From Methylophaga frappieri (GTDB lineage Bacteria > Pseudomonadota > Gammaproteobacteria > Nitrosococcales > Methylophagaceae), in the NCBI RefSeq assembly GCF_000260965.1, contig NC_017856.1, forward strand, positions 1,050,001-1,082,000: a stretch of DNA of 32,000 bases, written 5' to 3'. Of this stretch, positions 1-32,000 are shown piece after piece. Positions within the stretch are counted from its first letter, which is position 1, and the number at the start of each line of letters is the position of its first letter. A program made the position numbers and the translations under genes. The notes under the pieces are model-generated. The model worked only from the letters and a program-made list of their open reading frames with translations. It was not told the origin of the DNA and searched no databases.

Positions 1-114
1 CTTAACAACAAACAACGAATTGAGGAAATCGCCCGAATGCTGGGCGGGATGAAATTAACAGAAACCACCTTGTTGCACGCTGAGGAAATGCTCTCTATGG
101 GCCAGAAAAATTAA
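1..114 (+). CDS. recN: DNA repair protein RecN, C-terminal end (5' part lies outside the window)
   Basis: Frame 1 is open from base 1 to TAA at 112-114 and reads LNNKQRIEEIARMLGGMKLTETTLLHAEEMLSMGQKN. The EEIARMLGG...T...A.E.L tail resembles the RecN C-terminus. recN next to fur/bamE is a common gammaproteobacterial arrangement. Confidence 0.6.
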   Translation, partial: LNNKQRIEEIARMLGGMKLTETTLLHAEEMLSMGQKN

Positions 115-533
115 CGGTCCTTTTCGCAATCATCCCGATTACAAAAACCATAAATGTAAAGGCTGTGATCTGTCATTTCAAAACCATTGGCCTTGGCAAT
201 CGCTTTTTGTCGCTCCTCAATAACTTCATCATAAAACTCGATGATTCGATTACATTTAACACAAAACAAATGGTCGTGATGTTCACCGTCTTCTAATTCG
301 AAAACCGCATGCCCACCATCAATATTTAAACGCGAAACCAGACCCGCGCCCTCAAATTGGGTAAGCACGCGGTAAACCGTTGCTAAACCAATTTCTTCTC
401 CCATTTCCAGCAGTGCTTTGTAAACATCCTCCGCACTCAGATGTCTCTGGGGCGACGTTTCCAGTATTTCCAGGACTTTCAGCCTGGGTAATGTCACCTT
501 TAAACCTGCTTTTCTTAGATCCTGACTTTCCAT
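111..533 (-). CDS. fur: Ferric uptake regulator Fur
   Basis: The translation from the ATG at 533 (MESQDLRKAGLKVTLPRLKVLEILE...GEEIGLATVYRVLTQFEGAGLV...HHDHLFCVKCNRIIEF...HSLYIYGFC) is collinear with E. coli Fur, including the HHDH and CxxC metal sites. The ORF track's upstream extension to 575 is probably not translated. Confidence 0.93.
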   Translation of the reverse strand: MESQDLRKAGLKVTLPRLKVLEILETSPQRHLSAEDVYKALLEMGEEIGLATVYRVLTQFEGAGLVSRLNIDGGHAVFELEDGEHHDHLFCVKCNRIIEFYDEVIEERQKAIAKANGFEMTDHSLYIYGFCNRDDCEKDR

Positions 534-610
534 TATGCTAGTTGCCTCGTAGAAATGGTGCGAATAGCGTATCATCGCACTCTGGTCATCAACACAAAAA
601 TTAATACTAA

Positions 611-1192
611 ATGAAAAGCCTCATCATTTATAGCCTTTCCGCCGTATTCCTGTTTTTGGGTGCATGTAGCAAAGACAAAATCCCGGGCGTTTATCGTATT
701 GATATTCAGCAGGGTAACGATGTTACTCAAGAAATGCTGGCCAAACTTGAACCCGGCATGTCCAAAAGTCAAGTCAACTTTGTGATGGGAACACCGGTAT
801 TAATTGACACCTTCCACCCAGACCGTTGGGACTATATCTACAGCTACCAGCCTGGCAATGGCAATCGTCAACAACGACGCGTCACCCTGTTTTTTGAAGA
901 CGATAAACTTCTTTACATTGATGGCAACACGCGCGTTGTCGAACAAATTCAAATGGTTGAGGAAGAACGCAGCGACACCAATGTCGTCGTTCCTCTGACC
1001 GAACCAGAAACCAGCTTTTTTGGCAGTCTGCTGAATTTAATTGGTCTTGGTGACGACGAAGCAGAATTCATGGAAACCGATACGACTGAGGTTGACCCAG
1101 CCCTTGAATCTCAAGCAGAGTCGTTACCCACCACCTCGCAAACCAATACCAGTGATAATGCCTCACCAGCAGATTTAGATACCTTGGAGTGA
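611..1192 (+). CDS. bamE: Outer membrane protein assembly factor BamE (SmpA/OmlA lipoprotein) with an acidic, low-complexity C-terminal extension
   Basis: Lipobox LGAC at the N-terminus. [35 protein letters not shown]...DRWDYIY matches the BamE core (E. coli YRPDINQGNYL...GMTQQQV..ALGTP). It is divergent from fur, as in Pseudomonas omlA-fur. Confidence 0.88.
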
Positions 1193-1195
1193 TAA

Positions 1196-1227
1196 TTTGC
1201 CGTCTTAAATTAGACGGCAAAATTTTC
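1196..1227 (+). terminator. Rho-independent terminator between convergent bamE and the carbonic anhydrase gene
   Basis: A 9-bp stem, TTTGCCGTC (1196-1204) pairing with GACGGCAAA (1213-1221), has an 8-nt loop and is followed by ATTTTCT. Confidence 0.6.
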
Positions 1228-1241
1228 TCTTCCTGACGCTG

Positions 1242-1877
1242 TTAAGCGACGGCTTGTTCAAATCGCTGCGTTGCGGGGTTGTAACACTTTAACTCACCCG
1301 CAGTCAGATCAAAATACCAGCCATGCAGCTTTAACTGACCTGACTCGACTCTTTTTCGAACATTTTCAAAAGTAAGCAGATTCTCAAGAGACACCAGAAC
1401 GCCCTGTTGCTCACAGGCCTGTAAACAAGTGCTTTCAGACTCGTTTGCATGGTGTAATCTGACCCAGTTTTTTGCTGACTCCGCAATGGACACCCAACGA
1501 TGGATAAATTGGGAAGCATTATGATTTCCGTCATGCTGCCAAAGCGCACGAATACCGCCACAATTGGCATGCCCCATCACAATAATATTCTCTACCTGCA
1601 GGTGATCAACCGCGAACTCAAGCGCAGCGCTGGTGCCATGATAATGACCATCATCTTCCCGGGGCGGTACCAGGTTGGCAACATTACGCACAATAAATAA
1701 ATCCCCCGGATCGCAGTCCGTCAAAATAGCCGGATCAACTCGTGAATCACTACAGGCTATCATCAGAATTTTTGCGGGCTGCCCCGTCTTCATACTGTCA
1801 TAAAGACCTTGGTTATCGCCAAAATAACGTTGTTTGAACCGTTGAAAACCGCTAATGAGTGCTTCTGTTTTGGCCAT
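1242..1877 (-). CDS. Beta-class carbonic anhydrase
   Basis: CSDSRV...HANCGG zinc-ligand motifs (IACSDSRVDP, MGHANCGGIRA) are typical of Can/CynT-type beta-CAs. I prefer the ATG at 1877, which is preceded by AAGGTG 9 nt upstream. A GTG at 1889 overlapping the upstream stop is an alternative start. Confidence 0.88.
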   Translation of the reverse strand: MAKTEALISGFQRFKQRYFGDNQGLYDSMKTGQPAKILMIACSDSRVDPAILTDCDPGDLFIVRNVANLVPPREDDGHYHGTSAALEFAVDHLQVENIIVMGHANCGGIRALWQHDGNHNASQFIHRWVSIAESAKNWVRLHHANESESTCLQACEQQGVLVSLENLLTFENVRKRVESGQLKLHGWYFDLTAGELKCYNPATQRFEQAVA

Positions 1878-1885
1878 CGTTTTTT

Positions 1886-2521
1886 TCACCTTAGAAATTG
1901 CAGATAAGGATTAGATTTTAATTCCTGCGCCAGCGTCGTCACTGGACCATGACCGCTATGAACCCGCAAATGACCCGGCAACCGCAACAGCTTTGTCAAG
2001 CTTTGTTGCGTGAGCTCCGCATCCCCCATTGGTAAATCGTAGCGCCCTATACTGCCAGCAAACAGCGTATCGCCGACAAATATATCCTGGTCATCATAAT
2101 AACAACCCTGACCCGGCGTATGACCCGGCGTGGAAATAAATCTTAACTGTGTTTTTCCTAACATGATGGTATCGCCATCATCCAGGTAATGGTCAATTTG
2201 ACCGCAATGGCGATTGAAAGCCGGTTCACCAAACCAATCGCCTTGTTTGGGTAAGGTGGCAAACATTGGCTGTTCAAGTCGTGGTAAGTAAGTTGGAACA
2301 GGATAATGCTGTTGCAGCAGTGGTAAGGCCCCCGCATGATCGAGATGCCCATGCGTTAATAAAATCATGCTGATATGCGGCTGGGGTTGGCGGAGTTGAA
2401 GTTGCTCGATAAGCTCAACGGACTCACCGGTATCAATAATAGCCGATAAGCCCGTTTGCACATCCGTAACCAAGTAGGTGTTTACGCGAAAAGCACCTAC
2501 CGTAAAGCACTCTACCTGCAT
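1886..2521 (-). CDS. MBL-fold metallo-hydrolase (glyoxalase II / GloB-like)
   Basis: It carries the HxHxDH motif (LTHGHLDHAG) and the downstream GHTPG and D..F.G..GR motifs of the metallo-beta-lactamase superfamily. The length is 211 aa. Confidence 0.82.
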   Translation of the reverse strand: MQVECFTVGAFRVNTYLVTDVQTGLSAIIDTGESVELIEQLQLRQPQPHISMILLTHGHLDHAGALPLLQQHYPVPTYLPRLEQPMFATLPKQGDWFGEPAFNRHCGQIDHYLDDGDTIMLGKTQLRFISTPGHTPGQGCYYDDQDIFVGDTLFAGSIGRYDLPMGDAELTQQSLTKLLRLPGHLRVHSGHGPVTTLAQELKSNPYLQFLR

Positions 2522-2580
2522 TGTTCAGCGATACCGACGACAGCCAATCCAATCCTCAAAACAGCTGAAATCAATATACG

Positions 2581-3822
2581 CTAATCCTGATCGTCCCATT
2601 TTTTACGGGATTCTCTAGCCAACGACATATTTTGTTCAAACCATTTACGTTTCATATTTTGCTGACGAGCAAAATTGATATTGGCTTCATACCATTTCTG
2701 CTTAAGATCCGCATGCGGATCAGGATGTAAATTGGCTTCGTACCATTTTTTATGGCTAACTCGAGCCTGCTCCAGATTGGCTTCATACCATTTTCGCTCT
2801 GGCGCCATCTGTTCATCACTGAATTCATACCAGTGTTTTTCAGAAGGTACTTGCTCCAGATTGGCTTCATACCACTTACGGGTAGTTGCCCGCACTTTTT
2901 CAATGTTGTGCGCCTGAAACCGTTTCTTCCAGTCGGTATCACCCGCTTCTTTGAATTCATACCAGTGCGTCGTGGTTGGCGTTTGATCCAAATTAGCTTG
3001 ATACCAACGATGTCGTGAAGCACGAACTGTATCCAAAGCCGACTTCAGATTGGCTTCATACCACTTTTGTTTGGCTTGCAGGTGTTGAACCAAATTGGCT
3101 TCATACCATGGCACATCCGACTTTTTGGCCGGACGTTGATTGGCTTCGTACCACTTGCCCTTTTCACGTGCAATTCGCGTGTTAAATTCAAACCAGTTTT
3201 GCTCGGCCTTGCGTGCGCGAGACAAACTTAAATTCGCTTCGTACCATTTCAACTTAATCTCTGAATGCGGATGCGATTGTTGGTTAGCCTCATACCATTT
3301 TTGCCGATTTTCACGGGTTTTTTCGAGATTGGCTTCATACCATTTTCGCTCTGGCGCCATTTGTTCATCACTGAACTCGTACCAGTGTTTGTCAGTGACG
3401 GTACTCTCCAAGTTGGCTTCGTACCATTTTTGCCGATTTTCACGCGCCTGACGCAAGCTCTCAATTTGCCACAGTCGTTTTGCCTCGGTATGCCCTTTCT
3501 CACGATAATCAAACCAGTGCGTTTGAGTCATCGTTTTTTCGAGATTGGCTTCATACCATTTTCGGGTTGTTCGAACCGAAGCAACAGCACTACGAAGATT
3601 GGCTTCATACCATTTCTTTTTGGTATCAAGATGCCGAACCAGATTAGCCTGATACCATGGCTTACCAGTGTGGCGCGTAACTTGAGAATTCGCTTTGTAC
3701 CAAGGAATTTTTTTCATGTTTTTTCGCACTGCATTCGCCTTTTGCCATTTGTCACGGATGCTGCTGCTTGCTGAATGATGATTAGCTTGCCACTTAGTTT
3801 TAATATCTATTGTGCTGCTCAT
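2581..3822 (-). CDS. Hypothetical highly repetitive protein (13 exact WYEAN motifs, about 27 W-[YF]-x-x-N-like units); family not recognised
   Basis: A 413-codon ORF stays open through a DNA-repeat-rich segment. The ATG at 3822 is preceded by GAGAGG 8 nt upstream. No signal peptide is apparent, and the protein is strongly charged (K/R/E/Q). Confidence 0.6.
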   Translation of the reverse strand: MSSTIDIKTKWQANHHSASSSIRDKWQKANAVRKNMKKIPWYKANSQVTRHTGKPWYQANLVRHLDTKKKWYEANLRSAVASVRTTRKWYEANLEKTMTQTHWFDYREKGHTEAKRLWQIESLRQARENRQKWYEANLESTVTDKHWYEFSDEQMAPERKWYEANLEKTRENRQKWYEANQQSHPHSEIKLKWYEANLSLSRARKAEQNWFEFNTRIAREKGKWYEANQRPAKKSDVPWYEANLVQHLQAKQKWYEANLKSALDTVRASRHRWYQANLDQTPTTTHWYEFKEAGDTDWKKRFQAHNIEKVRATTRKWYEANLEQVPSEKHWYEFSDEQMAPERKWYEANLEQARVSHKKWYEANLHPDPHADLKQKWYEANINFARQQNMKRKWFEQNMSLARESRKKWDDQD

Positions 3823-3920
3823 AGCCGATACCTCTCTCAGGCCTATCTTGCGCTTCGATAGTACCCCAGTTTTCTGTCAGACCACAAGCATCAGAATCTC
3901 TGTTTTAACCAATCTGTTTT

Positions 3921-4325
3921 TTATTGAAAACACCGCTTTTCTGCTTTTAAACGTTGCAGCATGGCTATTTGCTGACGCACATTTTCCATTCGCCTGACCT
4001 CATTTTCCGTCACCAAAGAGGAATAACCAAGGTAGCCTAATCCCAACCACGCTTTGAAAATAGGAATATTGTCAAAAATGATTAATCCCGTTGCGACCTT
4101 ATTACTGCTATCACTGTAAAAATCGGGTTTATAAGAGTATTGGAACGGATGCAGCGCGTTGATGGCTGCGTCTAGTTCATAACAATCAAATTGTTGATGC
4201 GCCGGTTTCGCTTTCACAATGGGCGGTTCGGCATAAATCGGTTCGGTTGGTACCGGCAGCATGGTCATTGCCTGTACCGAGGGGAGTCCCCAAAAAAGCA
4301 TAATCACGCCAGACCAAAGTCGCAT
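3921..4325 (-). CDS. Hypothetical secreted protein (134 aa)
   Basis: AAGGAGA lies 6 nt before the ATG. The N-terminal signal peptide is MRLWSGVIMLFWGLPSVQA. I recognise no family. Confidence 0.55.
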   Translation of the reverse strand: MRLWSGVIMLFWGLPSVQAMTMLPVPTEPIYAEPPIVKAKPAHQQFDCYELDAAINALHPFQYSYKPDFYSDSSNKVATGLIIFDNIPIFKAWLGLGYLGYSSLVTENEVRRMENVRQQIAMLQRLKAEKRCFQ

Positions 4326-4469
4326 GCGCGCTCTCCTTTAAACAGCCTTATCTCGATTTAACGTCACGGCGAAGGATTTCTTAAGGTTTTTGTGTAAAAT
4401 TCAGACAGAGTAAAGCCACGCATTCATCACGACGGATATTGTTGATGTCAGCCTCACGGAATAACGCTT

Positions 4470-4769
4470 ATGCCTGCTGATTTCGAAGAAAAAAGAGACT
4501 TCCAGCGCCTTAACCTAACCGATCGGGTGCATTTTAGGGCTACCAATCACACCGGTATTTATCGCGGGCTAACACTGGATATCAGTGCTAGCGGTATGCG
4601 CATGCAGACTGACGCCGAGTTGACCGCTGGCGAGACACTGACCTTGATCATCCCCAGTCACCATTCAGCGTTAAAACCCTTCAGCGCTGAAGCCGTGGTA
4701 ATTCGTATCGAAAATACTCACCCGGACGCGCCCAAAGTCGTATCGCTGAATTTTACTGACGTTTTCTAA
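4470..4769 (+). CDS. PilZ domain protein (c-di-GMP receptor)
   Basis: It has the RxxxR motif (KRDFQRL) and the D/NxSxxG motif (DISASGMRM) at the spacing typical of single-domain PilZ proteins. The length is 99 aa. Confidence 0.75.
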   Translation: MPADFEEKRDFQRLNLTDRVHFRATNHTGIYRGLTLDISASGMRMQTDAELTAGETLTLIIPSHHSALKPFSAEAVVIRIENTHPDAPKVVSLNFTDVF

Positions 4770-4770
4770 A

Positions 4771-5412
4771 TTAAACCCAGTAGCTGCTTCGCGTCATGAT
4801 TTTTGAGGTTAGGCGCATCAACTGCCGCACGGGCGCTGGTAAGACACTGCCACCGGCCGCCATCGCCTGTTCACCGTGTTCAATCTCATCGATTTTCATC
4901 TGTTCTAAAACGGCACGTGTCGCATTATCTGGACCGGCAAGAGTATTCAGATGCTGATCCAGATGGCGGGTAACTTGTCTTTCCGTTTCACCCACAAACC
5001 CAAGACTCCAGTTATCTCCAGCCTTACCGGCAATGGCACCAATTGTGAAAGAACCGATATACCAAAGTGGATTTAGAATGCTGCGATGTGAATGCAGAGA
5101 TTGCAAACGCTGGTCGCACCAAATTAAATGATCATTTTCTTCCAACGCAGCATGCTCCATTGCAGCACGCACTTCAGGCAGGCGGGCAGTTAATGCTTGT
5201 CCTTGGTATAAAGCCTGTGCCGCTACTTCTCCAGCATGGTTAACCCGCATCAACCCTGCGTTGTGTTTTTGCTCCGCTTTCGAGAGCGGTTCGCTATTTA
5301 CTGAATCTGCCGGATTAGCTCGGCCTGTGCCAGCAGGTTGCCCCCAAAGCGTCGTGACAGCCCTATCCAGGTTCAATATCAGATGATCGACAAATGAAAA
5401 TGGTTGTTGCAT
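4771..5412 (-). CDS. coq7: Demethoxyubiquinone hydroxylase Coq7 (di-iron carboxylate)
   Basis: MRVNHAGEVAAQALYQGQ... and the repeated E..H motifs (EENDHL, DEIEHG) are diagnostic of Coq7. The length of 213 aa fits the family. Confidence 0.88.
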   Translation of the reverse strand: MQQPFSFVDHLILNLDRAVTTLWGQPAGTGRANPADSVNSEPLSKAEQKHNAGLMRVNHAGEVAAQALYQGQALTARLPEVRAAMEHAALEENDHLIWCDQRLQSLHSHRSILNPLWYIGSFTIGAIAGKAGDNWSLGFVGETERQVTRHLDQHLNTLAGPDNATRAVLEQMKIDEIEHGEQAMAAGGSVLPAPVRQLMRLTSKIMTRSSYWV

Positions 5413-5415
5413 CGC

Positions 5416-6489
5416 TCAGAATAACTCCAGACTACTATCGTTATTGACCGGAGGCGGAATCGCTATTTTGCCCCCAGTAACCAATTGTTGATAATTATGA
5501 ACCTGATCCCGGCCCTGTTGTTTGGCGTAATATAATGCATCATCAGCCTGTCCAAGGACATCCGCTGGCGATACTTGATCTGCCACTTCAACAAAACCAA
5601 TACTCACCGTGACCCCGTCAATTTGCGGGAATACATGCGCTGAAACAATTCGCCGGAGTCGCTCAAAAGCCTGTTGCGCATCACTTTCCTGCGCCGCTTT
5701 GAGCAGGACAACAAACTCTTCACCACCATAACGAAAGATTAAATCATCATCCCGAATAGCGCCTGACGTCATTAATCTGGCAACCAAAATCAACACTTCA
5801 TCACCAAATAAATGACCATAAGTGTCATTAATACGTTTGAAATTATCAATATCGACTAATCCCAACCAGTAACGAACAGCATAGTGACGCCGCCTGCTAT
5901 CAACAGCTGAAACCGATAATTTATTTAAATCATCGCTCTGCTTAACCAAAATCTTGGTTATCTGCTCATCCAGTGTTTCACGGTTGTATAGGTTGGTAAG
6001 TTTATCGCGCTGGCTCTTGTCAATCAGCGCCAGATAATTCGCATAGACACGAAGGATGCCGTGAATAAGTCGCTGCGAAGCGCTATCTGGCTGTTGCTGA
6101 CAATGATGCACTAGCACGGCAAAAATATCGCCATGAGAATCAAAGGCTGGATAAGCAATGTGATTTGAACCATCTTCGGCCTGCCTCACCTGAATACCGC
6201 CTTGTTTGACAGCATCACTCATAATTTCATGCAGCCAAACACTTTCTTGATTCAAACTCGGGTTTTCATCAGATGACACAATGACATCGTTCACACAAAA
6301 AGCCAGTAGCGTGACTTCCTGATCATCTTGTCGTTGATGGTGGCGTACGCGAAAGAGCCGCATTGATTGGCCCGGGAATAATTCGTTCAGCGTCTTTAGA
6401 AGACTTTTTTCCAGTACTTGACGATCGTGATGGCTAGTAATTTCCGCTAAATTATCAATAATACGAAGGCTGTTACAACGGTGTGACAT
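5416..6489 (-). CDS. Diguanylate cyclase (GGDEF domain with I-site) with an uncharacterised N-terminal sensor domain
   Basis: It carries the active-site motif RYGGEEF, with an RDDD (RxxD I-site) five residues upstream. The DNFKRINDTYGH motif is also present. Confidence 0.85.
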   Translation of the reverse strand: MSHRCNSLRIIDNLAEITSHHDRQVLEKSLLKTLNELFPGQSMRLFRVRHHQRQDDQEVTLLAFCVNDVIVSSDENPSLNQESVWLHEIMSDAVKQGGIQVRQAEDGSNHIAYPAFDSHGDIFAVLVHHCQQQPDSASQRLIHGILRVYANYLALIDKSQRDKLTNLYNRETLDEQITKILVKQSDDLNKLSVSAVDSRRRHYAVRYWLGLVDIDNFKRINDTYGHLFGDEVLILVARLMTSGAIRDDDLIFRYGGEEFVVLLKAAQESDAQQAFERLRRIVSAHVFPQIDGVTVSIGFVEVADQVSPADVLGQADDALYYAKQQGRDQVHNYQQLVTGGKIAIPPPVNNDSSLELF

Positions 6490-6608
6490 GAAACATTTTC
6501 CCTGTGTCAGCTAAGCTGGGTGGGTATTAACAAAGATACAATTTATCTCGAATCTGTCACAAAATGACTGGCAATGCAATCGCCCCAAGCACACATGCTG
6601 ACCTAATC

Positions 6609-7550
6609 TTAAAGCAGTTTTTTTAATGCCTCCGCAAGCGCATGTGGCTGAAACTTAGATACATAAGCATCAGAACCCACGCCCATCCCCATCGCCTGAT
6701 TCGCAGTCGCAGTTAGCGAGGAATGCATAATGACGGGGATATCAGCCATGCGCGGATCGGCTTTGATTTTTTGTGTCAAAACGTAACCATCCATTTCCGG
6801 CATTTCAACATCCGTTAGCACCAGGCTTATCTCGGATTTTAATGCACGGCCTTCCTGTTCACATTGGTCGGCCAGCTTCACTAACAAACGCCAGGCTTGG
6901 GCACCATTCACGACACTGGTATAGCTGACACCGAGATGATCCAGGGTTTCTGAAATCTGTTTACGGGCAACTAAAGAATCGTCAGCAAAAAGGATTTTGT
7001 GTTGCTCGGCATCTGTCAGTTTTTCAATGCCATCAAACACACTCTCATCATAGAAACCACCCGCATCAGCAAGCACTTTCTCAACATCCATGATCATAAC
7101 CAACCGCTGGTCTTGTAATTCGGCAACAGCAGTCACCAACCCACCAAGCCGTTTGGATATCAATGGTGGGGGTTCTTTGACACGCTCCCAACTCAATCGC
7201 TGGATGGTATCGACAGCGGTCACCAGAAACCCCTGAACGTGGGCGTTATATTCTGTGACCATCAGGATTCCCGGCTTTTCGGTAGACGATAATTTACAAA
7301 ATTTCTGCAAATTAATAATAGGCACCATGTCGCCACGCAGACTAACAAATCCTTCGACGCCCTCTGGCATTTCTGGCGCACCGGTAATTTCTGGCACATT
7401 CAGCACTTCGCGCACTTTAAAAACATTAATTCCGAACAACTCATTACGACCAGTGCTATCATTGGTACCCAAGCTGAATAACAGCACTTCCAGATGATTT
7501 GTTCCGGCTAGTTTGGTTCGCTCATCTATGGAGTCAATGAATGTCGCCAT
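6609..7550 (-). CDS. cheV: Chemotaxis coupling protein CheV (CheW-like domain plus receiver domain)
   Basis: An N-terminal CheW-like domain (LEVLLFSLG...FGINVFKVREV) is followed by a REC domain (ILFADDS...LVLTDVEMPEMDG...K). The length of 313 aa fits CheV. Confidence 0.85.
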   Translation of the reverse strand: MATFIDSIDERTKLAGTNHLEVLLFSLGTNDSTGRNELFGINVFKVREVLNVPEITGAPEMPEGVEGFVSLRGDMVPIINLQKFCKLSSTEKPGILMVTEYNAHVQGFLVTAVDTIQRLSWERVKEPPPLISKRLGGLVTAVAELQDQRLVMIMDVEKVLADAGGFYDESVFDGIEKLTDAEQHKILFADDSLVARKQISETLDHLGVSYTSVVNGAQAWRLLVKLADQCEQEGRALKSEISLVLTDVEMPEMDGYVLTQKIKADPRMADIPVIMHSSLTATANQAMGMGVGSDAYVSKFQPHALAEALKKLL

Positions 7551-7888
7551 GGGCAGTTCCTGTACGAAGTAATCTTGAAATCTAAGCTGGTGCTGTCAAG
7601 CTTAACGGCGACGACCGTTAAAACTTAAATAGCACAACCACTTTTAAGAAAAGATAGCCCAGCCCAAAGCAAGCATCAACCAGAATCGGATAATTCACTG
7701 ATAGCAACGCCTAAAACAGTTAGAATGGCCACAGAACCAGACTGCAGCGGTTTTGGTACAGTCAGTTGTGAAAACAGCGGCTTATTTGTGACAGATTGTG
7801 GAATTCACAAAATAATAAAAAGCGCTCAAGGCAAGCACTTGCAATTGGGATTTTTGAAACGTCGAGGGAATGTCTGAATGACTCGGAA

Positions 7889-7975
7889 TGGTGCCCAGGG
7901 GGAGACTCGAACTCCCACGTACATAAGTACACTAGCACCTGAAGCTAGCGCGTCTACCAATTCCGCCACCTGGGC
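7889..7975 (-). tRNA. tRNA-Leu (anticodon CAG), class II with a long variable arm
   Basis: The minus strand reads GCCCAGGTGGCGGAATTGGTAGACGCGCTAGCTTCAGGTGCTAGTGTACTTATGTACGTGGGAGTTCGAGTCTCCCCCTGGGCACCA. It is nearly identical to E. coli tRNA-Leu(CAG) through the D and anticodon arms, and it encodes CCA. Confidence 0.95.
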
Positions 7976-7987
7976 AAGAAGACGCGC

Positions 7988-8016
7988 ACTATATAGATTG
8001 AGATAATAACTGTCAA
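7988..8016 (-). promoter_or_regulatory. Sigma-70 promoter for tRNA-Leu
   Basis: On the minus strand, TTGACA (8016-8011) is followed by a 17-nt spacer and then TATAGT (7993-7988). The -10 element ends 12 nt upstream of the tRNA 5' end. Confidence 0.6.
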
Positions 8017-10184
8017 TGACTAAGAAACAATTGCAAGACCCTTTCGCTGAGCGTGAAGCGCAGAAATACGATCATCCCATCGCCAGTCGCGAGATGATCC
8101 TGGCGCTTCTTAAAGATCTGAAAGCTCCCCTCTCACAGAAAAATATTGCCCGCCAACTTGGCATAAAAGGTGAAACTGACCTTGAAGCATTGCGCCGCCG
8201 GCTTCGAGCGATGGAGCGTGATGGTCAAATTTTGCGCAATCGCAAAAACGCCTACGGTGTGGTATCAAAAATGAATCTGGTCAGTGGTCGCGTTGCCGGC
8301 CATCCAGATGGGTTCGGTTTTCTCATTCCTGATGAAGGTGGTGAGGACCTATTTTTAAGTGAGCGCGAAATGCGCGTCGTTTTGCACGGTGACAAAGCAC
8401 TGGCAAGAGTCAGTGGTATTGATCGACGCGGGCGGCAGGAAGGCGCCATTGTTGAAGTTGTGCAGCGTGCCAACGAGAAGGTGGTTGGTCGCTTACACCA
8501 AGATGCCGGTTTCTATTATCTGGTGCCGCATAATCGCCGCATTAGTCAGGATATTCTGATTCAGCCACAGGATCTACTCGATGCAAAACCGGGGCAGATT
8601 GTCGAGGCTGCCATTACTGAACACCCTAATAAACATCGTTCGCCTCTTGGCAAAATCACTAACGTCCTGGGCGATCATATGGCGCCTGGTATGGAAATTG
8701 ACATCGCCCTGCGGAGTTTTGAATTACCGCATGAATGGTCATCCAATGCCCTTGCTCAAGCCAATGCGTTTGGTGAGCACATCCCCGAAACGGCTATTGA
8801 CGGGCGCCTTGATTTACGTGACATGCCACTGGTAACGATTGATGGCGCTGATGCCCGTGACTTTGATGATGCGGTTTACGCAGAAGCATTGGAAAATGGC
8901 CGCTGGAAGCTCTGGGTTGCGATAGCCGACGTTGCTTACTATGTGCGTCCTGATGATGCATTGGACAATACTGCCCAGGAACGTGCGACATCGGTCTACT
9001 TTCCGAGCCAGGTTATCCCGATGTTACCGGAAGCCTTATCAAATGGACTGTGCTCACTGAATCCAGCTGTTGACCGCTTATGCATGGCATGTGAAATGAC
9101 GCTTAATGCAAATGGAGAACTGGAGTCGTATCAATTTCATGAAGCGGTGATGAACTCCAAAGCCCGGCTGATTTACGAACAAGTCGCAGAAATAATCAGC
9201 ACACCCGATTCACCGCTACGGGAGAAATTCGCGGATGTCTTGCCCGGTCTCGACACCATGTACCGGTTGTTTAAAGTCATGCTTGCCGCTCGTGAAGCTC
9301 GAGGTGCTATTGACTTTGAAATGACTGAGACCCAGTTTTTCTTTGATGCACACCGTAAAATTGAACGCATTGAACCCCGCCAGCGCAACGATGCACATCG
9401 GCTCATCGAAGAATTTATGATCTGCGCCAATGTCGCCGCTGCAAGCTGCCTGCTGAAAAACAAGCTGCCAGCACTCTACCGTATTCACGAAACACCCTCA
9501 GAAGAAAAGCGCGACGCCTTGCGTGAATTTTTGGCGGAACTCGGTTTATTTTTAGGTGGCGGTGACGATCCCAAACCAGCGCATTACGCCTCATTATTAA
9601 AAACGGCCAGCAAAAGACCAGACAGTCACCTGCTGCAAACGGTCATGTTGCGCAGTATGAAACAAGCCGTGTACAGCCCGGAAAATATAGGCCACTTCGG
9701 TCTGGGGCTGGACGCCTACGCGCATTTCACCTCGCCCATTCGTCGGTATCCGGATCTTTTAGTACACCGGGCGCTGAAACACATTATTCATAAACAGAAA
9801 AAAGCGGCTTGGACTTATTCAGAAGAAGACATGGTACAACTTGGCGAACATTGCTCCATGGCCAGCCGCCGAGCCGATGAAGCCACCCGTGATGTCAGTG
9901 ACTGGCTCAAATGTGAATACATGCAGGAACGCGTTGGCGAAGTCCATGATGGCGTAATCAGTGGTGTTACTGGCTTTGGTCTATTTGTCGAACTGAGTGA
10001 TATTTACATCGAAGGTTTGATTCACGTGACCGCATTGAAAAACGACTATTACCAGTTTGATCCCATCGGGCACAGACTGCTCGGCGAACGCACACGAAAA
10101 GTCTATCGGCTGGGCGATAATCTCCGCGTCAAAGTCGTTAGAGTCGATCTCGATGAGCGAAAAATAGATCTGGAACTCGCCTGA
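8016..10184 (+). CDS. rnr: Ribonuclease R
   Basis: The N-terminus QDPFAEREAQKYDHPIASREMIL parallels E. coli RNase R (QDPFQEREAEKYANPIPSREFIL). The RNB catalytic region (IDGADARDFDDAVY) and a C-terminal S1 domain are present. At 722 aa the protein ends just after S1 and lacks the long basic tail of the E. coli enzyme. Confidence 0.93.
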   Translation: MTKKQLQDPFAEREAQKYDHPIASREMILALLKDLKAPLSQKNIARQLGIKGETDLEALRRRLRAMERDGQILRNRKNAYGVVSKMNLVSGRVAGHPDGFGFLIPDEGGEDLFLSEREMRVVLHGDKALARVSGIDRRGRQEGAIVEVVQRANEKVVGRLHQDAGFYYLVPHNRRISQDILIQPQDLLDAKPGQIVEAAITEHPNKHRSPLGKITNVLGDHMAPGMEIDIALRSFELPHEWSSNALAQANAFGEHIPETAIDGRLDLRDMPLVTIDGADARDFDDAVYAEALENGRWKLWVAIADVAYYVRPDDALDNTAQERATSVYFPSQVIPMLPEALSNGLCSLNPAVDRLCMACEMTLNANGELESYQFHEAVMNSKARLIYEQVAEIISTPDSPLREKFADVLPGLDTMYRLFKVMLAAREARGAIDFEMTETQFFFDAHRKIERIEPRQRNDAHRLIEEFMICANVAAASCLLKNKLPALYRIHETPSEEKRDALREFLAELGLFLGGGDDPKPAHYASLLKTASKRPDSHLLQTVMLRSMKQAVYSPENIGHFGLGLDAYAHFTSPIRRYPDLLVHRALKHIIHKQKKAAWTYSEEDMVQLGEHCSMASRRADEATRDVSDWLKCEYMQERVGEVHDGVISGVTGFGLFVELSDIYIEGLIHVTALKNDYYQFDPIGHRLLGERTRKVYRLGDNLRVKVVRVDLDERKIDLELA

Positions 10185-10199
10185 AACATGAGATTTTCC

Positions 10200-10227
10200 T
10201 TGACCCAATCGGCAAACACAGTAAAAT
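10200..10227 (+). promoter_or_regulatory. Candidate sigma-70 promoter upstream of tRNA-His
   Basis: TTGACC (10200-10205) is followed by a 16-nt spacer and then TAAAAT (10222-10227). It lies about 55 nt upstream of the tRNA. Confidence 0.35.
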
Positions 10228-10282
10228 TATGTCCTTTCCAAAACGCGCTGGCGACCAAACAAGCGCGGCATAAAGTTTCTGT

Positions 10283-10359
10283 GGTGAGTGTAGCTCAGTT
10301 GGTAGAGTCCCGGATTGTGATTCCGGTTGTCGTGGGTTCGAGCCCCATCACTCACCCCA
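10283..10359 (+). tRNA. tRNA-His (anticodon GTG) with the extra G-1
   Basis: G-GTGAGTG-TA-GCTCAGTTGGTAGAGT-CCGGATTGTGATTCCGG-TTGTC-GTGGGTTCGAGCCCCAT-CACTCAC-C-CCA. The cloverleaf is collinear with E. coli tRNA-His. Confidence 0.93.
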
Positions 10360-10379
10360 TTCTTTAATTTCCCCTCTGC

Positions 10380-11261
10380 ATGTCCCAATTGATTTTAGAA
10401 CAACAATTGCGCGATCAAGCGGTCGAGGAAATTGAGATCCAAATCCGCGAAAACACACTCGAACTTCCGCCCGCACCAAATCTGCTGACACGACTTAGCG
10501 TCTATACAACCGATGGTGACAGCCACATCAGTGACATCGCGGCTGTGTTAGATTCTGAACCAACGGTTCGTGAGCGACTTATCAACATTGCCAACAGCCC
10601 GACACTTGGCGCGCGCACCAATGTGACGAGTGTTCAAGGCGCCCTAACCCGGCTTGGCTTGTCACGTGTTCAAGCATTAGCGACCAGCATCGTATTAAAT
10701 GACTACTTGCAACGTCCGCCTTCAGCTATCCTGACCAGCCATTACAACCAAATGCGGCTTCGCAGCACAAAAGTCGCCGCCATCAGCTACGTCATTGCAG
10801 CAAAATATTCGCGTGTAGAAGCTGAAAAAGCGTTATTGGCCGGCTTAATCCATAACATTGGTAATGTGCCTTTACTGAAAGCCTTATCACTTCTTGATGC
10901 TGTCAAAGAAAAACCAACCCGATTTAACCCGTTACGCGATCGCATCATACCGCCTTATTATGCCGAAATTGGATATCAACTCCTCCTTTATTGGCAGCTT
11001 GAAGCCAGCCTGATATCAGCTACGCGTACGCATCAACACCTCGACCATAATCAGAGCAGTCAAATTGATGCTGACGATGTCGTCATTATTGCTTATCACC
11101 TCAGCCAAAGACTCGACTTAACGGATGTAGAAAACGTCCCATTTGCATTAGTAAACAGCGCGGCATTTCAAAAAATATGGCCGGATTGGCAAACCGCTAG
11201 CACAGATTTAGAGAATTACAGCGAAGAAATCCAACAAATTCAAAATGATATAGGTCGTTAA
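10380..11261 (+). CDS. HDOD domain signalling protein
   Basis: The motifs ...IANSPTLGA...V.SVQGALTRLGL..V..LA... and ...ALLAGLIHNIGNVPLL are characteristic of HDOD (HD-related output) domains. Confidence 0.7.
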   Translation: MSQLILEQQLRDQAVEEIEIQIRENTLELPPAPNLLTRLSVYTTDGDSHISDIAAVLDSEPTVRERLINIANSPTLGARTNVTSVQGALTRLGLSRVQALATSIVLNDYLQRPPSAILTSHYNQMRLRSTKVAAISYVIAAKYSRVEAEKALLAGLIHNIGNVPLLKALSLLDAVKEKPTRFNPLRDRIIPPYYAEIGYQLLLYWQLEASLISATRTHQHLDHNQSSQIDADDVVIIAYHLSQRLDLTDVENVPFALVNSAAFQKIWPDWQTASTDLENYSEEIQQIQNDIGR

Positions 11262-11290
11262 AATTTTATGACAATCCACGCCCGAATCGC

Positions 11291-11319
11291 TTGCACCCAC
11301 ATGACCACAACCGTATAAT
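11291..11319 (+). promoter_or_regulatory. Sigma-70 promoter for tRNA-Thr
   Basis: TTGCAC (11291-11296) is followed by a 17-nt spacer and a consensus TATAAT (11314-11319). The -10 element ends 12 nt before the tRNA 5' end. Confidence 0.65.
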
Positions 11320-11331
11320 GTGCAGCCTGTT

Positions 11332-11407
<76 letters not shown>

Positions 11408-11415
11408 AAATATAA

Positions 11416-11450
11416 AAAGCCCAGCATTTTTGCTGGGCTTTTTTGTTTTT
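11416..11450 (+). terminator. Rho-independent terminator after tRNA-Thr
   Basis: The stem is GCCCAGCA (11419-11426) pairing with TGCTGGGC (11431-11438) around a TTTT loop. It is followed by TTTTTTGTTTTT. Confidence 0.85.
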
Positions 11451-11661
11451 GACTACAACCAGCTTAGATGCTGACTAATCCCCTTTTCTTCTCCTCTCGC
11501 AACCGGCATTCATAAAACATTTTCAGGCGTGCTTACTAGATTGAAACCCATAGCGTTCAACCCTATCTACAGCTTCCTTTACACCAAACCCTAAAATTCC
11601 CGTATGTATCCTTCAGTCGCATGGTAAAACAGAGATGTCGGTTGATATCAATGCGAAGCTG

Positions 11662-14600
11662 CCCTTAAGCTGCCTATGCGGCAGTGAACTAACGGGCAAC
11701 GTATCGACCTGATATGCTGATTTTCTAAGCTGCCTGTGCGGCAGTGAACAGCATTTCTTTTTCTTGCTGTAGCTGCTTAATTTTCTAAGCTGCCTGTGCG
11801 GCAGTGAACGTTTCAAGAATGACAAACTTTGGTCGCCGGAATTTCTAAGCTGCCTGTGCGGCAGTGAACCAATATTGATCGGCCAATGATCGCCCTTCGT
11901 ATTTCTAAGCTGCCTGTGCGGCAGTGAACTGATACAGACTGGCTTTTTTCCGAGGGTCGCTTTTCTAAGCTGCCTGTGCGGCAGTGAACAACACAGTGTT
12001 CAGGGATGTGGTTGATCGCTATTTCTAAGCTGCCTGTGCGGCAGTGAACACCCCATCAGGTGGAACCTGACAGGGCTAAATTTTCTAAGCTGCCTGTGCG
12101 GCAGTGAACCATACTGCGAGACATTAAAAACACGGTGTTCATTTCTAAGCTGCCTGTGCGGCAGTGAACCGAGAGGGGCTTTCGCTCCTCTCTTTTTTTC
12201 ATTTCTAAGCTGCCTGTGCGGCAGTGAACCGAAGCCAAGCTGTTCAAGATGGTGACGTGTTTTTCTAAGCTGCCTGTGCGGCAGTGAACAATCTGGCGTT
12301 TTTCACAGCGATGGCCAGTGTTTTCTAAGCTGCCTGTGCGGCAGTGAACTGCAAAGATTAACATCATTCATGTTTAACATTTTTCTAAGCTGCCTGTGCG
12401 GCAGTGAACGTTGCCCTGATGGGCCTTTACCGCATTCGGCTTTTCTAAGCTGCCTGTGCGGCAGTGAACTAGTTCACCTTTCTCTGATGCCGCTGGATGC
12501 ATTTCTAAGCTGCCTGTGCGGCAGTGAACTTTCCTCTGAAAAATACCATTTACCTTTTTCTTTTCTAAGCTGCCTGTGCGGCAGTGAACTTCGTGCATTG
12601 CCAGGGTTTGAGGAAGACTTATTTCTAAGCTGCCTGTGCGGCAGTGAACCCGCGTTCCTCGGTGTTCATTAACCCATCACCTTTCTAAGCTGCCTGTGCG
12701 GCAGTGAACCAGAGATTGGGTCAGTGCAAATCGATTCAGGGTTTCTAAGCTGCCTGTGCGGCAGTGAACCGGTCAGTCAGCCGAGAAATCAGCGTCCTTA
12801 TTTTCTAAGCTGCCTGTGCGGCAGTGAACAGGGGATTGATTTTCGCGTTCGTGTGCTTGGTTTTCTAAGCTGCCTGTGCGGCAGTGAACAGGGGATTGAT
12901 TTTCGCGTTCGTGTGCTTGGTTTTCTAAGCTGCCTGTGCGGCAGTGAACGGGTTTGTTATTCATCATCAAAGCGTGATGGCTTTCTAAGCTGCCTGTGCG
13001 GCAGTGAACATGAGCAAGGGTAGCGGCAGAAGGCCGCAGCATTTCTAAGCTGCCTGTGCGGCAGTGAACACAGCCAATTATCGACATAACAGGCAGATGA
13101 TTTTCTAAGCTGCCTGTGCGGCAGTGAACAACGGCCTTGGTGCCAGTGGACTGAGATGTAATTTCTAAGCTGCCTGTGCGGCAGTGAACACAGCCAATTA
13201 TCGACATAACAGGCAGATGATTTTCTAAGCTGCCTGTGCGGCAGTGAACAACGGCCTTGGTGCCAGTGGACTGAGATGTAATTTCTAAGCTGCCTGTGCG
13301 GCAGTGAACGGGCTGCGGTCTTTGGCGTTGTCATCTTGACTTTTCTAAGCTGCCTGTGCGGCAGTGAACTTCCTTGCCGTTCAGATCCATGTCGCTGCAG
13401 CTTTCTAAGCTGCCTGTGCGGCAGTGAACGGAGTAACAGCAAAGAAACTCACGGGGGGGTATTTCTAAGCTGCCTGTGCGGCAGTGAACTGCAAATCCTG
13501 AAAACCATCGCCGACGATTGTTTTCTAAGCTGCCTGTGCGGCAGTGAACCATTGATTATCACAGCATAAGGACAATTTCATTTTCTAAGCTGCCTGTGCG
13601 GCAGTGAACCGTTTAGTGTTCGGATGGATAACTGACTGACTTTTCTAAGCTGCCTGTGCGGCAGTGAACTGCTGATGCTCGCGCTGGGCAGTGGGCTGAT
13701 ATTTCTAAGCTGCCTGTGCGGCAGTGAACACCGGCGGGGTGATTGCTGCCGGGTCTTATGATTTCTAAGCTGCCTGTGCGGCAGTGAACCGTTACGGTTC
13801 AGTCCGGTTCACCCGTATCACTTTCTAAGCTGCCTGTGCGGCAGTGAACGTACCGGACGCCAAGGAAGTCGAGGTCGATAATTTCTAAGCTGCCTGTGCG
13901 GCAGTGAACCTTAAAGGCTCTTACAACGAAGGATTTCACAATTTCTAAGCTGCCTGTGCGGCAGTGAACGGCAGAATCCCGACAACATGCAGACGCGACC
14001 ATTTCTAAGCTGCCTGTGCGGCAGTGAACTGGCGTGCCAGCTCAGCTGAGGTGCTGCGACATTTCTAAGCTGCCTGTGCGGCAGTGAACCCAGTAACAGC
14101 GCAGTATGGTTGCAAATAGACTTTCTAAGCTGCCTGTGCGGCAGTGAACGTCCTTCAGACAAAATTCGCGCTCGGCTTTGCTTTCTAAGCTGCCTGTGCG
14201 GCAGTGAACACAAGGTATTCCTGAGTTAATTAACGGTGTATTTTCTAAGCTGCCTGTGCGGCAGTGAACACTAAACAGCAGCTTGACCAATTATTTATAC
14301 TTTTCTAAGCTGCCTGTGCGGCAGTGAACGACGCGATTGAGGATGACACGGAACGGTTACTTTTCTAAGCTGCCTGTGCGGCAGTGAACGTTGTCATGGA
14401 TAGTTTTTATGTTGGCAGTTTTTTCTAAGCTGCCTGTGCGGCAGTGAACGAGTGTTTTCATTGCTGCCCCTCTGGTTTGTTTTTCTAAGCTGCCTGTGCG
14501 GCAGTGAACTCTCTCTGAGGATGATATTGAGATACTGATTATTTCTAAGCTGCCTGTGCGGCAGTGAACGCTAATGGAACCCATCAATAAGTTTCTTCAA

Positions 14601-15770
14601 TTTTCTAAGCTGCCTGTGCGGCAGTGAACTTATCAATAGTCGTTCCGGAGCTAGCGGATTATTTCTAAGCTGCCTGTGCGGCAGTGAACGTCACCCGCGC
14701 GCAAGAAGGCACCACTGCGCTTTTCTAAGCTGCCTGTGCGGCAGTGAACGCTAAAGCACGGCCAGCAGAAAACGCTGCGCTTTTCTAAGCTGCCTGTGCG
14801 GCAGTGAACATCATATGAAGTTGAAACCCGGACACGAAGCATTTCTAAGCTGCCTGTGCGGCAGTGAACGACTGGCTTGATTCGTTTCTTTTCGACGCTG
14901 ATTTCTAAGCTGCCTGTGCGGCAGTGAACCTCCACGTTTAATTGCCCCGTCAGCGGCTTAATTTCTAAGCTGCCTGTGCGGCAGTGAACGCGATGGCCTC
15001 AGCCGCCGGGCGAATTTGGTTTTTCTAAGCTGCCTGTGCGGCAGTGAACTGATGTTAAACCCGAAACAGTAAAAAAATGGTTTTCTAAGCTGCCTGTGCG
15101 GCAGTGAACAAAGTTAAGCTTCACGTTTCTGGTCACATTGAATTTCTAAGCTGCCTGTGCGGCAGTGAACCTGTTGTCAGATGGCAGTGGTATACAAGAT
15201 CATTTCTAAGCTGCCTGTGCGGCAGTGAACCAGCCTGTCTCTGGGGGCGCGGCGATGGACTGTTTCTAAGCTGCCTGTGCGGCAGTGAACTGTTTTTCGA
15301 ACTCAATGATTTGTTGTGACATTTTCTAAGCTGCCTGTGCGGCAGTGAACTATATTATGTTAAATAATAATTGTGAACATGATTTCTAAGCTGCCTGTGC
15401 GGCAGTGAACTTGTTGTGCGTAATTGCCGACGCCACCAGAGTTTTCTAAGCTGCCTGTGCGGCAGTGAACTTTCAGCAACGCGGAGCGGTTCACTTTCAC
15501 ATTTTCTAAGCTGCCTGTGCGGCAGTGAACATATTGGCAGAGGGTTTGTTGATAGGCTGATTTTTCTAAGCTGCCTGTGCGGCAGTGAACTACGCCCGGC
15601 TCGTTGAACTGGCCGTTGTCGATTTCTAAGCTGCCTGTGCGGCAGTGAACGTCTGGATAGTCTGAGCATAAATCTTGTTGTGTTTCTAAGCTGCCTGTGC
15701 GGCAGTGAACCTGACCTGTGAGAGAAAGAAGTTCAGCGTATTTTTCTAAGCTGCCTGTGCGGCAGTGAAC
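11662..15770 (-). CRISPR. Type I-F CRISPR array with 69 repeats and 68 spacers (65 unique)
   Basis: The 28-bp repeat TTTCTAAGCTGCCTGTGCGGCAGTGAAC (plus strand) is the reverse complement of GTTCACTGCCGCACAGGCAGCTTAGAAA, the canonical I-F repeat with the Cas6f hairpin CTGCCGCACAGGCAG. The period is a strict 60 bp: 67 spacers of 32 nt and one of 33 nt at 15110-15142. Sixty-eight repeats are identical. The repeat at 11662-11689 has 5 mismatches and marks the trailer end. The AT-rich leader and the cas genes lie at the high-coordinate end, so transcription is on the minus strand. Confidence 0.98.
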
Positions 15771-15927
15771 ACAACTATAAAGCATAAATTAGCAACTACA
15801 ACAATAAGTTAACCTTTAAATTGAGGATTTAACCATTATTTTTAGCTAATACTTTAACCTATTGATTAATAGTAAATTTTTTATGGCATGGAAAATTTGG
15901 TATTGAAGACCATCGCAAGCAGAGATT
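15771..15927 (-). promoter_or_regulatory. CRISPR leader (AT-rich) with a candidate IHF site
   Basis: This AT-rich sequence abuts the first, newest-end repeat. On the minus strand, AATCAATAGGTTA (15867-15855) fits the IHF consensus WATCAANNNNTTR about 85-97 bp from the first repeat. Confidence 0.55.
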
Positions 15928-15982
15928 TTGAAGGATCTGAAAAGCTATCGTTCTTCTTTGGCTCAAGATACCAAGCGTAGCA

Positions 15983-16141
15983 TCAAGCTGCGTAGGAAAT
16001 GTTTATATTCACGGTGTTACCAATGGCCGCAAGCATGTTCACTAAGCGATCTACCGTGCACTTCTCGATTTTACCTTTCATGGCATCGCTTAACCGGGGT
16101 TGGGTTGTACCCAATCTTTCAGCCGCTTTGATTGGATCATT
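15983..16141 (-). pseudogene. Remnant of an XRE/HigA-type helix-turn-helix antitoxin gene
   Basis: The minus-strand frame reads NDPIKAAERLGTTQPRLSDAMKGKIEKCTVDRLVNMLAAIGNTVNINISYAA*. This matches the conserved C-terminal two-thirds of small HTH antitoxins (..AAe.LGvtQPRvSdL.rGKi..fslD.Lv.ML...G..V.i). The frame is closed upstream by an in-frame TAA (16142-16144) and further stops, and there is no usable start codon. Confidence 0.5.
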
Positions 16142-16330
16142 TTAAATGGTACTCCAGATTTCGAAACAGCCTTCCAGCTTGAACACAGGTCGATTTCATA
16201 GCCTGTATGCCGCTTTTTATATCAGGCAACTGACAAAATCAGTGGCAGTGTTTCTCTTCAAATACGACTTTTTGTATGACAACCCTTGACGATCGTTTTA
16301 TATCGATTTTGATATAAAACCACCCCCCGA

Positions 16331-16882
16331 TTAAAACCACGGGATAGTTGCGGTTTTGGAGAGGCCGAACTGATCAAAGTCTCCATCAACAGGGTTATCA
16401 TGCAATGATCCAAACTCAATATAACGCCGATGCCGATGTCCATTTGAGCCACTGACCAATTCCACGTATGGATTATCCAACCCTTTGGTAAACATTTTGG
16501 CCTTGTAGTTTTTAGCTTCTGCCTCTGTGATAGAACCGCGTTTGATCAGCCGCTTCAGCTTTGCCGCACTCATCGTCGGTTGCTGACGCGAGATTGTGCG
16601 AAACTTCACATCTGCTGGAACTGACTGAATATCGCTGTTTTGACAATAAACACTCATCGACCCAATCCAGTTTCGACACTGGATCTTATCCAATGCCTCA
16701 GCGGTACCGTGTAGGCGCAGTGTATTGCCCAAAGTGAGATTATGGTTTGGGAAGCTGACACCGATGTCGGTGGATTGTGAGTCGCATAAGGCTTTATGGA
16801 GCTTGGTGTAAATAGCATTCATCAGTACCGTTTCTTTAAATTCCGGATCGGGCAAGATGTGAATATCAAGGTAATAGTTCAT
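16331..16882 (-). CDS. cas6f: CRISPR endoribonuclease Cas6f (Csy4)
   Basis: The N-terminus MNYYLDIHILPDPEF parallels P. aeruginosa Csy4 (MDHYLDIRLRPDPEF). It is 183 aa and is the last gene of the csy operon, next to the array. Confidence 0.93.
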   Translation of the reverse strand: MNYYLDIHILPDPEFKETVLMNAIYTKLHKALCDSQSTDIGVSFPNHNLTLGNTLRLHGTAEALDKIQCRNWIGSMSVYCQNSDIQSVPADVKFRTISRQQPTMSAAKLKRLIKRGSITEAEAKNYKAKMFTKGLDNPYVELVSGSNGHRHRRYIEFGSLHDNPVDGDFDQFGLSKTATIPWF

Positions 16883-16893
16883 ATCATCACCTG

Positions 16894-17919
16894 TTATTTA
16901 TCACTTTCACCAAATACACCACCACGCACGAGCACACCCATGACGTAATGTTCGTCTTCCACACGTGCTAACTCTCCACCACGCGCCCAGCTATCAAAAA
17001 AGGTATAGAAGTCTTGTTTGTCAGCCGGCGTTCTGAAAGCTTTACCCAAGTTGGTGACCGCACCGTAGGGTTCAATGGCAATCGGTCCGGCAGAGGCTAC
17101 CGCATCATCGTGCTCAGGGTACCAAGTATCAATGGTGCGCATCGCATTACCGAGCTTTTGGGAATGCATCGCTGCCATGCCATCGACTGAATAGAGTATT
17201 TTGCTTTTGTTGCCTTTGCCTTTATCCAGAACCAGCTCTTCACTGGGGTAAACATCCTGCGCTTTGCCCACTTTGGCATAGCAGGTAATATCAAGCATCA
17301 AGAAATCATTATCGCTGCTCAGGGCAGACGCAATACGGTCAGCCAAAGATTCAACATCTGCAGTCGTAACCTCCATATCACGGGGGTTTAATTCCAGTGC
17401 GTCGAATTCCCAGCTCTGTTCAGCGCCTTTATTTAGTGCTTTGACTTGCACCAGAATGGCTTCTGCACCAAAGCGGTTACGCCATAGAAAACGAGCATTG
17501 GCGATGTTCAGTGCATAGCGCTTGGCAAGCTCTCTCATGCCTTGAGTTTCAAGGTAGCTGCTGACCGCCTGCTGATAACCTTCTTTAAAAGCGGCGTTAT
17601 TACAGGCCGATGGCTGCTTTAATCCACCCAGCACCTTGAGCGTGAAATGCAGTTTTAACGTGTCTTGTTCTGTGCCTAACGAACAGGCATCGACTGTTTG
17701 CAGATTCGGCTTCTCAACTTCATTATTAAGCGCCGCAGGATCCTTTTGTAAGGCAGGTTTTAGGCGGTTTGAAATTGTTCCGCGTACCGATTTTTCATTT
17801 AAAGAGAGCGGGGCTGCCTCGCTTTTATTGTCCCATTGGCAACCGTACATATAGCCATCAGAGGGAACCAGTTTTTTCTCAAACGCCAATACAGATGCGG
17901 TATTTTCTTTTTTAGCCAT
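16894..17919 (-). CDS. cas7f: Csy complex backbone subunit Cas7f (Csy3)
   Basis: It is 341 aa (Csy3 is about 340 aa) and occupies the third csy position. A strong RBS, AAGGAGA, lies 6 nt before the ATG. Confidence 0.88.
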   Translation of the reverse strand: MAKKENTASVLAFEKKLVPSDGYMYGCQWDNKSEAAPLSLNEKSVRGTISNRLKPALQKDPAALNNEVEKPNLQTVDACSLGTEQDTLKLHFTLKVLGGLKQPSACNNAAFKEGYQQAVSSYLETQGMRELAKRYALNIANARFLWRNRFGAEAILVQVKALNKGAEQSWEFDALELNPRDMEVTTADVESLADRIASALSSDNDFLMLDITCYAKVGKAQDVYPSEELVLDKGKGNKSKILYSVDGMAAMHSQKLGNAMRTIDTWYPEHDDAVASAGPIAIEPYGAVTNLGKAFRTPADKQDFYTFFDSWARGGELARVEDEHYVMGVLVRGGVFGESDK

Positions 17920-17939
17920 GGTATTTCTCCTTGAATAAA

Positions 17940-18881
17940 TTAGTAATCGCTGAGGGTGGTTTCAGATTCATGTGTTTGTTGAACACAGAGATAAAGGTTG
18001 TTTTCTGGCTCCACCAGGTAACGCCAGAGTAAGTCTTCGGGGGAAGCCAAACGGTAAGGCATCTTGAATTCACCCAGAGTCACTAAGCTTTCGGCAAAGC
18101 GATGCGGGGTATCCGGGTCACGTTGGTTTAGCGCATTGCCCAGATCGCTAATACCGTGAAAGCCGGTAGCAATGGGCACTATCCAACCCCTCTCACCATT
18201 CGGCCCGGTAGCTTTGCGTTGGCTTAGCCAGTGGACACGCTCCTCTCCGCCCTTCTCGTCTTTGCTGGAGGTGTGATGTATGGCTAGATAGTCAAGCATG
18301 GCATCCATGGCGTCCTGCCCCTGTTCCATGGCCTCCTGCATTAAATCTCTACGTTCGACGAGAGCATAACCCGGCATCAGTTTGCGCTTGGCCATGTCAA
18401 AATCCCTTACAATTTCAGGTGTACCGCAACTCAGAATATCGCCACCTGCCAGCTTTATATTGCCGAGCAGTAATTGATGTAATCGCTCCAACATTTGTGA
18501 TTCATCCTGGGCTTCAATGCAGTTGTATTCGATAACTAAACTCACCTCCAAATGACAGCGAGCTTCTTCGATAAAGGAAGGACGAACAGCATTACCTTTT
18601 GGCTTATCTTTTTCGGACTTGGGTTCCAGCGGGTTGCCCGTGCCAATAATAGAATGCACAAAATCGCCGGGGCCTTTATAGGTTTGCAAATCAAAGTGAT
18701 GCACCACGACACCAATGGCAGAAAACTCAACGGGGGAATCCTGCATATTCAATTTACGCTGCAATGCATGCACAGCCCCCAGCCAGGCGGTCATGGCCGG
18801 AAAGCCAATGGTGAAAGGGCTGGATAAGGCATTGGCGTTTTGCACCTTAATATGAGGCAGAAGAATCAGGTTCTCACTCAT
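17940..18881 (-). CDS. cas5f: Csy complex subunit Cas5f (Csy2)
   Basis: It is 313 aa and occupies the second csy position. Its ATG overlaps the csy1 stop (ATGA), and AAGGAGGTG lies upstream. Confidence 0.85.
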   Translation of the reverse strand: MSENLILLPHIKVQNANALSSPFTIGFPAMTAWLGAVHALQRKLNMQDSPVEFSAIGVVVHHFDLQTYKGPGDFVHSIIGTGNPLEPKSEKDKPKGNAVRPSFIEEARCHLEVSLVIEYNCIEAQDESQMLERLHQLLLGNIKLAGGDILSCGTPEIVRDFDMAKRKLMPGYALVERRDLMQEAMEQGQDAMDAMLDYLAIHHTSSKDEKGGEERVHWLSQRKATGPNGERGWIVPIATGFHGISDLGNALNQRDPDTPHRFAESLVTLGEFKMPYRLASPEDLLWRYLVEPENNLYLCVQQTHESETTLSDY

Positions 18882-20143
18882 CTCAACACCTCCTTGTTGT
18901 CTTCTATAAACTCTTTAATGTAATGGTGCTCGGCCTCACCCAGCATAACGGGATGCTTAATACTGTTTTTGTAGCTGCTGACAATCCATCGAGCAATCTG
19001 GTCACAGAGGGTGTTCAGCCAGTCATCCTCTTGCAGCCGTTGCTCTTTATGTTGTTCGCATAGCCAGAGTTTTTGCCATGCCCGTAACTTGCTGGTTTCT
19101 GGCCAATACTGTTGAGTTGAGACGTCTCTCAACGCCATCATTTTCTGCAGGATCACATCCAATATATCCCCAAGGCAGCGATCCCTGCCCTTGCGAATTT
19201 TCTCTAATGGAATTTGGCCGTCACGCTCGATTTTGAAGACCTTATCGAGCCGCTCCAGAATGTCTTTGCAGTCGTAATAGCGCAGGCTTTGGATAAAGAA
19301 ATCTCTGGCGGGGAATCTGACATCTCGCTGTTCCAACAGCGGCGGTACAGATAAAAGCAGGTGGGCTTTGCCGCCGTTCTGGTTATTCAGAACACTGACA
19401 TTCTGGGGTTTAGTACCGCCATAACCGATAGTGGTTATATCGTAGATTTCGCTATAGCCCGACTCGGAATAGGTATTATTGCGCCGTAGCTCCCGTCCTT
19501 CCTTAACAGCATCCGAAAACCGTAACGCATCAATGCGCCTACGCAGTTCGAAAATCATGCCTGAGTTGCTGAGTATGGATAGCTGGTGGTAATCCTTATC
19601 TGCTGGAAAATACACCTGCTTTATTTTTGAACTGGTCACAGGCGTATCGTCCGACCGAGCCATGGCCATAAATCCAGACTTTAGATTGGCATAGCTCTCG
19701 GATGGGGTATTTAACAATGTTTTACCCAACTCCGAGTCTTGCTCTATATGCTCTATGACTGTACTGCCATCTTCTGTTACCAGTGAAAGAAACTTATGTA
19801 CATCCAAAGCAGCGGCGTTACCTAACGCATCTGCTTGAACATCGACATTTCCTGTACGCAAATAGCCATCAGGTTCCCTTGATGATTTTGCTATAACGGA
19901 CGTGGCATAGCCGTTTTTGTTCTTTCGTGAGCTGGGATGGCTGAAAGTACAAGGGTGAGTTGATATAGATATTTGACCTGCACGTTTAGCCGCATTCGGG
20001 AGCCATTTTTCAAGAGAGAACTCCTCTTCGCACTCCAGTTCTATCTCCCTTTTTTTCTCATTGGTCATATCTGGCTTAAGTTTCTTTTTGAGCCAACCTT
20101 CTTTGCGTTCAGCAAAAAAAGCATCAATCGCCGGGTCAAGCAT
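18878..20143 (-). CDS. cas8f: Csy complex large subunit Cas8f (Csy1)
   Basis: It is about 421 aa and is the first csy gene after cas2-3. I prefer the ATG at 20143, which is preceded by AGGAGA 6 nt upstream, over the GTG at 20149. It overlaps the cas2-3 stop by 8 nt. Confidence 0.85.
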   Translation of the reverse strand: MLDPAIDAFFAERKEGWLKKKLKPDMTNEKKREIELECEEEFSLEKWLPNAAKRAGQISISTHPCTFSHPSSRKNKNGYATSVIAKSSREPDGYLRTGNVDVQADALGNAAALDVHKFLSLVTEDGSTVIEHIEQDSELGKTLLNTPSESYANLKSGFMAMARSDDTPVTSSKIKQVYFPADKDYHQLSILSNSGMIFELRRRIDALRFSDAVKEGRELRRNNTYSESGYSEIYDITTIGYGGTKPQNVSVLNNQNGGKAHLLLSVPPLLEQRDVRFPARDFFIQSLRYYDCKDILERLDKVFKIERDGQIPLEKIRKGRDRCLGDILDVILQKMMALRDVSTQQYWPETSKLRAWQKLWLCEQHKEQRLQEDDWLNTLCDQIARWIVSSYKNSIKHPVMLGEAEHHYIKEFIEDNKEVLR

Positions 20144-23100
20144 GGTCACTCTCCTGTTCGTATAAACCTAACTGGTCGTTGTATTCATATGCCTTTCTGG
20201 TGCTTTCTGAGTAAACATCCAGGCTGATTTCGCCGTAGCGTGTTGCAACCTGATCCAAAGGTTCTTCGCGCATTTCGCTTTGTATTCGCAATAGCTGGAG
20301 GTAATCGCGCTGGAGCCAAAGCCGTGCTGTCTGCACCTTTGTTAACTCTGTGGTGGTGATTTGATAGACAATGTCATGACGAGCAAACTCACCAGTGTTG
20401 AGGCGGCTAAATTCACCTTTGGCATCGCGCTCGGTAAACCAGGCGTCACCGCCGCCATTTGTAACACGGTAAAGCTGAACGCTTTTTGTACTTTGTCGAA
20501 AACGCTTAAGAACTTGCGGTAATGCGGTGAGATACCAGTACCACTGAATATAGCCTTGCAGGGTTTCCGGCCCTTTACCCTCGTAATCGGTCAGTTGGCT
20601 CTCTATGACCGCATGTTCCAACAAGGCCATGGGGGTTTTACTGTTTTTTTGCCTTTCCTGGATTCTTGGTGTGGCATCTAGTCGAGTGCCGATCAGCTTC
20701 TCATCCACGGCTGTGAAAATATCATGGCTCTCCATGGCACCATGTCTTTTTGTTCCATCTGCTTTTAGTTTTGGTAAATTACCATCCACTTCATAACCTG
20801 GCTTACAAAAGCGCGGTTCTCTTGGTTTATCTCCGTATTTAAGCGTTCGCCAATTATATTGAAGGATACCGATATTGGGATGTTCTACCTCACCATCGCG
20901 GTGCCGTTTGACCCGCCCTGCTAACTGAATAATGGAGCGATAGGAGGAGGGTTCGATCACAGCCCAGTCGAAATCGTGGTCACGCCCTACTTCCTCAACA
21001 GGTGTGGCAACCAGAATAAATAACAGATTTTTTACTTGGGGCTGCTCATTGGCAATGCCGTCCAGATGACTTCGAACCTGCTCATTGTTAAAGGCCTGGG
21101 GTTGTTCGCCCGGTTGTTCTTTGCGCTTTAATACGCCATCAAGATGCTTTTCCTGTTCGTGACGTAGTAACAATACCTGCCTGCTGTGATACGCCATGAC
21201 TCGCACTTCAGTATCTTCAGGCCAGTTATATTCCAACAAAAAACGGGTAAGTTGCACGCAGGGTTGGATATTGGCAATCCGCACCACCCCAAAAGAAACC
21301 TTTAAGCCGGTTTTTACATCCACACTGTGGTGGTGTGCGTGCCTTTCCAGGGTCTCGGGCGCTATACGATTAAACCAGGCCTCTTTTTTACGGGTGGTAT
21401 CCGACTCAGCATTGCTTTGCATGGCTTGCGAGCAATCCACCACAATGGCTTTGCGCTTCGCCGCTTGTTTGCCTAACGCTTGTACTCGCTTTTCAATATA
21501 TCCGTCATGGATGTGACGATAATCCTCAGCAGCCTGGTCTTGGTTACCGATCTCTTCAACCTGTGTTGAAAACTCATCTATCCAGGCACAGCCCACCACC
21601 GGACTGGCGTTACGGGTTTTACAATAGAGCAGCCAGCCTTGCTGGTAAGCATGGAAATAGCCTTCTGCCATTGCCGGGGGAATAGTCGCCGAGGAAATCA
21701 TCACCTTACGCCCCAGCATTCCCGCCAGATGGATCAGACGACCAATGGCAATTAAGTCACTGCCGGTGAAGTCATCAACTTCATCGATTACTAAATCCGA
21801 AGACAACAAGCGCAATGCGGGCAAAATGTAGCGTCCGCCCCGTATGGTTTCCGTTGCGGCAATGATGTGGTCGATAGTGCAAGCCAAAACCGGCGCGTAA
21901 AGTAACTGCCTGTCTTTACTGCTCTGTAAAACCGTGGTTAAGCCTTCTTCGGGCAGCTCACCTTGATAAACAACTTCGTCAGAATTAGCTAACAGGGTTT
22001 CGACGGATTCTGATCCATATTTTTCCTGCTCTTGTACTTGTTCCTGTTTGTTTTGATTGTGCAAATCCGCAATCGCTTTAGAGCCAATCAATACTGCCAG
22101 ATCGCTTCCATCACTGTTCTTGAATATACGCTCACGGTATTCATCGCCAGTTTGTAAAGTAAGATTGCGAAGCCCCAGCGCGAGGGTATAGCGCAAGCTG
22201 TCGCCGTCATCGGAAAGCGCCATCATAACTTTGGCATTAGCAAAGGTTTTGCCACAGCCCGTGCTGGCCATATTTACGGCAAAAAAACCTTTGCGTGTGT
22301 CACCACATGCTTTACGCCAGTCGCGCACTTTTTTGGCAGCTGTATTTTGCCAAGCGTAGGAGGTTGGGCTTTTACGTTTTAATTCTGCCGTATTAAAGCT
22401 AGGCTCCAGGCCATTTTCGATAAGCTGTAACTTCCCGACAATTTTTTTGGCACTCTCGTAAACGCCCACCAAGTGCTGATCCAAAGCCTGCTTGGGCGAT
22501 TTGTCTTTTTGGGTATTGGCAATCAAGCCGGTGGTATTAGGCCAATTAGGCGTCTGGCCAATTTCAAGGGATGAAAAATAGTGGTCGCCTAACATCAAAG
22601 ACAAGCGAGCATGGTGGAGTAGTACGCGATAGCTACCATTCTCTACGGCCTGAGAAATAGTATCTTGTGACTCCAGCAATTTGCCCGACCAGCGCTTGAT
22701 TTGCGACAGCCATTTGCTGGAATTAGATAACAGCCCAGCAGGGAATTCTAAGCAGGACGCGAGATCATCTACACCACTATTCTCATAGCCCCAGCTTTTA
22801 TCGATCATGTCAAACATGCCTTCAAGACTCGTACACGGACTGCCTTTAGGTGCTTTTTTATCATCCAGAAAAGGAAGTCGATGATGAGTAACGATCAACC
22901 AAGCCACTAATTTAGCGACACTCGGCAAATCGGCTAATGGTCTTTCACAACTTTCACGCAGAGATGCCTTGAGGATATCCTCATCAATCTTTCCGTCTTT
23001 TAATGTTACTAACCATTCCTCGTCCTTATTGGGGTTGTTTGTGTTGGCAATAAGTGCCTTGAGCAATAAGCACGACACCCATTCGTGACGTAGCCTGTCT

Positions 23101-23534
23101 GCGCCTTTACCTTTATAATGTTTTCCAAGTTTTTGCTGGAAACGAGCACTGGCTTTACCCCAGTCGTGAAGTAATGCGGCGAAACAAGTCAATGATCTAA
23201 TAACGGGAAGGAACTGCCAGTCTTGTATATCGTCCCGGTAAAGCTGATTGGTCGATGTACTATTCACCGGTACAATGCCTCTCTGATTAAATTTGTTTTT
23301 ATTTCCCACCACCCAAACCAACTCCGACCTTGAGCGGCTCCGTATCCAGTGGCAACTCACGGCGGTATTTTTACTGGCAGTTTTTCGCAGTAGTTTTTTA
23401 ACGGCCAACAAACCTTCCTGAGTAATCACTGTCTGCCAAGTGTTATCCCCAATACGATCGGCAAAAGCATCCAGCACTCGCCTAGTTCGGGCATGTGCTT
23501 TTTTCTCGCATTGGGAAACGAAGGTGACCATCAT
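20136..23534 (-). CDS. cas2-3: Cas2-Cas3 fusion nuclease/helicase (type I-F signature protein)
   Basis: The N-terminal Cas2 part MMVTFVSQCEKKAHARTRRVLDAFADR..TWQT.IT parallels PA14 Cas2/3 (LVSQCEKRALSETRRILDQFAER). It carries an HD motif (ALLHDWGKAS), helicase Walker A (ASTGCGKT) and a DExD box (VIDEVDD). The length is about 1132 aa. I prefer the ATG at 23534 (AGGGA 10 nt upstream) over the GTG at 23543. Confidence 0.95.
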   Translation of the reverse strand: MMVTFVSQCEKKAHARTRRVLDAFADRIGDNTWQTVITQEGLLAVKKLLRKTASKNTAVSCHWIRSRSRSELVWVVGNKNKFNQRGIVPVNSTSTNQLYRDDIQDWQFLPVIRSLTCFAALLHDWGKASARFQQKLGKHYKGKGADRLRHEWVSCLLLKALIANTNNPNKDEEWLVTLKDGKIDEDILKASLRESCERPLADLPSVAKLVAWLIVTHHRLPFLDDKKAPKGSPCTSLEGMFDMIDKSWGYENSGVDDLASCLEFPAGLLSNSSKWLSQIKRWSGKLLESQDTISQAVENGSYRVLLHHARLSLMLGDHYFSSLEIGQTPNWPNTTGLIANTQKDKSPKQALDQHLVGVYESAKKIVGKLQLIENGLEPSFNTAELKRKSPTSYAWQNTAAKKVRDWRKACGDTRKGFFAVNMASTGCGKTFANAKVMMALSDDGDSLRYTLALGLRNLTLQTGDEYRERIFKNSDGSDLAVLIGSKAIADLHNQNKQEQVQEQEKYGSESVETLLANSDEVVYQGELPEEGLTTVLQSSKDRQLLYAPVLACTIDHIIAATETIRGGRYILPALRLLSSDLVIDEVDDFTGSDLIAIGRLIHLAGMLGRKVMISSATIPPAMAEGYFHAYQQGWLLYCKTRNASPVVGCAWIDEFSTQVEEIGNQDQAAEDYRHIHDGYIEKRVQALGKQAAKRKAIVVDCSQAMQSNAESDTTRKKEAWFNRIAPETLERHAHHHSVDVKTGLKVSFGVVRIANIQPCVQLTRFLLEYNWPEDTEVRVMAYHSRQVLLLRHEQEKHLDGVLKRKEQPGEQPQAFNNEQVRSHLDGIANEQPQVKNLLFILVATPVEEVGRDHDFDWAVIEPSSYRSIIQLAGRVKRHRDGEVEHPNIGILQYNWRTLKYGDKPREPRFCKPGYEVDGNLPKLKADGTKRHGAMESHDIFTAVDEKLIGTRLDATPRIQERQKNSKTPMALLEHAVIESQLTDYEGKGPETLQGYIQWYWYLTALPQVLKRFRQSTKSVQLYRVTNGGGDAWFTERDAKGEFSRLNTGEFARHDIVYQITTTELTKVQTARLWLQRDYLQLLRIQSEMREEPLDQVATRYGEISLDVYSESTRKAYEYNDQLGLYEQESDHA

Positions 23535-23730
23535 TGTAGGCACATCCCTATGTTTTTAAGTTAGAATCGGGCTGTTGTCGCGCCAACGATTCAACAGCCG
23601 TCATCTTCATGACTACAGCAACTTACAATGTTCTGCATCCAAAGGCTCAGCGAGTGGCACCGACTTACGAGTGCGGTGCTTCTGCTTTACTCTTGAAAAG
23701 CAGCTTACTCTAGTTTTCATTACACAACAA

Positions 23731-23749
23731 CCTATAAAAAGTTTGTTTA
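23731..23749 (+). promoter_or_regulatory. Candidate Csy-complex operator: CC PAM plus a 17-nt partial protospacer matching the adjacent mini-array pseudo-spacer
   Basis: CC (23731-23732) is followed by TATAAAAAGTTTGTTTA (23733-23749). This equals pseudo-spacer positions 1-17 (TATAAGAAGTTTGTTTA) except at position 6. It overlaps a possible plus-strand -35 element (TTGTTT, 23743-23748), which is followed after 18 nt by TATTGT (23767-23772). Confidence 0.5.
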
Positions 23750-23774
23750 ATAAATATTAATTCTGTTATTGTAT

Positions 23775-23850
23775 GAATACTGCCGCACAGGCAGCTTAGA
23801 AATATAAGAAGTTTGTTTATATATTCACTGCCGCACAGGCAGAGCCTCTA
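23775..23850 (+). CRISPR. Mini-CRISPR / crRNA-like gene: two degenerate I-F repeats flanking a 20-nt pseudo-spacer, antisense to the cas operon
   Basis: Unit A at 23775-23802 is gaatACTGCCGCACAGGCAGCTTAGAAA (25/28 to the array repeat). Unit B at 23823-23850 is aTTCACTGCCGCACAGGCAGagcctcta (19/20 over the first 20 nt, with the last 8 nt unrelated). The pseudo-spacer at 23803-23822 is TATAAGAAGTTTGTTTATAT. The orientation is opposite to the main array. Confidence 0.7.
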
Positions 23851-24826
23851 TGGAGGGACAAGGAACGCCCCTCTTTTCCCAATCATCTTTCAATGCCACA
23901 CTTTTGACCTGTTCAAACATAAATTCCAAGGCGTTATGATCGGTAAAGGCTTGTAAACATTGCTGACGAAACTCTTGTTCTGTGCTTTTTTCTTTCGCAC
24001 AGATAAATGCCCAAGGCAAAATCAATGCATCTTTCACCAAATCAGCAATATCAAATACCAACGCGCCACGCCGGGTTTTACCATGCATAACAGCAAAGCC
24101 GTGTGGAATGCCCAACACCCATAGCGTTGTTGCAGCCAAGCCATAGGCCAGGTAATTACCATGATTGAGAAATATATTAGCCAGATCTGCGGCTTCGCGT
24201 TCACGGGTAAAATCACTGTAGCCAGTTATGCGAACAGCAAATTTATAGAGTTGCTTTGTCAGCTCCGCTTCGGCCTGTAAAAGTTTCCCAACATTATTCG
24301 CGATATTGATTTTCTTTAAGCTGTTTTCGAGTGCAGTTTGTAATGTGGGATCGGTAATACTGAAACCTTCCGTTTTCAAATCTCGATCTTTTTTCCATGC
24401 CTGCTGTAGAAATTTAATCCTTTGCTGTTGAAACGCCCTTGCTGCTTCAAGGCGTTTTTCTTCTTCAAACCAGAATTGCATCCATCCTTGGATGTACTCT
24501 GTTGGTCGGTATTCACTTTGAGGAGAAAGCCACTCAATTTCATTTGCCATCAACAATGGCGTGCCCCCACCACCACAAAAACCGACCAACACGCCCGCCG
24601 ATGCCAGCATTCTCATTGCTGCCTGAGTAATTGAAGTGCCCGTACCTAGTAGCAAACACGTTGTATTGGCGATGGGAATATTCCAATACTGATTTTGATT
24701 TTTCTCTTCGGTGAGATAAAGCACTCGACCATCTTTTTGCATGATCCGGCATTTTTCCAAATAATAAATATTGGCTCGTTTGGAGTGTAAAATCGCTTTT
24801 AAATCGGTTAATGCTTCCATCATCAT
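23825..24826 (-). CDS. cas1: CRISPR integrase Cas1 (type I-F)
   Basis: LKAILHSKRANIYYLEKCRI parallels the I-F Cas1 N-terminus (LKTILHSKRANLYYLQHCRV). It is about 333 aa and lies directly upstream of cas2-3. The start is ambiguous: three consecutive ATGs at 24826/24823/24820, and a TTG at 24844 in the ORF track. The last five codons (LPVRQ) and the stop are encoded by mini-array unit B. Confidence 0.92.
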   Translation of the reverse strand: MMMEALTDLKAILHSKRANIYYLEKCRIMQKDGRVLYLTEEKNQNQYWNIPIANTTCLLLGTGTSITQAAMRMLASAGVLVGFCGGGGTPLLMANEIEWLSPQSEYRPTEYIQGWMQFWFEEEKRLEAARAFQQQRIKFLQQAWKKDRDLKTEGFSITDPTLQTALENSLKKINIANNVGKLLQAEAELTKQLYKFAVRITGYSDFTREREAADLANIFLNHGNYLAYGLAATTLWVLGIPHGFAVMHGKTRRGALVFDIADLVKDALILPWAFICAKEKSTEQEFRQQCLQAFTDHNALEFMFEQVKSVALKDDWEKRGVPCPSIEALPVRQ

Positions 24827-24859
24827 TCCAATATAGATATGCAAAACATCTCTATTCGC

Positions 24860-25178
24860 TTATTGTGTTATTAGGTAAAACTGCTTCATATATGAACTGC
24901 CACAGTCACGCGGCAGGCAACCCAGCTTGGTTTCATTTCGGTAAACAGCAACGGCGCGTTTTTCATAGGGGTTATCGGCTTCGCGTTGTAGACGGAGCAG
25001 TTGACCTTGTTTCAATTCTGACCATGCCGCTTCGCCTTGATAATATTGAAAGCCTGCGATGGGTGAGTGTTGGAGCAACAGGCTTTTTTTCCTTTTTGCT
25101 TTCTTCTGCTCTGACAAATGCTGGAACAGTCACCAGTGCTATCAAGCTCTTGATTAAGTTTCTTCTCTCCATTGTCAT
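24860..25178 (-). pseudogene. Tat-signal / HIRAN-domain protein gene interrupted by a 1-nt frameshift in an A7 run
   Basis: Frame A starts at the ATG at 25178 (or 25172) and reads MTMERRNLIKSLIALVTVPAFVRAEESKKEKK. This has a twin-arginine motif (RRNLIK), a hydrophobic core and a VRA cleavage site. The next frame has no ATG or RBS but reads SLLLQHSPIAGFQYYQGEAAWSELKQGQLLRLQREADNPYEKRAVAVYRNETKLGCLPRD, a HIRAN-domain core. The two frames join if one A is removed from AAAAAAA (plus-strand T7 at 25084-25090). Confidence 0.55.
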
Positions 25179-25233
25179 GATTCCTAGGGTCGGGAAATTC
25201 ATCCTGCACGACTTAAGTCCCAAAACCTGATAC

Positions 25234-26196
25234 TTAACGATAATTTTTCTGCATTTTTTGTATTTCCTGAGCAATGTCTTCGCGAAGATCCGCTGGGGAC
25301 AACACTTCCACCTCGCTACCAAAGTGGAGGATATCTCGTATCAGTTCTCGGTTATCGCTGTAGGGAATGGAGAGCAGGTAGTTGCCCTCTGCGGTCCAGT
25401 CAGCCTGTTGATCGGGATGCCAGTTTTCCCGGCTGACGCGTTTGGAGATGGGTTTGGAAAACCTGAGTGTTGCGATATCTTTGACTTTGCCTGCAAAAAT
25501 GCCGTAACCCGGCATAACATGGTTATCCAGTGTTGAGAATGGAATATCTATCGCTTGGTTTTTCAGGCGTTGTATCTGCTGGATATTATCGAGTAAAAAA
25601 GTGCGCAATGCGTCACGTTTGTGGCACCAGGCATCCAGATACCAGTTGTCCCGATAATAAACGAGTCGTTGCGGGCTGATTATTCGGGTGTCTATCTGAT
25701 CAGTTTGCCATTGCCAGTAGCTGATTTGCAGCTGCTTTCGGGTTAATAGTGAAAAGGCAATTTCAGTAAAAAATGTCGGTTCGCATTGTCTTTGCCACTG
25801 GCTGGTTACTTTGATTCTGTTTTGCCAGTCCTGATCGTTAATGCTTTGTTTGTGCAAACGCGCCTGTAAGCGCTGTGTCACGGGATGCAGTAATTCTTTG
25901 ACAAGCGGTGGTTGCAGGCTTTGACTTATCTGTTCCAGCAGTGCCAATGACACCATTTCTTTGTCGGTAAACCATAAGCCGGGCAGTTCGAAGGTTTCCC
26001 CTGATTTCAGGTCGTAGTAATAGCCCCGACCGCGTTTGTTTTTGATGGGGGCACCAAGATAGTCGCACATATGGGTACGAATTCGGTGAAACGTGTTTTT
26101 GCCGTAGCCAAAATGGTTGAGGATGTCATTAAGCGGAACCGGGTAACGATGCTTTTTAAAATAATTATCCAGCTCGTAAATATGGGAAAACTCCAT
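25234..26196 (-). CDS. WYL-domain transcriptional regulator (wHTH-WYL-WCX; YafY/BrxR/CapW-like)
   Basis: An N-terminal HTH region is followed by the LPGLWFTDKEMVSLA linker motif, the WYL core (LVYYRDNWYLDAWCHKRDALRTFLLDNI) and a C-terminal extension domain. I prefer the ATG at 26196 (GAGG 8 nt upstream) over the ORF-track start at 26247. Confidence 0.82.
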   Translation of the reverse strand: MEFSHIYELDNYFKKHRYPVPLNDILNHFGYGKNTFHRIRTHMCDYLGAPIKNKRGRGYYYDLKSGETFELPGLWFTDKEMVSLALLEQISQSLQPPLVKELLHPVTQRLQARLHKQSINDQDWQNRIKVTSQWQRQCEPTFFTEIAFSLLTRKQLQISYWQWQTDQIDTRIISPQRLVYYRDNWYLDAWCHKRDALRTFLLDNIQQIQRLKNQAIDIPFSTLDNHVMPGYGIFAGKVKDIATLRFSKPISKRVSRENWHPDQQADWTAEGNYLLSIPYSDNRELIRDILHFGSEVEVLSPADLREDIAQEIQKMQKNYR

Positions 26197-26357
26197 TTCC
26201 GCTACCTCGCCAGGTTTTGATTTAAGGCAAGATACCATGTGACACACTGTTGGTATAGCAATCGGCTATGCCGCAACTAATTCGCACTAAAGTTGAAGCT
26301 GATAGGCAATTTCTGTAGATTTAGAAGTGTGCAATTTAATTTTGAGAAAGCTATCTA

Positions 26358-27005
26358 ATGTCGCCCTGCCGCCTTCTGTTTGCATCAGCCCTGTTAGCAA
26401 ACAGCACTATCCTGTCTGCAACGGTGACTATCGCTGTGACTGACCAGCATGGCGCTCCATTAGCCGATGCAGTTATTGAGATTGCAGACACACAACCCAC
26501 CGTTGAAAACACTGATGATATTGCGATTGTTGATCAGATTGATAAAGCGTTCGTGCCAGATCAATTGGTTATTCAGCAAGGTCAGCTGGTTGATTTTCCG
26601 AACAGCGACAATATTCGTCATCATGTTTATTCTTTTTCCAAGGCCAAAGCGTTTGAGTTAAAGCTTTATGCAGACAAACCCGAACAACCTGTTCGGTTTG
26701 ATCAGCATGGCGTCGTTGTACTGGGTTGTAATATCCATGACACCATGGTGGGTTACATTTACGTTGCTGGCGATAAACGGGTTGAGACAACCAATGAGGA
26801 TGGACTTGCTCACTTTGCTGATGATATTCAACGTGTCAGTGTTTGGCATGCGCATCAAACAACTGGCCCAGAGCAGTTAACTCACTACGATTTGGGCCAA
26901 CTTAATCAAACCCGTGAGGGGCGTTATCAGGTAACAGTGGATGTGATGCCGCCACCGCCGCGAGATACCTTCAAAGATACTTTCGGTGAGAATTTCCAAC
27001 CTTAG
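26358..27005 (+). CDS. Periplasmic cupredoxin (amicyanin-like type-1 copper protein; family often annotated as 'methylamine utilization protein')
   Basis: It has a signal peptide (MSPCRLLFASALLANSTILSA). The candidate upstream His ligand is in IRHHVYSF. The C-x2-H-x2-M ligand loop (GCNIHDTM) has the same spacing as amicyanin's C-T-P-H-P-F-M. Confidence 0.65.
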   Translation: MSPCRLLFASALLANSTILSATVTIAVTDQHGAPLADAVIEIADTQPTVENTDDIAIVDQIDKAFVPDQLVIQQGQLVDFPNSDNIRHHVYSFSKAKAFELKLYADKPEQPVRFDQHGVVVLGCNIHDTMVGYIYVAGDKRVETTNEDGLAHFADDIQRVSVWHAHQTTGPEQLTHYDLGQLNQTREGRYQVTVDVMPPPPRDTFKDTFGENFQP

Positions 27006-29331
27006 CCTCTACAATCAGATCTCGTTATTGTTACTTGTCGTGGTACTGGTTACCACTGGTGTGATCCAATTTACGGCCTGGTGGTCAGCTGAGCAGTTTA
27101 ATAATCAACAGATTCGCCAAGACATACAGAAAGCGACTGAAATTCTTGACGAGTATGCACAATCCCGTGAAGCCTTGCTGATGACTTCAGCACGTGTGCT
27201 GACTGCAGATTTTGGTTTTAAACAAGCGGTCGCGACATCAGATCGCAATACCATTGCCAGTATGCTGGAAAATCACCGAAATCGTATTGATGCGGATGTG
27301 TTATTGCTCAGCCAACGCAATGGCGATCCTATCGCTTCCTCATCCCAGACTAAGGTTTCGGCGTCGCAGTTCAGGGAGATTTTTTCTGGCTTGAATGCCA
27401 CACCCGAAAAGTCGCAGTTAATCTGGATGGATAATGCGGTGTATCAAATCATCATGCAACCGGTGCTGGCGCCGAGACCAATTGCCTACGCTTTGATTGG
27501 TTTTCAAGTCGATGAGCCGATTCTGGAGAAGTTGCACAAGCTGACACTGAAAGAATTAACCTTTCTGGTCAATAATGAGGTCGTTACCAGTACGCTACCT
27601 AATATCACGGCTGGTATGAGCCACAAGAGCGTGTTAGATCACACTGAAACTTCCTGGTTTTTAATTAATCGACCGCAATTAATTCACACGGAATTAGCGA
27701 CGATGACCAGTGTGAATAACCCTGTCAGCCTCATTTTGACTCACGATCTACGACCGATTTATAACCAATATGACGCGCTGGCATTGAGAATTATCGTTAT
27801 TGCTTTATCGATCTTTATTCTCGCCATTTTGAGTGGCAGTTATCTGGCCAGTCAGTTAACCAAGCCGTTAGCCAGTTTGGTCAACTTGGCAAAACAGTTT
27901 GCCCAAGGCGATTATCGACATGCCGTAACAGAACATCAAGGCTCCAGTGAGACACGCAGTTTGTCTGAAGCCTTACATGTCATGGGAAATCAAGTTGCCA
28001 GTCGCGAAGAACGTATTCGGTATCAGGCTGAACACGATCACTTGACCGGCCTGTTTAATGCCGAAAAGCTTCGCTCGACACTGACAAATACTTTAAGTGA
28101 ACTGCAACGTGCAGTGCTGATTACGTTTTATATCGGTAATTTTCGGCAGGTGAATGATCGACTAGGGCCTGATCTCGCTGATAACTGTTTGCGGATTATC
28201 GCCAATCGTATTCGCGATCTGCCCTGCCCCGGCAAACATCTGGTTGCCCGTATGGAAGGTATTGAGTTTATTGTCATTTATCAATTACCGCCTGGTCGCA
28301 GCGAGCAGCCACTGATTGACCAATTGCTGTATCAACTGGAAATGCCAATTCGGGAACAGGAAATTACCATTCATATGCAATATCACTGCGGCGTTGCTGT
28401 TTACCCTGATGATGCAGATGAGCCATTGAGCTTGCTGCGTCGCACCCGACTTTCTGCGGATTATGCACGTAGCCATCAGCTACGTATTTATCATTACGAA
28501 CAAGGATTGGATGAAGCGAGACTGGAACGGTTTGCCTTGATTGAGTCGCTAAACCTCGCCTTAAAACAAAAAGGCAAGGGCTTTAAACTCAATTTTCAGC
28601 CCAAAATGCGGATACTTGATCAGCAAATTATCGGTGTCGAAGCGCTCATGCGCTGGGAGCATCCCGAAAAAGGATTTGTGCCACCGGATACTTTTATTGC
28701 ACTTGCTGAGCAGGCCGGTTTGATTAGCGACATCACGCGCTGGGTAATTCATGCAACGTTGCATCAAGCGAGACAATGGCACCAACGTGGTGTGATGTTA
28801 CAAGTTGCAATTAATGTTTCCGCAGAGGATGTCTGCAACCCTGCCTTTTGTCAGATGTTGGAAAATGCGGTCGATAACATTGGCGTCAACCCAAAATATT
28901 GCACTATCGAAATTACCGAGAGAGATATTTTGCAAGACGAAAAGACCGCAACGCAAACATTGCTGTCAATACAAAACAGGGGATTCCGTATCTCTCTGGA
29001 TGATTACGGCATTGGCCAATCTGCGCTGGCAAAGCTGAAAGTACTGCCCATCAACGAAATCAAGTTGGATAAAGCTTTTATACTCAACCTGGATACATCA
29101 GCAAAAGATCAAAGTATTGTGCGCTCTACGATTACCATGGCACGTGAACTCAATCTGAAAGTCGTTGCTGAAGGTGTTGAAAATGCCGCTAGCTTACAAT
29201 TGTTAACGGCCATGGGCTGTGATTCAGTACAGGGTTATTATTTGGGCCGGCCCATGCCGGCAGATCAATTACTTTTATGGTTAGAAAAATTTTATGACTC
29301 GGATCAACCTAGTTCTGCTGGTTCTGTTTAG
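26986..29331 (+). CDS. Membrane sensor protein: periplasmic domain, HAMP, degenerate GGDEF, EAL (probable c-di-GMP phosphodiesterase)
   Basis: A GTG start overlaps the upstream gene by 20 nt. Two TM segments bracket a periplasmic region of about 240 aa, followed by a HAMP-like linker. The GGDEF site is degenerate (RMEGIEF). The EAL domain retains EALMRW, DDYGIGQS, KLDKAF, EGVE and QGYY motifs. Confidence 0.85.
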   Translation: MRISNLSLYNQISLLLLVVVLVTTGVIQFTAWWSAEQFNNQQIRQDIQKATEILDEYAQSREALLMTSARVLTADFGFKQAVATSDRNTIASMLENHRNRIDADVLLLSQRNGDPIASSSQTKVSASQFREIFSGLNATPEKSQLIWMDNAVYQIIMQPVLAPRPIAYALIGFQVDEPILEKLHKLTLKELTFLVNNEVVTSTLPNITAGMSHKSVLDHTETSWFLINRPQLIHTELATMTSVNNPVSLILTHDLRPIYNQYDALALRIIVIALSIFILAILSGSYLASQLTKPLASLVNLAKQFAQGDYRHAVTEHQGSSETRSLSEALHVMGNQVASREERIRYQAEHDHLTGLFNAEKLRSTLTNTLSELQRAVLITFYIGNFRQVNDRLGPDLADNCLRIIANRIRDLPCPGKHLVARMEGIEFIVIYQLPPGRSEQPLIDQLLYQLEMPIREQEITIHMQYHCGVAVYPDDADEPLSLLRRTRLSADYARSHQLRIYHYEQGLDEARLERFALIESLNLALKQKGKGFKLNFQPKMRILDQQIIGVEALMRWEHPEKGFVPPDTFIALAEQAGLISDITRWVIHATLHQARQWHQRGVMLQVAINVSAEDVCNPAFCQMLENAVDNIGVNPKYCTIEITERDILQDEKTATQTLLSIQNRGFRISLDDYGIGQSALAKLKVLPINEIKLDKAFILNLDTSAKDQSIVRSTITMARELNLKVVAEGVENAASLQLLTAMGCDSVQGYYLGRPMPADQLLLWLEKFYDSDQPSSAGSV

Positions 29332-30124
29332 TCCCGTTTTATCGGCAGCAGATGGTAAATTACTGGCAACACCCGGCGTATCACAAATTGAGGGGGCTGC
29401 CGGTGGTGGTTTTGTTCCTTGGGCCCAGCTGGCTGGATATGCCAGCCGGGATGAGATCAGCGGCAATGTATTTTGCAGTCGCGGTAACCTTGATGACTAT
29501 CACTTGAATGTCTGTGGTGCTCAGATTGGGTTGTATGATCGGGTGGAGTTATCTCTTGCCGAACAGCAGTTTCACGTTGATGCACTGGATTTAAATATTG
29601 AACAACGTGTTCTGGGCGCAAAAATCCGGTTATATGGCGATGTAGTTTATAGCGACTGGCCGCAAGTCAGTGCTGGTCTGCAATATAAACAACTGGATGA
29701 TCCGCTGGTCGCCGATCTGCTTGGTGCCAAAGAGGACAGCGGCACCGATTTTTATATTGCCGCCAGCAAACTTCATTTGGGTGCGGCGGCCGGCTATAAC
29801 TTGTTTTGGAATCTTACCGCTAGAAATACCAATGCTAATCAGACCGGGCTGTTAGGTTTTGGCAGTGTTAATGGAGGAGATGATCGCCAGTGGCATCTGG
29901 AGGCCTCTACTGCGGTTTTGTTCAGCCGGCATTTCGCTATCGGGGTCGAATACCGACAAAAGCCCGATAATCTTGGTTTACAGGAAGATGACTGGCATAA
30001 CCTGTTTGTTGCCTGGTTTCCTAATAAATACTTGAGTGTCACCGGGGCCTTATTAGATATGGGTGAGATTGCCGGCGCGCGTTCTCAACGTGGGACTTAT
30101 GTTTCTGTCACAGGGTATTTCTGA
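29294..30124 (+). CDS. Predicted outer-membrane beta-barrel protein (DUF3034-like)
   Basis: It has a signal peptide (LLVLFSPVLSAADG), an alternating amphipathic pattern and a C-terminal aromatic beta-signal (...YVSVTGYF). The GAAGGGFVPWA motif is one I associate with DUF3034, but the family name is from memory only. Confidence 0.5.
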   Translation: MTRINLVLLVLFSPVLSAADGKLLATPGVSQIEGAAGGGFVPWAQLAGYASRDEISGNVFCSRGNLDDYHLNVCGAQIGLYDRVELSLAEQQFHVDALDLNIEQRVLGAKIRLYGDVVYSDWPQVSAGLQYKQLDDPLVADLLGAKEDSGTDFYIAASKLHLGAAAGYNLFWNLTARNTNANQTGLLGFGSVNGGDDRQWHLEASTAVLFSRHFAIGVEYRQKPDNLGLQEDDWHNLFVAWFPNKYLSVTGALLDMGEIAGARSQRGTYVSVTGYF

Positions 30125-30543
30125 TGCGGTCAGCGATTGTTACGTTATTAATTCTGGCGCTTTCCGGCTGTGCTTCGCAACCCAAACAACGCACGCTTTA
30201 TGATGACTTAGGTGGCGCGGAAGGAATTGACCAAATTGTCAGTCATTTTATCAATCAGATTGGTCACGACCCGGTTATTTTGCCCTATTTTGCCGACAGC
30301 CACGTCAGTCGGTTTCGTGAAAAAATTACTGAGCACTTTTGCCATATCAGTGATGGGCCTTGCGCATATACCGGCGACAATATGGTCGATATTCATGTCG
30401 GCATGGATATCAATGAGCATGACTTTAATCGGGTCGTAGATTTACTTTATAACGCATTGGAACAATCTGGCGTGCCGCATCCCGCTCAAAACCGGCTAAT
30501 CGCTCGGTTAGCGCCTTTACGCAGCGATATTATTTATCGATAG
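30124..30543 (+). CDS. Group 1 truncated hemoglobin with a lipoprotein signal peptide
   Basis: A lipobox (LALSGCAS) is followed by LYDDLGGAEGIDQIVSHFINQI...PYF and ...M..IHVGMDINEHDFNRVVDLLYNAL, which parallel trHbN motifs (LYeklGG..ai.avvd.Fy ... M..aH.g..It..hFd.v...l). The ATG overlaps the upstream stop (TGATG). Confidence 0.7.
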   Translation: MRSAIVTLLILALSGCASQPKQRTLYDDLGGAEGIDQIVSHFINQIGHDPVILPYFADSHVSRFREKITEHFCHISDGPCAYTGDNMVDIHVGMDINEHDFNRVVDLLYNALEQSGVPHPAQNRLIARLAPLRSDIIYR

Positions 30544-30553
30544 TAAATTCGCT

Positions 30554-32000
30554 TTAGGGTAAAGCCCAGACCTGTAATTTCTGCCCTGTCGGATAACCAA
30601 ACAACTTATTGCCACCGGCAGCGACAGCAATATATTGTTTGCCGTCAATTTGATAGGTGATGGGTGGTGCATTAACGCCAGCTTGCGTCTTGCCCGCCCA
30701 GAGTTTTTCACCATTATCGGCATCGAAGGCCATTAATTCACCTTTGCCTTCCCCGGTAAATACCAGACCACCTTCGGTACTCAACACACCACCGATCAAA
30801 GGATTGTCAGATTGATGTTGCCAAACAATCTTGCCGGTATCGATATTAATCGCGGTCAGTAGCCCGTAACTTTGTTTGGCATCCACCGGTGCCATGGACG
30901 AATATTTTTGCGCCGGTTTGCCATCTGCCGCAGGGCGTTCGTGTAACTTGTATTCAACTGGCCAATGCACCGCGGCAATGTAGACACGACGCTTGTTTTC
31001 ATCGAGCGCAACCGGCGACCAGTTGGCCCCACCCAATACGCCGGGATACAGCAAATTACCGTCTTGTGTTGGTAGCGTAAACATATTGTGTTGAGGAACA
31101 AATGCTTCACTTTTGTACAAAAAGCGGCCGTTACGACGATCGTGAACATAAAACCAGCCCGTTTTACCCGCCTGCCCAATAGCCGGAACAGGCTGACCAT
31201 TGACCGTAATATTGAATAGTACTGGTGGGCTAGCGACATCATAGCCCCAGTTATCATGCGGTACCTGCTGGTAATGCCAGCGATAAGCGCCGGTCGAGGC
31301 ATCCACTGCCAGCAACGAGCTGGTGTACAAATTATCGCCCGGTCGAGAACTGCCTTCCATTTGTGGTGAAGGGTTACCGGTGCCAAAATGCAGGATACCC
31401 GTGTGTTTATCAATAACCGGCGTACTCCACGCCGATCCGCCGCCATAACGCCAGGCATCTTGATGGTCTGCCAAAGTCGCTTTTTCTGTCGCGATATCTC
31501 TGGGCAAATTGACGCCATCTTCGGTCACCGCGGTAAACTCGCCTTGCCAGTTTTTATGGCGAATAGTGTCGAATTGCCAGACTTTTTTGCCATTATTCAT
31601 ATCAAAGGCAGCTAGAAAACCCATCCGCCCATATTCGCCAGCAATGCCCACCACTGCGCCTAAAGGCGCGTCTGCGTCGGGCGCATCCAGATGCAAACCA
31701 TAGCCAACCCCGGTGATGCCAATAATAACCTTGCCGTCATAAATGACAGGCGCCATGTTGATACCCACACCAGACGTACCCGTAGCTTCACCAAATTGCT
31801 CACCAATACCATCTGTTTCTTCCTGAATACCCCGATTTTCGCCAACGACATCGCGATCCCAAATAACCGAGCCATCATCTGCATCCAGCGCGATCAATCG
31901 AGCATCTATGGTGCCCATAAATACCTTACCATCGGCAACGGCGACACCGCGATTTGCTGGTCCACAGCATGATTGATGATCGGCCACGAGCTGATGTTCA
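30554..32000 (-). CDS. PQQ-dependent dehydrogenase (methanol/ethanol quinoprotein family), partial; the N-terminus lies beyond the window
   Basis: The frame stays open to base 32000. It has the vicinal Cys pair (SCCGP) and beta-propeller W-motif repeats. GTGNPSP...RPGDNLYTSSLLAVDASTGAYRWHYQQVPHDNWGYD parallels quinoprotein alcohol dehydrogenases. Confidence 0.8.
   Translation of the reverse strand, partial: EHQLVADHQSCCGPANRGVAVADGKVFMGTIDARLIALDADDGSVIWDRDVVGENRGIQEETDGIGEQFGEATGTSGVGINMAPVIYDGKVIIGITGVGYGLHLDAPDADAPLGAVVGIAGEYGRMGFLAAFDMNNGKKVWQFDTIRHKNWQGEFTAVTEDGVNLPRDIATEKATLADHQDAWRYGGGSAWSTPVIDKHTGILHFGTGNPSPQMEGSSRPGDNLYTSSLLAVDASTGAYRWHYQQVPHDNWGYDVASPPVLFNITVNGQPVPAIGQAGKTGWFYVHDRRNGRFLYKSEAFVPQHNMFTLPTQDGNLLYPGVLGGANWSPVALDENKRRVYIAAVHWPVEYKLHERPAADGKPAQKYSSMAPVDAKQSYGLLTAINIDTGKIVWQHQSDNPLIGGVLSTEGGLVFTGEGKGELMAFDADNGEKLWAGKTQAGVNAPPITYQIDGKQYIAVAAGGNKLFGYPTGQKLQVWALP

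Follow-up and report, generated by a model that had tools for sequence, protein, structure and literature searches.

The reading frame under study lies in the window (the whole 32,000-nucleotide stretch of the Methylophaga frappieri genome that was analyzed), and it is best explained as a core gene of the Methylophagaceae whose product is cytoplasmic, very basic, and all-helical. The 15-residue unit from which this product is built is, we argue, homologous to the module that forms arrays in phage and bacterial HNH and endonuclease VII proteins, where the arrays lie between an N-terminal zinc ribbon and a C-terminal His-Me nuclease, and the best explanation of the Methylophagaceae protein is that the array alone was kept and expanded to 27 repeats. 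We tentatively propose (probability about 0.4) that it is a non-catalytic nucleic-acid-binding repeat protein, most likely acting on DNA.

The original prediction of a 413-residue open reading frame with WYEAN repeats was borne out. The translation contains 13 exact WYEAN motifs, 16 motifs of the form WY[EQK]AN, 18 of the form W[YF]x[AFQ]N, and 27 Trp residues, with Trp-to-Trp spacings of 11 to 19 residues (most commonly 14, 15, and 17), and HWYEFSDEQMAPERKWYEANLE occurs twice, as had been claimed. The protein has 46 Lys, 32 Arg, 4 Gly (~1%), and no Cys, and Trp makes up 6.5% of its residues; its pI is 9.66 and its net charge +23, and the pI ranges from 8.8 to 9.9 across the family. It is very hydrophilic (GRAVY, –1.43) and rich in K, E, A, R, and Q, and about 47 of its aromatic residues were counted as exposed. 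The N terminus is likewise hydrophilic, and neither a signal peptide nor a hydrophobic stretch was found in the 413 residues, in agreement with the earlier statement that a signal peptide is lacking. Open reading frames of 80 to 169 residues on both strands of positions 2652 to 3774, recognizable by their repeating “GMKPI,” “ASYH,” and “GFIPF,” are shadows of the repeat and not genes; they could mislead gene callers. One database homologue (P0001) is truncated, and its end is the +1-frame shadow of the repeat (“GMKPI”).

The 27 repeats are arranged as an N-terminal block of 3 repeats followed by a 12-repeat, 184-residue unit that occurs twice (3 + 12 + 12) (Table 1). The two super-repeats had been put at about 170 residues; the super-repeat exists, but its length is 184 residues, and at the DNA level the repeat search recovered a 178-nt pair, 77% identical, at an offset of 552 nt. 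The 3 repeats of the N-terminal block resemble the C/D part of the unit (positions 101 to 144 of the unit HMM match in many orthologues), and every triplet of a unit closes with a Pro/Thr/His-rich linker, for instance, LDxTPTxKH-WYEF, HPDPHAD, or RPAKxxxxP. In the Methylophagaceae logo, the consensus of the 15-residue unit is W-Y-E-A-N-L-E-x-A-R-E-T-K-K-K. The linker positions show 56% identity among orthologues of 8 clades versus 13% among nonequivalent repeats of one protein; the repeats within the protein are not interchangeable, each being individually constrained. A role of the conserved His/Asp linkers (HPDPHAD), encoded beside Zn-enzyme genes, in binding metal was also considered, and no evidence in its favor was found.

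Table 1. Features of the repeat gene and its upstream region (positions in the window)
Feature	Position	Strand	Description or basis
CDS of the Trp/Tyr repeat protein	2581..3822, stop codon included	(-)	413 aa, 27 Trp-led repeats
N-terminal block, residues 1-55	3658..3822	(-)	Invariant start M-x-x-T-x-x-I-K-x-K-W plus 3 repeats
Unit 1, residues 56-238	3109..3657	(-)	12 repeats forming four triplets, A, B, C, and D
Unit 2, residues 239-413	2584..3108	(-)	Duplicate of unit 1 at 552 nt offset, without the last repeat of triplet D
Recently homogenized tract, unit 2	2774..2843	(-)	Encodes ...HWYEFSDEQMAPERKWYEANLE; 35-nt exact run from 2774
Partner of the homogenized tract, unit 1	3326..3395	(-)	Repeat search (family D2) and identity at 552 nt offset
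Promoter-like block, TTGTGG, 18 nt, TACTAT	3858..3887	(-)	Genus-wide conservation, 22 upstream regions aligned
Shine-Dalgarno sequence, AGAGGTA	3829..3835	(-)	Invariant in 22/22 genus orthologues; 6-8 nt before ATG

Among the genomes searched, the repeat gene is restricted to the Methylophagaceae, marine bacteria that use methanol. In a first draw, an intact orthologue of 410 to 415 residues (53 to 78% identity) was present in 23 of 24 genomes of the genus and in none of 16 genomes from outside the family. A search with the family profile matched 78 of 83 Methylophagaceae genomes (51 of the 53 high-quality ones), with a single locus in each, and a pattern scan of 185,579 species, each represented by one genome, gave only entries labeled Methylophaga, Methylophagaceae, or “Piscirickettsiaceae,” together with some metagenome-assembled genomes labeled merely as a Gammaproteobacteria or Pseudomonadota bacterium. 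Within the genus, 22 orthologues form a near-gapless alignment with 127 invariant columns, and each has 410 to 415 residues and 23 to 29 Trp. Relatives outside the genus are more varied: many have 202 to 267 residues (3 repeats plus one unit), and others have 350 to 427 residues with different partial-unit duplications. The repeat copy number has thus changed repeatedly between genera while being frozen within Methylophaga, so that the copy-number variation suggested for strains was not seen in this genus; differences were found only between genera.

The gene is genuine, protein-coding, and under strong constraint. The dN/dS values are 0.016 to 0.044 (Nei-Gojobori; pairs in which dS is not saturated), and between species the protein stays conserved although synonymous sites have reached saturation. 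Disruption of the frame in orthologous regions, which would undermine the coding call if it were frequent, is rare: of 36 genomes of the genus, 34 have an intact frame and 2 a split one. The split orthologue examined, in Methylophaga muralis Bur 1 (locus L049, about 4890 to 4900), carries a single additional A in an A6/A7 homopolymer (…GATCTGAAAAAAACGC…); its downstream frame is otherwise intact, and the split could be a recent frameshift or a sequencing error.

Several collections were also consulted for traces of the gene. For five orthologue sequences, including those of M. frappieri and three named species, no exact entry was found in a 15-billion-protein collection, and a near-length search of the same collection gave one truncated homologue and fragments, compared with 53 clusters for the neighboring 134-residue protein; repeat-rich proteins may be underrepresented there or not called as genes. 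No entry for the repeat gene was found in the proteome and transcriptome supplements for Methylophaga thiooxydans (PMC6548844). A 1227-nt hypothetical gene next to a carbonic anhydrase gene in the JAM1/GP59 transcriptome table (PMC5918138) was considered and set aside, as it lies in the nar/pqq region, another locus.

The repetition is visible in the DNA itself. The 15-mer ATTGGCTTCATACCA occurs 8 times exactly and 13 times in the gene at ≤2 mismatches, against a chance expectation of 0.13 for the whole window; the figure of about 16 recurrences given earlier was an overcount. The repeat search described a 26-nt core in 14 copies with 65 to 85% identity and an irregular spacing of 45 to 132 nt. 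A low third-position drift had been noted as well, and this held in part: the motif Ala is encoded by GCC in 11 of the 16 copies, compared with 3 of the 24 Ala codons in the remainder of the gene (Fisher p = 5e-4), and GAA and AAT are used in 12 of 13 and 14 of 16 copies, respectively, but Tyr codons stay at background, without excess. Codon uniformity within the motif is therefore real, yet modest. The preferred Ala codon varies by lineage (GCC in M. frappieri; GCT in L038, L050, and L066), which fits homogenization within the gene, and lineage codon bias may contribute.

Could the repeats act as a DNA element, CRISPR-like or other, with the reading frame incidental? The presence of 13 near-copies of one 15-mer within 1.2 kb and the shadow reading frames on the opposite strand are what such an element might leave, but its irregular spacing, the empty Rfam search of the repeat region, the saturation of synonymous sites under a conserved protein, and a frame that is broken in just 2 of 36 genomes all point the other way; the idea is contradicted by the dN/dS values, and we give it practically no weight. 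A CRISPR array proper, which consists of near-identical 23- to 47-nt repeats at regular spacing with unique spacers in noncoding DNA, was rejected: the 26-nt copies are too dissimilar and too unevenly placed, and the region is a coding sequence under purifying selection.

The two units also exchange sequence. A block of about 50 bp near 2790 to 2840 had been reported to recur near 3340 to 3390, and indeed 47 of 51 bases are identical between 2790 to 2840 and 3342 to 3392, the longest exact run at that offset being 35 nt. Over segment C, the two units are 81% identical within one genome and 70% across clades, whereas orthologous segments are 70 to 74% identical. In the clade of L009, L010, and L022, the two units are 82 to 100% identical over segments A to C, and in the clade of L017 to L020, lineage-specific residues (WW, ISDEVAT) are common to both units. 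Homogenization in M. frappieri is confined to part of segment C, about 50 to 70 nt, and in the close relative L002 the units differ from each other at the residues homogenized in M. frappieri. These comparisons argue that gene conversion between the two units is real, strong in one clade, and local in M. frappieri. Of the ongoing conversion or expansion originally proposed, conversion is thus supported, but expansion is not: since length and repeat number are fixed within the genus (410 to 415 residues), no expansion is under way in Methylophaga.

The gene lies in a neighborhood whose order is conserved family-wide: fur, bamE, a beta-carbonic anhydrase gene, an MBL-fold hydrolase gene, the repeat gene, a gene for a 134-residue signal-peptide protein, PilZ, coq7, GGDEF, and cheV, with the MBL and PilZ genes variably present. 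In the window, the MBL-fold hydrolase (gloB-like, under the equivalog cutoff) and the beta-carbonic anhydrase are encoded at 1242 to 2521 on the minus strand with a 4-nt overlap (1886 to 1889) and look cotranslated; in many family members, the MBL gene is missing here and the carbonic anhydrase gene remains. Upstream of the repeat gene, the conserved TTGTGG-N18-TACTAT block was not listed by a consensus promoter scan, and we infer from its alignment that it is a putative promoter. In some Methylophaga clades (L009, L010, L022, and L017 to L020), the gene is followed by a clear terminator made up of a GC-rich hairpin and a T-run; the M. frappieri clade has no such terminator, and the repeat gene is separated from the MBL gene by 59 nt. 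Transcription units therefore differ between clades. In almost every locus of the family, the position immediately upstream of the repeat gene is taken by the 134-residue reading frame with a signal peptide (…PSVQA), which lies at 3921 to 4325 (minus strand) in the window; Pfam and NCBIfam assign this neighbor to no family, and all sources list it as a hypothetical protein. A distant homologue in another gammaproteobacterium (L100, 4994 to 5518) is flanked by htpG and an hslR-like gene, and no repeat gene lies close to it. A functional link between the repeat gene and this neighbor was rejected because the whole neighborhood is syntenic, the repeat gene has its own promoter-like block, and the homologue occurs elsewhere without a repeat gene.

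Searches of curated libraries assigned the repeat protein to no known family. Pfam gave nothing above threshold (the best entry was DUF7268, with an E value of 0.2 and 12 bits against a cutoff of 27), and NCBIfam and PADLOC gave no match. PHROGs gave none at E values up to 1e-3. Curated repeat families in Pfam and NCBIfam (TPR, Sel1, HEAT, pentapeptide, MORN, choline-binding, and others) stayed below their gathering thresholds; no recognized DNA-binding domain was found, nor was a Pfam HNH match even at E values up to 10. In the PDB, the sole match of the family profile was a designed pentapeptide-like protein (E = 1.1). A tblastn search of the protein against 50,697 phage records gave no match, and no longer fused relatives were found. 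Full-text literature searches for the motif or for a description of such arrays returned none, and a systematic survey of His-Me finger proteins is silent on them. The repeat family had been called unrecognized; this holds insofar as no curated profile library matches it, but phage proteins annotated as HNH endonucleases contain the same 15-residue unit, which has no name there either. The protein family is uncharacterized, and its module is already contained in known phage enzymes.

This kinship emerged from searches of 5.8 billion and 1.8 billion proteins, in which the sole matches outside the family were Zn-ribbon/HNH or endonuclease VII proteins of 183 to 524 residues. In most of those examined, three parts occur together: a Cys4 ribbon at the N terminus, an array of KW[YR]EANPE+ 15-mers, and, at the C terminus, an HNH or endonuclease VII domain. 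In PHROGs, the array-bearing proteins fall into phrog_1035 and related families (“endonuclease VII/HNH endonuclease”), and a PDB search with two HNH-array proteins recovered only an HNH core (E = 0.02). The consensus of the HNH-type array, W Y/R E A N P E K V K E T N R K, is in near-full agreement with the Methylophagaceae logo: both share the 15-residue period, an aromatic residue at position 1, Y/R at 2, E at 3, A at 4, N at 5, E at 7, an aliphatic residue at 9, a basic one at 10, E at 11, and basic residues at 14 and 15, and both are basic and predicted to be helical. In hhalign, the unit profile aligned with the array part only of the HNH-array profile (99.6% probability, E = 6e-25), and the HNH-array profile found the repeat gene as its only match in the M. 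frappieri genome (E = 3e-17), figures to be read with the reservation that hhalign and HMMER scores are inflated on repeats of biased composition. Despite this inflation, homology of the module is favored because the matches are specific and the registers agree.

The two protein types nevertheless differ in several respects. The four invariant Cys of the zinc ribbon (CxxC...CxxC) in the HNH proteins have no counterpart in the Cys-free Methylophaga protein, which also lacks their C-terminal His-Me finger nuclease (PF01844, PF14279, or PF02945) and does not reach phrog_1035. Position 6 is Leu in the Methylophaga repeat and Pro in the HNH arrays, and the repeat number is 27, organized in 12-repeat super-units, compared with about 4 to 12. 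Unlike the phrog_1035 type, the Methylophaga gene is chromosomal, single copy, and vertically inherited in one bacterial family. A nuclease-free array of phage origin might be a domesticated decoy that competes with phage HNH endonucleases for DNA sites (for example, in packaging) and thereby serves in phage defense. The repeat type is otherwise found in annotated phage HNH and endonuclease VII proteins (for instance, QIA28523.1 of Phage f2b1), some of them encoded beside portal genes, as a decoy would have it; however, the lack of a PADLOC match, the stable housekeeping neighborhood (fur, bamE, carbonic anhydrase, and coq7) in place of a defense island, and slow purifying evolution, unlike that of arms-race genes, make this reading very improbable.

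Structure prediction supports helices more than a fold. With 22 orthologues, the full-length AlphaFold model reached a pLDDT of 52 and a pTM of 0.16, and a single unit modeled with 91 unit sequences reached 70.9 and 0.25, respectively. The unit model consists of helices of 24 to 42 residues that span 2 to 3 repeats and are split by Pro-rich linkers; the pLDDT is above 90 at unit residues 140 to 170, and there is no confident tertiary packing. Foldseek found no match in the PDB for this unit model, the tertiary arrangement of which is unreliable. ESM Atlas likewise gave a poor model, with subthreshold leads to small phage proteins (score, 0.80 to 0.82) and structure matches below a TM score of 0.5. 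The helical solenoid anticipated in the original prediction is therefore upheld as regards helicity, but a compact solenoid was not obtained. In the HNH arrays, Asn5 is invariant and is most commonly followed by Pro6 and Glu7; this Asn5-Pro6-Glu7 stretch looks like a helix N-cap, and the structure may be kinked at every repeat.

Locally confident helices without intramolecular packing are also what an oligomeric coiled coil looks like when it is modeled as a monomer, and a structural or scaffolding protein, whose 15-residue (pentadecad-like) helices form coiled-coil fibers or bundles or bind a protein partner without involvement of nucleic acid, has to be weighed. Fifteen residues per four turns would give a near-straight hydrophobic stripe (W1, A4/N5, A9, and T12 in the logo). 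The YadA-type adhesin stalk, a pentadecad right-handed coiled coil, has the same 15-residue periodicity and long helices of the kind predicted here; however, YadA-type pentadecad stalks belong to secreted trimeric adhesins with different motifs, whereas the strongly basic Methylophaga protein lacks a signal peptide and, in sequence, shows no relation to them. In addition, the charge of +23 is unfavorable for homo-oligomers without a polyanion, and the conserved Asn5, with Pro-Glu next in the HNH arrays as in an N-cap box, speaks for a helix break in every repeat and against continuous coiled coils. We regard a scaffolding role as rather unlikely.

The low AlphaFold and ESM Atlas confidence, together with the hydrophilic, repetitive, K/E/A/R/Q-rich composition, would also suit a stress protectant of the hydrophilin/LEA type, that is, hydrated, loosely structured helices shielding macromolecules or membranes in salt-adapted bacteria. 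LEA proteins and hydrophilins combine high hydrophilicity with a high Gly content, and group 3 has 11-residue repeats. The present protein has a period of 15, not 11, only 4 Gly in 413 residues, an atypical Trp content, and no LEA match in Pfam, and its position-specific residues in each repeat and dN/dS of about 0.03 indicate a constraint far beyond what bulk physical chemistry would require. Such a role is improbable.

We therefore return to the nucleic-acid-binding reading. A polyanion binder is favored because of the combination of charge, exposed aromatic residues, helical repeats, repeat-specific conservation, and kinship with the arrays of DNA endonucleases, and the target is probably defined, not generic, because each repeat keeps its own conserved linker residues. 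In the mechanism that we envisage, long helices joined by Pro/His-rich hinges would lie along the polyanion, Lys and Arg at repeat positions 10 and 13 to 15 would contact phosphates, and the Trp-Tyr pair at positions 1 and 2 would serve either in packing of the array or in stacking on bases. The two units, between which gene conversion takes place, would probably have equivalent targets. Against this reading stand the absence of a recognized DNA-binding domain and of a PHROG or PDB match, and AlphaFold models without a tertiary fold (pTM 0.16 and 0.25) for which Foldseek came back empty. The arrays in HNH endonucleases could, moreover, serve as spacers while the zinc ribbon binds, and RNA, polyphosphate, membranes, or a protein partner would be equally plausible ligands for basic, aromatic-rich amphipathic helices.

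Modular helical nucleic acid binders such as TAL effectors, PUF, PPR, and mTERF proteins, and AlkD have repeats of 33 to 42 residues. Like the Methylophaga protein, these proteins (in AlkD, ALK/HEAT-like repeats) are tandem and helical, with a conserved scaffold, variable repeat-specific residues, and a basic surface; however, the Methylophaga repeat has 15 residues, and there is no sequence or fold match to any of them. A bolder version, for which we see little likelihood, is that the KWYEAN 15-mer is a new modular recognition repeat in which W-Y-E-A-N serves as a scaffold and positions 6 to 13 read defined DNA or RNA; the phage HNH endonucleases would then rely on the arrays for targeting, and the nuclease-free, 27-repeat Methylophagaceae protein would read a specific, 2-fold repeated cellular target. 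If it is true that the arrays bind nucleic acid repeat by repeat, they would constitute a small helical recognition repeat of a new type, of possible interest for engineering.

For the organisms themselves, the repeat gene is a near-universal, tightly constrained core gene of ecologically important marine methylotrophs that has carried no name, domain, or structure. It also illustrates neatly how a unit within a coding sequence can be duplicated and then undergo gene conversion that differs from lineage to lineage. A repeat module that had been seen only within phage HNH endonucleases, where it is unannotated, can evidently stand alone, expanded and domesticated, and the nuclease-free Methylophaga protein provides a clean system for finding the role of this module.

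Follow-up and report, generated by a model that had tools for sequence, protein, structure and literature searches.

Why does the cas operon of Methylophaga frappieri carry two repeat-like units and a short spacer-like sequence between cas1 and cas2-3? We find that, very probably, this mini-array encodes a short guide RNA directing the CRISPR effector to a promoter in its own locus, and that the most likely outcome is repression by Csy of the promoter driving cas2-3 and csy1-4. Self-targeting mini-CRISPRs that regulate Cas effectors or guard toxins are a recent concept (2021–2026), and almost all type I-F reports of them concern the cas2-3/csy1 junction. Self-control by a mini-CRISPR is already known; what is new here is the cas1/cas2-3 site and a previously undescribed structured RNA, which we call R1.

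The stretch of DNA analysed (32 kb, hereafter the window) is a type I-F1 CRISPR–Cas locus, in which the identities of cas1, cas2-3 and csy1-4 are backed by Pfam. The csy1-4 genes follow cas2-3, the end of which is overlapped by csy1, and are themselves followed by an array of 69 repeats (GTTCACTGCCGCACAGGCAGCTTAGAAA) with a period of 60 nt and a canonical spacer length of 32 nt. In the closest relatives by Cas1 (87–88% identity, including M. nitratireducenticrescens), cas1 and cas2-3 overlap by 4 nt, as they do in about 55 of 76 related loci; this points to an origin by insertion for the cassette that separates the two genes in the window. The features of the region are as follows.

20136–23543 as an open reading frame, 20136–23534 with the probable start, minus strand: cas2-3 (Pfam), the first gene downstream of the cassette
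23555–23682, minus strand: R1, a conserved structured RNA of about 128 nt, found with a covariance model, between the putative promoter and the cas2-3 start
23702–23730, minus strand: putative cas-direction promoter (−35 TTGTTG at 23730–23725, 17-nt spacer, −10 TAAGCT at 23707–23702)
23731–23752, plus strand: CC PAM (23731–23732) and 20-nt target, from the sequence match to psiS
23743–23772, plus strand: putative mini-array promoter, by consensus match only (−35 TTGTTT at 23743–23748, 18-nt spacer, −10 TATTGT at 23767–23772)
23775–23802, plus strand: psiR1 (unit A), GAATACTGCCGCACAGGCAGCTTAGAAA, which differs from the array repeat at nt 2–4 only
23795–23842, plus strand: predicted mature crRNA-like RNA of 48 nt, CUUAGAAA + 20 nt + AUUCACUGCCGCACAGGCAG
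23803–23822, plus strand: psiS, the 20-nt pseudo-spacer, TATAAGAAGTTTGTTTATAT
23823–23850, plus strand: psiR2 (unit B), ATTCACTGCCGCACAGGCAGAGCCTCTA
23825–24844 as an open reading frame, 23825–24820 (331 aa) as annotated for M. frappieri, minus strand: cas1 (Pfam)

The mini-array keeps the parts of a guide RNA

The two repeat-like units surround a spacer-like sequence beside the cognate cas locus, 8 kb away from the main array and on the strand opposite to both the main array and the cas genes. The hairpin core CTGCCGCACAGGCAG occurs in 69 minus-strand copies in the main array (11670–15765), and its plus-strand copies in the window are solely those at 23780 and 23828. A preliminary description of this DNA had reported two repeat-derived units opposite the cas strand with a 20-nt spacer, and we reproduced these to the base. 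As it also stated, psiR1 differs at nt 2–4 alone and keeps both the Cas6f hairpin (CTGCC-GCACA-GGCAG) and the 8-nt 5′ handle (CTTAGAAA) intact. Likewise, psiR2 retains its first 20 nt (the 3′ handle and hairpin), and the last 8 nt, described as scrambled, are changed at seven positions; we found that nt 1 differs as well. [quoted passage not shown] The claim that the parts needed for crRNA maturation are conserved and the others decayed therefore agrees with the sequence, as repeat decay is limited to the parts of the two units that are dispensable for a mature RNA. The 20-nt spacer, rather than one of 32 nt, and the PAM-flanked self-target 70 bp away do not fit an ordinary array or array remnant. 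The preliminary description did not mention that psiR2 covers the cas1 stop codon (23825–23827) and the final eight sense codons; the C-terminal extension of Cas1 ends ...EALPVRQ*, coded by the antisense of psiR2.

On the basis of the Cas6f cleavage rule and the sequenced CreA RNA of Acinetobacter WCHA45 (PMC10097628), we infer that 23795–23842 would yield a mature RNA of 48 nt. A 20-nt pseudo-spacer with a 48-nt mature RNA has precedents in the WCHA45 CreA and in P. aeruginosa CreA1 (PMC10097628; 10.64898/2026.06.02.729485). The predicted −10 of the mini-array promoter lies 7 nt before the psiR1 hairpin, and the predicted −35 lies inside the target. In all five loci that have the cassette at the cas1 site, a −10-like hexamer is found 7–8 nt before the hairpin (TATTGT, TATACT, TATGAT, TATAAT and TATAAT), a placement that accounts for decay of only the first nucleotides of psiR1.

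The pseudo-spacer matches a site beside a putative cas promoter

Directly after a CC, the sequence TATAAAAAGTTTGTTTA at 23733–23749 is identical to psiS positions 1–17 except for position 6, and target positions 18–20 differ from psiS; the pseudo-spacer thus has a nearby, PAM-flanked partial match in which pairing is strongest on the PAM-proximal side. This match, 70 bp upstream, had been pointed out before, and we found it to be unique: a search for the PAM plus seed across the 32-kb window returned the known target and no second site, and the chance expectation for the PAM + 17 site was 0.07 matches with up to three mismatches allowed.

The PAM directly adjoins the −35 of the putative cas-direction promoter. 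This promoter is poor by consensus in the window (6/12), and a promoter scan tool made no call there, both of which count against the model proposed below. No terminator-like site was found on the minus strand between 23544 and 23730. The probable start of cas2-3 is the ATG at 23534 or 23531 and is preceded by UAGGGAU, an SD-like sequence that forms the end of the cassette in both the window and locus L210.

Spacers and targets covary among homologous cassettes

The same type of cassette is present in eight other loci, and we read the architecture in those eight and in the window. It follows cas1 in four of them (L014, L002, L016 and L097) and lies between cas2-3 and csy1 in the other four (L087, L112, L210 and L212). 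The presence of a homologous cassette at two junctions suggests a portable ‘self-repressed promoter’ module. Each target is flanked by CC and lies upstream of its own mini-array on the same strand, and the CC PAM, strand and geometry are conserved across the nine loci. In every locus with the cassette at the cas1 site, psiR2 is located at or across the stop codon of cas1, and L002, L097 and L016 carry an extra strong hairpin after psiR2 (−24 to −28 kcal/mol; z-scores of −3.6 to −5).

The pseudo-spacers differ among loci, as seen in a cross-matrix of spacers and targets from seven loci (the window and six of the eight homologues). In this matrix, cognate spacers and targets matched at 13–15 of 15 pairing-competent positions, unrelated pairs at 7–11, and shuffled spacers at no more than 12. 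Mismatches fell mostly at positions 6, 12 and 18, the same positions as in validated I-F CreA RNAs (PMC10097628; bioRxiv 10.64898/2026.06.02.729485; PMC10120712). The spacers of the window and L087 have positions 13–20 in common (GTTTATAT), and their seeds differ in step with their targets. The preliminary description had named drift of the units and target independently of each other, or their absence, in related loci as the outcome that would speak against its idea; across the homologous loci we observed the opposite, covariation of spacer and target with the PAM retained.

The position of the promoter is conserved as well. A −35 of the form TTGNNN lies 0–2 nt from the PAM in eight of the nine loci, with a −10 of the form TAnnnT after a further 17 nt (16 nt for L002). 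On the cas1 side, the hexamers are TTGAAA-17-TAATAT in L014 and TTGACA-17-TATTTT in L016; at the cas2-3/csy1 junction, they are TTGACA-17-TAGTAT in L210, TTGACT-17-TATTAT in L212 and TTGAAT-17-TATCAT in L087. Those of L016, L210, L212 and L014 are good matches. Because spacers covary with their targets and the promoter positions are conserved, we assign the element to the CreR/CreA class; own targets paired at 13–15 positions against 7–11 for others lend support to the crRNA-guided regulator of CreR/CreA type that had been proposed from this DNA.

A model for repression by a shortened Csy complex

The explanation that we favour, with slightly better than even confidence in it as a whole, is that the mini-array is a CreR/CreA-class RNA gene through which Csy represses the R1–cas2-3–csy1-4 transcript. 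The mini-array would be transcribed on the plus strand from the promoter with its −10 just (7 nt) before the psiR1 hairpin, and cleavage by Cas6f after both hairpins would release a 48-nt RNA in which a 20-nt guide is framed by an 8-nt 5′ handle and a 20-nt 3′ handle. Incorporated into a shortened Csy complex, this RNA would bind the CC-flanked site at 23731–23752, where the short guide and the unpaired PAM-distal end may keep the complex on the DNA without licensing cleavage by Cas2-3. The guide would pair with the non-template strand for cas-direction transcription, and, as the PAM adjoins the −35, we propose that initiation and read-through from cas1 would both be blocked. The repressed transcript would consist of the structured R1 leader of about 128 nt, cas2-3 and csy1-4. 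A drop in free Csy, whether through titration by the 69-spacer array or through anti-CRISPRs, would derepress the operon, giving negative feedback.

There are precedents for this model in the literature. The I-F CreA with a 20-nt psiS acts in a Csy-dependent and Cas3-independent manner (PMC10097628), in P. aeruginosa a CreA whose target lies before the −35 gives more than 90% repression (10.64898/2026.06.02.729485), and the YL84 mini-array represses the Cascade promoter (PMC10120712). Autorepression by CreR has been described, as has a CreA acting as the repressor of creT and cas alike (10.1101/2023.03.10.532045). Owing to its position between cas1 and cas2-3, the M. frappieri guide would bring the gene for the Cas2-3 nuclease, along with all of the csy operon, under its control, and cas1 would keep its own promoter, which may be WYL-regulated. 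The compact design, with a 48-nt guide and a PAM adjoining the −35, could be reused in CRISPRi-type feedback circuits. Against the model, transcription of cas1 converges on the mini-array and could interfere with it.

A structured RNA precedes the cas genes

R1 folds into three main stem-loops, with the terminal sequence ...GAUUCUAAC. Its covariance model found independent matches in L112, L210, L211 and L212 (E ~1e-16), and the alignment has 96% of its cells paired, with compensatory changes in 15 pairs. Six distinct R1 sequences were found at seven loci, in all of which R1 lies 5′ to a cas gene. An Rfam search of the intergenic region (E up to 10) returned CRISPR-DR4 alone and no family for R1. 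The lack of a terminator after R1 argues that R1 forms the 5′ portion of the cas mRNA. The gene that follows varies, being cas2-3 in the window and csy1 in L087, L112, L210 and L212; conservation of R1 despite this change points to a function of its own, possibly as a toxin, unlike a passive 5′ untranslated region. R1 could be either a leader or a CreT-like toxin, and is a concrete candidate for a novel element of one kind or the other, a CRISPR-guarded toxin or a cas leader.

Several more specific readings of this region were dropped. Helix 1 was set aside as a core structure because its position is not conserved between the two groups of cassettes; in L087, the 5′ arm of this helix overlaps the predicted −10. 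A CsrA/RsmA-binding reading of the GGA motifs was likewise dropped, as the second GGA lacks conservation in the window. Intergenic open reading frames of 35 aa (23613–23720) and 20 aa (23548–23610) were rejected as genes, as they have no SD and are unconserved in L014, with frame-shifting indels; moreover, the 35-aa frame starts upstream of the predicted −10.

A more far-reaching reading would treat the guide gene, a Csy-repressed bidirectional promoter and R1 as a mobile three-part module, with R1 representing a new class of CRISPR-guarded RNA. We put this forward tentatively, as a plausible reading that falls well short of an even chance. If true, the module would plug into different I-F operon junctions (cas1/cas2-3 and cas2-3/csy1), and R1 could be either a toxin without the SD and mini-ORF logic of all known CreT RNAs or a dedicated cis-regulatory leader through which the amount of available effector is linked to the translation or stability of the cas mRNA.

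It is also possible, although we consider it doubtful, that the locus is a CreTA addiction module, in which the mini-array RNA is the antitoxin CreA and R1 is a toxin under CRISPR repression. If Csy were lost or inhibited, R1 would be derepressed and growth would stop; cas2-3 and csy would be affected, if at all, secondarily or in addition. This would fit the movement of R1, mini-array and promoter as one cassette into two cas junctions, the structural selection on R1 evident from its 15 covarying pairs, and the sporadic occurrence of the cassette among close relatives, which is typical of selfish or accessory modules. All I-F mini-arrays dissected experimentally by the Li laboratory have proved to protect a toxin immediately downstream of their target (PMC10097628; 10.1101/2024.01.05.574328; 10.64898/2026.06.02.729485), and the element of P. 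aeruginosa that was initially interpreted as autoregulating Cascade (PMC10120712) appears to belong to the CreTA1 type. Toxin-like cargo (ParE, PIN, Fic, KilA-N and Bro-N) is frequent at the same junction in relatives, and the sister cassettes of L002 and L097 have a small SD-led ORF (49–55 aa) in the place of R1; this ORF family had no Pfam or PADLOC match and no relative among 1.8 billion representatives, save the spurious tandem-repeat translation P0122. However, R1 lacks the features of known CreT RNAs (an SD, a start codon or mini-ORF, and an adjacent hairpin): it has hairpins, in no known CreT arrangement, and a conserved AUG (in UGGAUG) without an SD. No SD-led ORF is common to the window, L014, L087, L112, L210 and L212, and indels shift the frames between close relatives. 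The position of R1 as the unterminated 5′ part of a cas mRNA also speaks against a separate toxin gene, although R1 could possibly be a toxin of a new type.

Other roles for the mini-array

Self-repression of the cas operon by the guide must also be weighed against a main job elsewhere, in which the guide would repress a host or mobile-element gene outside the window through CC and the seed TATAANAAGTT, or serve as a decoy that buffers free Csy, and the nearby match would only limit the mini-array promoter itself. We consider this unlikely. Because the target lies over the predicted −35 of the mini-array promoter, autoregulation of the guide is plausible; Shmakov et al. allow for additional distant targets (PMC10120712), and our target search spanned 32 kb of a 2.7-Mb genome. 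Within those 32 kb, however, there is no second seed match, and a trans target would not need the PAM side to adjoin a cas-direction −35, as it does in eight of nine loci. Searches of mobile elements found no viral copy of the guide or of R1. A search of viral contigs for a phage mimic of the guide with TTAGAAATATAANAAGTT gave 30 matches, none of which has an I-F hairpin, and we therefore attribute them to chance in AT-rich DNA. The pattern of a short-spacer mini-array was found in only two viral contigs, both unrelated to the guide, and the R1 sequence pattern matched 56, but the covariance model gave a score to none of these. When plasmids were searched with the cassette, the sole match was an ordinary I-F array in an Acinetobacter lwoffii plasmid.

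The mini-array could instead be a non-functional relic, a decayed two-repeat fragment beside a chance 17-nt local duplication, and short two-copy repeats are indeed often due to chance; the AT-richness of the region and the weak consensus of the window's cas-direction promoter fit as well. Yet a relic is highly improbable given the covariation of spacers and targets under a constant CC PAM, strand and geometry, the confinement of decay to repeat parts unneeded by a mature RNA, and a match that is unique against the 0.07 expected. Least probable of all is a purely antisense role in which the hairpins stabilize or terminate cas1 mRNA as 3′-end or insulator elements with no guide RNA. The placement of psiR2 at the cas1 stop codon and the extra hairpins of L002, L097 and L016, which could serve both convergent transcripts, speak for such a role, but it leaves unexplained the PAM-flanked covarying target, the exact 5′ handle in psiR1 and the plus-strand −10 at 7–8 nt before it.

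Relation to known systems

Type I-F CreA1/CreT1 of P. aeruginosa, including the YL84 mini-array (10.64898/2026.06.02.729485; PMC10120712), resembles the M. frappieri element in its two degenerate repeats, with the 5′ handle in psiR1 and a Cas6f hairpin in both units. Also shared are the 20-nt psiS with a 48-nt mature RNA (predicted in M. frappieri), the CC PAM, a tolerance of mismatch at positions 6 and 12, a target located before the −35 of a promoter (putative in M. frappieri) that reads toward cas effector genes, and a sporadic presence among near-identical cas operons. By contrast, the P. aeruginosa element lies between cas2-3 and csy1 rather than between cas1 and cas2-3; in M. frappieri, the nuclease–helicase gene too is downstream of the putative regulated promoter. 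The PAM directly adjoins the −35 in M. frappieri but is about 30 bp from it in P. aeruginosa, psiR2 overlaps the upstream coding sequence in M. frappieri, and the downstream element there is a 128-nt structured RNA that has neither an SD nor a proline mini-ORF.

The CreTA of Acinetobacter sp. WCHA45 (PMC10097628) likewise has a 20-nt psiS with 17 of 20 positions paired, 8-nt 5′ and 20-nt 3′ handles (confirmed by sRNA-seq in WCHA45) and a regulated gene divergent from creA; its repression needs Csy and Cas6f but neither Cas1 nor Cas3. It differs in lying in the cas3–csy1 intergenic region and in having its target downstream of the creT transcription start, whereas in M. frappieri the target lies next to the −35 or upstream of it. 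CreT of WCHA45 has an SD and an 11-codon mini-ORF with its AUG inside a hairpin, all of which R1 lacks. CreR RNAs of types I-B, I-E and V-A (10.1101/2023.03.10.532045) share the degenerate mini-CRISPR with a guide that partly matches an effector cas promoter (putative in M. frappieri), predicted autorepression that senses crRNA load and anti-CRISPRs, and no recognizable toxin gene. That study gave no experimental demonstration of CreR for type I-F; compared with CreR, the M. frappieri element is embedded within the operon, where it divides the adaptation genes from the interference genes, and has a conserved structured RNA as a putative leader.

In the CrePA system of A. baylyi ADP1 (10.1101/2024.01.05.574328), an I-F CreA guards cargo between cas genes, and the protein-coding cargo has an equivalent in place in the sister cassettes L002 and L097. 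CreP is a 103-aa KilAC-domain protein, and its system uses a psiS of 30 nt; protein cargo is absent from the window, and the small ORF of L002 and L097, unlike CreP, has no detectable family. Finally, the phage Cracr/Racr RNAs (10.1101/2024.10.29.618823; PMC10651486) are also repeat-derived, Csy-loaded and provided with short pseudo-spacers (17–21 nt), but they are carried by mobile elements and directed against the host, whereas the M. frappieri mini-array is chromosomal, lies in the cas operon and has its target in cis.

The cas1/cas2-3 gap holds a mini-array and a matching target

A complete type I-F1 CRISPR-Cas locus lies on the minus strand of the window. Its Cas1 is 100% identical to a cluster under the name Methylophaga frappieri, which identifies the source, and the flanking genes, for a PQQ dehydrogenase, GGDEF/EAL proteins and RNase R, are consistent with this. 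A mini-array lies on the opposite strand between cas1 and cas2-3.

Features of the locus in the window
25234-26247, minus: WYL/WCX regulator gene, directly upstream of cas1
23825-24844, minus: cas1
281 bp: gap between cas1 and cas2-3
23823-23850, plus: psiR2, first 20 nt of the repeat kept except nt 1, 7/8 last nt changed
20 nt between psiR1 and psiR2, plus: pseudo-spacer, TATAAGAAGTTTGTTTATAT
23775-23802, plus: psiR1, identical to the repeat except nt 2-4
23731-23752, plus: target, PAM at 23731-23732
23555-23682, minus: structured RNA R1
20136-23543, minus: cas2-3, followed by csy1-4
Main CRISPR array: 69 repeats of GTTCACTGCCGCACAGGCAGCTTAGAAA

On sequence check, the coordinates and sequences that the preliminary description gave for both units, the spacer and the target were exact, as was its claim that 70 bases upstream a CC precedes 17 nt equal to spacer positions 1-17 save position 6. 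Nowhere else in the window does this PAM-plus-17 pattern occur; chance would give 0.07 matches at up to three mismatches. The pattern of the seed alone likewise has one match. On the plus strand, the repeat hairpin occurs nowhere in the window but in psiR1 and psiR2, and both match the Rfam CRISPR-DR4 model. Because psiR1 has decayed only in its first nucleotides and psiR2 in its last 8 nt, which Cas6f would remove, decay is confined to parts dispensable for the mature RNA. At its 3' end cas1 runs into psiR2, a point absent from the preliminary description, and Cas1 has a C-terminal extension, ending ...EALPVRQ*, that is the antisense translation of psiR2.

The cassette is inserted, and its spacer and target co-vary

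A Cas1 scan of one genome per GTDB species yielded 80 related I-F loci (≤84% amino-acid identity). In about 55 of 76 loci the stop of cas1 lies right against the start of cas2-3 or overlaps it, and the loci whose Cas1 is most similar to that of the window (87-88% identity, M. nitratireducenticrescens among them) have a 4-nt overlap. Because this junction is so tight, the 281-bp gap is, by sequence comparison, an insertion. Three of the scanned loci carry a homologous insertion with a mini-array antisense to cas1: L014 (an uncultured gammaproteobacterium), which aligns to the window over the entire gap; L002 (Amphritea atlantica); and L016 (a Kangiellaceae MAG), whose repeats are more degenerate. 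A metagenome scan for I-F mini-arrays with 19-22-nt spacers added one further case at this site (L097) and many at the known cas2-3/csy1 site, among them L087 and L112, homologues of the window cassette. Csy1 relatives of L087 brought in L210 and L211/L212.

The pseudo-spacers differ between loci, and each has its own same-strand, CC-flanked match 67-92 nt upstream. When we compared spacers with loci in a cross-matrix of the window and six of the others, cognate pairs matched at 13-15 of 15 pairing-competent positions, close relatives' pairs at 12-14, unrelated pairs at 7-11 and shuffled spacers at 12 or fewer. Spacer and target co-vary across loci while the CC is kept, the outcome that the preliminary description had named as discriminating.

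Pseudo-spacers and putative cas-direction promoters, the latter assigned by consensus matches only
Window: TATAAGAAGTTTGTTTATAT; TTGTTG-17-TAAGCT, weak (6/12)
L014: TATAAAGAGTCGTTTTACAC; TTGAAA-17-TAATAT
L002: TAATAAAACCAACCTTAATGT; TTGCAT-16-TAATCT
L016: TGTATATAGTTTCTTTACATTTT; TTGACA-17-TATTTT
L097: TATGTATATAATGCTTTAAT; TTGATC-17-TAAACT
L087: ATGTAGTACTGTGTTTATAT; TTGAAT-17-TATCAT
L210: TTGACA-17-TAGTAT
L212: TTGACT-17-TATTAT

In some loci the upstream ORF runs through the psiR2 antisense to a TGA stop within ...CAGTGAAC, giving an identical LPVRQ* C-terminus on Cas1 (window 23825-23890, minus strand; L014 3975-4011) and on Cas2-3 (L087 5162-5200). The upstream gene terminates just ahead of psiR2 in L002, L097, L016, L210 and L212. 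The window cassette is bracketed by a 15-nt inverted repeat (23510-23524 and 23869-23883, 87% complementary), one arm being the conserved 3' end of cas1, GATTGGGA (DWE), the other the 5' end of cas2-3, TCCCAAT (SQ). In cassette-free loci such as L001 and L006 the arms are about 40 nt apart and could pair into a hairpin that covers the RBS and start codon of cas2-3; the insertion point of the cassette is the loop between them.

A crRNA-like guide may control the downstream cas genes

In the cas direction, the PAM complement is followed in eight of nine loci after 0-2 nt by a -35-like TTGNNN and, 17 nt on (16 nt in L002), by a TAnnnT -10. In the mini-array direction, the best -10-like hexamer (TATTGT, TATACT, TATGAT, TATAAT and TATAAT) ends 7-8 nt ahead of the psiR1 hairpin in all five cas1-site loci. 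This places a putative transcription start at the hairpin base, which would explain why psiR1 has decayed only in its first nucleotides.

The best-supported reading is that the mini-array is a crRNA-like regulator. Cas6f processing would release a 48-nt RNA that forms a shortened Csy complex, and this complex, on the PAM-flanked site adjoining the -35, would repress the promoter of R1, cas2-3 and csy1-4. In type I CRISPRi, pairing to the non-template strand blocks elongation as well, so the bound complex should also halt transcription reading through from cas1. Since the PAM-distal half of the target shares bases with the -35 predicted for the mini-array promoter, the guide may also curb its own production. 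The WYL/WCX-domain regulator is also found in the cassette-free relatives L148 and L149; given this and its position directly upstream of cas1, cas1 may still be under WYL control, with cas2-3 and csy1-4 under guide control.

Beyond the anatomy, we infer each step from close precedents established by experiment. In WCHA45, the psiS of CreA is 20 nt long, the sequenced RNA has the guide between a 5' handle of 8 nt and a 3' handle of 20 nt, and CreA requires Csy but not Cas3 (PMC10097628). P. aeruginosa CreA1, also with a 20-nt psiS, targets a site upstream of the -35 and gives >90% repression (10.64898/2026.06.02.729485), and the YL84 mini-array represses the Cascade promoter (PMC10120712). CreR autorepression is modulated by crRNA load and Acr proteins, and the CreA of H. 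hispanica acts as a repressor of creT and cas alike (10.1101/2023.03.10.532045).

In L002 (3955-3980), L097 (365-395) and L016 (~4000-4035), a strong hairpin, rich in GC (-24 to -28 kcal/mol, z -3.6 to -5), comes right after psiR2 in the guide direction, where the cas1 and mini-array transcripts converge; it is likely a bidirectional terminator. Window 23852-23874 retains only a weak remnant, GGAGGG...CCCCTC.

A structured RNA or a small ORF follows the putative regulated promoter

A conserved non-coding stretch separates the putative regulated promoter from the next cas gene, and the window and L014 already differ by 7 compensatory pairs within it. The R1 covariance model, built on the window, L014 and L087, matched L112, L210, L211 and L212, all outside the training set, at 80-81.5 bits (E ~1e-16), and had no match in ~90 other I-F loci or 56 viral contigs. 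Across six distinct sequences, 96% of cells were paired and 15 pairs had changed on both sides; shifting the 3' partners by 1-3 columns left only 37-56% paired. Frequent G-U pairs assign the structure to the cas-direction transcript. R1 matched no Rfam family and contains no conserved SD-led ORF, every candidate frame being shifted by indels. From its end, 15-35 nt separate it from the cas2-3 start codon (window, L014) or that of csy1 (L087, L112, L210, L212), and an SD-like UAGGGAU is common to the window and L210.

At the position of R1, L002 (~4190-4340) and L097 (834-1001, cas direction) have a small ORF with a strong SD. The 49- and 55-aa products are homologous (...LSI(Q/E)E(K/R)xQ(V/I)xxLxxKIIDL..., pairwise E 3e-7), they have no Pfam/PADLOC family, and none of 1.8 billion representatives is related to them; they are candidates for a CRISPR-repressed toxin or accessory protein. 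The L016 leader at this position is shorter.

Autoregulation or toxin guarding

We lean slightly towards autoregulation of the cas genes by the mini-array guide, as in CreR, because no terminator was found 3' of R1 and the cassette itself equips the downstream cas gene with an SD-like motif. The SD, start codon and hairpin logic seen in known CreT RNAs is also missing from R1, which further favours autoregulation and makes a CreT-like toxin role for R1 doubtful, although the two are compatible. Such a role would fit the conservation of R1, which travels with the guide whichever cas gene is downstream, the small ORFs at its position in sister cassettes, and the sporadic occurrence of the cassette among close relatives, as well as the ParE, PIN, Fic/RhuM, KilA-N and Bro-N genes at relatives' cas1/cas2-3 junctions. 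Moreover, a P. aeruginosa I-F mini-array once read as an autoregulator is seemingly of the CreTA1 type (PMC10120712; 10.64898/2026.06.02.729485).

About one-quarter of related I-F loci have cargo inserted at this junction (L004, L007, L022, L023, L026, L050, L053, L056, L060, L061, L062 and L066), including KilA-N; RhuM with Fic/DOC; Bro-N; a PIN (VapC-like) pair; ParE with an RHH-like partner; and DUF4172-Fic. With the repeat consensus used, no repeat-like units were detected beside it.

Relation to other mini-arrays

I-F crRNA-like guides are described as lying 'almost always' between cas2-3 and csy1 (10.64898/2026.06.02.729485; PMC10097628; 10.1101/2024.01.05.574328). The class of crRNA-like regulators is already known, and the comparative-genomic case for the M. 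frappieri element is solid. We found no description of this element, of any cas1/cas2-3 cassette or of the R1 RNA in the searchable literature.

L072 has a different arrangement at the cas1/cas2-3 junction: its mini-array (4300-4400, 21-nt spacer ACTAAGTTTTCGAAATTGCTA) is directly upstream of and co-directional with cas2-3, so the guide would be part of the regulated transcript. Its CC-flanked target (14/15) is on the other strand near 4115, ~220 bp upstream and close to a TTGAAT -35, and a 47-aa hydrophobic ORF separates the two. I-F mini-arrays with short spacers (19-22 nt) turn up commonly on environmental contigs (L081-L114; for example L085, L092, L094, L096, L098, L099, L106 and L107). 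Those with cas context are mostly at cas2-3/csy1, and their CC targets are mismatched mainly at positions 6, 12 and 18; in each of L090 and L107, two candidate targets stand in tandem. Similar AT-rich pseudo-spacers occur on contigs without cas genes (L093, L095, L104 and L114), which may be mobile-element copies.
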